Shown: in pieces, positions 1-19,186 of the stretch
How positions within the stretch are numbered: the stretch's first letter is position 1
Layout: each line of letters begins with the position of its first letter
UHGV virus genome: UHGV-1604764
DNA from: a virus
DNA length: 19,186 nucleotides
Direction: 5' to 3' (one strand)
The notes under the pieces: model-generated
What the model was told of the DNA's origin: nothing
The model's database searches: none
The model's input: only the letters and a program-made list of their open reading frames with translations
Made by a program: the position numbers and the translations under genes

Positions 1-268
1 ACCCAAGCCAGTAAGTGGGGAAATAACACTGGCAGCCACTGAAAGATGAACCTCCAGCCTTATGGCAAAAAAGATTCTTTGTGGTGGCGGACTGATGGAA
101 AGACATCGGTTATTGCAGAAACCATTCAATGAGTGGTCTCGACAATGGCTTATACCCTACACGGGATAACTTAACTGATATCCCTTTTAACGGATAAACG
201 GAGCCAACAATGGCAGAGAATGTCGGCATTATGGCAGTGAAATTTGGATAAATCGGAGATTAGTACAT

Positions 269-619
269 ATGCCGCCACGAATCCCAAAAGCCTGCCGTGT
301 TCGCGGTTGCCGCCATACCACCACAGATCCGTCAGGCTATTGTGAAAGCCACAAAAGCGAAGGCTGGACGCAATATAAGCCAGGTCAGTCCCGTCACCAG
401 CGCGGTTATGGTTCGAAGTGGGACGTTATCCTCGCGCGGGTGCTGAAGCGTGACAAAGGCCTGTGCCAGTTGTGCCTGCGTGCCGGTGTGGTACGTGAGG
501 CGAAAACCGTTGACCACATCATCCCTAAAGCGCATGGCGGCACAGATGCCGACAGCAATCTGCAGAGCCTGTGCTGGCCGTGCCATAAGGCGAAGACGGC
601 CCGTGAACGGCTAAAGTGA
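269..619 (+). CDS. Phage HNH endonuclease (HK97 gp74-like, packaging-associated)
   Basis: ATG at 269 with GGAG upstream. Protein has an N-terminal Cys/His cluster (CRVRGC...YCESH) and an HNH core (DHIIPKAHGG...N...LCWPCH). Sits immediately upstream of the terminase genes, as in HK97-like phages. Confidence 0.85.
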   Translation: MPPRIPKACRVRGCRHTTTDPSGYCESHKSEGWTQYKPGQSRHQRGYGSKWDVILARVLKRDKGLCQLCLRAGVVREAKTVDHIIPKAHGGTDADSNLQSLCWPCHKAKTARERLK

Positions 620-640
620 TAATAATTCTCAACTGTCTGA

Positions 641-705
641 GGGGAGGGGCGGGTCAAATCCCTGTGACCTGACGTCTTTCGGACTGCCCGCCCCATCGTT
701 TTTTT
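641..705 (+). other. GC-rich inverted repeat plus T-run in the HNH/TerS intergenic region: candidate cos region or intrinsic terminator
   Basis: Perfect 8-bp inverted repeat GGGGCGGG (646-653) / CCCGCCCC (687-694) around a 33-nt loop containing the palindrome TGACGTCA, followed by a 7-T run (699-705). Confidence 0.4.
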
Positions 706-744
706 ATACCCGCGAAAAATGAAATTTAACCAGGAGTGCCGCAT

Positions 745-1239
745 ATGGCTGGAACGGCGGGGCGTTCCGGGCGTCGCCCCAAGCCAACGGCGCGCAAGGC
801 GCTGGCCGGAAACCCCGGCAAGCGAGCCCTGAACAAAGATGAACCTGTTTTTACGCCCATCAAAGGTGTTGAGCCACCAGAGTGGTTCGCTGAAGAAGAT
901 CTCCCTCTCGCCACGATCATGTGGCAACTGACAACCAAAGAACTCTGCGGTCAGGGCCTGTTGTGCGTGACTGACCTCGCGGTGCTTGAGCGGTGGTGCG
1001 TGGCCTATGAGTTCTGGCGACGTGCCGTGAAAAATATTGCCATACAGGGCAACACCATCACCGGTGCAATGGGCGGCAGGGTCAAAAATCCGGAGCTGAC
1101 CGCCAAAAAAGAACAGGAGTCCGAGATGAGCAGCACGGGGGCAATGCTCGGACTCGACCCCAGCAGCCGCCAGCGTCTGATTGGCCTGGCGGGGCAGAAG
1201 AAAGCCACTAACCCGTTTCTGAAAATCATCGAGTCATGA
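745..1239 (+). CDS. Terminase small subunit (P27 family-like)
   Basis: Start moved from the ORF-track GTG (736) to ATG 745, which has AGGAG at 732-736. N-terminus [14 protein letters not shown]...GNPGKR is typical of P27-type TerS. Stop overlaps the TerL start (ATGA). Confidence 0.8.
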
Positions 1240-2969
1240 GCCGGAAATCTTACCCCAACGTAAATGCTGCCAATCAGTATGCCCGTGATGTTGTGCGCGG
1301 AAAGATTGTGGCCTGCCAGTTTGTGATTCAGGCCTGCCAGCGCCATCTTGATGACCTGATGGCGGAAAAAAGTAAGTCGTTTCGTTACCGCTTCGACAAG
1401 GACCTGGCTGAACGGGCCGCCAAATTTATTCAGCTGTTGCCGCACACCAAGGGTGAGTGGGCATTCAAGAGGATGCCCATCACGCTGGAGCCGTGGCAGC
1501 TATTTGTGGTCTGCTGTGCGTTTGGCTGGGTCAATAAAGGGTCCCGGCTGCGCCGCTTCCGGGAGGTGTATACCGAAATCCCCCGTAAGAACGGCAAATC
1601 GGCAATCTCTGCCGGTGTTGCCCTGTATTGTTTTGCCTGTGATAACGAGTTTGGCGCGGAAGTGTATTCCGGTGCCACGACAGAGAAACAGGCGTGGGAA
1701 GTCTTTCGCCCGGCGCGACTGATGTGTAAACGCACACCCATGCTGACGGAAGCGTTCGGGATTGAGGTTAACGCCTCAAACATGAATCGTCCGGAGGATG
1801 GCGCGCGGTTTGAACCGCTGATCGGTAACCCCGGTGATGGTTCATCACCCCACTGTGCGGTGGTGGATGAATATCACGAGCACGCCACCGATGCGCTTTA
1901 CACCACGATGCTTACCGGGATGGGGGCGCGACGTCAGCCACTGATGTGGGCCATTACTACTGCCGGGTACAACATTGAGGGGCCGTGCTACGACAAGCGA
2001 AGGGAAGTTATCGAGATGCTCAACGGGTCGGTACCCAACGATGAACTGTTCGGGATCATCTATACCGTTGACGAAGGCGATGACTGGACCGACCCGCAGG
2101 TGCTGGAAAAAGCTAACCCGAATATTGGCGTGTCGGTTTATCGCGAATTTTTGTTAAGTCAGCAGCAGCGTGCGAAAAATAACGCCCGTCTGGCAAACGT
2201 CTTTAAAACAAAACACCTCAATATCTGGGTGTCGGCGCGTTCGGCGTATTTCAACCTGGTGAGCTGGCAGAGCTGCGAGGATAAATCACTGACCCTTGAG
2301 CAGTTCGAGGGGCAGCCGTGCATTCTGGCCTTTGACCTGGCGCGTAAGCTGGATATGAACAGCATGGCGCGACTTTATACCCGCGAGATTGACGGTAAAA
2401 CGCATTACTACAGTGTGGCCCCGCGTTTCTGGGTACCGTATGACACGGTGTACAGCGTCGAGAAAAATGAAGATCGCCGGACAGCCGAACGCTTTCAGAA
2501 ATGGGTGGAAATGGGCGTCCTGACCGTTACCGATGGTGCAGAGGTGGATTATCGCTACATCCTCGAAGAGGCCAAAGCGGCGAACAAAATCAGCCCGGTC
2601 AGCGAGTCACCCATCGACCCCTTCGGGGCGACCGGGCTGTCACATGACCTTGCTGATGAAGACCTGAATCCCATCACCATCATTCAGAACTACACCAACA
2701 TGTCCGACCCGATGAAAGAGCTGGAAGCGGCAATTGAATCGGGGCGCTTTCATCATGATGGCAATCCCATCATGACCTGGTGTATCGGCAACGTGATCGG
2801 CAAAACCATTCCGGGTAACGATGATGTGGTGAAGCCCGTCAAAGAGCAGGCGGAAAACAAAATCGATGGTGCAGTTGCGCTGATTATGGCGGTTGGCAGA
2901 GCCATGCTGTATGAGAAAGAAGACACGCTGTCCGACCACATTGAGTCCTACGGGATCCGCTCGCTTTAA
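1236..2969 (+). CDS. Terminase large subunit
   Basis: 577 aa. Walker-A-like [10 protein letters not shown] and acidic ATPase motif (VVDEYHEH) in the N-terminal half, nuclease-like C-terminal half. Position between TerS and portal. Confidence 0.92.
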
Positions 2970-2980
2970 CTGAGGTAATT

Positions 2981-3163
2981 ATGATCATGCTGATTCTCGC
3001 GCCTCTGGTGGGCGTGCTGGGTGCGCTTTTGCTGGCGTATGGTGCCTGGCTGATTTATCCCCCGGCGGGGTTTGTTGTTGCCGGGGCGTTGTGCCTGTTC
3101 TGGTCGTGGCTGGTGGCGCGATATCTCGACCGTACACAGTCGTCTGTCGGCGGAGGTAAATAG
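2981..3163 (+). CDS. Small hydrophobic membrane protein (2 predicted TM helices), function unknown
   Basis: 60 aa ([26 protein letters not shown]...[17 protein letters not shown]). GAGG 5 nt upstream of ATG 2981. Stop TAG overlaps the portal GTG start (TAGTG), consistent with translational coupling. Confidence 0.55.
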
Positions 3164-4404
3164 TGTTCTTTTCGGGATTATTTCAACGAAAAAGTGACGC
3201 ACCGGTGACCACGCCAGCAGAGCTGGCGGATGCTATCGGTTTGTCCTACGACACCTATACCGGAAAGCAGATCAGCAGCCAGCGGGCCATGCGACTGACG
3301 GCGGTTTTTTCCTGTGTCAGGGTGCTGGCGGAGTCGGTCGGGATGTTGCCCTGCAATCTGTATCACCTGAACGGCAGCCTGAAGCAGAGAGCCACCGGCG
3401 AACGTCTGCATAAACTGATCTCCACGCATCCCAATGGCTATATGACGCCGCAGGAGTTCTGGGAGCTGGTGGTCACCTGTCTGTGCCTGAGGGGAAACTT
3501 TTACGCCTACAAAGTGAAAGCATTTGGCGAAGTGGCTGAACTGCTGCCCGTCGATCCCGGCTGTGTGGTACCGAAGCTTAACAGTAGCTGGGAACCGGTC
3601 TATCAGGTCACATTCCCGGATGGCTCCACGGATGTACTGAGCCAGGAGGATATCTGGCATGTGCGTACGCTGACGCTGGACGGACTGGTGGGGCTGAATC
3701 CCATCGCCTATGCCCGCGAGGCAATATCGCTGGCGGCAGCGACCGAAGAGCACGGGGCCAGACTGTTCAGCAATGGCGCGGTGACGTCGGGTGTTTTGCG
3801 TACAGAGCAGACGCTGTCGGATCAGGCTTATGAGCGCCTGAAGAAAGATTTTGAGGAGCGTCACACCGGGCTTGGCAATGCTCACCGCCCGATGATCCTT
3901 GAGATGGGGCTGGACTGGAAGTCGATGGCGTTGAACGCAGAGGACAGCCAGTTCCTGGAAACCCGCAAGTTTCAGCTTGAAGAAATTTGTCGTCTGTTCC
4001 GTGTGCCATTGCACATGGTGCAGAACACCGATCGCGCCACCTTCAACAATATCGAAGAGCTGGGGCTCGGATTTATCAACTATTCACTGGTGCCGTATCT
4101 GACCCGCATTGAGCAGCGGATCAACACCGGACTGGTACGAAAAAGTAAGCAGGGTGTTTATTACGCCAAATTTAACGCCGGGGCGTTACTGCGCGGGGAT
4201 ATGAAGTCCCGTTTTGAAGCCTACGCCACCGGGATTAACTGGGGAATTTACTCTCCCAATGACTGCCGCGACCTGGAAGATATGAATCCGCGTCCCGGTG
4301 GTGATGTCTATCTCACACCGATGAACATGACCACGAAACCCTCCGATGGCAGTAAAGCCGGTAAGCAGAAGGATAACGCCAATGCAGACGAAACAACGTC
4401 TTGA
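3163..4404 (+). CDS. Portal protein (HK97 family-like)
   Basis: 413 aa. GTG start with GGAGG 6 nt upstream. Size and position (after TerL, before protease and capsid) and overall sequence character fit HK97-type portals. Confidence 0.88.
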   Translation: MFFSGLFQRKSDAPVTTPAELADAIGLSYDTYTGKQISSQRAMRLTAVFSCVRVLAESVGMLPCNLYHLNGSLKQRATGERLHKLISTHPNGYMTPQEFWELVVTCLCLRGNFYAYKVKAFGEVAELLPVDPGCVVPKLNSSWEPVYQVTFPDGSTDVLSQEDIWHVRTLTLDGLVGLNPIAYAREAISLAAATEEHGARLFSNGAVTSGVLRTEQTLSDQAYERLKKDFEERHTGLGNAHRPMILEMGLDWKSMALNAEDSQFLETRKFQLEEICRLFRVPLHMVQNTDRATFNNIEELGLGFINYSLVPYLTRIEQRINTGLVRKSKQGVYYAKFNAGALLRGDMKSRFEAYATGINWGIYSPNDCRDLEDMNPRPGGDVYLTPMNMTTKPSDGSKAGKQKDNANADETTS

Positions 4405-5032
4405 TGTACCGCTGAGTCTGAAATCTGTCAGTGACTCCGGTGAGTTTGAAGGATATGGCTCCGTCTTTGGTGTAAAGGACAGTCACGATGATGTGGTGAT
4501 GTCCGGGGCATTTGCTGCGTCCCTGCGGGCGTGGAGTGACAGAAAAGCGTTACCTGCGCTGCTCTGGCAGCACCGCATGGATGAGCCCATCGGTGTTTAC
4601 ACCGAAATGAAGGAAGACGATGTCGGGCTTTACGTCAGGGGGCGGTTGCTCATTGATGATGATCCCCTGGCAAAACGCGCACATGCACACATGAAGGCCG
4701 GTTCGTTAACCGGCCTTTCTATTGGGTACGTCCTGAAGGACTGGGAATACGACCGGACGAAAGAAGCCTTTCTGCTGAAAGAAATCGACCTCTGGGAAGT
4801 CAGTCTGGTGACGTTTCCGTCTAACGACGAGGCGCGGATCAGCGACGTCAAGAACGCGCTGGCCCGCGGGGAAATCCCCGAACAGAAAAAAATCGAAAGA
4901 GTCCTGCGTGATGTCGGACTCTCCCGTACCCAGGCCAAAGCATTCATGGCCGGGGGCTATAGCGCACTGTCCCTGCGCGACGCTGAGGATGTGGGCTCTG
5001 CACTGAATGCACTGAAAAATCTGAACTTCTAA
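4382..5032 (+). CDS. Prohead maturation protease (HK97 family, S78/U35-like)
   Basis: Start set to internal ATG 4382 (GAAGGA upstream) rather than ORF-track 4346, which has no RBS. N-terminal GEFEGYGSVFGVKDSHDDVVMSGAF matches the HK97 prohead protease signature. Overlaps the portal 3' end. Confidence 0.85.
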   Translation: MQTKQRLDVPLSLKSVSDSGEFEGYGSVFGVKDSHDDVVMSGAFAASLRAWSDRKALPALLWQHRMDEPIGVYTEMKEDDVGLYVRGRLLIDDDPLAKRAHAHMKAGSLTGLSIGYVLKDWEYDRTKEAFLLKEIDLWEVSLVTFPSNDEARISDVKNALARGEIPEQKKIERVLRDVGLSRTQAKAFMAGGYSALSLRDAEDVGSALNALKNLNF

Positions 5033-5046
5033 TCAGGAGAAATACG

Positions 5047-6252
5047 ATGGCGGTTGATATTAAAGATGTCGAACAGGTCGCGCAGGAGCTGCAGCAGAAG
5101 TTTGACGACTTCAAAGCAAAGAACGACAAGCGCGTGGATGCGATTGAGCAGGAAAAAGGCAAGCTTGCCGGGCAGGTGGAAACCCTGAACGGGAAACTCA
5201 GCGAGCTGGAAAATCTCAAAAGCGACCTTGAAAAAGAGCTGCTTGAGCTGAAACGTCCGGCTGGTGGAGCGCAAAATAAACTGGCCACCGAGCATAAAGA
5301 GGCGTTTGTGGGCTTCCTGCGTAAAGGCCGTGAAGACGGTCTGCGCGATCTGGAGCGTAAGGCATTGCAGGTGGGTACCGATGAAGACGGTGGCTACGCC
5401 GTGCCGGAAGAACTGGATCGCAACATTCTTAACCTGCTGAAAGATGAAGTGGTGATGCGTCAGGAAGCCACGGTGATCACCGTTGGCGGTTCCGACTACA
5501 AAAAACTGGTGAATCTGGGCGGTACGGTTTCCGGATGGGTGGGGGAAACGGATACGCGATCCCAGACTGCCACCTCCAGACTGGAGCTGATTGAACCTCT
5601 CATGGGGGAAATTTACGGCAACCCGCAGGCTACCCAGAAAATGCTGGACGATGCCTTCTTCAACGTGGAGGCCTGGATCAACAGCGAGCTGGCAACCGAA
5701 TTTGCCGAACAGGAAGAAATTGCCTTTACCTCAGGCGATGGCACCAAGAAGCCGAAAGGGTTCCTGGCGTATGAATCCACTGATGAAACCGACAAGGTCC
5801 GGGCGTTCGGCAAACTTCAGCATATTGTATCCGGCGAAGCGACCGCGGTGACCGCAGACGCCATTATCAAACTGATTTACACGCTGCGTAAGGCACACCG
5901 CACTGGCGCGAAGTTCATGATGAACAACAACAGCCTGTTTGCCATCCGTCTGCTGAAAGACAGCGAGGGTAATTATCTGTGGCGTCCGGGGCTGGAGCTG
6001 GGGCAGCCGTCCTCTCTGGCGGGTTACGGTATCGCTGAAAACGAACAGATGCCGGATATCGCCGCTGATGCGAAAGCCATTGCATTTGGTAACTTCAAAC
6101 GGGGTTACACCATCGTTGACCGTATCGGCACCCGCATTCTGCGTGACCCGTACACCAATAAACCGTTTGTCGGTTTTTATACCACCAAACGCACCGGCGG
6201 CATGCTGGTCGATTCGCAGGCCATCAAACTGCTGAAGATTGCAGTGGCGTAA
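5047..6252 (+). CDS. Major capsid protein (HK97 fold) with N-terminal coiled-coil delta (scaffolding) domain
   Basis: 401 aa. AGGAG upstream of ATG 5047. N-terminal ~100 aa is heptad-rich/charged (QELQQKFDDFKAKNDKRVDAIEQEKGKLAGQVETLNGKLSELENLKSDLEKELLELKR). No separate scaffold gene is present. Confidence 0.9.
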   Translation: MAVDIKDVEQVAQELQQKFDDFKAKNDKRVDAIEQEKGKLAGQVETLNGKLSELENLKSDLEKELLELKRPAGGAQNKLATEHKEAFVGFLRKGREDGLRDLERKALQVGTDEDGGYAVPEELDRNILNLLKDEVVMRQEATVITVGGSDYKKLVNLGGTVSGWVGETDTRSQTATSRLELIEPLMGEIYGNPQATQKMLDDAFFNVEAWINSELATEFAEQEEIAFTSGDGTKKPKGFLAYESTDETDKVRAFGKLQHIVSGEATAVTADAIIKLIYTLRKAHRTGAKFMMNNNSLFAIRLLKDSEGNYLWRPGLELGQPSSLAGYGIAENEQMPDIAADAKAIAFGNFKRGYTIVDRIGTRILRDPYTNKPFVGFYTTKRTGGMLVDSQAIKLLKIAVA

Positions 6253-6259
6253 TCACTCA

Positions 6260-6279
6260 GGGGCGCGGAACCGCGCCCC
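6260..6279 (+). other. GC hairpin immediately 3' of the capsid gene (possible attenuator or mRNA-stabilising stem-loop)
   Basis: GGGGCGC GGAACC GCGCCCC, a 7-bp G/C stem, 8 nt after the capsid stop. No strong downstream U-tract, so not a classic intrinsic terminator. Confidence 0.45.
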
Positions 6280-6301
6280 CTGTTCTGACGGGTGAAGAAT
6301 C

Positions 6302-6502
6302 ATGATCCTGAAACAAGATCTGAAATGGTCACCGGACGGTATGCGTGTTGAGGTCATTCGGGCCGGTGAGTATGACGACGGGGCGCTTCCTGCCCGGGTG
6401 CAGGAGATTGCACTTCAGGCCGGGTTAGCAGAGCGCGGAACCAGTGCAAAAAGCAGTAAAGCGACAAAAGAGAAAAAAGCCACGACCAGTAAAGAGGGCT
6501 GA
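6302..6502 (+). CDS. Hypothetical small protein (66 aa, Lys/Ser/Thr-rich C-terminus)
   Basis: ORF fills the capsid-to-connector gap and its stop lies 2 nt before the next start. Weak RBS. No family recognised. Confidence 0.45.
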   Translation: MILKQDLKWSPDGMRVEVIRAGEYDDGALPARVQEIALQAGLAERGTSAKSSKATKEKKATTSKEG

Positions 6503-6504
6503 GT

Positions 6505-6828
6505 ATGCTTCTGACAATGGAAGAGATTAAAGCCCAACTCCGGCTGGATGAGGATTTCGATGCTGATGACCGCCATCTGCAACTGCTGGCCTGTGCGGCG
6601 CAAAAGCGGACGGAAACGTATCTGAACCGGAAGCTCTATGCACCGGATGAAACCATTCCGGACAGCGATCCGGACGGGCTGCACCTGCCGGATGATATTC
6701 GTCTGGGGATGCTGATGCTTATCAGCCATTTTTACGAAAATCGCTCGTCGGTTACAGACGTTGAGAAAATGGAGTTGCCAATGAGCTTTAACTGGCTTGT
6801 CGGCCCGTACAGGTATTTCCCGCAATGA
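6505..6828 (+). CDS. Head-tail connector protein (gp6-like)
   Basis: 107 aa. N-terminal MLLTMEEIKAQLRLDEDFDADD is the characteristic start of gp6-like connector proteins. AGAGGG RBS. Confidence 0.75.
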   Translation: MLLTMEEIKAQLRLDEDFDADDRHLQLLACAAQKRTETYLNRKLYAPDETIPDSDPDGLHLPDDIRLGMLMLISHFYENRSSVTDVEKMELPMSFNWLVGPYRYFPQ

Positions 6829-7235
6829 AAATTCGTCAGGCGCAGACCAGCGCAACCTACATTCTGCCGGACCCCGGTGAACTGAATAAACGCGTCCTGA
6901 TCCGCCAGCGGGTGGATATGCCCGCGGATAACTTTGGCGTGGAGCCTCAATACCCGGTTGCGTTCCGGACATGGGCGAAGGTTGTCCAGACCAGTGCCAC
7001 CACCTGGCAGGAAACCGCGCAGACCGGGGACGCCATCACCCATTACATCACCATTCGTTACCGCCGGGGGATCACCGCTGATTATGAGGTGGTCTGCGGT
7101 GACAGTGTGTACCGGGTGAAACGTCAGCGCGATCTGAACGGGGCGCGGCGCTTTCTGCTGCTGGAGTGTACGGAGCTGGGCGAATGTAGGCAGAGTCACG
7201 GAGGCAACAATGACGACTTCCTTTTTGCACGTTGA
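6825..7235 (+). CDS. Head-tail joining / head closure protein
   Basis: 136 aa. Overlapping start (ATGA). Pattern LNKRVLIRQR...AKV...ITIRYRRGI...YRV resembles phage head-tail joining proteins. Confidence 0.65.
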   Translation: MKIRQAQTSATYILPDPGELNKRVLIRQRVDMPADNFGVEPQYPVAFRTWAKVVQTSATTWQETAQTGDAITHYITIRYRRGITADYEVVCGDSVYRVKRQRDLNGARRFLLLECTELGECRQSHGGNNDDFLFAR

Positions 7236-7716
7236 TTTTCAGCAGCCCGCGGAGATGCGCTTTAACCGCGCCCGTGTCCGGCGGGCGTTTGTCACGATTG
7301 GTCAGCGTCATATGCGTGATGCCCGTCGGCTGGTGATGCGCCGTGCGCAGTCGGCACCGGGTGAAAACCCCGGTTATCAGACCGGACGCCTGGCACGTTC
7401 GATTGGTTATATGGTACCCAGAGCCAGTAAACATCGCCCCGGTTTTATGGCACGTATAGCCCCTAACCAGCGTAATGGTGAGGGAAACCGCCGCATCACC
7501 GGTGATTTTTATCCGGCTTTTTTGTTCTATGGCGTGAGGCGAGGGGCAACGCGTCGTCGCAGCCATCATCGTGGTGCATCCGGTGGCAGCGGCTGGCGAC
7601 TGGCTCCACGTAATAACTTCATGGTGGAAACGCTTGAAAAGAACCGCAGCTGGACACGCTATTTTCTGGCGCGGGAATTGCGTAAATCACTGAAGCCGGA
7701 GCGACGACACAGATGA
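7210..7716 (+). CDS. HK97 gp10-like virion morphogenesis/neck protein with Arg-rich C-terminal extension
   Basis: GGAGG 5 nt upstream of ATG 7210. Motif PGYQTGRLARSIGY resembles the TGxLRxSI signature of the HK97 gp10 family. C-terminal ~60 aa is strongly Arg-rich. Confidence 0.5.
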   Translation: MTTSFLHVDFQQPAEMRFNRARVRRAFVTIGQRHMRDARRLVMRRAQSAPGENPGYQTGRLARSIGYMVPRASKHRPGFMARIAPNQRNGEGNRRITGDFYPAFLFYGVRRGATRRRSHHRGASGGSGWRLAPRNNFMVETLEKNRSWTRYFLARELRKSLKPERRHR

Positions 7717-8273
7717 AACTGACGCCTGTTATTGCTGCACTGCGTGCCCGTTGTCCGTATTTTGAAAACCGGGTTGCAGGCGCGGCCCAGTTCAAAAATC
7801 TGCCGGAGGTCGGAAAGCTGAAACTCCCGGCGGCATATGTTGTACCGGGTGATGATTCTCCGGGAGAAAACAAAAGCCAGACCGACTACTGGCAGGAGCT
7901 GAAAGAGGGCTTCTCCGTGGTTGTCATACTGAGTAACGGGCGTGATGAGCGCGGTCAGTTTGCTTCGTATGATGTGGTGGACGATGTCCGGCAGATGCTC
8001 TTTAAGGCCCTGCTGGGCTGGAACCCGGAAGCGTGCGGTAACCCGATTAACTATGACGGCGGCACGCTGCTGGATCTGAATCGTCATGAGCTGATTTATC
8101 AGTTCGATTTTTCGATCATCAGCGAGCTGACTGAAGACGATACCCGCCAGCAGGATGACCTGAACAGTCTGGATGAACTGCGAACGCTGGCGATTGATGT
8201 TGATTATCTCGATCCCGGTAACGGGCCTGACGGCGATATCGAACATCACACCGAAATAACCCTTCCTTCCTGA
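7713..8273 (+). CDS. Tail-associated protein, possibly tail terminator/completion (Mu gp37-like?)
   Basis: 186 aa. Start overlaps the upstream stop (ATGA). Placed between head-completion genes and the sheath. Family assignment is tentative. Confidence 0.5.
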   Translation: MKLTPVIAALRARCPYFENRVAGAAQFKNLPEVGKLKLPAAYVVPGDDSPGENKSQTDYWQELKEGFSVVVILSNGRDERGQFASYDVVDDVRQMLFKALLGWNPEACGNPINYDGGTLLDLNRHELIYQFDFSIISELTEDDTRQQDDLNSLDELRTLAIDVDYLDPGNGPDGDIEHHTEITLPS

Positions 8274-8281
8274 GAATCTTC

Positions 8282-8452
8282 ATGTTTGTGAAACCTGTTA
8301 AAGGGCGGTCAGTGCCTGACCCTGCCCGCGGTGACCTTTTGCCCGCCGAAGGGCGAAATGTTGACGAGAACAACTACTGGCTGCGCCGTGAAGCAGCGGG
8401 TGATATCCGGCGCGTGAATAAAAAGGTGAACACCGATGACGATAAGCTTTAA
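8282..8452 (+). CDS. DUF2635-like small protein (Mu gp38-like), not in the supplied ORF track
   Basis: 56-aa ORF read manually: MFVKPVKGRSVPDPARGDLLPAEGRNVDENNYWLRREAAGDIRRVNKKVNTDDDKL. The MFVKP...DP...LLP.EG...YW.RR...GD pattern and its position directly upstream of (and overlapping) the sheath gene match Mu-like tails. Confidence 0.55.
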   Translation: MFVKPVKGRSVPDPARGDLLPAEGRNVDENNYWLRREAAGDIRRVNKKVNTDDDKL

Positions 8453-9932
8453 CACCATTCCGTCGAATACGCTGGTTCCGCTGTTTTATGCGGAAATGGA
8501 TAACCAGGCGGCGAATACTGCACAGGACAGCGGAGCATCGCTGCTGATTGGTCATGCCAATAACGGTGCAGAGATTGTTGCCAACAGTCTGGTGCTGATG
8601 CCGTCGGCAGACTATGCACGCCAGATTTGTGGTGCGGGAAGTCAGCTGGCGCGTATGGTCGAGGCTTATCGCCAGACCGACCCGTTTGGTGAGCTGTATG
8701 TGATTGCCGTTCCTGAATCCACGGGCGCGGCGGCAACGGTTACGCTGACGGTGACCGGGGCGGCAACCGAAACCGGCACGGTTAATGTTTATGTGGGACG
8801 TACCCGCGTACAGGCACCGGTGACCAACGGCGATAACGTTGCGACGATTGCCAGCAGTATCAAAGATGCCATCAATGCCGTTCCGGCCCTGCCGTTTACG
8901 GCTTCATCTTCGGCAGGCGTGGTCACACTGACCGCGCGTCATAAGGGGCTTTGCGGGAATGAAATTCCTGTCAGCCTCAATTACTACGGGTTTGGTGGGG
9001 GCGAAGTGCTGCCAGCGGGCGTACAGATTGCCGTGGCGACGGGTACCGCCGGAACGGGCGCTCCGGTTCTCACCGGCGCGGTGGCTGCAATGGCGGATGA
9101 GCCGTTTGATTATATCGGCCTGCCGTTCAACGACACGGCCTCCGTTAACACGCTGGTGACCGAGATGAACGATACCAGCGGTCGCTGGAGCTATGCGCGT
9201 CAGCTGTATGGTCATGTGTATACGGCAAAGATCGGCACGCTGTCAGAACTGGTGACCGCAGGTGACCAGTTTAACCAGCAGCACATTACCCTGGCGGGAT
9301 ACGAAAAAGACACTCAGACGCCAGCCGACGAGCTGGCGGCAAGCCGTACCGCCCGCGCAGCGGTGTTTATTCGCAACGATCCGGCACGTCCCACGCAGAC
9401 CGGTGAGCTGGTGGGTATGCTGCCTGCGCCGAAGGGGAAACGGTTCACGATGACCGAGCAACAGACCCTGCTGTCTCATGGCGTGGCAACGGCGTATGTC
9501 GAAAGTGGGGTACTGCGCATTCAGCGTGATGTCACCACGTACAGGAAAAACGCTTACGGGGTTGCGGATAACAGCTACCTCGACAGTGAGACGCTGCATA
9601 CCAGCGCGTATGTACTGCGCAAACTGAAATCCGTCATTACCAGTAAGTACGGGCGTCACAAGCTTGCCAGTGACGGTACCCGCTTTGGTCCCGGTCAGGC
9701 GATTGTCACCCCGGCGGTGATCAAAGGGGAACTGCTGGCAACCTACCGTCAGCTCGAGCGTGCGGGGATCGTGGAAAACTACGAACTGTTTAAGCAGTAC
9801 CTGGTTGTGGAGCGTGATGCCAGCGATCCGAACCGCCTGAACACGCTGTTCCCGCCTGACTATGTTAACCAGTTGCGTGTCTTTGCCGTGGTTAACCAGT
9901 TCCGTCTTCAGTATTCAGAGGAGTCTGCATAA
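8436..9932 (+). CDS. Contractile tail sheath protein (Mu gpL-like)
   Basis: 498 aa. N-terminus MTISFNTIPSNTLVPLFYAEMDN is typical of Mu-type sheath proteins. Followed by the tube gene with TAATG overlap. Confidence 0.88.
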   Translation: MTISFNTIPSNTLVPLFYAEMDNQAANTAQDSGASLLIGHANNGAEIVANSLVLMPSADYARQICGAGSQLARMVEAYRQTDPFGELYVIAVPESTGAAATVTLTVTGAATETGTVNVYVGRTRVQAPVTNGDNVATIASSIKDAINAVPALPFTASSSAGVVTLTARHKGLCGNEIPVSLNYYGFGGGEVLPAGVQIAVATGTAGTGAPVLTGAVAAMADEPFDYIGLPFNDTASVNTLVTEMNDTSGRWSYARQLYGHVYTAKIGTLSELVTAGDQFNQQHITLAGYEKDTQTPADELAASRTARAAVFIRNDPARPTQTGELVGMLPAPKGKRFTMTEQQTLLSHGVATAYVESGVLRIQRDVTTYRKNAYGVADNSYLDSETLHTSAYVLRKLKSVITSKYGRHKLASDGTRFGPGQAIVTPAVIKGELLATYRQLERAGIVENYELFKQYLVVERDASDPNRLNTLFPPDYVNQLRVFAVVNQFRLQYSEESA

Positions 9933-10288
9933 TGGCCCGTATCGGGGGAACCTGTTATTTCAAAATTGACGGTCAGCAGCTATCGCTGACCGGCGGCATT
10001 GAGGTGCCCATGAACAAAACGGTTAACGATGACATCATCGGCCTGGACGGTTCAGTGGACCGCAAGGAAACTCACCGTGCACCTTATGTCAAAGGGACCT
10101 TCAAGGTGCCGAAGAATTTTCCGGTGAGCAAAATCACCTCGTCTGATGAGATGACCATCACTGCCGAGCTGGCGAACGGTCAGGTCTATGTACTGTCGTC
10201 TGCCTGGCTGCACGGCGAAGCGAACCATAATGCCGAAGAAGGCACGGTCGATCTTGAGTTCCACGGTGAAGAAGGGGATTACCAGTAA
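9932..10288 (+). CDS. Tail tube protein (Mu gpM-like)
   Basis: 118 aa, immediately after the sheath. Size and position are typical of contractile-tail tube proteins. Confidence 0.75.
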   Translation: MARIGGTCYFKIDGQQLSLTGGIEVPMNKTVNDDIIGLDGSVDRKETHRAPYVKGTFKVPKNFPVSKITSSDEMTITAELANGQVYVLSSAWLHGEANHNAEEGTVDLEFHGEEGDYQ

Positions 10289-10557
10289 TGAAAGAGCTTG
10301 AGTTAAAGAAACCGATTACCGCTCATGGCGAGACACTCTCCGTACTGGAGTTTGATGAGCCCACCGGGAAAGATGTCCGCGAGCTGGGATATCCCTACCA
10401 GATGAATCAGGATGAGTCCGTCAGACTTCTGGCGCATGTGGTATCGAAATACATCGTGCGGCTGGCGAAAGTGCCGCAAAGCTCTGTCGACCAGATGTCT
10501 CCGGCAGACCTGAATGCAGCGGCGTGGCTTGTGGCCGGTTTTTTCCTCCAGGCCTGA
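10288..10557 (+). CDS. Tail assembly chaperone, short form
   Basis: 89 aa between tube and tape measure. Ends at TGA 10555-10557 just after a T-run slippery site. Confidence 0.75.
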   Translation: MKELELKKPITAHGETLSVLEFDEPTGKDVRELGYPYQMNQDESVRLLAHVVSKYIVRLAKVPQSSVDQMSPADLNAAAWLVAGFFLQA

Positions 10558-10706
10558 CGGCTGAATACCTCACTGATCGCTTCTTTGACTGCGCCAGTTA
10601 CTGGCGCATTAATCCCTTCGAATTGCTGAATATGCCGATCAGTGAAATTCCCTTGCTGGTCAGTCAGGCAAACAGGATAGAGCAGGAGAAACGCACACAT
10701 GGCTGA
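10288..10706 (+). CDS. Tail assembly chaperone, -1 frameshift-extended form (predicted)
   Basis: Heptamer T_TTT_TTC at 10539-10545 in the zero frame. A -1 slip joins ...VAGFF to PPGLTAEYL... in the overlapping ORF (10524-10706), which ends 7 nt into the tape measure gene. Confidence 0.65.
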
Positions 10707-12654
10707 ATTTGAGCTTAAGGCGTTGATCACCGGTGTCGACAGGCTTTCTCCCGCGCTGTCGAAAATGCAAAAGAAAATCCGGGGATTTAAACGCCAGGCG
10801 GAAGAAGCGTCACAGGGTGGGCTGGCGCTTGGTGGCGGACTGGCAGCGGGTCTGACGCTTTCCCTGAAATCTTATGCCGATCAGGAAAACGCCGCCACCG
10901 GGCTGAAAGTCGCCATGATGGATGCGAACGGCGAGGTTGGAAAGAGCTTTCAGGACATCAATAAACTGGCTATTGGCCTGGGTAACCAGCTACCCGGTAC
11001 AACGGCTGATTTCCAGAACATGATGCAGATGCTGGTGCGTCAGGGGATCCCGGCAGAAAACATTCTTGGTGGTGTGGGTAAAGCGACAGCTTATCTTGCG
11101 GTACAACTGAAAAAAACACCGGAAGCGGCTGCTGAGTTTGCTGCAAAGATGCAGGATGCTACCGGAACGGCGTCAGAAGACATGATGGGGCTGTTCGACA
11201 CTATCCAGAAGGCGTTTTATCTGGGCGTTGACGATACCAACATGTTGTCCTTCTTCACTAAAACCAGTTCTGTTCTGAAGATGGTGAACAAGGACGGTCT
11301 TCAGGCTGCACAGAGCCTTGCCCCCATCAGCGTCATGATGGATCAGATGGGGATGAACGGGGAGTCGGCAGGTAATGCCCTGCGAAAAGTTATCCAGTCC
11401 GGATTAAGCGTTAAGAAAATCAGGGACGTCAATAAAGTCATGGCCCGCCAGAGACTCGGGGTACAGCTCGATTTTACTGACGGCAAAGGAAGTTTTGGCG
11501 GTCTTGATAACATGTTCAGGCAACTGGCAAAGCTGCGAAAACTGACCGACGTTAAGCGAACAGGTGTACTTAAGGCAATATTTGGTGATGATGCCGAAAC
11601 CCTTCAGGTGGTCAATGCACTAATCGATAAAGGAAAGGATGGCTACGATCAGATCCAGCAGAAGATGAATAAACAGGCCAGCCTGAATAAACGTGTTCAG
11701 GCACAGCTTGGTACGCTGTCCAACCTGTGGGAGGCAATGACGGGGACCGCAACTAACGGCCTTGCGGCTATTGGCGGCGCATTTTCTGGTGACGCCAAAA
11801 ATATCACGCAATGGCTGGGGGAGTTGGGGGAAAAATTCACGAAGTTTGCGGATGAAAATCCCCGGGTTATTCGCGGCGTCGTCGGGCTTGCTGCCGGTCT
11901 TGCGATTCTGAAACTGGGATTGATGGGCGTGGGCAGTGCCATCAGTATCGTCAGCAGGATCATGTCGATGACGCCGATTGGCATGATTGCGACGGCGATT
12001 GCCTTGGCTGCGGGATTAATTATCACTAACTGGGATGTTGTTGGACCTTATTTCAAGAAGCTCTGGGAAACCATTGGTCCTTATTTTGAGGCTGGCTGGG
12101 AACTTCTGAAGAAGGTTTTTGCCTGGTCGCCGCTGGGGATGGTAATCAATAACTGGGGACCGGTTGTTAAGTGGTTTCAGGATATGTGGGACAAGCTGAA
12201 GCCAATTATTGAGTGGTTTACCGACAGTTCCGGTGACACGGTCGATGCCATTAACTCGGCGCAGTGGGGCGCGGGTGCTTATGATGCTTATGGGACGGGA
12301 ATACCGCCACGGGGATACACTCCTTATCCGGCGCAGTCAAACAACGCCTCCGGTGACACGGTCGATGCCATTAACTCTGCGCAGTGGGGCGCGGGTGCTT
12401 ATGATGCTTATGGGACGGGAATACCGGCGCGGGGATACACACCTTATCCGGCGGTAGATCCGGCTCAGTCAAACAACGCCTCCGATGCTACAGGCCCGAA
12501 TCCCTTCATGATTAACAAAGCTTCTGCGCCAAAAGTTGACGGTGAGATCAAGGTCTCTTTTGTGAATTCGCCTCCGGGTATGCGGGTTATGGAAACGCGA
12601 TCCAGCGGTTTTGATATAAATCACGATGTTGGCTATACGCATATTGGCAGATGA
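10699..12654 (+). CDS. Tail tape measure protein
   Basis: 651 aa. Ala/Gly/Gln-rich helical N-terminal region, hydrophobic segment (VIRGVVGLAAGLAILKLGLMGVGSAISIV...IATAIALAAGLIITNW), located after the chaperone/frameshift pair. Contains an internal tandem duplication. Confidence 0.85.
   Translation: MAEFELKALITGVDRLSPALSKMQKKIRGFKRQAEEASQGGLALGGGLAAGLTLSLKSYADQENAATGLKVAMMDANGEVGKSFQDINKLAIGLGNQLPGTTADFQNMMQMLVRQGIPAENILGGVGKATAYLAVQLKKTPEAAAEFAAKMQDATGTASEDMMGLFDTIQKAFYLGVDDTNMLSFFTKTSSVLKMVNKDGLQAAQSLAPISVMMDQMGMNGESAGNALRKVIQSGLSVKKIRDVNKVMARQRLGVQLDFTDGKGSFGGLDNMFRQLAKLRKLTDVKRTGVLKAIFGDDAETLQVVNALIDKGKDGYDQIQQKMNKQASLNKRVQAQLGTLSNLWEAMTGTATNGLAAIGGAFSGDAKNITQWLGELGEKFTKFADENPRVIRGVVGLAAGLAILKLGLMGVGSAISIVSRIMSMTPIGMIATAIALAAGLIITNWDVVGPYFKKLWETIGPYFEAGWELLKKVFAWSPLGMVINNWGPVVKWFQDMWDKLKPIIEWFTDSSGDTVDAINSAQWGAGAYDAYGTGIPPRGYTPYPAQSNNASGDTVDAINSAQWGAGAYDAYGTGIPARGYTPYPAVDPAQSNNASDATGPNPFMINKASAPKVDGEIKVSFVNSPPGMRVMETRSSGFDINHDVGYTHIGR
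12229..12480 (+). repeat. In-frame tandem duplication inside the tape measure gene (120-nt unit, then 132-nt unit)
   Basis: Copy 1 at 12229-12348 and copy 2 at 12349-12480 differ by 4 substitutions and a 12-nt in-frame insertion. Encodes SGDTVDAINSAQWGAGAYDAYGTGIP(P/A)RGYTPYPA(VDPA)QSNNA twice. Confidence 0.9.
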
Positions 12655-12670
12655 CGGAACCAGATATAAT
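12644..12670 (+). promoter_or_regulatory. Candidate sigma70-type promoter for the moron gene
   Basis: -35-like TTGGCA (12644-12649), 15-nt spacer, perfect -10 TATAAT (12665-12670). Lies in the last codons of the tape measure gene, about 37 nt upstream of the moron start codon. Confidence 0.45.
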
Positions 12671-12706
12671 TTGTCTTTAAGTTTGTTATCAACTGAAGGG
12701 AAATCT

Positions 12707-13084
12707 ATGGGTCTGTTACATGCCATTATAGGTAATGCCGGTGAAATTAATGCATCAGATGCACAACAGGAATTAGGGGCTGTTTTAGGTGAGGGAGAAA
12801 ATGTCGAACTTGCCTATAAACTCATTCGTGACCAAATTATTCTGACTAACAGAAGGTTAATTTTTATTGATAAGCAGGGTGTCACAGGGAAAAAAGTAGA
12901 GTATCGTTCGATTCCTTATAAATCTGTGACAAACTTTTCTATTGAAACCGCCGGGCATCTTGATCTTGATGCTGAAATGAAGATATGGATTTCTGGTATT
13001 GCAGAACCGATAAAAAAACAGTTCAGTAAAGGAGCAAACATTTATAAATTGCAGGCTCATCTGGCTCAAAAAATAGCAGGGTAA
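12707..13084 (+). CDS. Moron-encoded soluble protein, bacterial PH-like domain (bPH_1/DUF1696-like), function unknown
   Basis: 125 aa from ATG 12707 (AAGGGA RBS). The ORF-track start at 12626 lies inside the tape measure gene and is rejected. About 40% GC against mid-50s% in flanking genes. Motifs LTNRRLIFIDKQGVTGKK, SIPY, ETAGHLDLDAEMKIWISG recall the bPH_1 family (from memory). Confidence 0.6.
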   Translation: MGLLHAIIGNAGEINASDAQQELGAVLGEGENVELAYKLIRDQIILTNRRLIFIDKQGVTGKKVEYRSIPYKSVTNFSIETAGHLDLDAEMKIWISGIAEPIKKQFSKGANIYKLQAHLAQKIAG

Positions 13085-13110
13085 ACCTTACATTAATTTA
13101 TGTCTTTCAT

Positions 13111-13132
13111 GCCCACTTCGGTGGGCTTTTTT
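13111..13132 (+). terminator. Rho-independent terminator downstream of the moron gene
   Basis: GCCCAC-TTCG-GTGGGC (6-bp G/C stem, TTCG tetraloop) followed directly by TTTTTT, 27 nt after the moron stop and 16 nt before the next start codon. Confidence 0.7.
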
Positions 13133-13147
13133 ATATCCGGAGTTTAT

Positions 13148-14476
13148 ATGACGTGGAAAGACAGGCTTCAGGACGCGTCATTTCGCGGTGTGCCGTTTAA
13201 GGTTGAAGAAGAAAGTGCGGGAACAGGTCGCCGTGTGGAAACACACGAATATCCGAACCGCGACAAACCCTATACCGAAGATCTGGGAAAAGTCACTTTC
13301 CGCCCGTCCATCACGGCTTATGTGGTGGGCGATGACTGCTTTGACCAGCGCGATCGCCTGATTGACGCGCTGAATAAACCCGGTCCCGGCACGCTTGTCC
13401 ACCCGACTTACGGTGAGCTGAAAGTCTGTGTTGACGGAGAGGTTCGGGTCAGCACATCGAAAAGTGAAGGGCGTATTGTCCGCTTTGACCTGAAGTTTGT
13501 CGAAGCGGGAGAACTCTCTTACCCCACATCAGGTGCGGCGACGGCGCAGACGCTGATGTCATCCTGTTCTGCACTGGATGACTGCATCAGTGACAGCTTC
13601 AGCGGTTTCAGTATCGATGGTGTGGCGGATTTCGTGCAGAACGACGTTATCGGTAATGCCAGCATAATGCTGGGGTATGTTTCTGATGCGATGAAAGTGG
13701 TGGATTCTGCCGTATCGGATGCCGCCAGGCTGTTGCAGGGGGATATCTCGGTACTTCTGCCGCCGCCATCGTCAGGCAAAAATTTCGTTGAGCAGGTGCA
13801 GAAAATGTGGCGTACCGGGAAACGCCTTTATGGTAACGCCAGCGACCTGGTCACCATGATCAAAACGCTTTCCGGTGTCAGCCTCGGCAGCGATCTGCAA
13901 CCGCGCGGCGTCTGGAAAACGGACAGTAAAACCACCGCCACGGCGACGCAGCAGCGTAACGTGGTTGCCAGCACCCTTCGTGCGACCGCAATCAGCGAAG
14001 CGGCGTATGCCGTCACCCGATTGCCTGCGCCAACAACTTCCGCGGTGATGCAGAATGCCGCAGTGGGGCAGTCAACAACTTCCGCGCAGAGCACCGGCTG
14101 GCCTTCCGTCACGCATCCGGCACTGAACAATGCACCGGCGGTGAAAAACACGGTTGACCTGCCAACGTGGGAAGAACTGACTGACATTCGCGACACACTG
14201 AATACGGCAATTGATAAGGAGTTGTCCCGTACAACCAGTGATGCGCTGTTTCTGGCGCTGCGCCGGGTGAAAGCAGATCTGAATGCGGATATCAACACGC
14301 GCCTTGAACAGTCTGCTCGGATCATTCAGCGCACGCCGGATGAGGTCTTACCCGCGCTGGTGCTGGCGGCGACCTGGTTTGATAACGCGGCGCGTGACGC
14401 GGACATTATCCGGCGTAATGCCATTACGCATCCCGGCTTTGTGCCGGTGATCCCTCTGAAGGTGCCAGTGCAATGA
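13148..14476 (+). CDS. DNA circulation protein (Mu gp43-like)
   Basis: Start set to ATG 13148 (GGAG 5 nt upstream). ORF-track 13100 would read through the terminator hairpin. N-terminus MTWKDRLQDASFRGVPFKV...GRRVETHEYPNRDKPYTEDLG...GPGTLVHPTYG matches the DNA-circulation N-terminal domain. Confidence 0.8.
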   Translation: MTWKDRLQDASFRGVPFKVEEESAGTGRRVETHEYPNRDKPYTEDLGKVTFRPSITAYVVGDDCFDQRDRLIDALNKPGPGTLVHPTYGELKVCVDGEVRVSTSKSEGRIVRFDLKFVEAGELSYPTSGAATAQTLMSSCSALDDCISDSFSGFSIDGVADFVQNDVIGNASIMLGYVSDAMKVVDSAVSDAARLLQGDISVLLPPPSSGKNFVEQVQKMWRTGKRLYGNASDLVTMIKTLSGVSLGSDLQPRGVWKTDSKTTATATQQRNVVASTLRATAISEAAYAVTRLPAPTTSAVMQNAAVGQSTTSAQSTGWPSVTHPALNNAPAVKNTVDLPTWEELTDIRDTLNTAIDKELSRTTSDALFLALRRVKADLNADINTRLEQSARIIQRTPDEVLPALVLAATWFDNAARDADIIRRNAITHPGFVPVIPLKVPVQ

Positions 14477-15552
14477 ACGATAACGTCACGCTACGGGTAA
14501 ATGGCCGGGAGTGGAATGGCTGGACATCGGTGCGCATCGGTGCCGGTATTGAACGGCTGGCGCGGGATTTCAGCGTGGAGATCACCCGCCAGTGGCCGGG
14601 AGATGAGGGTATCACCACGCTTCAGCCGCGCATTAAAAATGGTTCAAAAGTGGAAGTGCTGATTGGTGATGAGCTGGTGATCACCGGCTGGGTGGAGGCG
14701 ACCCCCGTTCGTTACGATGCCCGTTCGGTCAGCACCGGTATTGCCGGACGTAGTCTGACGGCTGACCTGATTGACTGTGCAGCCGAACCGACACAGTTTA
14801 ACGGACGCTCGCTGGTGCAGATTGCGCAGGCGCTTGCTGCGCCTTTCGGCATTGAGGTGGTGAACAGCGATGCGCCGTCGGGTGTTATTCCGGATGTCCA
14901 GCCTGATCACGGTGAAACGGTGATCGAGGTGATCAACAAAATACTCGGTCAGCAGCAGGCGCTGGCTTATGACGACCCGCACGGCAGGCTGGTGATTGGT
15001 GGTATTGGCTCAACGCGGGCACATACCGCGCTGGTACTCGGGGAAAACATCCTTTCCTGTGATACGGAGAAGAGTATCCGGGAGCGGTTTTCAGTTTACC
15101 AGGTGGCGGGGCAGCGTGCCGGAAACGACGATGATTTCGGTGAGGCCACCACCACCGCGCTGCGGGCCCGCACAGAGGACGCATTTATTGCCCGTTACCG
15201 TCCGATGTATATCAGGCAGACAGGGCAGGCTACGGGGGCAGGCTGTATTGCCCGTGCGGACTTTGAAGCCCGACAACGGGCGGCGCGGACGGATGAAACC
15301 ACCTATGTGGTGCAGGGCTGGCGACAGGGTAACGGTACGCTGTGGCAGCCCAACCAGCGGGTGATTGTCTTTGATCCGGTCTGTGGTTTCGACAATACCG
15401 AACTGCTTGTTTCGGAAGTCACGTTTACTCAGGACCAGAACGGCACCCTGACGGAAATCCGTGTCGGCCCACCTGATGCTTATCTGCCTGAACCCGAAGC
15501 CCCCGGCGCGCGGAAAAAGAAAAAAGCCAGAGTACAGGAGGAGCCGTTCTGA
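14473..15552 (+). CDS. Baseplate hub protein (Mu gp44 / P2 gpD-like)
   Basis: 359 aa. ATGA overlap with the upstream gene. Position and size match the Mu-like baseplate hub. Confidence 0.7.
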   Translation: MNDNVTLRVNGREWNGWTSVRIGAGIERLARDFSVEITRQWPGDEGITTLQPRIKNGSKVEVLIGDELVITGWVEATPVRYDARSVSTGIAGRSLTADLIDCAAEPTQFNGRSLVQIAQALAAPFGIEVVNSDAPSGVIPDVQPDHGETVIEVINKILGQQQALAYDDPHGRLVIGGIGSTRAHTALVLGENILSCDTEKSIRERFSVYQVAGQRAGNDDDFGEATTTALRARTEDAFIARYRPMYIRQTGQATGAGCIARADFEARQRAARTDETTYVVQGWRQGNGTLWQPNQRVIVFDPVCGFDNTELLVSEVTFTQDQNGTLTEIRVGPPDAYLPEPEAPGARKKKKARVQEEPF

Positions 15553-16100
15553 TGAGGACGATTGAAGCCATGCAGCGACAACTCCTCGGCCTGATTGGGC
15601 GGGCCGTGGTGAAAAGCATCAGTGCCGCCACGAAATGTCAGACCGTGGATGTGTCCCTGATTGCCGGTGAACCCAAAGCCGGGGTTGAACATCTTGAACC
15701 CTACGGTTTTACCGCAAGGGCAAACAGCGGTGCGGAAGCGGTGGTGTTGTTTCCGGATGGCGACCGTTCTCATGCGGTGGTTGTTACGGTGTCGGACCGT
15801 CGCTACCGCCTGAAAGGGCTGCAAACGGGGGAGGTGGCTGTCTATGACGATCAGGGGCAGTCCGTGACGCTGACCCGGGAGGGGATCGTGGTGGACGGTG
15901 CAGGTAAAACGATCACGTTTCGCAATGCGCCCAGAGCACGCTTTGAAATGGACCTGGAAGTGACCGGACAGGTGAAAGACCTGTGCGACTCCGGCGGCAC
16001 CACCATGTCAGCGATGCGGCTTGCCTATAACGGGCATCGTCACAGAGAGAACGGTCAGGGCAGTAACACCGACAAACCTGATAAAGCGATGGAGGCATGA
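15552..16100 (+). CDS. Baseplate spike/assembly protein V (Mu gp45-like)
   Basis: 182 aa. Start overlaps the upstream stop. Size and position match gpV-type spike proteins. Confidence 0.7.
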   Translation: MRTIEAMQRQLLGLIGRAVVKSISAATKCQTVDVSLIAGEPKAGVEHLEPYGFTARANSGAEAVVLFPDGDRSHAVVVTVSDRRYRLKGLQTGEVAVYDDQGQSVTLTREGIVVDGAGKTITFRNAPRARFEMDLEVTGQVKDLCDSGGTTMSAMRLAYNGHRHRENGQGSNTDKPDKAMEA

Positions 16101-16525
16101 TGGAACTGTGGCTGACGGTGAACGGTAAACGCACCTGCGCCAGCGCACCGCTGGATCCGCTGCCCCGCGCCGTGGTGATTTCCCTGTTCACCTGGCGGCG
16201 GGCGGAGCCTGATGACAACGCCGACGTCCCGATGGGATGGTGGGGGGATACCTGGCCTGCGGTACAGAATGACCGTTACGGCTCCCGACTGTGGCTGCTT
16301 CAGCGCAGCAAACTGACCAATCAGCTGGTGCAGACGGTAAGGGGGTATATCCGCGAATGCCTGCAATGGATGATTGATGACGGCGTGGTGTCCCGTATTG
16401 ATCTGGATATCCGCCGCACCGGGATTAATGAGCTTGGTAACAGTATCACTCTCTGGCGTCGTGACGGACCGGTAATGATTTCTTTTGATGATCTGTGGAG
16501 TGCGATAACGCATGGCGGACAGTGA
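16097..16525 (+). CDS. Baseplate protein (Mu gp46-like / gpW-gp25-like)
   Basis: 142 aa. ATGA overlap. Conserved position between V-like and J-like baseplate genes. Confidence 0.65.
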   Translation: MMELWLTVNGKRTCASAPLDPLPRAVVISLFTWRRAEPDDNADVPMGWWGDTWPAVQNDRYGSRLWLLQRSKLTNQLVQTVRGYIRECLQWMIDDGVVSRIDLDIRRTGINELGNSITLWRRDGPVMISFDDLWSAITHGGQ

Positions 16526-17570
16526 ATTTCAGCGCCCGACGCTGGCAGAAAATATCAGTATGCTCCGTAACGATTTATTCGCCAGGCTGGACGTCAGCGA
16601 CACGCTCCGGCGCATGGATGAAGACGTGCGGGCAAAGGTGTATGCGGCGGCGCTGCATACGGTTTACGGGTACATCGATTATCTGGCAATGAATATGCTG
16701 CCTGACCTGTGCGATGAGTCCTGGCTGGCGCGACATGCTGCGATGAAACGGTGTCCGCGCAAGGGGGCCACGGCTGCCAGCGGGTATATGCGCTGGGAAG
16801 GTGTCAGCGATGGCCTGAAGGTGACTGCCGGGAGCGTGATTCAGCGCGATGACCTGGTTCAGTACACGGCAACTGCCGATGCAACCAGCTCCGGTGGTGT
16901 CCTGCGTGTGCCGATCACTTGCTCAACTACAGGCGCGGTCGGTAACGCTGACGACGGTACGGCATTAATCCTGGTCACGCCGGTGAATGGTCTGCCGTCT
17001 TCCGGTGTTGCAGATACCCTGACTGGCGGATTCGATACTGAAGATCTGGAAACGTGGCGCGCCCGCGTCATTGAGCGGTATTACTGGACGCCGCAGGGCG
17101 GGGCTGACGGGGACTATGTCGTCTGGGCTAAAGAAGTGCCCGGCATTACCCGCGCATGGACATACCGTCACTGGATGGGAACGGGAACTGTCGGTGTGAT
17201 GATTGCCAGCAGTGACCTGATTAATCCCATTCCGGAAGAATCAACGGAAACGGCGGCAAGACAACATATCGTGCCACTGGCCCCGGTGGCAGGCTCTGAT
17301 TTGTATGTGTTCAGGCCGGTGGCACATACGGTGGATTTTCATATCCGCGTGACGCCGGACACACCGGAAATACGGGCTGCCATCACCGCGGAGTTGCGTT
17401 CGTTCCTGCTGCGTGATGGTTATCCGCAGGGAGAACTGAAGGTATCGCGTATCAGTGAGGCGATTTCCGGTGCGAACGGGGAATACAGCCATCAGTTGTT
17501 TGCACCGGCAGACAATATCTCCATTGCAAAAAATGAACTGGCGGTACTGGGGACGATTTCATGGACGTGA
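16512..17570 (+). CDS. Baseplate J-like protein (Mu gp47-like)
   Basis: 352 aa. Overlapping start. Size and position match baseplate J family proteins. Confidence 0.75.
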
Positions 17571-18145
17571 CAAACGATGATTACATCCGTCTGTTGTCGG
17601 CACTGTTGCCCCCCGGTCCGGCGTGGTCAGCCAGCGATCCGGCGATTGCCGGTGCGGCACCGTCATTAACCCGCGTTCATCAGCGTGCGGATGCCCTGAT
17701 GCGGGAGCTGGATCCGCGCACCACCACCGAACTGATAAATCGCTGGGAGCGTCTGTGCGGCCTGCCGGATGAATGTATTCCCGCAGGGACACAGACCCTT
17801 CGCCAGCGTCAGCAACGACTGGATGCGAAGGTTAACCTGGCGGGCGGCATCAATGAGGATTTTTACCTTGCACAGCTTGCTGCCCTGGGCAGACCAGACG
17901 CCACCATCACGCGATACGACAAAAGCACGTTCACCTGCTCATCGGCCTGTACTGACGCGGTGAATGCGCCGGAATGGCGGTATTACTGGCAGGTCAACAT
18001 GCCAGCCGCCACCAACACCACCTGGATGACATGTGGCGATCCCTGTGATTCCGCACTGCGTATCTGGGGCGACACCGTTGTCGAGTGTGTGCTTAACAAA
18101 CTCTGCCCGTCGCATACCTACGTAATTTTTAAATATCCGGAGTAA
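17561..18145 (+). CDS. Baseplate/tail protein (Mu gp48-like, DUF2313/YmfQ-like; P2 gpI analogue)
   Basis: 194 aa. Overlaps the J-like gene end. Immediately precedes the tail fibre gene, as in Mu-like tail modules. Confidence 0.65.
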
Positions 18146-18148
18146 TCC

Positions 18149-18772
18149 ATGCATCGTATAGACACGAAAACCGCGCAGAAGGATAAGTTCGGCGCGGGTA
18201 AGAACGGTTTTACCCGTGGTAATCCCCAGACTGGTACGCCTGCCACCGATCTGGATGATGACTACTTTGACATGTTGCAGGAGGAGCTTTGCAGCGTTGT
18301 GGAGGCATCCGGTGCCAGCCTGGAGAAGGGGCGGCATGACCAGTTGCTTACCGCACTTCGCGCACTGCTGTTAAGCCGCAATAATCCGTTTGGTGATATC
18401 AAATCGGACGGCACGGTACCAACGGCTCTCGAAAACCTTGGTTTGGGAGAAGCGGCAAAACGGAATGTGGGAACAGGGGAAAATCAGATACCTGATATGT
18501 CAGCTTATTCATCAGGATCTGGCTGGCAAAAATTGCCTGATGGTTCAATTGAACAGTGGGGAAGAATTAATTTCCCGAATAACGCCGCGGCGGTATCTAC
18601 AAATGTGACTTTCACCATTCCTTTTACGCAGGAGCCAGACGTAGTGATTGTATATGACGGCGGTTTTGGTGGTGGGAATATGTGGGGCGCAACTAACTGG
18701 ACGAAAACAGGTTTCGTTGCTCATTGTAACTATGGCTTTGAAGGTGGAGCCTTCTACGCGAAAGGGCGTTAA
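18149..18772 (+). CDS. Tail fibre protein (short; constant N-terminal part plus variable C-terminal part)
   Basis: 207 aa. GGAG RBS. Contains a Din-invertase-type crossover site at about codon 93. GC content drops after that point. Confidence 0.75.
18426..18451. other. Gin/Hin/Pin/Cin-type (Din family) invertase crossover site inside the tail fibre gene
   Basis: CTCTCGAAAACC-TT-GGTTTGGGAGAA: two imperfect 12-bp inverted half-sites (9/12 self-complementary) around a central TT. Matches the hixL sequence as I recall it at 19 of 26 positions. Confidence 0.65.
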
Positions 18773-18774
18773 TT

Positions 18775-19186
18775 ATGAAATATTTGTATGTTGATAATCT
18801 GGCGTACCCTTATGCCCTCCAGTCTGTTTACGCTGCAAAAGGCCAATGGCCCGAAGGTAAAGGCGTGGATATAGACGAAGCTATTTTCAGGGAATATTTC
18901 CATGATACGCCGCCTGACGGTAAGTACAGAATTACCGGAGACGATGGAATGCCAGCATGGGCAGATGTTCCACCGCCAACACGTGAAGAACAAATTGCAT
19001 CAGCCGCAACTAAAAAGCAGCAATTGATTAATCAGGCCAACGATTATATGAACAGTAGACAATGGGCTGGTAAAGCGGCTATTGGTCGTCTGAAAGGTGA
19101 GGAACTGGCGCAATATAATTTGTGGCTGGATTATCTGGACGCACTGGAGCTGGTCGATACTTCCAGTGCACCAGATATTGAATGGC
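18775..19186 (+). CDS. Tail fibre assembly protein (Tfa family), 3'-truncated by window end
   Basis: ATG 18775, 2 nt after the fibre stop. Open to the end of the window (137 codons, checked manually for stops). MKYLYVDN... N-terminus and ...DTSSAPDIEW tail are typical of Tfa chaperones. Confidence 0.75.
   Translation, partial: MKYLYVDNLAYPYALQSVYAAKGQWPEGKGVDIDEAIFREYFHDTPPDGKYRITGDDGMPAWADVPPPTREEQIASAATKKQQLINQANDYMNSRQWAGKAAIGRLKGEELAQYNLWLDYLDALELVDTSSAPDIEW

Follow-up and report, generated by a model that had tools for sequence, protein, structure and literature searches.

A very probable cos site of the SfV/SfI/phiP27 type between the HNH endonuclease and small terminase genes of a temperate phage genome

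The cohesive-end site of phage SfI has been located by run-off sequencing of virion DNA with primers in the HNH and small terminase subunit (TerS) genes, which left a 10-nt gap, 5'-TGCCCGCCCC-3', relative to the prophage that was taken as cos (PMC3636060). The same paper describes the SfV cos region as highly similar, and a common cos has been reported for SfI, SfII, SfIV and SfV (PMC3851460). HK97 ends are 10-nt 3' overhangs (PMC9410871), and the HK97 TerS nonamer binds +15 to +29 past the cut, reading one G and the adjacent A-tract (PMC11331095). Xu and Gupta found that HNH enzymes encoded next to cos, including that of phage Gamma, are nickases cutting CG|GT (AC^CG; PMC3592412), while HK97 gp74 (PMC3592412) and lactococcal HrdP (PMC12967558) appear non-specific in vitro. 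An earlier proposal assigns one nick to the HNH protein and the other to the large terminase subunit, TerL (summarised in PMC12967558), an assignment left open in PMC11331095. In phage lambda, termination requires cosQ, which is located upstream of cosN (PMC4669245).

Here we compare these systems with an intergenic region in the virus genome UHGV-1604764; the whole analysed stretch of 19,186 nucleotides is referred to as the window. The relevant features are as follows.

269–619, + strand: HNH endonuclease gene (Pfam HNH, E = 2.3e-16), a packaging accessory nuclease
620–744: intergenic region between the HNH and TerS genes
641–660, + strand: G-box, GGGGAGGGGCGGG followed by TCAAATC; conserved cos element on the upstream side, within which the left repeat arm (646–653) lies
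661–680, + strand: variable spacer with low conservation by column counts, its length kept and its sequence not
681–684, + strand: GGAC, conserved left flank of the cohesive end, with the predicted bottom-strand nick at 684|685
685–694, + strand: cohesive end TGCCCGCCCC (cosN core), identical to the mapped SfI end; putative 10-nt 3' overhang
699–705, + strand: T-tract at +5 to +11 from the predicted top-strand nick, making up the left portion of the conserved downstream block
706–729, + strand: ATACCCGCGAAAAATGAAATTTAA, the most conserved block; proposed TerS recognition site and cosB analogue
733–737, + strand: AGGAG, read from the sequence as the ribosome-binding site for TerS, 7 nt before ATG 745
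745–1239, + strand: TerS gene, P27 family (Pfam Terminase_4)
1236–2969, + strand: TerL gene, ATPase and nuclease (Pfam TerL_ATPase, TerL_nuclease)

The HNH protein has an N-terminal zinc-ribbon-like CxxxxC...CxxH motif followed by a C-terminal HNH domain, and is related to HK97 gp74 (BLASTP, 35% identity, E = 2e-9), to the HNH nickase of Bacillus phage Gamma (40% identity, E = 2e-15) and to the HNH endonuclease of PDB entry 5H0M (E = 1.1e-10). The Pfam-annotated neighbours give the order HNH, cos, P27-family TerS and TerL. The program-made list of open reading frames starts TerS at GTG 736; AGGAG at 733–737 together with the SfV and SfI annotations favour ATG 745, and orf1 in the SfV record is annotated from the homologous ATG. 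Portal, S78 protease and HK97-fold capsid genes lie downstream of TerL, with a Mu-type contractile tail module further along the window, a gene mosaic of the type known from Shigella phage SfV. The HNH, TerS, TerL, portal, protease and capsid reading frames are all intact.

Two further sites were observed elsewhere in the window. A perfect 8-bp all-G/C hairpin, GGGGCGCG-GAAC-CGCGCCCC, occupies 6260–6279, 8 nt past the major capsid stop codon (6252), with no T-run after it, and may be an mRNA stabiliser or attenuator following the capsid gene. At 13111–13134 a canonical terminator-like site, GCCCAC-TTCG-GTGGGC followed by TTTTTTAT, falls just inside the 5' end of the reading frame 13100–14476 (DNA_circ_N, Mu gpN-like); the true start of this frame may therefore be further downstream.

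The SfI end TGCCCGCCCC occurs once in the window on either strand, at 685–694, where it consists of TG and the right arm of an inverted repeat. The SfI record ends in ...GGACTGCCCGCCCC and restarts with GTCGTTTTTTTATACC, a junction that equals 694|695 in the window, and the annotated cos-site of phiP27, CGCCCGCCCC, lies at the homologous place with one base different from TGCCCGCCCC. The homologous position is also where six linear records stop (SfI, Burkholderia phi644-2, Edwardsiella EPP-1, HK97, Bacillus Gamma and Clostridium phi3626); for phi3626 a 3' cohesive end of 9 nt is annotated. Megablast against phage genomes returned SfV-like phages at 92–98% identity, several of them as linear records that start or end inside the intergenic region; the flanks of 685–694 are about 97% identical to SfV-like phages. 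Because the records of SfV, SfII and ST64B start 17, 75 and -35 nt from the mapped nick, record starts alone are no proof, and we placed weight on SfI (mapped), on phiP27 and phi3626 (annotated) and on the agreement among the six records. The Geobacillus E2 record is permuted, starting inside the HNH gene, and is uninformative on termini. A literature search for the cos 10-mers returned only unrelated papers.

Taken as a whole, this comparison makes it very probable that 620–744 serves as cos in a temperate phage of the SfV/SfI/phiP27 type with HK97-type head and packaging genes and a Mu-type tail. The initial annotation, which had suggested a cos region of HK97/SfV-like type between the HNH and terminase genes and a comparison with the cos sites of those phages, is thus borne out by the mapped SfI end at 685–694, which is identical, and by the HK97 record, which ends at the homologous point. 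The site is already known, being the same element as in SfI, SfV and phiP27, and is real but ordinary.

The run-off reads of SfI left a gap rather than an overlap, and therefore point to recessed 5' ends, that is, to 3' overhangs. By analogy with SfI, HK97 and phi3626, we infer the same 3' polarity for the 10-nt end in the window, with nicks predicted at 694|695 on the top strand and at 684|685 on the bottom strand.

To survey conservation, one genome per species was scanned with a TerS alignment, yielding 80 loci (TerS identity 48–99%) from Enterobacterales, Pseudomonas, Comamonas, Burkholderia, Pandoraea and Herbaspirillum. Anchoring on CCGCG[AT]AA gave a gapless alignment of 75 distinct rows of 117 nt, in which the anchoring itself makes the anchor columns invariant. 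At fixed spacing, the 75 relatives all share the G-box, AC|YGCC and the T-tract/CCGCGAAA block, with the following counts at individual positions.

G647–649: G in 73–75 of 75 relatives
A683: A in 74 of 75
C684: C in 70 of 75
G686: G in 69 of 75
T701–704: T in 72–75 of 75 (96–100%)
A722–723: A in 75 of 75

The right half of the overhang varies among these relatives. Its left half is better conserved, with G686 in 69 and C687 in 64 of 75 rows against 33–41 at 692–694, as in lambda cosN. The two predicted nicks are pseudo-symmetric, GAC|N10|(G/A)TC, both in the window (681–698) and in relatives. In phiP27 the spacer has the same length and a different sequence. Conservation among relatives with the same terminase, which the initial annotation had put forward as a check, thus holds across prophages of Enterobacterales, Pseudomonas, Comamonas and Burkholderia, and it is this conservation together with the match to a mapped cos, rather than the repeat itself, that gives the region its significance.

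The 161-bp HNH-cos-TerS junction (window 600–760) was found in 1157 of 5426 complete E. coli genomes, about a fifth, with up to four copies per genome and 15 places on plasmids; the E. coli records with the junction hold no annotation of the intergenic region. One viral contig (L217, IMGVR_UViG_2711768073_000020) carries, within 3100–7000, two units of HNH end, G-box, cos and TerS 2.9 kb apart, with G-boxes at 3487 and 6358; between them lie minus-strand reading frames of 278 and 102 aa in a layout typical of an IS3-family element. The doubling may be an artefact of assembly or a duplication that arose around an insertion.

HK97, Bacillus Gamma and Clostridium phi3626 have counterparts of the G-box some 40 nt short of their genome ends; counted from the T of TCRAA, the cohesive end has its left edge at 31 nt in the window, HK97 and Gamma and at 29–30 nt in phi3626. 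Viral contigs were also searched for the G-box alone with the pattern GGGGAGGGGNNGGTCRAA. In these contigs, AC|CG or AC|TG stands exactly 31 nt after the T of TCRAA at 64 of 87 distinct G-box loci, an HNH homologue ends within 600 nt upstream in 111 of 117 occurrences, and a TerL homologue lies downstream in 75 of 80, with varying TerS types. The box of a G-run and TC(A/G)AA is shared by Gamma (L171/L172), phi3626 (L176) and HK97 (L007), whose TerS proteins are not alignable pairwise, and thus spans Gram-positive and Gram-negative hosts. As a more speculative inference by analogy with lambda, the G-box may act as a cosQ-like positioning or termination element for HNH or TerL. A G-quadruplex at the G-box was considered and set aside, the window having just three G-runs.

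The near-invariant AC|YG, which would be the step of the bottom-strand nick, lies 30–31 nt downstream of the G-box. Read on the bottom strand, the predicted nick falls in CA|GT in the window and in CG|GT in phiP27 and HK97, and the cohesive end of Gamma begins exactly at GTAC|CG, its HNH nicking site. AC|YG thus matches the CG|GT specificity of the HNH nickases, which suggests that HNH nicks the bottom strand at AC^TG (CA|GT) and that TerL nicks the top strand; this pattern fits the earlier proposal of one nick for each protein. Two findings weigh against a sequence-specific HNH nick: the left boundary in phi3626 is GGT|CG rather than AC|CG, and gp74 and HrdP appear non-specific in vitro.

Extending these observations, we tentatively consider a single cos grammar for HNH-assisted phages from Enterobacteria to Bacillus and Clostridium, a possibility that we hold to be somewhat short of even: a G-run/TCRAA box would stand 30–31 nt from AC^YG, an HNH protein positioned by the G-box would cut the bottom strand, TerL would cut the top strand 9–10 nt downstream, and only the downstream block would be TerS-specific. 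If true, this grammar would answer, for HK97-type cos sites, the question of which strand each nuclease cuts, a point left open in structural work on HK97 (PMC11331095). Some novelty value lies only in the rule G-box-N-AC|YG, as seen across phyla, and in its agreement with HNH nicking specificity.

To the right of the cohesive end, seven Ts had been reported after the repeat, and T7 is indeed found at 699–705, 4 nt past the right arm, the only run of at least seven Ts in the window. One CCGCG[AT]AA lies upstream of TerS at each locus whose upstream sequence is long enough, and the A/T columns that flank it are near-invariant in the 75 rows. In every relative, even where no stem is possible, the T-tract stands at one offset from ACCCGCGAAA(A/T)AT, although its spacing to CCGCGAAA is fixed by construction, CCGCGAAA being the alignment anchor within the putative TerS box.

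In three phages, phi467, KPNMC05 and 733R5, the G-box, the GTACCGCCGCC core and the 3' end of HNH are retained, TerS is a different one and the block from +1 on is another, CGCCGCAGGTT[CA]GAAAACTTTTTTTT. Among viral contigs the downstream block likewise switches with TerS type, and it therefore travels with TerS. By sequence comparison, then, a near-invariant block at +7 to +35 from the cut co-varies with TerS type, which makes TTTTT-ATACCCGCGAAAAATGAAATT a candidate TerS site, probably the binding site of the small terminase rather than the tail of a terminator. The HK97 TerS site, CTAACCCGATTTTTT (ACCCG and an A/T tract), resembles ATACCCGCGAAAAAT in the window. A T-loop-like GGGTCAAATCCC was considered as a tRNA remnant and rejected, since the tRNA scan found no tRNA.

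The initial annotation had rested on a perfect 8-bp G/C inverted repeat around a 33-nt loop. The repeat is present, its arms GGGGCGGG (646–653) and CCCGCCCC (687–694) being 100% complementary across a 33-nt spacer, but it is neither a conserved nor a covarying structure. A TGACGTCA palindrome described in the loop is absent: positions 670–677 read TGACGTCT, palindromic only at GACGTC (671–676), a stretch that is variable in relatives.

The window holds 19 perfect 8-bp inverted repeats with spacers of 3–40 nt, against 11.6 +/- 4.4 in dinucleotide shuffles, and two with all-G/C arms against 0.275 expected, at least one such repeat occurring in 21% of shuffles; the repeat alone is not beyond chance expectation. 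The fold energy of 620–744 is ordinary (z = -0.68 against shuffles), and that of 640–710 is modest (z = -1.81).

Across the 75 rows, in-register pairing of the eight pairs is 54%, against 38–57% in slid controls, all eight pairs are kept in only five rows, and the sole informative pair, 650/690, is mismatched (G-G or C-C) in 44. The longest complementary match averages 5.05 nt between arms of the same locus and 5.08 nt between arms of different loci (permutation p = 0.67), and near-identical viral contigs mix arms, with left GGGGGAGG and right TGCCCGCCCC or left GGGGCGGG and right TGCCCGCCTC. As judged from these alignments, the inverted repeat is not a maintained structure, and a maintained hairpin or cruciform was rejected, with no signal either in the comparison of own and other-locus arms or in the pair counts of slid controls. 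The right arm is part of the cohesive end and the left arm lies inside the separately conserved G-run/TCAAATC box; the repeat thus results from the presence of a G-rich G-box and a C-rich cohesive end on one strand and not from selection for a hairpin.

These data also bear on a terminator between lysis and packaging genes, which had been offered as an alternative to cos and finds little support here. In this reading, the stem 646–653/687–694 and the following U7 run would form a Rho-independent terminator or attenuator between lysis and head-gene transcription, possibly besides cos. The site does lie at the lysis/packaging boundary, and the 640–710 transcript folds to -27.1 kcal/mol with eight G-C pairs closed (z = -1.81), a value equalled in only 8 of 200 shuffles. 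As a whole, however, the 125-nt region does not outdo shuffles in fold energy; the loop has 33 nt, with four non-U bases between stem and U-run, and a consensus terminator scan makes no call. The stem is absent from most relatives by the pair counts given above, close relatives mix arm variants, and arm complementarity shows no same-locus excess, whereas the T-tract is 96–100% conserved nonetheless and locked to the CCGCGAAA block. Conservation of the T-tract where no stem is possible argues against its being a terminator tail. In lambdoid phages, moreover, Q antitermination has to carry late transcription across cos.

Transcripts in the clade of the window could thus adopt a stable fold, but the fold lacks conservation; the readings as hairpin and as terminator are both weak, and we regard a terminator or attenuator here as unlikely. 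The scans for promoters and terminators called nothing in 620–744, Rfam at E up to 10 over 1–2000 gave no relevant match, only two chance hits elsewhere, and the tRNA scan was negative.

Slightly less likely still, we think, is a function of the repeat as DNA, either as an extruded hairpin or cruciform or as two copies of one protein bound to GGGGCGGG on opposite strands, in which case sites about four helical turns apart would set up cutting. In both the window and phiP27 the last base of the right arm does abut the top-strand nick, Bacillus Gamma independently carries GGGGCGG...CCGCCCC ending at its terminus, Gilliamella prophages carry TAGGGGGG/CCCCCCTA, and the arm-to-arm spacing is about 41 bp with spacer length conserved. 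Against this stand the lack of covariation between the arms, the frequent mismatch at 650/690, the mixing of arm variants in near-identical phages, the lack of the repeat in HK97 and the weak single-strand DNA fold (-13.1 kcal/mol, z = -1.63).

Although the element is known here from prophage sequence alone, and many of the E. coli genomes that carry the region surely hold defective prophages, it is very improbable that the region is an intergenic remnant in a dead prophage without current packaging function, given the intact packaging and head genes and an intact cos core with both conserved boxes that match functional SfI, SfV, SfII and SfIV. This copy is a prophage and may be defective.

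Returning to the cos reading, we propose that terminase and its HNH partner would cut concatemeric DNA within 620–744 by two staggered nicks, the top cut at 694|695 and the bottom cut at 684|685 leaving the 10-nt 3' cohesive end TGCCCGCCCC. The site would have three parts: the upstream G-box (641–660), which would come to lie at the right end once the genome is packaged; a nicking core, GGAC|TGCCCGCCCC|ATCG (681–698); and the T-tract with ATACCCGCGAAAAATGAAATTTAA (699–729), which would be the first DNA packaged. The P27-family TerS probably binds 699–729, by analogy with the HK97 TerS at +15 to +29.

For the window alone this has little import, as it adds another copy of a cos mapped in SfI and phiP27; with exact nick positions it would be easier to orient such prophages, to set their limits and to predict mobilisable plasmids or satellite elements. 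Of wider use are a cos map in three parts that covers the whole P27/HK97 HNH-terminase group, and an allocation of the two nicks to HNH and TerL that is concrete and can be tested.

Among known systems, one likeness is superficial: window 641–729 looks like herpesvirus packaging signals, in which pac1 is a T-rich element flanked by G-runs, pac2 is CGCGGCG beside a T-rich element, and the cut is made at a fixed distance (PMC13595911); this is a resemblance only. The lambda cos (cosQ-cosN-cosB) follows the same logic as the window, in that an element for termination lies upstream of the nicking site and packaging specificity is set by the region downstream to which TerS binds (PMC4669245), and the left half of lambda cosN is better conserved, as in the window. 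Lambda differs in its 12-nt 5' overhangs, in having no HNH protein, in its use of IHF and three R sites and in showing no sequence similarity; with terminase families different from Nu1/A and a 10-nt end of opposite predicted polarity, the window falls outside the lambda type, and the likeness is one of analogy, not membership.

The cos sites of Gamma and phi3626 have a G-run box about 30 nt before the left boundary of a 3' end, which is 9 nt long rather than 10 nt as in the window, and their downstream sequences are different. In HK97 (gp74 HNH, gp1 TerS, gp2 TerL), gp1 is not detectably related to the window TerS by sequence, cos has no 8-bp inverted repeat, the downstream block is of other sequence and offset, and gp74, unlike the window HNH protein, is without the N-terminal zinc ribbon (PMC3592412).

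Closer to the window is phiP27 (an Stx2e phage, AJ298298, and type member of the P27 TerS family), with cos CGCCCGCCCC at the homologous position, which shares the G-box, the 8-bp arms, the 33-nt spacer and the ACCCGCGAAA block, and differs in the first overhang base (C, against T in the window), in spacer sequence and in a TerS that is 50% identical. Closest of all are SfI, SfV, SfII and SfIV, with the same 10-nt end TGCCCGCCCC and the same order of HNH, cos, TerS and TerL; their flanks are 97–100% identical to the window over 680–800 and about 89–97% upstream, and the only differences are point differences, in the spacer and at +1, where the window has A and SfI has G.

Follow-up and report, generated by a model that had tools for sequence, protein, structure and literature searches.

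The ymfR gene of an HK97-type head module: a predicted small membrane hairpin linked to the portal gene

Why does a small gene for a hydrophobic, two-helix protein lie between the terminase large subunit (TerL) and portal genes of an HK97-like head module, and what might its product do there? HK97-like head assembly is usually told with three proteins (portal, protease and capsid), and the gene set from terminase to capsid is treated as complete. The locus that raises the question lies in a 19,186-nt stretch of viral DNA (UHGV virus genome UHGV-1604764), referred to here as the window, where the genes around the ORF encode an HNH endonuclease, TerS, TerL, an HK97-family portal, a prohead protease and a capsid protein. 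The original prediction, made from the sequence alone, considered a membrane protein unexpected at this position and offered two readings of it: a small accessory or exclusion-type protein, or a previously unnoticed morphogenesis factor.

The gene, its junctions and its predicted product

The ORF is not a discovery. It is ymfR, a known, named and uncharacterised gene of the E. coli K-12 prophage e14. Read from the sequence, it occupies positions 2981-3163 of the plus strand, with an ATG at 2981 followed by 60 codons and a TAG. The ORF itself, the Pfam assignments of its neighbours, its hydrophobicity and an AlphaFold2 model agree with the prediction of a gene for a 60-aa two-helix membrane protein between TerL and portal. 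The features of the locus are:

1236..2969, + strand: TerL gene, upstream neighbour (PF03354, PF20441), with its TAA stop at 2967-2969
2972..2976, + strand: GAGGT Shine-Dalgarno sequence of ymfR, about 4-5 nt 5' of the ATG
2981..3163, + strand: ymfR-type CDS, a PHROG 502 member (phrog_502; RefSeq 'ymfR: protein YmfR'), under purifying selection
2984..3052, + strand: predicted transmembrane helix 1, residues 2-24, Gly/Ala/Leu-rich, with G11, G14 and G21 conserved
3053..3070, + strand: tight turn I-Y-P-P-A-G, residues 25-30, predicted to face outward; the family signature
3071..3127, + strand: predicted transmembrane helix 2, residues 31-49, with G35, C38, L39, W41 and S42 conserved
3128..3160, + strand: C-terminal tail, residues 50-60, predicted cytoplasmic, evolving neutrally at the protein level except for the terminal G-G
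3152..3157, + strand: portal Shine-Dalgarno sequence GGAGGT, within YmfR codons 58-59
3161..3165, + strand: TAGTG stop/start overlap from ymfR to portal, G3163 being common to both
3163..4404, + strand: HK97-family portal gene, downstream neighbour (PF04860, 4e-108)

Eleven nucleotides separate the TerL stop from the ymfR ATG, and the GAGGT within them bears out the claim of a good ribosome binding site (RBS). A GAGG is retained at the same place in the enteric, Mangrovibacter, Citrobacter and Scandinavium loci. At the other end of the gene, the ymfR stop (TAG, 3161-3163) and the portal start (GTG, 3163-3165) share one base, the overlap that the original prediction had described. The C-terminal Gly58-Gly59 of YmfR is invariant because the portal Shine-Dalgarno sequence is encoded there. 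Sequence features of translational coupling are thus established on both sides of ymfR, within the late operon.

YmfR is strongly hydrophobic (GRAVY 1.22), with Kyte-Doolittle scores of 1.3-2.7 in 19-residue windows over residues 1-49. The AlphaFold2 model (mean pLDDT 75) consists of a helix at residues 2-25, a kink at Y26/P27 and a second helix at residues 27-56. Both ends of the protein are predicted to be cytoplasmic because lysine and arginine are concentrated in the flanks and almost absent from the loop: among 81 relatives, K+R per residue is 0.18 in the N flank, 0.02 (0.021) in the loop and 0.17 in the C flank. Topology prediction, a check proposed with the original prediction, describes a helix-kink-helix with both ends inside, and the hairpin fold and its orientation are to be read as predictions. 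The C-terminal charge of the window allele is weak (D50, R51 and K60). Four family members (P0151, P0165, P0172 and P0214) carry a tandem-duplicated hairpin, giving four predicted helices per chain, which suggests a functional unit that holds at least two hairpins side by side. These duplicated relatives, together with conserved small-residue faces, indicate that YmfR hairpins probably self-associate. We infer the membrane insertion and topology of YmfR, its oligomerisation and any contact that it makes with the portal.

The gene is common and has been annotated repeatedly. Over 801 bp spanning the gene, the window DNA is 97.5% identical to that of K-12, and at least 1,162 of 5,426 complete E. 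coli genomes carry the ymfR region, as counted by megablast matches to at least 80% of an 801-bp probe spanning the gene. The window protein is identical to its SfII orthologue (SfII_03), and e14 YmfR, SfII_03, ST64B Sb3 and the phiP27 gene share length, position and junctions, with no substantive difference among them. The label 'putative integral membrane protein' or 'membrane protein' is already attached to the gene in SfII, SfI, ST64B (Sb3), 118970_sal3 and phiP27, and the suggestion that it had gone unnoticed is not upheld. The SfIV copy has been left unannotated.

Database comparisons place YmfR in a family of membrane proteins. It matches phrog_502 ('membrane protein') over residues 1-55 (E = 2.5e-28), as do all 66 members of our family alignment (A2). 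No Pfam or NCBIfam model matched YmfR above threshold; two-helix DUFs of Pfam appeared below threshold (DUF1206 in 21 of the 66 members, best E = 0.002, and DUF2244). Among solved structures in the PDB, a profile search gave chance matches only (E = 0.03 or worse). Foldseek, run with the AlphaFold2 model against viral structures, returned only hairpins of uncharacterised proteins, all weaker than E = 0.001; with a fold as simple as a 60-aa hairpin, such a search is uninformative. We found no functional study in the literature on ymfR, its family, ST64B/SfV and phi105. The gene has been termed uncharacterised, and no phenotype was reported on its replacement in K-12 (PMC9145139). An SOS-inducing drug raises its mRNA by log2 4.5, along with the mRNAs of other lytic genes of e14 (PMC10012262).

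Conservation, selection and the wider family

The gene is real, and its hairpin core is under purifying selection. We examined 16 species-level genome loci spanning E. coli, Shigella, Mangrovibacter, Scandinavium, Citrobacter and Serratia, and 15 of them retain the whole architecture: the ORF, the RBS and the overlap with the portal start, in the form TAGTG, TAATG or TGATG. The sole exception (L012) is a frameshifted second copy in Shigella flexneri CP182557.1. Its product is 71 aa long and diverges past residue 27; the same genome holds an intact copy (L007). Many frameshifted or truncated ymfR-like variants are also present in the protein database (e.g. P0128, P0142 and P0153). The original prediction had named an unconserved ORF, or a TerL-portal spacing that varies without it, as grounds for doubting the gene; within the family neither was found.

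The substitution pattern, which had been proposed as a further check, is that of a translated gene. NG86 dN/dS ranges from 0.05 to 0.41 across all informative pairs. Among 15 enteric alleles, variable sites at the first, second and third codon positions number 25, 19 and 40. In the same alleles pN/pS is 0.29 for core codons 1-49 and 0.99 for tail codons 50-60, where Gly58 and Gly59 are the only invariant residues. The implication of a neutral tail and a constrained core is that selection acts on the membrane hairpin and not on the cytoplasmic tail.

Other explanations for the conserved stretch were considered and rejected. An antisense ORF (2966-3202, 78 aa) would vary most at its first codon position. 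As for an RNA element, the predicted folds of 2950-3090 and 3110-3215 do not exceed those of shuffled sequences in stability (z = -0.7 and -0.35). A terminator-like hairpin at 3057-3071, CCCCCGGCGGGG followed by a T-rich run, is a weak site that falls on the self-complementary P-P-A-G codons, within a CDS of the Q-antiterminated late operon. The 'putative rho-independent terminator' annotated in SfII (SfII 2370-2419, approximately window 2989-3038) likewise lies inside coding sequence of the late operon, and neither of these two hairpins is distinguishable in its fold from shuffled sequence.

YmfR belongs to a much wider family of hairpins. A profile search of 1.84 billion representative proteins (E <=0.001) returned 383 clusters at 50% identity, nearly all of 45-80 aa and sharing one common motif, with a few tandem four-helix duplications. 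The signature of the turn is W-x-[IVM]-Y-P-P-A-G-[FY], present in the window YmfR and constant from E. coli to Bacillus across 36-66% G+C. When IMG/VR viral contigs were scanned for the turn motif, 575 of the 581 matches were relatives. Members or positional equivalents occur in Vibrio K303, Ralstonia Dina, Pseudomonas PMG1/D3 (orf3), Azospirillum phage Cd and Klebsiella phages and, among phages of Gram-positive hosts, in the Bacillus phages phi105 (ORF24, arranged in the same way with ORF25) and rho14. The arrangement is independent of tail type: it is found in SfII/e14-type myoviruses and in the siphoviruses D3, phi105 and PY54. In PY54 (AJ564013.1, locus L227) an unannotated 65-aa member at 2295-2492 fills a 190-nt 'gap' between genes 2 (TerL) and 3 (portal), overlapping the end of TerL and sharing a base of its stop with the portal ATG.

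A more distant branch is seen in SfV (U82619.2, locus L002), which matches the window TerL to about position 2890 and then continues with a different portal and a remotely homologous hairpin, an unannotated 53-aa two-helix ORF at 2289-2450 between TerL and portal. The SfV ORF belongs to PHROG 7105. It matches phrog_502 (E = 5.7e-6), YmfR matches phrog_7105 (E = 0.022), and 24 of the 66 YmfR family members match phrog_7105. Like YmfR, the PHROG 7105 proteins (the SfV ORF, those of Klebsiella and Edwardsiella phages, and Dina) have two helices, here in 52-53 aa, and their genes overlap TerL and portal; they lack the Y-P-P-A-G turn, having L-Q-F-G-M-A-P-A in SfV, and accompany another portal lineage of 26% identity.

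Linkage to the portal gene

The ymfR family is obligately linked to the portal gene. Of the IMG/VR loci, 80 were kept and examined with TerL and portal HMMs, 77 of them with enough downstream DNA. An HK97-type portal lies downstream of the hairpin in all 77 testable viral loci and abuts it in 76. TerL lies upstream in 74 of 75 loci, sometimes with 355-1082 nt of extra genes between it and the hairpin, whereas extra genes never come between hairpin and portal in the 80 loci kept. A 1-nt stop/start overlap (TGATG, TAATG or TAGTG) joins hairpin to portal in 41 of 59 non-redundant viral loci, including lineages of 61-66% G+C.

The hairpin is inherited with the portal and not with TerL. Among 69 non-redundant loci, 95 pairs have hairpins that are at least 85% identical next to TerL C-termini that are less than 60% identical; no pair in the same 69 loci combines a similar hairpin with a dissimilar portal. 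We did not find this family-level coupling and co-inheritance, which extends over phages of Gram-negative and Gram-positive hosts, described elsewhere, and it is what the present analysis adds. The linkage could be partly mechanical, since the portal RBS lies in the small ORF.

How common is the arrangement among HK97-type portals as a whole? In a sample drawn with the portal motif KATFSNIE alone (120 loci, 92 usable), a family hairpin adjoins the portal in about 20 of the 92, an unrelated two-helix ORF in 4-5 and nothing in about 61; redundancy in the sample, and its restriction to part of the portal family, make 'a fifth' a rough figure. A membrane protein in the packaging and portal block is less unexpected than first supposed, being present in about 20 of these 92 loci, from Gram-negative and Gram-positive hosts. 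The hairpin is dispensable for the HK97-type portal family in general, because about 61 of the sampled loci do without it. In mEpX1 and RcapNL, which are HK97-like and lack the ORF, TerL is joined directly to portal.

The slot between TerL and portal can hold other genes. In Campylobacter phage CJIE4-5 (L024) a MazF toxin gene occupies it (817-1251). Small two-helix ORFs that show no similarity to the YmfR family lie directly 5' of HK97-type portals in L177 and L182 (viral contigs of 27-28% G+C), L216 and L181, and may represent independent acquisition of an analogous protein.

Portal N-termini are commonly hydrophobic and then basic, as in MFFSGLFQRKS (window 3163-3200), MAGLFGSLASGLRRR and MNLLKSIFRRKS (L025-L224). 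This segment looks amphipathic and possibly binds a membrane or a partner. We found no N-terminal motif specific to the portals of hairpin-bearing phages; the hydrophobic-basic N-terminus occurs in both groups.

What the hairpin might do

Tentatively, we prefer to see YmfR as a factor that acts late at the inner membrane, in connection with the portal or with procapsid initiation, by analogy with T4 gp40. On this proposal YmfR would be a small inner-membrane helical hairpin with cytoplasmic ends and an outward Y-P-P-A-G turn, and its synthesis, from the Q-antiterminated late transcript, would be confined to the lytic phase. Ribosomes would move from TerL into ymfR by way of the strong Shine-Dalgarno sequence, 11 nt past the TerL stop, and from ymfR into portal through the 1-nt overlap, the portal Shine-Dalgarno sequence lying within the last ymfR codons; given such passage through both junctions, synthesis of YmfR would parallel that of the portal protein in timing and amount. 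The membrane-embedded hairpin would be the part under selection and would probably self-associate. Because its gene is always attached to and inherited with the portal gene, YmfR would most likely work with the portal at the membrane, where it may provide a membrane-bound site at which portal rings nucleate or are chaperoned, and from which procapsids are thereby initiated. Since there are related phages that lack the gene, its product would assist without being indispensable.

The late position, the co-induction of ymfR mRNA in the SOS response and the strict portal linkage all fit an assembly role. Against it, the conserved residues lie in the membrane and in the outward turn, whereas the tail, which is best placed for contact with the portal, is neutral; most HK97-type phages lack the hairpin; nor does any portal feature track its presence. 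T4 gene 40 is not known to lie beside gene 20. T4 portal initiation at the inner membrane requires gp40, a viral chaperone and late membrane protein proposed to support procapsid assembly initiated by the portal (gp20) (PMC9958956). YmfR resembles gp40 in its predicted membrane location and its late expression; on the YmfR side, the proposed role comes from gene linkage only.

A broader version of the portal-linked reading is that the family is an unrecognised, widespread component of HK97-type head morphogenesis, either anchoring or nucleating portal rings at the cytoplasmic membrane, or being packaged by way of the portal and, on ejection, opening the recipient membrane; we regard it as doubtful. 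If true, it would mean that procapsid initiation is membrane-associated, as in T4, and not purely cytoplasmic, in about a fifth of these phages. A conserved hairpin whose gene is joined to the start of the portal gene and co-inherited with it from Proteobacteria to Bacillus suggests that, in a sizeable minority of phages, the accepted gene set lacks a member. For the window itself the result is an ordinary one; the coupling at the level of the family is a testable lead, and the inducible relatives SfII, phiP27, D3 and phi105 offer an easy genetic handle.

Superinfection exclusion, or another host-directed function, was one of the two readings first offered and is unlikely. An inner-membrane hairpin would here block DNA entry by related phages or modulate a host membrane protein. 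HK97 gp15, T4 Imm and P22 SieA are exclusion proteins that act in this way, and gp15, which Cumby et al. reportedly described in 2012 as a superinfection-exclusion moron, is a precedent for an exclusion gene with a fixed place in a structural operon. Both gp15 and YmfR are small inner-membrane proteins (in the case of YmfR, by prediction) encoded at a fixed place in the structural operon of an HK97-like phage. The two differ in that gp15 is encoded among the tail genes, is expressed independently in the lysogen and acts against DNA entry that depends on the tape measure. The conserved surface of YmfR is intramembrane, which would suit binding to the membrane-spanning parts of other proteins, and the category given to PHROG 502 is 'moron, auxiliary metabolic gene and host takeover'. 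YmfR nevertheless does not have the form of an autonomous moron: no promoter-like site for it was found on the plus strand between 2469 and 2981, and the overlap of its stop with the portal start leaves no space for a terminator. The ymfR transcript is induced alongside the lytic genes (PMC10012262), and replacement of the gene in K-12 had no reported phenotype (PMC9145139). PADLOC defence models gave no match for YmfR, the SfV ORF or P0157, and for P0169 one sub-threshold match (LeoBC, E = 0.067). The constant position beside the portal in phages of Proteobacteria and Bacillus is also unlike that of accessory genes, which are typically sporadic. Taken together, the missing promoter-like site and terminator room, the lytic mRNA pattern and the lack of a PADLOC match disfavour the accessory, moron-like idea.

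A lysis accessory is decidedly unlikely. YmfR would then act like a pinholin or antiholin, collapsing the membrane potential or adjusting when lysis occurs, with its dose set by translation of the late operon. The predicted protein does resemble class II holins and pinholins (e.g. S21 68) in size (50-75 aa), in its two helices with both ends inside, in a Gly/Ala-rich helix 1, a short turn and a basic C-terminal flank, and in late expression, which suits such a role. Weak matches to Phage_holin_3_6 (E = 0.09 (0.093)) were obtained for 2 of 66 members, but no holin family in Pfam or PHROGs was matched above threshold by any of the 66. The neighbourhood is also unlike that of a holin: the hairpin never adjoins an endolysin in the loci examined, being always beside the portal, and its host phages already have a holin, an endolysin and spanins. 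In SfII, for example, a complete S/R/Rz/Rz1 cassette maps about 35 kb from the gene; a Q antiterminator is also encoded elsewhere. Holins do not usually have a strictly conserved outward turn, and the Met1/Met3 pair of the window allele, which is not conserved (other alleles start MFL or MIL), further counts against the holin reading.

It is less probable again that YmfR is a virion ejection protein, with hairpins loaded through the portal into the procapsid, ejected with the DNA and inserted in the recipient cytoplasmic membrane to aid DNA crossing. Portal linkage and co-production with the portal, selection on a membrane-inserting hairpin and an arrangement that is independent of tail type would all suit such a protein. 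However, YmfR is so hydrophobic (GRAVY 1.22), and so devoid of amphipathic or soluble segments, that pulling it out of the membrane for packaging would be difficult. We found no virion proteomics that list YmfR, and the PDB profile search revealed no relative in any solved phage structure.

That the ORF is a translational relay only, in which delivery of ribosomes to the portal start matters and the peptide is incidental, is the least credible reading and very improbable. It would account for the portal Shine-Dalgarno sequence and start embedded in the 3' end of the ORF, for the Gly-Gly (explained at the nucleotide level) and for the neutral tail. It would not account for the hairpin core, in which amino acids are strongly conserved while synonymous sites turn over, nor for a single motif from E. 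coli to Bacillus at 36-66% G+C. RNA folds are not above shuffled stability, and phages without the ORF couple TerL directly to portal and therefore need no relay.

The analysis has consequences for annotation, the gene having been missed in SfV, SfIV and PY54 and mislabelled in other genomes. The annotated start of the SfV portal, GTG 2392, falls inside the hairpin ORF and is probably wrong because that ORF was missed; GTG 2440 is more likely, with AGGGGG ahead of it and a product beginning MLLDALFRSKS, which matches other portal N-termini. Several automatic annotations, among them those of ON470603.1, ON470584.1, ON470580.1 and PQ793804.1, label YmfR homologues 'head-tail joining protein W'. 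Lambda gpW is a soluble protein, and W lies between A and B in lambda; YmfR resembles it only in its map slot between the large terminase and portal genes. We rejected identity with gpW on the hydrophobicity of YmfR, its two membrane helices and PHROG matches that are to membrane and unknown families only, and the label looks like a positional mis-annotation taken from lambda. Two records of apparent Firmicute origin, OR844959.1 ('Enterococcus phage Efm 3-10', 1764 bp) and JAEWTL010000102.1 ('MAG: Bacillota bacterium', L004), are 96-100% identical to the E. coli/Shigella prophage region and probably reflect contamination or mis-binning rather than true Firmicute sequence.

Follow-up and report, generated by a model that had tools for sequence, protein, structure and literature searches.

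A PHb1 gene between the tape measure and DNA-circulation genes of an SfV-like Escherichia coli prophage: an apparent moron and candidate lysogen-protecting factor

What is already known of small bacterial PH-like proteins that travel with phages? Both the fold of the PHb1 family and its association with phages were published in 2010, together with the core and binding-site residues of the PHb1 pentamers and the presence of family members in the lysogeny modules of the phages ul36 and Min1 (Xu et al., 2010; PMC2817789). In that work, PHb rings were proposed to cap a membrane-associated complex, and the acidic PHb1 site was argued to be unsuited to direct membrane binding. Our search of the literature for the function of bPH_1, DUF1696 or YvbH, or for anti-phage systems with PH domains, returned only this paper and indirect mentions. 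For CryoRhodopsin (CryoR), a pentameric membrane rhodopsin, a cap formed by a soluble PHb1-like pentamer has been predicted, and this putative transducer ring was compared directly with the PHb1 structure 3DCX (PMC12227055); in some homologues of SNIPE, PH domains are found in place of transmembrane anchors (PMC13190303). Among the morons, gp15 of HK97, which adjoins the tape measure gene, was captured from a bacterium, and its product prevents the entry of phage genomes (Juhala 2000; Cumby 2012; reviewed in PMC3594210). Two further parallels were considered and set aside: the abortive infection by Pdp(Sau) of S. aureus turned out to have no PH link, and the interference with tail assembly by Tab and Tai, while an analogous moron defence, is exerted by unrelated proteins.

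The locus described here lies in a window of 19,186 nucleotides, the whole stretch of DNA that was analysed, which comes from an SfV-like E. coli prophage with an HK97-type head and a Mu-type contractile tail. A sequence-only reading had pointed to a single-gene, AT-rich insertion separating the tape measure and DNA-circulation genes, and such an insertion is indeed what we find, with one ORF for a 125-aa protein (Table 1). Morons in the sense of Juhala et al. (2000) are extra DNA compared with near-identical relatives, deviate in base composition, have a promoter and a terminator of their own and are expressed from the repressed prophage. The deviation in composition is pronounced, as positions 12655-13148 have a GC content of 37.0%, compared with 55.3% in the remaining window; the lowest-GC 494-nt stretch of the whole 19 kb begins at 12608, and the GC3 of the gene is 0.29. 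The cassette is compositionally foreign. Of its two neighbours, the tape measure gene contains a 120-nt tandem repeat (12229-12453), and an orthologue of the DNA circulation protein matches Pfam DNA_circ_N.

Table 1. Features of the cassette and its flanks; positions are those of the 19,186-nt window
Feature	Position	Strand	Basis and remarks
Tail tape measure protein gene, 651 aa	10699..12654	+	Upstream flank; ORF list and RefSeq annotation of near-identical prophage
Putative sigma-70-like promoter	12644..12670	+	-35 TTGGCA (12644-12649), 15-nt spacer, -10 TATAAT (12665-12670)
AT-rich cassette (apparent moron)	12655..13110	+	GC 0.37 vs 0.55; SfII junction comparison; E. coli presence/absence
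Shine-Dalgarno (SD) GAAGGG	12695..12700	+	6 nt ahead of ATG; kept in Edwardsiella cassettes
CDS, 125-aa PHb1 (Pfam bPH_1/DUF1696) protein	12707..13084	+	ATG at 12707, stop codon ends 13084; translation, Pfam, PHROG, PDB, AF2/Foldseek, dN/dS
Intrinsic-terminator-like hairpin GCCCAC-TTCG-GTGGGC + TTTTTT	13111..13132	+	Scanner and fold; stem-loop itself spans 13111-13126
DNA circulation (Mu gp43-like) protein gene	13148..14476	+	Downstream flank; RefSeq annotation; own SD GGAG

Judged by its sequence, the product is a full-length, orthodox member of the PHb1 family. The resemblance to bPH_1/DUF1696 proteins had been put forward in the sequence-only reading, and the profile search bears it out: residues 3-122 align to positions 2-121 of the 122 positions of Pfam bPH_1 (PF08000), with a score of 163.2 bits (cut-off 27.7; E = 3e-48). 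The crystallized family members 3DCX (Shewanella loihica) and 3HSA (S. amazonensis) are matched with E values of about 1e-39 and an identity, read off the alignment, of roughly 60%; the alignment to 3DCX is ungapped, with 1:1 numbering. A longer ORF of 152 aa, starting from 12626, is not supported, as every homologue begins at MGL. The structure prediction and fold search that had been proposed for this protein lead to the same family. The AF2 model (pLDDT 82), for which the input alignment consisted of sequences without phage members, predicts strands between residues 12 and 107 and, behind them, a helix (112-124), that is, a PH fold with a beta-sandwich capped by a C-terminal helix, and its top Foldseek matches are 3DCX and 3HSA (TM 0.78-0.86). 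At the level of single residues, the buried network Glu31-Thr47-Arg50 is intact, as is the complete inter-protomer site with D42, D55, Q57, K63, E80, D86, D88 and E90 at identical numbering; the sole perimeter change at the published site is F85 to L. Given the identity to two pentameric crystal structures, the protein would be expected to form a dome-shaped ring with C5 symmetry. Proteins in which the PHb1 domain is naturally repeated five times in tandem support the pentamer as the working unit.

The protein has a pI of about 8 and is predicted to be soluble. The earlier statement that it has no transmembrane segments holds, with a maximum 19-residue Kyte-Doolittle mean of 0.58 and with homologues that crystallize as soluble rings, and no signal peptide was found either. 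A match to a virion structural or assembly family had been named as the outcome that would speak against an accessory gene; the search for such a match returned only PHROG 7115, a group of 'unknown function'. Likewise, NCBIfam yielded no matches, and a scan with PADLOC-DB v2 yielded no defence families at E <= 1.

Upstream of the ORF, the near-consensus promoter seen in the sequence-only reading is present. No other site in the window, on whichever strand, matches the consensus in at least 11/12 positions, and the probability that one would occur by chance in the 311 nt ahead of the ORF is about 0.003. Its -35 hexamer overlaps the final codons of the tape measure gene, and transcription is predicted to start at about 12677. 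The poor part is the spacer: a length of 15 nt is suboptimal and usually gives weak sigma-70 activity, and the promoter scanner, which demands 16-18 nt, did not report the site for this reason. Downstream, the claim of a hairpin and T-run terminator was correct as to its presence behind the ORF, where it ends 15 nt ahead of the DNA-circulation start codon, but the terminator is not peculiar to the cassette. The empty site of SfII contains a nearly identical hairpin and T-run, annotated there as a 'putative rho-independent terminator'. Thus, while a terminator as expected of a moron is found, its equivalent at the empty site makes it a feature of the slot that was not brought by the cassette alone, and it is not by itself evidence for an autonomous unit. 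An Rfam scan of positions 12300-13400 gave only a sub-threshold isrB hit, located on the terminator (24 vs 35 bits, E = 0.067), which we rejected as a similarity of hairpins.

The cassette is also extra DNA when set against near-identical relatives. In SfV, SfII and SfI, the flanks of which are 96-97% identical, the site is empty, with about 26 nt in the cassette's place. Among 5,426 complete E. coli genomes, the tape measure/DNA-circulation junction is found in about 1,100 and the PHb1 gene in 28, which amounts to the clean presence/absence indel that had been anticipated for the junction. The opposite picture, a gene that is universal and of native GC in related tail modules, does not agree with its absence from the three phages and its low GC. 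The virion does not need the cassette. The slot is also filled by at least four different cassettes, which were counted in 85, 72, 55 and 179 genomes, respectively; scanning the four with Pfam and PADLOC resulted in one OB-fold (tRNA_anti-like) match and no defence match. The junction in SfV-like prophages is a hot spot for cargo, with no fewer than five cassettes that can replace one another, and should any of them prove protective, the slot would become a site for mining new lysogen-encoded functions. In 4 of the 28 genomes, the PHb1 gene is interrupted by IS1. All E. coli matches to the PH gene that were inspected fall in this prophage slot, and no E. coli locus is among the best 80 genome homologues.

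Beyond E. coli, phages of Edwardsiella carry a copy with 88-90% identity in the same slot, among them EPP-1, which was isolated as a plaque-forming phage. Codon comparisons with these copies indicate that the gene is under strong purifying selection: between the window and EPP-1, dN is 0.064 with saturated dS (omega 0.016), and for the pair of the window and L010, omega is 0.031. The signals around the gene are conserved as well: the -35, the -10, the SD and the terminator are kept in the Edwardsiella cassettes while the neighbouring non-coding bases and the synonymous sites have diverged. Despite the saturation of the latter, the -35 is identical, the -10 is retained in five of six positions (TATAAC), the spacing is unchanged, and the hairpin with its T-run is 100% identical.

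Stand-alone relatives with 60-72% identity, in which the functional residues are kept, are encoded in the chromosomes of many phyla. Their neighbours are housekeeping genes, such as those for SOD, an AlaX-like protein, 6PGD, DUF1871 and an S1 protein, and around 80 genomic homologues we found no conserved partner gene beyond genus-level synteny. To see the family in its phage contexts, we surveyed 80 PHb1 loci from IMG/VR, many of which are redundant and in some of which the PH gene lies at the edge of a prophage prediction and may belong to the host; 13 are in the SfV-type tail slot and 67 elsewhere. In 45 of the 67 non-slot loci, a repressor (HTH and/or ImmA/M78 protease) is encoded at most five genes upstream, and in nearly all of these it is co-oriented with the PH gene. 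An integrase follows at most four genes downstream in 20 of the 67, and in six the PH gene adjoins a gene for an Ltp-type exclusion lipoprotein. Other neighbours in viral contigs are Septu, AbiD, PDC-M67 and SIR2. The neighbours vary across the survey, with no fixed partner gene; a two-gene system of PH and SIR2, as suggested by Vibrio phage PE001, was discarded since the pairing did not recur. Temperate phages thus carry PHb1 genes repeatedly, for the most part within the lysogeny module and in the same orientation as repressor and integrase.

What, then, is the most plausible account of this gene? We lean towards a classic moron, in which a chromosomal bacterial PHb1 gene would have been captured into the tape measure/DNA-circulation junction of an SfV-like prophage, with steps of transcription and protection proposed on top. 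As to transcription, we consider it quite likely that the cassette's own promoter drives the gene in the lysogen, that the hairpin keeps this transcript out of the baseplate genes, and that Q-antiterminated late transcription passes through the hairpin. As to the action of the product, the mechanism we prefer is a tentative one. The protein would assemble as a cytoplasmic pentameric ring, the conserved acidic rim of which would dock on a host protein that is itself conserved, probably an oligomer in the inner membrane, and in this way would protect the lysogen from superinfecting phages from the cytoplasmic side, be it by exclusion or by an abortive-type response. It would work alone, without a partner gene. 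We regard the protein as a reasonable candidate for a factor that protects the lysogen, though an unproven one, and the 'undescribed accessory system' of the sequence-only reading as a hypothesis.

Several observations count against protection. To our knowledge, all characterised exclusion proteins are membrane-anchored, unlike the present soluble protein; the anchor that marks HK97 gp15, P22 SieA, Sie2009 and Ltp is not found in its 125 residues, and PADLOC and NCBIfam are without a match. The acidic site, on the argument of Xu et al. (2010), is ill suited to binding a membrane directly. Only 28 of the 5,426 genomes have the gene, four of them in a copy disrupted by IS1, and the lysogeny-module and defence neighbourhoods in which its relatives reside are cargo hot spots that include non-defence genes.

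A different, and in our estimate rather unlikely, account takes the gene for host-fitness cargo unrelated to phages, an extra general PHb1 copy that would aid the lysogen under envelope, antibiotic or other stress in the role that the chromosomal copies have in other bacteria. Its close identity to stand-alone chromosomal genes in so many phyla, with all functional residues kept, speaks for this account, and as the E. coli matches that were inspected all lie in the prophage slot, with no E. coli locus among the best 80 genome homologues, the prophage copy could add a function that is otherwise missing. In addition, the protein is undiverged from its chromosomal relatives, unlike gp15 with respect to YebO, so that a general cellular role fits as well as a phage-directed one; such a role might presumably lie in envelope stress, as for the sigma-W-regulated YozO. 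However, host fitness gives no reason for the regular occurrence of the family next to exclusion and defence genes in lysogeny modules and sits poorly with the rarity of the gene in E. coli, and we know of no stress phenotype for any PHb1 protein. It is improbable that the promoter is inactive and that the gene is instead read within the Q-antiterminated late operon as a helper in lytic growth, for instance by acting against a defence of the host, by modulating one of its membrane complexes during lysis or assembly, or by setting up the next infection. The gene does lie on the strand of the late operon, between two late genes and with its own SD, the plaque-forming EPP-1 carries it, the promoter spacer is suboptimal, and since the hairpin is found even at the cargo-free junction, late transcription must pass it anyway. 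Yet most other phages hold the gene not among the late genes but in the lysogeny module, co-oriented with repressor and integrase, the -35 and -10 are kept across saturated divergence, and SfV, SfII and SfI are functional phages without it. Finally, a virion or tail-assembly component, as the location inside the tail module might suggest, or else a decaying neutral passenger, to which rarity and the IS1-disrupted copies could point, is highly improbable, as the gene is missing from closely related functional phages, has a foreign GC content, no structural-family match and a PHROG of 'unknown function', and as neutral decay is excluded by a dN/dS of 0.02-0.03 at saturated dS and by functional residues that have stayed intact.

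Structures of PF08000 have been solved since 2008-2010, and temperate phages of very different hosts have repeatedly acquired this conserved protein, at sites typical of prophage-expressed cargo. A more speculative and doubtful extension of the protection reading is that PHb1 rings form a widespread and so far unrecognised class of single-gene protection factors carried by prophages, from the lysogeny modules of Firmicutes phages to enterobacterial tail-operon morons. From the cytoplasmic side, they would cap a conserved oligomer in the inner membrane on which an incoming phage depends, either to bring in its genome or for its early development. If true, this class would represent an exclusion mechanism without a membrane anchor. 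The E. coli copy offers a convenient entry to the function of the family, as its host is tractable, a single gene is involved, empty sites occur naturally as controls, and four other cassettes are found at the same site; should this lead nowhere, the cassette will be one more ordinary moron.

How does this locus compare with the systems described so far? The closest in structure are the PHb1 proteins 3DCX and 3HSA, which are single-domain proteins of equal length and superpose on the predicted fold with a TM of about 0.8; these are chromosomal, whereas the present gene resides in a prophage tail operon. ORF124 of ul36 (Lactococcus), ORF77 of Min1 (Microbacterium) and B. subtilis YjqA, encoded beside PBSX, belong to the same family and are likewise non-essential phage cargo, but they are only 33-41% identical to the E. 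coli prophage protein. Copies of this type lie between repressor and integrase or at the genome end, in contrast to the tail-gene slot seen here, and, unlike them, the present copy, from a phage of a Gram-negative host, has promoter-like and terminator-like signals of its own. The exclusion genes of lactococcal and streptococcal phages (the sie2009 class, sie285 and ltp of TP-J34) share their niche with most phage PHb1 genes, and Sie285 even combines a transmembrane segment with a PHb domain, although it is only assigned as a sie gene, the exclusion phenotype in the source paper being limited to sie309 and sie312. The proteins of the sie2009 class and Ltp are membrane-anchored or lipoproteins, while ours is without an anchor, and we found no sequence match between it and the Ltp or Sie families. 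What the protein has in common with the CryoR transducers and the PH-bearing SNIPE homologues is the notion of a ring, or of a PH module, docking at the cytoplasmic face of a membrane or membrane protein; as those cases have been predicted or reflect swaps of domains, and as the systems are unrelated, this likeness is one of analogy. The moron of HK97 differs in its product, gp15 being an inner-membrane protein diverged from YebO, while the present protein is soluble and undiverged from its cellular relatives. In its genetic design, however, the PHb1 cassette resembles gp15: both are single small genes that adjoin the tape measure gene in a tail operon, with a deviant GC content, a promoter and a terminator (putative here), an origin in bacterial chromosomes, and dispensability for the virion.

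What kind of gene occupies the AT-rich interval between the tape measure and DNA-circulation genes of this SfV/SfII-like prophage late region, which combines an HK97-type head with a Mu-type contractile tail? A prophage in E. coli O19:H7 730V1 shares 98-99% identity with the window as a whole and 100% with its stretch 11900-13900. The GC content is 37.0% at 12655-13148 against 55.3% in the remaining window, and the 494-nt stretch of lowest GC in all 19 kb starts at 12608. As the sequence-only reading had proposed, a single ORF, already annotated as a "PH domain-containing protein", fits this segment.

The presence/absence polymorphism expected of a moron is borne out as well. In SfII, SfV, SfI and the E. 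coli phage 689R6 both flanks are 96-97% identical to ours and the PH segment is absent; in SfII, the tape measure stop codon is followed by about 26 nt, a hairpin and the DNA-circulation start. The junction region is matched in 1,097 of 5,426 complete E. coli genomes, the PH gene in only 28, where all copies are at least 99% identical and four are split by an IS1B insertion (e.g. EC_J_9, L094 2136-3289). At least four other single-gene cassettes use the junction (12655-13147) in other E. coli strains (loci L003, L004, L012, L013); the four listed in the table gave no match to a known defence family in PADLOC, and the PH cassette is the rarest of the measured alleles. As several different cassettes occupy the same slot across strains, this junction is a hot spot for cargo. 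One PH-bearing SfV-like tail module lies on a 70-kb "plasmid" record (L095, NZ_AP023208.1, pMTY18781-3); a phage-plasmid, a prophage caught after excision or an assembly error might each account for this.

Features of the tape-measure/DNA-circulation junction and alternative cassettes in other E. coli strains
Feature	Position	Strand	Description
Tape measure gene	ends 12654	+	upstream flank
Candidate promoter	12644-12649, 12665-12670	+	TTGGCA, 15-nt spacer, TATAAT; near-consensus match
Shine-Dalgarno sequence	6 nt 5' of PH-gene ATG	+	GAAGGG
PH gene	12707-13084	+	ATG to stop end; 125 aa
Terminator-like hairpin	13111-13132	+	GCCCAC-TTCG-GTGGGC + T6; 3' of PH gene
DNA-circulation gene	13148-14476	+	downstream flank
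Alternative cassette			164-aa protein, signal-peptide-like N-terminus; 85 genomes
Alternative cassette		reverse	OB-fold protein; 72 genomes
Alternative cassette			225-aa protein; 55 genomes
Alternative cassette			176-aa protein, with or without IS200 (IS200C); 179 genomes

Near its 3' end, the tape measure gene carries a 120-nt (40-aa) tandem repeat (12229-12453, 1.9 copies, 96% identity). In related PH-cassette prophages the tape measure ORFs measure 611, 651 and 691 aa, that is, steps of one repeat, exceptions being 655 aa at one locus and 591 or 594 aa at Edwardsiella-type loci; given this stepping, tail length or the function of the tape measure C-terminus may vary with repeat copy number. 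Among otherwise near-identical prophages, DNA-circulation ORFs differ in length by multiples of 14 aa (458, 472, 486, 500 aa), and near 14031-14086 the window is 84 nt shorter than the 730V1 prophage, in which a short stretch is duplicated. Elsewhere, the counterpart of a small ORF at 6302-6502, which separates the genes for the major capsid protein and the head-tail connector, carries a frameshift flag in the RefSeq annotation of the 730V1 prophage. The last 244 nt (18943-19186) are inverted, with 90% identity to the tail-fibre/tail-fibre-assembly region of the 730V1 prophage, and this stretch may be a host-range segment that inverts or has been rearranged; two promoter-like matches with a TATAAT -10 lie at 19073-19090.

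The PH-like product, which the sequence-only reading had likened to bPH_1/DUF1696 proteins, matches this Pfam family (PF08000, here PHb1) over its full length with 163 bits; PHROGs places it in family 7115, annotated as of unknown function, and profile searches of NCBIfam and PADLOC gave no match. In a PDB sequence search it aligns without gaps to the Shewanella PHb1 structures 3DCX and 3HSA (E ~1e-39), on which its AF2 model (pLDDT 82) superposes with a TM-score of ~0.8. Xu et al. (PMC2817789) highlight in PHb1 a buried E31-T47-R50 network and an inter-protomer site of D42, D55, Q57, K63, E80, D86, D88 and E90, and all of these residues are kept under 1:1 numbering. Hydropathy revealed no hydrophobic segment, in line with the predicted lack of transmembrane segments. 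The Pfam match, the kept residues, the superposition and the missing hydrophobic segment thus mark the protein, by sequence and model, as an orthodox group-1 PHb1 protein, its family membership being established on every testable feature. Group-1 PHb1 proteins form C5 dome-shaped rings in crystals. A library search returned many proteins of 740-1,000 aa with five tandem PHb1 repeats and others with 2-4; these multi-repeat proteins (P0121-P0173) have low-complexity linkers and, in some cases, hydrophobic, signal-peptide-like N-termini, and look eukaryotic. The five-repeat forms, for which we found no paper, would be covalent versions of the pentamer, and since natural proteins hold five tandem repeats, their architecture speaks for the ring as the functional unit.

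The claimed expression signals are present, although each with a reservation. The candidate promoter is the sole match of at least 11/12 to the consensus on both strands of the window, with a chance expectation of ~0.003 in the 311 nt 5' of the PH ORF, but its spacer is suboptimal; being outside the 16-18 nt accepted by the built-in promoter scanner, it went unseen there. The hairpin and T-run stand as described, but near-identical ones occupy the equivalent place in phages without the PH gene, so that they are not specific to the cassette. The PH-gene 3' UTR and terminator (13069-13131) also give a sub-threshold Rfam match to the Hfq-binding sRNA isrB (24.2 bits, E = 0.067; gathering score 35), probably mere hairpin similarity.

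How old is the cassette, and is it maintained? A protein with 88-90% identity is encoded at the equivalent junction of Edwardsiella phage EPP-1, of an Edwardsiella hoshinae contig and of one Logan assembly. Between the E. coli and Edwardsiella genes dS exceeds 2 (saturated), dN is 0.06-0.07 and omega 0.016-0.031; the -35 hexamer, the spacing, the Shine-Dalgarno sequence and the whole terminator are kept, the -10 reads TATAAT versus TATAAC, and the intervening bases have diverged. The low omega and the conserved signals argue for a functional protein with functional signals, rather than a decaying passenger. In EPP-1 (L005 3850-3945), the cassette is preceded by a ~60-nt non-coding relic of an E. 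coli-type tape measure 3' end (~80% identity), which includes the promoter and lies 3' of the stop that ends the tape measure gene of EPP-1 itself; the cassette thus moved between tail modules by recombination and carried its promoter region along.

Stand-alone chromosomal PHb1 genes, 60-72% identical, occur in Edaphovirga, Photobacterium, Clostridia, Bacillus, Neobacillus, Paenibacillus, Streptomyces and others; around the best 80 such homologs we found no conserved partner gene, only genus-level synteny with housekeeping genes. Among 80 loci in viral contigs, many of them redundant and some with PH genes at prophage-prediction edges that may be host genes, 13 are SfV-type tail slots. In 45 of the other 67, a repressor (HTH and/or ImmA-type M78 protease) lies within five genes upstream, nearly always co-oriented with the PH gene, and in 20 an integrase lies within four genes downstream. 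This survey broadens what Xu et al. (PMC2817789) had observed for ul36 and Min1, whose lysogeny modules contain PHb1. In six loci (L041, L044, L082, L083, L088, L092) the direct neighbor, inside a lysogeny module, is an Ltp-family gene annotated "host cell surface-exposed lipoprotein" (PF07553, the TP-J34 exclusion family); 11 are Bacillus PBSX-type, with the PH gene between poly-gamma-glutamate hydrolase (PghP) and amidase genes; other neighbors include Septu PtuAB, AbiD, PDC-M67 and a DEDDh exonuclease. In a Vibrio 186-like phage (10N.286.45.B12_PE001, L007 3950-6237), the PHb1 gene has the cI repressor on one side and, on the other, the gene for a 612-aa SIR2-domain protein (PADLOC Aga_SIR2/PDC-S65, E = 3e-64), then a 30-aa ORF and the integrase; the PHb1 and SIR2 genes could be a two-gene unit or merely adjacent cargo. 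A caveat to the association is that lysogeny modules gather cargo of all kinds.

Our analysis thus shows that the gene in this cargo slot is dispensable, was acquired horizontally, is maintained by selection and encodes an orthodox PHb1 protein. It is probably transcribed in the lysogen from its own promoter, with the hairpin stopping read-through into the baseplate genes and Q-modified late transcription passing it, as late transcription must do anyway, the same hairpin standing in the empty allele. More tentatively, and with distinctly less than even confidence, we propose that the PHb1 ring would bind a conserved host protein via its conserved acidic rim, probably where the inner membrane faces the cytoplasm, and would so protect the lysogen from other phages. 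Against the protection step, the protein is undiverged from its cellular relatives, and it has neither an anchor nor a profile match to known defence or exclusion families; moreover, the acidic site of PHb1 was deemed unsuited to direct membrane binding (Xu et al., PMC2817789). Cargo that serves host fitness under stress is a doubtful but serious rival, a general envelope-stress role being nearly as likely as phage protection because of that lack of divergence; in keeping with such a role, YozO is sigma-W regulated. A helper of the late operon with a dead promoter is improbable, weakened by the lysogeny-module placement in other phages and by the conserved -35/-10. A structural component or neutral passenger is very improbable, contradicted by the absence from SfV, SfII and SfI and by an omega of ~0.02.

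The PHb1 fold and its phage association were published in 2010 (Xu et al., PMC2817789); what the present analysis adds is the series of alleles in the tail slot, the finding that cassette and signals are conserved together across genera, and the wide reach of the association with lysogeny modules. Presence/absence, base composition and terminator are those of a moron, the promoter being an 11/12 match with a 15-nt spacer, and the cassette is a clean, testable candidate, at present an ordinary moron with cargo of no assigned function. For lysogen protection, known systems provide support by analogy only: next to its tape measure gene HK97 carries the moron gp15, which was acquired from a host and prevents genome entry (PMC3594210); sie285 is a TM-PHb fusion in sie position; in some SNIPE homologs PH domains stand in for TM anchors (PMC13190303); and, by prediction, a soluble pentamer resembling PHb1 caps a membrane rhodopsin, itself pentameric, through beta-augmentation (PMC12227055).

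Follow-up and report, generated by a model that had tools for sequence, protein, structure and literature searches.

A probable recent in-frame tandem duplication in the tape measure gene of an SfV-like element of Escherichia coli

The protein-ruler model of tail length rests classically on in-frame length changes in tail tape measure proteins (TMPs). In phage lambda, tail length reportedly follows the length of gpH roughly linearly through the engineered in-frame duplications and deletions of Katsura and Hendrix, and engineered in-frame changes in the TMP of T4, gp29, are likewise followed roughly linearly by the tail. The helical part of the protein is usually regarded as the ruler. In TP901-1, tail length is also linear with TMP length, and about 127 terminal TMP residues add nothing to it (PMC5099701). 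Natural duplication and loss of TMP repeat units have been described (Belcaid, Bergeron and Poisson, 2011, PMC3271669), as have TMP tandem repeats and homorepeats (PMC13585406). In phage Mu, cryo-EM shows the TMP filling the lumen of the tube, with hub and spike gripping its extreme C-terminus. Of gp42 only residues 674-690, the last 17, are ordered, and they lie between hub gp44 and spike gp45; the Mu tail has 30 rings and its TMP 690 aa (PMC11915804). In phage SfI the TMP has 611 aa and the tail measures about 110 nm.

The DNA analysed here (the window, 19,186 nt from a UHGV virus genome, UHGV-1604764) belongs to an SfV-like temperate phage or prophage of E. coli, whose head is of HK97 type and whose contractile tail is of Mu type. 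A gene at 10699-12654 (+), encoding 651 aa, is identified as the TMP gene by the PF10145 domain, by the TMP annotation of its relatives and by its place, after the chaperone gene and ahead of those for DNA circulation and the baseplate hub. PF10145 (PhageMin_Tail) covers aa 88-296 (E 1.1e-26; score 94 bits, cut-off 33), PHROG TMP families also match, and the gene is 97-98% identical in nucleotides to the TMP genes of five phages, SfV, SfII, SfI, SKA5 and 689R6; homologues are annotated as TMPs in SfV, SfII, SfI and RefSeq. The tail genes run in the order sheath (8436-9932), tube (9932-10288), chaperone (10288-10706, +), TMP, a DNA_circ_N gene and then the hub. The chaperone has PF10109 at 10288-10557 and a -1 frameshift extension (T_TTT_TTC) to 10706, and the DNA-circulation or tube-initiator gene (13148-14476, +) is a homologue of Mu gp43 by PF07157 and alignment. 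The structural gene block is intact, with gene lengths equal to those of SfV. A bPH-domain gene that follows the TMP gene is absent from SfV, SfII and SfI, and the gp43-like gene next to the TMP carries a perfect 42-nt repeat, a 14-aa linker repeat present in one to three copies within the same lineage. The TMP itself has hydrophobic stretches at aa ~391-443 and then a region of tryptophans spaced about 11 residues apart from 445 to 506 (W445, W456, W467, ... W506). A separate 123-nt duplication lies inside this Trp-periodic region in CP056594.1.

Past the last of these tryptophans come two adjoining, head-to-tail units. Copy 1 (12229-12348, +) has 120 nt and encodes aa 511-550; copy 2 (12349-12480, +) has 132 nt and encodes aa 551-594. 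Each begins at a codon boundary of the TMP open reading frame and is a multiple of 3 nt long, and the frame stays intact. The original prediction described near-identical neighbours separated by four substitutions and one 12-nt indel, and this is what the sequence, Tandem Repeats Finder and pairwise alignment give: exactly four substitutions and the indel. The array reported by Tandem Repeats Finder (12229-12453, period 120, 1.9 copies, 96% matches) scores 422, and the second-best array in the window 51. The substitutions fall at unit positions 30, 79, 81 and 93 (12258/12378, 12307/12427, 12309/12429 and 12321/12441), and at the protein level the copies differ in Pro537 versus Ala577 and in four residues, VDPA, and nothing else. 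Identity of 116/120 between adjoining segments is far beyond chance. The motif had been called Gly/Tyr/Pro-rich, which is roughly right by composition (per unit Gly 6, Tyr 4, Pro 4), but Ala, with 7-9, is the commonest residue. Open reading frames that overlap the repeat in other frames (12209-12457, +; 12469-12726, -) were dismissed as lacking support, and an Rfam search of the whole window found no family. The joint reading, that this is a genuine tandem duplication of a 132-nt (44-aa) segment, in frame, of recent evolutionary origin and produced by slippage, is given a probability of roughly 85%.

How common is the duplicated state among relatives? The comparison of related prophages that had been proposed finds one, two and three copies of the unit. 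SfV, SfII, SfI, SKA5 and 689R6 (5/5 phage relatives) each have one 132-nt copy, with TMPs of 610-611 aa against 651 aa in the window, and large protein clusters of 610-611 aa (1385-3667 members) are single-copy TMPs. The TMP region matches 917 complete E. coli genomes, and a search among these for the sequence of the duplication junction found it in only five of the approximately 830-920 that have the gene; about 99% of complete E. coli genomes with the TMP gene are single-copy. The closest complete genome to the whole window is that of HH107 (98.8%), and no identical complete genome was found. Elsewhere the junction occurs in five IMG/VR contigs and in one metagenome contig, which has the haplotype of the window, and the databases (NCBI, ENA) hold 30 distinct two-copy proteins on many contigs, some with different C-termini. 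The sequences are already public, under the annotation of tape measure proteins. There were no matches to the junction in one-genome-per-species contigs, and more than three copies were not found in IMG/VR, the metagenome set or the best 120 protein matches.

This distribution, polymorphic and with a single copy in every phage relative, bears out the claim that the duplication is recent. It also bears on two other accounts of the repeat. An expanded or mis-phased repeat produced by assembly is conceivable in that a 120-nt unit is near the length of short reads, and some haplotypes, such as the one with identical copies, are known from draft assemblies alone; but five complete E. coli chromosomes, obtained in different laboratories, have the junction, as do the contigs and the 30 proteins, and such an artefact is highly improbable. 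A two-repeat architecture fixed long ago in the TMP family, with diverged copies in all relatives, is more improbable still and practically negligible: it has in its favour that two copies are present in the window and nothing more, and it is contradicted by copies that are 96-100% identical and by the single copy in the 610-611 aa clusters, in 5/5 phage relatives and in >99% of the E. coli genomes that have the gene.

The 12-nt difference had been read as an insertion in copy 2, which is the wrong direction. The 12 nt (GTAGATCCGGCT, encoding VDPA), retained in copy 2 at 12454-12465 (+), are present in all 85 single-copy loci examined, within a 153-nt segment, and in both copies of 132+132 alleles. 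Because 85/85 single-copy loci have them and one allele is 132+132, copy 1 carries a deletion, between 12333 and 12334, and copy 2 is the full-length ancestral form. A second slippage event would have removed them. The segment is flanked by an imperfect direct repeat, CCGGCG/CCGGCT; however, copy 1 reads CCGGCG after the deletion, whereas simple slippage within the repeat predicts CCGGCT, and this counts against slippage at that step.

The duplication itself has a plausible substrate. Where there is one copy, a short direct repeat, TCCGGTG ... TCCG(G/A)TG, 132 nt apart, marks the bounds of the segment. In the window, TCCGGTG stands at 12229-12235 (+), as it does in single-copy alleles, and recurs at the junction of the copies (12349-12355); the downstream partner at 12481-12487 (+) is TCCGATG, and it is TCCGGTG in SfV, SfI, 689R6 and an independently duplicated allele. 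Preservation of frame, terminal direct repeats and copy number that varies among near-identical relatives are all present, and they place the locus with microhomology-mediated in-frame tandem duplications. At this microhomology, slippage during replication or unequal recombination would have generated the 132-nt duplication, and unequal exchange between the copies could then move copy number up or down.

That such repeats are prone to expansion and contraction, as had been suggested, is well illustrated by alleles with one, two and three copies on nearly identical backgrounds. UViG_2636415959 has a perfect 132+132 array (655 aa, open reading frame intact); UViG_2875722834 has 120+132 with otherwise identical copies; UViG_2565956724 has 120+132 with the CCA..T patch described below; and UViG_2563366965 has three copies, 120+120+132 (691 aa, open reading frame intact). 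The alleles of the window lineage and the single-copy allele of G3/10 differ among themselves by 0-8 nt in 1500 nt upstream and by 0-2 in 1300 nt downstream. Any order of events read from this series is provisional, and single-copy alleles such as those of LR-62-2 or G3/10 could be products of contraction and not parents. A further allele, GCA_020170735.1, has 132+132 on another background, with 22 upstream mismatches, other downstream gene content and the perfect 7-nt TCCGGTG microhomology. Judged from these flanks, the 132-nt segment was duplicated at least twice, on different allele backgrounds. A copy-number change of this sort is unremarkable, both as length variation in this gene and as microevolution of a prophage structural gene.

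Where did the four substitutions come from? Copy 2 matches the single unit of SfV, SfII, SfI and E. coli LR-62-2 exactly. The patch of copy 1 (CCA...T, at 12307, 12309 and 12321) has the states of the SKA5/689R6 allele, a correspondence with P about 1e-7 for random matches. The window and UViG_2875722834 agree throughout 2800 flanking nt; they differ at four sites, all within the 252-nt repeat (P about 5e-5 under uniform placement). Two-copy proteins in the databases show PPR/PAR, PAR/PAR and PPR/PPR combinations, and forms with and without the patch are found on two flank backgrounds, which indicates that recombination has shuffled them. The substitutions, matching alleles that circulate in single-copy relatives, look imported by gene conversion rather than acquired as point mutations after duplication. 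Short-patch conversion from other circulating TMP alleles would have brought three clustered changes into copy 1 (GCG>CCA, ACA>ACT) and one into copy 2 (TCG>TCT). Since the differing states already exist in single-copy relatives, the near-identity of the copies, offered as a sign of recent origin, cannot serve as a clock. There is a small methodological lesson here: the few differences look like imported allelic states, and divergence between the copies is no basis for dating this duplication.

An alternative is a one-step unequal crossover, out of register, between two SfV-like phages with an SKA5-type and an SfV/LR-62-2-type TMP allele, with each copy from a different parent. At each of the four sites that differ, copy 1 does agree with SKA5/689R6 and copy 2 with SfV/LR-62-2, and partners would be available, as many E. 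coli genomes hold up to three such prophages. This reading is quite improbable. No single-copy allele has the U-V junction minus 12 nt, hence a single step cannot yield 120+132, and the perfect 132+132 and identical-copy 120+132 alleles exist as intermediates on the same background. At 12204 and 12213, directly before copy 1, the states of the window differ from those of SKA5; within copy 1, the V part has T where SKA5 has G. No single-copy allele was found that matches the flank of the window plus copy 1 exactly; the best single-copy match to this stretch keeps two mismatches in 204 nt. Slippage followed by short-patch conversion remains the preferred course of events.

What might the added segment do? 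The duplicated unit sits past the predicted helical part of the TMP, about 57 residues ahead of the C-terminus. An AlphaFold2 model of the whole TMP (18-sequence alignment; mean pLDDT 30.6, pTM 0.21), helical from residue 1 to ~509 and coil thereafter, was rejected as unusable for fold or fold search at that pLDDT. A PDB sequence search with the full TMP gave one weak match only, to the diffocin TMP 8v3w_B over aa 294-501, and a search with the C-terminal 101 aa gave a chance match only (E 1.3). The crude helix/coil boundary of the AlphaFold2 model, a weak prediction, suggests together with composition that the unit is a non-helical linker between the helical, hydrophobic and Trp-periodic part and a C-terminal anchor. 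The last 101 aa match 28 representatives among 1.84 billion proteins, and the distant matches cover mainly query residues 46-101, the final ~50 aa. The C-terminal 57 residues (SDATGPNPF...GYTHIGR; 12481-12651, +) are accordingly the more widely conserved end, presumed to anchor in hub and spike. Within the unit, the first ~30 residues (DTV.A.N..QWGAG.Y.AYGTG....GY) are conserved across subfamilies, and TMP subfamilies of 593/596 aa lack its second half.

The duplication would add 40 residues (+6.5%) to a non-helical, lineage-specific linker. If the linker counts towards the ruler, the tail would be about 6-7 nm longer, or one to two tube and sheath rings; if it sits inside the lumen of the hub and initiator, there may be no visible change in the tail. 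The odds of an effect on tail length are roughly even. The extra residues could also be a functionally silent passenger that alters neither tail length nor infectivity, either a disordered loop in that lumen or a product of cryptic carriers, with no selection acting on the tail. Some carriers are decaying: 873.10 has a frameshifted invertase and a truncated tail fibre, 1332KP has a frameshifted invertase too, and 730V1 carries IS5 and IS26 in its tail-fibre region, so that the duplication could be neutral. Carriers whose prophages look intact include G5, HH107 and 1332KP. The unit is lineage-specific and variable, as the 593/596-aa subfamilies show; the 42-nt repeat of the gp43-like gene (one to three perfect copies) fits tolerated slippage; and TP901-1 offers a precedent in its roughly 127 terminal residues outside tail-length control. 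Two copies were not found in any virion-derived genome of an isolated phage in the phage collection, so the 651-aa protein may or may not build working tails. Against neutrality, the structural genes of the window are intact and of SfV length, the 30 distinct two-copy proteins on many contigs, some with other C-termini, indicate that the allele has circulated and recombined, and conservation of the first ~30 unit residues suggests more than a spacer. On balance a silent role is a credible prospect, with a little less than an even chance. It is unlikely that the C-terminal linker, perhaps together with the 14-aa repeat of the gp43-like initiator, is a natural, recurrently mutating length-tuning locus whose alleles differ by whole rings or alter release of the TMP from the hub. 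Should this be true, ready-made alleles are at hand with which to find out if the ruler of contractile tails takes in non-helical C-terminal segments.

How does the locus compare with known systems? The TMPs of SfV, SfII and SfI (orf14; 611 aa) have the same unit, flanks and C-terminus as the window, in single copy. The tail module of phage Mu is homologous and in the same order (sheath, tube, chaperone, TMP, gp43-like DNA-circulation protein, gp44-like hub); the model of Mu gp42 covers residues 674-690 only, and the C-terminal region of the window TMP has no detectable sequence match to any solved chain. As with the repeats described previously (PMC3271669, PMC13585406), a change in the copy number of a tandem unit makes the TMPs of related phages differ in length. 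The units described by Belcaid and co-workers, however, are 11-aa (or 11/18-aa) and Trp/Phe-periodic, whereas the present unit has 44 aa with a single Trp, shows no 11-aa periodicity within itself and follows the Trp-periodic region; it is not of that type. Given the place of TMP length changes in the ruler model, a natural series of one-, two- and three-copy alleles in one lineage is a convenient test set, and could show if the stretch that separates the helical ruler from the hub anchor adds to tail length in a contractile tail. The TP901-1 TMP (Pedersen, 2000; Mahony, 2016, PMC5099701) likewise changes length in frame in an otherwise unchanged tail module; there the changes were engineered, whereas those of the window are natural and polymorphic, belong to a Mu-type contractile tail and fall in a non-helical C-terminal linker and not in a helical or repeat core, with an effect on length that is predicted.

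Two direct copies of a segment lie head to tail in the gene for the tail's tape measure protein (TMP), at 12229-12348 (copy 1, 120 nt) and 12349-12480 (copy 2, 132 nt). Both start at a codon boundary of the ORF, 10699-12654, and encode residues 511-550 and 551-594, respectively. Pairwise alignment reveals exactly four substitutions (unit positions 30, 79, 81 and 93) and one 12-nt indel, GTAGATCCGGCT, found at 12454-12465 and in copy 2 only. Two of the substitutions leave the amino acid unchanged (TCG/TCT Ser; ACT/ACA Thr), and the other two share one codon, CCA for Pro537 in copy 1 vs GCG for Ala577 in copy 2. Tandem Repeats Finder delineates a single array (12229-12453, period 120, 96% matches, score 422), and no other array in the whole window scores above 51. 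The adjacent, in-frame 120-nt and 132-nt units of the original prediction, with four substitutions and one 12-nt indel, are thus correctly described and far beyond chance. A weak 21-nt x 2 repeat at 11970-12012 (77% matches, score 51), within the TMP hydrophobic segment, is probably compositional.

The assignment as a tape measure gene also holds. The 651-aa product has a PhageMin_Tail domain (PF10145, aa 88-296, E 1e-26) and matches PHROG tape measure families strongly, and the gene is 97-98% identical in nucleotide sequence to tape measure genes of the Shigella/E. coli phages SfV, SfII, SfI, SKA5 and vB_EcoM-689R6. These phages carry Mu-like tail modules by their annotations. The window is therefore the structural region of an SfV-like E. 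coli prophage. No complete genome is identical across the whole window, the closest being HH107 (98.8%). Gene order is sheath, tube, PF10109 tail assembly chaperone and TMP, with a DNA_circ_N gene and baseplate genes downstream. The chaperone ORF (10288-10557) has a T_TTT_TTC slippery heptamer at its 3' end (10539-10545), and its -1 frame extension (10524-10706) overlaps the start of the TMP gene; the two make up the programmed frameshift that is conserved for this chaperone. A gene for a 125-aa bacterial PH-domain protein (bPH; 12707-13084, or 12626-13084 by ORF finder; PF08000, E 6e-48; phrog_7115, unknown function) separates the TMP gene from the DNA-circulation gene. It is absent there in SfV, SfI and SfII, and unrelated ORFs fill the position in SKA5 and K-15KW01; the position is a variable moron slot.

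How widespread is the duplication? Comparison of relatives' tape measure genes, as originally suggested, reveals one, two and three copies. Each of the five phages has one 132-nt unit, and their TMPs are 610-611 aa long. Among 5426 complete E. coli genomes, 917 match the TMP gene's 3' part, and only five of these (730V1, 873.10, G5, HH107 and 1332KP) show no 120-nt gap over the query; the same five are the only ones that fully match a 90-nt probe spanning the copy junction. In the protein collection, single-copy clusters have 1385-3667 members, and the two-copy form is represented by about 30 near-identical 651-aa sequences from a few contigs each. The duplication is therefore a rare allele, present in about 0.5% of the complete genomes that carry the gene. 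An ancient feature fixed throughout the family is ruled out by the single copy in the five phages and most E. coli genomes, and an artefact of one assembly by the same junction in five complete genomes.

An allelic series emerged from IMG/VR, where a junction pattern search gave five contigs and a search for relatives 80 further loci; the region was then split into units. In UViG_2636415959 the two 132-nt copies match perfectly (655 aa). UViG_2875722834 is 120+132, with copies identical except for the 12-nt gap, and UViG_2565956724, also 120+132, has in copy 1 the clustered CCA...T patch (window positions 12307, 12309 and 12321). The window, 730V1 and one metagenome contig add TCT in copy 2 to this patch. 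A third copy is present in UViG_2563366965 (120+120+132), whose 691-aa ORF is intact. Over 1500 nt upstream, the flanks of these alleles and of the single-copy G3/10 show 0-8 differences, and over 1300 nt downstream 0-2. Expansion and contraction of the repeat, as claimed originally, is thus seen as one-, two- and three-copy alleles on nearly identical flanks. The 12-nt difference had been read as an insertion. It is indeed in frame, but the 12 nt are present in all 85 single-copy loci (40 haplotypes) and the flanks are nearly identical, so the 12 nt are ancestral and copy 1 suffered a deletion.

GCA_020170735.1 carries 132+132 on an allele that is clearly distinct (22 upstream differences, no bPH gene downstream), although the end points are the same; the duplication has therefore arisen at least twice. 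The patch and no-patch forms occur on two flank backgrounds, a distribution that leaves the order of events unproven; single-copy alleles such as E. coli LR-62-2 could be contraction products. In IMGVR_UViG_2541047898_000005 (L013, 1-400) a two-copy allele is joined to an SKA5/K-15KW01-like C-terminal end (...GYTRFW), and three database proteins have two copies and a ...VSHDVGYTRFGR end. Different ends behind two copies indicate recombination downstream of the repeat.

Where did the four substitutions come from? The copy 1 states (G, CCA, T) are those of the single unit in SKA5 and 689R6; the copy 2 states (T, GCG, A) are those of SfV, SfII, SfI and LR-62-2, whose TMP gene otherwise has two differences from the window's among the variable columns compared. 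Over 2800 flanking nt the window does not differ from UViG_2875722834; the two differ at exactly these four sites, all in the 252-nt repeat (P ~5e-5, given a uniform distribution of differences). Three random substitutions would give the three SKA5-type states with P ~1e-7. Among database proteins there are, in addition, PAR/PAR and PPR/PPR combinations, and the C-termini that follow the two copies vary. All this is most economically read as short-patch gene conversion or recombination, both between the copies and with other alleles in circulation. Near-identity of the copies, originally taken as a sign of recency, therefore says little about age. The recency itself is borne out by the distribution among relatives.

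How did the duplication originate? In single-copy alleles the 132-nt segment starts with TCCGGTG, and TCCGATG or TCCGGTG lies directly 3', a microhomology of 4-7 nt exactly at the end points. Replication slippage and illegitimate unequal exchange usually leave such a mark, and either may have produced the 132-nt duplication. With two copies of 120-132 nt in place, unequal homologous exchange could raise or lower their number, and the three-copy allele would be accounted for in this way. CCGGCG and CCGGCT flank the 12-nt deletion.

Other parts of the lineage vary similarly. CP056594.1 has a perfect 123-nt (41-aa) in-frame tandem duplication (TMP nt 1329-1574, bounded by TAACTGGG) in the Trp-periodic region, equivalent to window 12027-12149; its product is also 651 aa. 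This duplication is shared by a Klebsiella-labelled protein of 652 aa. Other TMP family variants are shorter by 11, 30, 33 or 35 residues. That all are in frame is no evidence of selection, since they came from protein searches. The next tail gene, for the DNA-circulation protein (a Mu gp43-like tube initiator), contains a perfect 42-nt tandem repeat (14 aa, TTSAVMQNAAVGQS), at 14031-14072 with a partial copy to ~14086 in the window, at 22032-22171 in the 730V1 locus (L006) and in the gene at 15149-16516 of the 873.10 locus (L099). There is one copy in the window and SfV, two in 873.10 and three in 730V1, all 100% identical; the 1332KP gene (1371 nt) equals that of 873.10 in length. It is a second recent in-frame copy-number polymorphism of the lineage and may fall within the flexible loop that, in Mu, has been described as joining the two domains of gp43.

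Would the extra residues lengthen the tail? By sequence, the TMP has hydrophobic stretches (~391-443), Trp at ~11-residue spacing (445-506), the units and a 57-residue C-terminal end. An AlphaFold model, unreliable at a mean pLDDT of 30.6, is helical to ~residue 509 and coil beyond. The last 101 residues, searched against 1.84 billion representatives, found only 28 proteins, the distant ones matching just the final ~50 residues, and in the 593/596-aa subfamilies the unit retains its first ~30 residues but lacks the second half. These results portray the unit as a variable linker, specific to the lineage, in which an N-terminal motif is conserved, the extreme C-terminus being the conserved part. 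The Mu TMP, 690 aa for 30 tail rings, occupies the lumen of the tube, and only its residues 674-690, clamped between hub and spike, are ordered (PMC11915804). SfI has a 611-aa TMP and a ~110 nm tail (PMC3636060). The TP901-1 tail varies linearly in length with its TMP, although ~127 terminal residues do not count (PMC5099701). Calculated by proportion, 40 residues would correspond to ~6-7 nm or ~1.7 rings, and only if the linker is in the measuring part; the odds of a measurable lengthening are roughly even.

The duplication may possibly be a neutral change in partly cryptic prophages. Some carriers are decaying (L099 21600-24634; 1332KP locus, L100, 22422-25456; L006 28275-30473): 873.10 and 1332KP, with the prophage at dusA, share a frameshifted invertase gene, the tail-fibre gene of 873.10 is truncated, and the 730V1 prophage contains IS5 and IS26 in its tail-fibre region. 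The phage collection contains no virion-derived genome with the two-copy allele. Set against neutrality, the structural genes of the window are intact and equal in length to those of SfV. Separate ~44-kb 'plasmid' records (NZ_CP081704.1, NZ_CP081794.1 and NZ_CP172337.1; 43.7-44.8 kb) are single-copy SfV-like elements beside a chromosomal copy, which suggests excised circular phage genomes.

The original interpretation is supported with two corrections, a deletion for the indel and putatively imported substitutions. In-frame TMP gene duplications and deletions, engineered and natural, are well described, e.g. in lambda gpH and T4 gp29, and the present case is a further natural example. The unit does not belong to the 11-residue Trp/Phe class of TMP repeats. 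Of interest are its position in a putatively non-helical C-terminal linker of a contractile-tail TMP, its recurrence and the series of one, two and three copies.

Follow-up and report, generated by a model that had tools for sequence, protein, structure and literature searches.

Structural genes and the tail fibre gene

The window, as the whole 19,186-nt stretch of virus genome UHGV-1604764 analysed here is called, contained a phage structural module; sheath, tube, tape measure and Mu-type baseplate proteins were recognized by Pfam in the proxy loci, and the long ORFs in the upstream part of the window presumably encoded the terminase and head proteins. Its best relatives were the SfV/SfI/SfII/SfIV-like phages and the e14 remnant of E. 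coli K-12, and in related E. coli genomes the element was integrated beside dusA. Two minor features were observed in the tail region. The gene for a 651-aa tape measure protein (nt 10699-12654) contained a 120-bp tandem duplication at nt 12229-12453 (1.9 copies, 96% match). The DNA-circularization gene (nt 13100-14476) had short in-frame duplications or deletions among relatives around nt 14031-14086, with predicted products of 442, 456, 458 and 470 aa, and a 56-nt stretch of it matched twice in L005 and L007 by BLAST.

At the right end of the window, all on the plus strand, a gene for a Mu gp48/YmfQ-type baseplate protein (nt 17561-18145; Pfam Phage_Mu_Gp48, E=9.4e-27) was located directly upstream of the tail fibre gene (nt 18149-18772), an ORF of 207 codons; the same order of baseplate gene and fibre gene is found in K-12 e14 (ymfQ-stfP) and in SfV. 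The fibre gene was composed of two parts. Codons 1-96, up to the core dinucleotide of the site described below (nt 18149-18437), formed the constant part, Sc, recognized by the reading frame and its likeness to e14 StfP, whereas the remainder (nt 18440-18772), a low-GC block, formed the variable part, Sv, in the expressed position, encoding a Gp53-like_C receptor-binding domain at residues 128-197 (Pfam PF21882, E=4.7e-8). The gene paired with this Sv, encoding a Tfa protein (nt 18775-19186; Pfam Caudo_TAP, E=6.7e-29), was represented by 137 of its 146 codons before the window ended; the complete 146-aa ORF was present in contig L003 (nt 10627-11067). Homology to e14 DNA stopped at nt 18461 and homology to SfV at nt 18510, both within the fibre gene.

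Crossover site within the fibre gene

A 26-mer, CTCTCGAAAACCTTGGTTTGGGAGAA, was located on the plus strand at nt 18426-18451, within codons 93-101 of the fibre ORF (base 18426 lies in codon 93), where it encoded the peptide A-L-E-N-L-G-L-G-E. It possessed a 12-2-12 layout, in which two imperfect inverted 12-bp half-sites (..AAACC / GGTTT..), CTCTCGAAAACC and GGTTTGGGAGAA, flank a TT core at nt 18438-18439, and was designated the left crossover site, equivalent to pixL. The GC content fell from 0.54-0.60 on the left of the site to 0.43-0.48 on its right. An earlier note made from the sequence alone had described a 26-bp site of Gin/Hin/Pin/Cin architecture at about codon 93 of a 207-aa fibre gene, coinciding with a drop in GC content, and this observation was confirmed in position, layout, reading frame and base composition.

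When as many as 3 mismatches were allowed, the 26-mer was matched once in the window and in none of 200 dinucleotide-preserving shuffles, and its core, AAACCNNGGTTT, occurred once in the window versus 0.02 occurrences expected. It aligned position for position with Mu gixL (TTATCCAAAACC-TC-GGTTTACAGGAA) and gixR (TTCCTGTAAACC-GA-GGTTTTGGATAA) and with the two cix sites of the P1-like phage JL22 (CAATCCTAAACC-TT-GGTTTAAGAGAA and TTCTCTTAAACC-AA-GGTATTGGATAA), these sequences being taken directly from the reference records. Short palindromes do arise randomly, and nothing else would favour a chance palindrome having no role in recombination; this explanation is virtually impossible and was ruled out by the shuffles, the expected frequency of the core and the identity of all 26 bases with the e14 site, for which inversion has been demonstrated experimentally (PMC12529663).

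The tail module of Shigella phage SfV (as well as those of SfI, SfII and SfIV) was 97% identical to the window up to nt 18510, and SfV orf21 (L012, nt 5866-5891) carried the identical 26-mer in a fixed fibre gene, with no partner site, alternative cassette or invertase gene; relatives of SfV retain the site in a like setting, and SfV serves as the negative control. In SfV, orf21 is followed by the O-antigen genes gtrV/B/A and then by int and xis. Possession of the 26-mer is thus by itself no proof of a switch, and the downstream context is decisive.

Organization of the DNA beyond the window end

The window stopped 1.05 kb short of the partner site, and the downstream elements were read from proxy contigs sharing 99-99.9% identity with it. 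The exact 207-aa fibre protein was encoded on at least 24 contigs, including L003 to L009, and L003 was 99.93% identical to the last 11 kb of the window (nt 8149-19186). Following the position of the window end, L003-L009 carried, in order, the last codons of tfa (plus strand), a convergent 200-aa tfa gene (minus), a fibre C-terminal fragment (minus), the partner site and a serine recombinase gene (plus). The fragment, Sv’, was 161-165 aa long and silent, having neither a fibre N-terminus nor a promoter. The partner site in L004-L009, TTCTCCCAAACCAACGTTTATGAAAA, was an inverted counterpart of the left site, TTCTCCCAAACC-AA-CGTTTATGAAAA; the inner half-sites and cores of the two formed exact inverted repeats. 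The distance between the sites, core to core, was 1810 bp in L004, and the invertase gene started 55 bp past the partner site. Projected onto the coordinates of the window, the partner site would lie at about nt 20236-20261 and the invertase gene at about nt 20316-20873. A matching layout was observed in L002 and in L001, the latter 96.7% identical to the window, so that the order tfa(+), tfa(-), Sv’(-), site, invertase(+) was common to L001-L009 and e14.

What the earlier note had predicted for the DNA to the right was found in these proxies: the segment continued past nt 19186, an inverted second site lay just outside, about 1.05 kb beyond the window end, and oppositely oriented alternative fibre and Tfa genes were present between the two. 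The invertase gene, likewise predicted just outside, was there on the plus strand, but in L003-L009 it was a frameshifted pseudogene (see below). The interpretation of the site as the left edge of an invertible fibre segment, predicted to switch host range, is supported; autonomous switching, in contrast, is doubtful because the adjacent invertase gene is frameshifted in the lineage of the window.

Two breaks in the assemblies fell within this region. The window end, nt 19186, corresponded to nt 11038 of L003, one base short of the convergent tfa gene. It lies within the invertible segment, at a cassette boundary, and is possibly a contig break at the repeated tfa gene. L003 retained the inner half-site and core of the partner site, directly followed by a 10-N scaffold gap (nt 12103-12112, about nt 20251-20260 of the window) over the outer half: TTCTCCCAAACCAA|NNNNNNNNNN. 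Such a position of the gap, exactly where crossover would take place, is consistent with reads of mixed orientation or with repeat boundaries in them. The invertible segment may explain both breaks.

Similarity to the e14 P segment

The left site of e14 in stfP/ycfK (L011, nt 4779-4804) was identical to the window site at 26 of 26 bases, and its right site, before pinE (L011, nt 6606-6631), was identical at 26 of 26 to the partner site of L004-L009. The inverted repeats reported for e14, TTGGTTTGGGAGAAGG and CCTTCTCCCAAACCAA, flank the 1797-bp P segment, and its inversion was shown experimentally (PMC12529663, 2025); both orientations coexist in MG1655-derived cultures (PMC4272514). Of the 16 repeat bases published, the window matched 15, the exception being the final one, which falls in its different Sv. 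The segment in L004 was of similar length (1810 bp versus 1797 bp; PMC12529663), and the gene order in K-12 MG1655, ymfQ, stfP(ycfK), tfaP, tfaE(-), stfE(-), pinE, was the same as that in the proxies. Sc shared about 98% protein identity with that of e14, and residues 1-101 of the fibre protein were nearly identical to StfP, the similarity being lost right after ALENLGLGE; the silent fragment was related to e14 StfE in a like manner, with a different middle portion of Sv’. With identical sites, the same order of genes and an almost identical Sc, the 26-mer is very probably the left-hand site for recombination in a P segment of the e14 type. This invertible segment of about 1.8 kb, of the Gin/Cin/Pin/Hin class, closes the tail module in an SfV/e14-like myovirus prophage.

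Differences from e14 were also apparent. The Sv and Sv’ cassettes were other alleles than those of e14; the element of the window has its head and tail module complete, in contrast to the remnant e14; relatives of the window were integrated at dusA, whereas e14 is at icd; and the invertase gene, sharing 82-83% DNA identity with pinE, was frameshifted in the lineage of the window.

The system is thus an already known one, a member of the e14-type P segments with nothing that departs from the known kind. The e14 P, Mu G and P1 C segments have been known since the 1980s and the site is base for base that of e14, which leaves little value as a discovery. For annotation, the assignment accounts for the short, mosaic fibre gene and for the drop in GC content at codon 93.

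Comparison with other invertible segments

The Mu G segment, inverted by Gin, has the same layout, in which the baseplate genes gp45-48 are followed by S (Sc|Sv)-U, U’-Sv’ and the invertase gene, and the gix sites are likewise of 26 bp with AAACC-NN-GGTTT around a 2-bp core. They differ from the sites here in the core (TC/GA versus TT/AA) and in the outer bases of the half-sites. Sc is longer in Mu (about 170 codons, versus 96 here), as is the segment (about 3 kb, versus 1.8 kb), and the fibre protein was weakly similar to that of the window (33% over 73 residues). The C segment of P1, inverted by Cin and read here from JL22, shares the TT/AA core and has closely similar half-sites, but cin is located upstream, on the other side of the segment, the fibre protein is of about 1000 aa and the virion is unrelated. 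The Salmonella H segment is inverted by Hin, a recombinase of the same family that uses two 26-bp sites and a Fis enhancer (PMC3798978); it flips a promoter for flagellin genes, in contrast to the fusion of coding sequences in a phage fibre gene predicted here.

Invertase gene and its frameshift

Inversion systems of the Gin/Hin/Cin/Pin class have, beside the segment, a gene for a small serine invertase of about 185-193 aa, with a Resolvase catalytic domain and HTH_7 at its C-terminus. In L001, the 96.7% relative, the invertase gene was intact and encoded a 185-aa protein possessing the Resolvase and HTH_7 domains. This protein matched the crystal structure of Gin (3UJ3, E=3.7e-92), shared about 79% identity with P1-like Cin, and was matched by the DNA-binding domain of Hin at residues 139-183. 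The first 90 nt of the gene were highly conserved with Mu gin and pinE, in a region that also encodes conserved protein. Two G-N13-C Fis-like 15-mers were found at nt 22 and 71 of the gene, at the same positions as in Mu gin and in the same stretch, which is also coding; they are suggestive of a Fis-dependent recombinational enhancer.

All seven of the exact-fibre contigs analysed (L003-L009) had a 1-nt deletion, GGG to GG, after about codon 126 of the invertase gene, reducing the product to 142 aa with the Resolvase domain only and no HTH_7 DNA-binding domain; the allele was annotated as “frameshifted” by PGAP. The same deletion was present in six further loci (L017, L026, L044, L049, L064 and L065). 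Its occurrence in 13 independent assemblies, complete genomes included, ruled out sequencing error as the cause. Rescue by programmed ribosomal frameshifting is unlikely, as inspection by eye failed to reveal a slippery heptamer (X XXY YYZ) from the deletion to the stop codon. Elsewhere in the family, differently truncated invertase ORFs of 31, 42, 63 or 104 aa were observed beside an intact right site (L018, L020, L024, L027, L033, L037, L039, L047, L051 and L059), and decay of the invertase gene in cis seems to be common in this prophage family.

Predicted inversion and orientations among relatives

Invertases of this family require two 26-bp sites and a Fis-bound enhancer within the invertase gene (PMC3798978, citing Kahmann 1985), and act by synapsis at the enhancer, double-strand cleavage at the 2-bp core, a 180-degree subunit rotation and religation (PMC3798978). 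By analogy with this work on Hin and Gin, an invertase dimer would bind each 26-bp site, and the sites would be brought together in a synapse with the enhancer, located at the 5′ end of the invertase gene and occupied by Fis. Cleavage of all four strands at the TT/AA core would then be followed by a 180-degree rotation of one subunit pair, and religation would leave the segment flipped. In the orientation of the window, residues 1-96 of the fibre protein are fused to the gp53-like C-terminus, followed by the 146-aa Tfa. Inversion would give the same N-terminus, still in frame, a C-terminus with a Collar domain, and the 200-aa Tfa would come next. When L004 was flipped in silico between the core dinucleotides, both sites were regenerated and Sc continued in frame into the silent fragment, to yield a 249-aa fibre protein followed by the 200-aa tfa gene; the alternative C-terminus carried a phage tail Collar domain. 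Such a swap of C-terminus and chaperone would alter receptor specificity. The two fibre forms may be expected to differ in adsorption specificity, as judged from the biology of Mu and P1 and from their C-terminal domains, Gp53-like_C in one and Collar in the other, which are unrelated.

Complete E. coli genomes contained the flipped arrangement in a single uninterrupted alignment, the best match having 97.8% identity over 1988 nt; at 80% coverage or more it was present in 467 genomes, versus 16 for the arrangement of the window. Alleles of Sv have roughly their first 50 nt in common, so that 42-mers spanning the junction were unspecific for the Sv of the window in IMG/VR, and all loci were classified by BLAST of the individual components. 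By this classification, L001-L009 and L065 had the orientation of the window, L013, L014, L026 and L064 had the flipped one, and L017 was flipped with the window’s own Sv silent, adjoining the invertase gene. Two candidates, H51/L013 and H52/L014, were rejected as exact flips of the window segment: they shared Sv’-tfa’ (96% and 92%), but their silent Sv was another gp53-like allele, so that they are mosaic relatives. Both orientations therefore occur at the population level, among related prophages in different strains.

Both orientations beside one dead invertase allele

The dead invertase allele was 100% identical over 558 nt in L017, L026, L064 and L065, and the adjacent DUF4145 gene was 100% identical over 696 nt in L026, L064 and L065. 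Beside this allele, the gp53-type Sv was in the expressed position in L065 and in the lineage of the window, whereas in L064 and L026 the Collar type was expressed and the gp53 type was silent; in L017, the Sv (99.4-99.6%) and tfa (99.8%) of the window were silent, on a different phage backbone. Thus, inversion and the exchange of cassettes seem to have gone on beside a clonal invertase allele that is itself dead. This is most simply explained by invertases of other prophages, which probably act in trans on the segment, and homologous recombination in the conserved flanks may, as an alternative, have produced the segment differences around the dead allele. As the segment’s own invertase has no DNA-binding domain, switching at present would need a Pin-family invertase supplied in trans. 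PinQ, PinR and PinE have each been reported to invert the e14 segment in trans (PMC12529663), and the pattern of a clonal dead allele fits such flipping of e14 by the invertases of other cryptic prophages. It is the presence of a clonal frameshifted invertase beside both orientations and varied cassettes in different strains that lends the locus a modest interest.

An alternative is that the segment, of Pin-type descent, is a locked relic in which inversion no longer takes place, its invertase being dead, and in which the 26-mer is kept as a conserved coding stretch of the fibre gene. The 142-aa invertase without HTH_7 in every contig of the lineage, annotated as frameshifted, is in agreement with this, as is the retention of the identical 26-mer by SfV without any switch; the single orientation in 24 of 24 exact-fibre contigs agrees as well, though it is to be expected from their retrieval by that very protein. 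Against it are the perfect conservation of the partner site in L004-L009, the occurrence of the same dead allele beside both orientations and different cassettes, and the trans inversion of the e14 segment by Pin-family invertases of other prophages (PMC12529663), and a permanently locked segment is rather doubtful.

The flipped state of L017 contained an ORF of 123 aa (nt 575-946), adjoining the invertase gene, in which MPFARYFCIFINVGLGE was fused to the window’s gp53-like C-terminus. This ORF corresponds to StfE2, a chimera of e14 for which a block of phage T2 adsorption has been reported (PMC12529663), and the short protein could, as reported for e14, be an anti-phage adsorption blocker. 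Returning to action in trans, we tentatively raise the possibility of an orphaned switch, with its own invertase dead and its cassette still being flipped or exchanged by the Pin-family invertases of co-resident prophages, the flipped state yielding the StfE2-like adsorption blocker; the choice of fibre would then be set by the other prophages of the host.

Possible exchange of fibre cassettes at the site

Several alignments pointed to the site as a boundary of mosaicism. Those with P2-like phages began at query positions 867-873, that with vB_EcoM-689R6 extended to query position 892, and the one with e14 ended at nt 18461 of the window. Moreover, in L017 the Sv and tfa cassette of the window, together with the dead invertase allele, was attached to another Sc and another baseplate region, and L010 linked an Sv’ through a hybrid site to the long fibre gene of a different phage. 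These findings would be expected if the site were a hotspot of module exchange, serving chiefly as a breakpoint for swaps of the fibre C-terminus and Tfa between phages and not as a reversible switch within one genome. This alternative is unlikely as a replacement for the invertible segment, since exchange is compatible with inversion and is to be expected, in the long term, as a by-product wherever an invertase site is present; in addition, L010 is a metagenome contig that could be an assembly chimera, and homologous recombination in conserved flanks would give an identical pattern. The assignment to an e14-type invertible segment was retained.

The junction in L010 (contig k119_11798, nt 12088-12553) consisted of a hybrid right site, TTCTCCCAAACCAAGGTATGCGAGAA, beyond which lay the constant region of the long fibre gene of another phage, in minus orientation and with no invertase gene; it arose either when prophages recombined at these sites or as a chimera during assembly. 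Duplicated parts were found in two relatives from IMG/VR: L031 carried Sc at nt 2564 and 4189, and L055 carried tfa’ at nt 3380 and 4852 with the invertase gene on the other side, at nt 1914. These arrangements suggest multi-cassette or rearranged versions of the segment.
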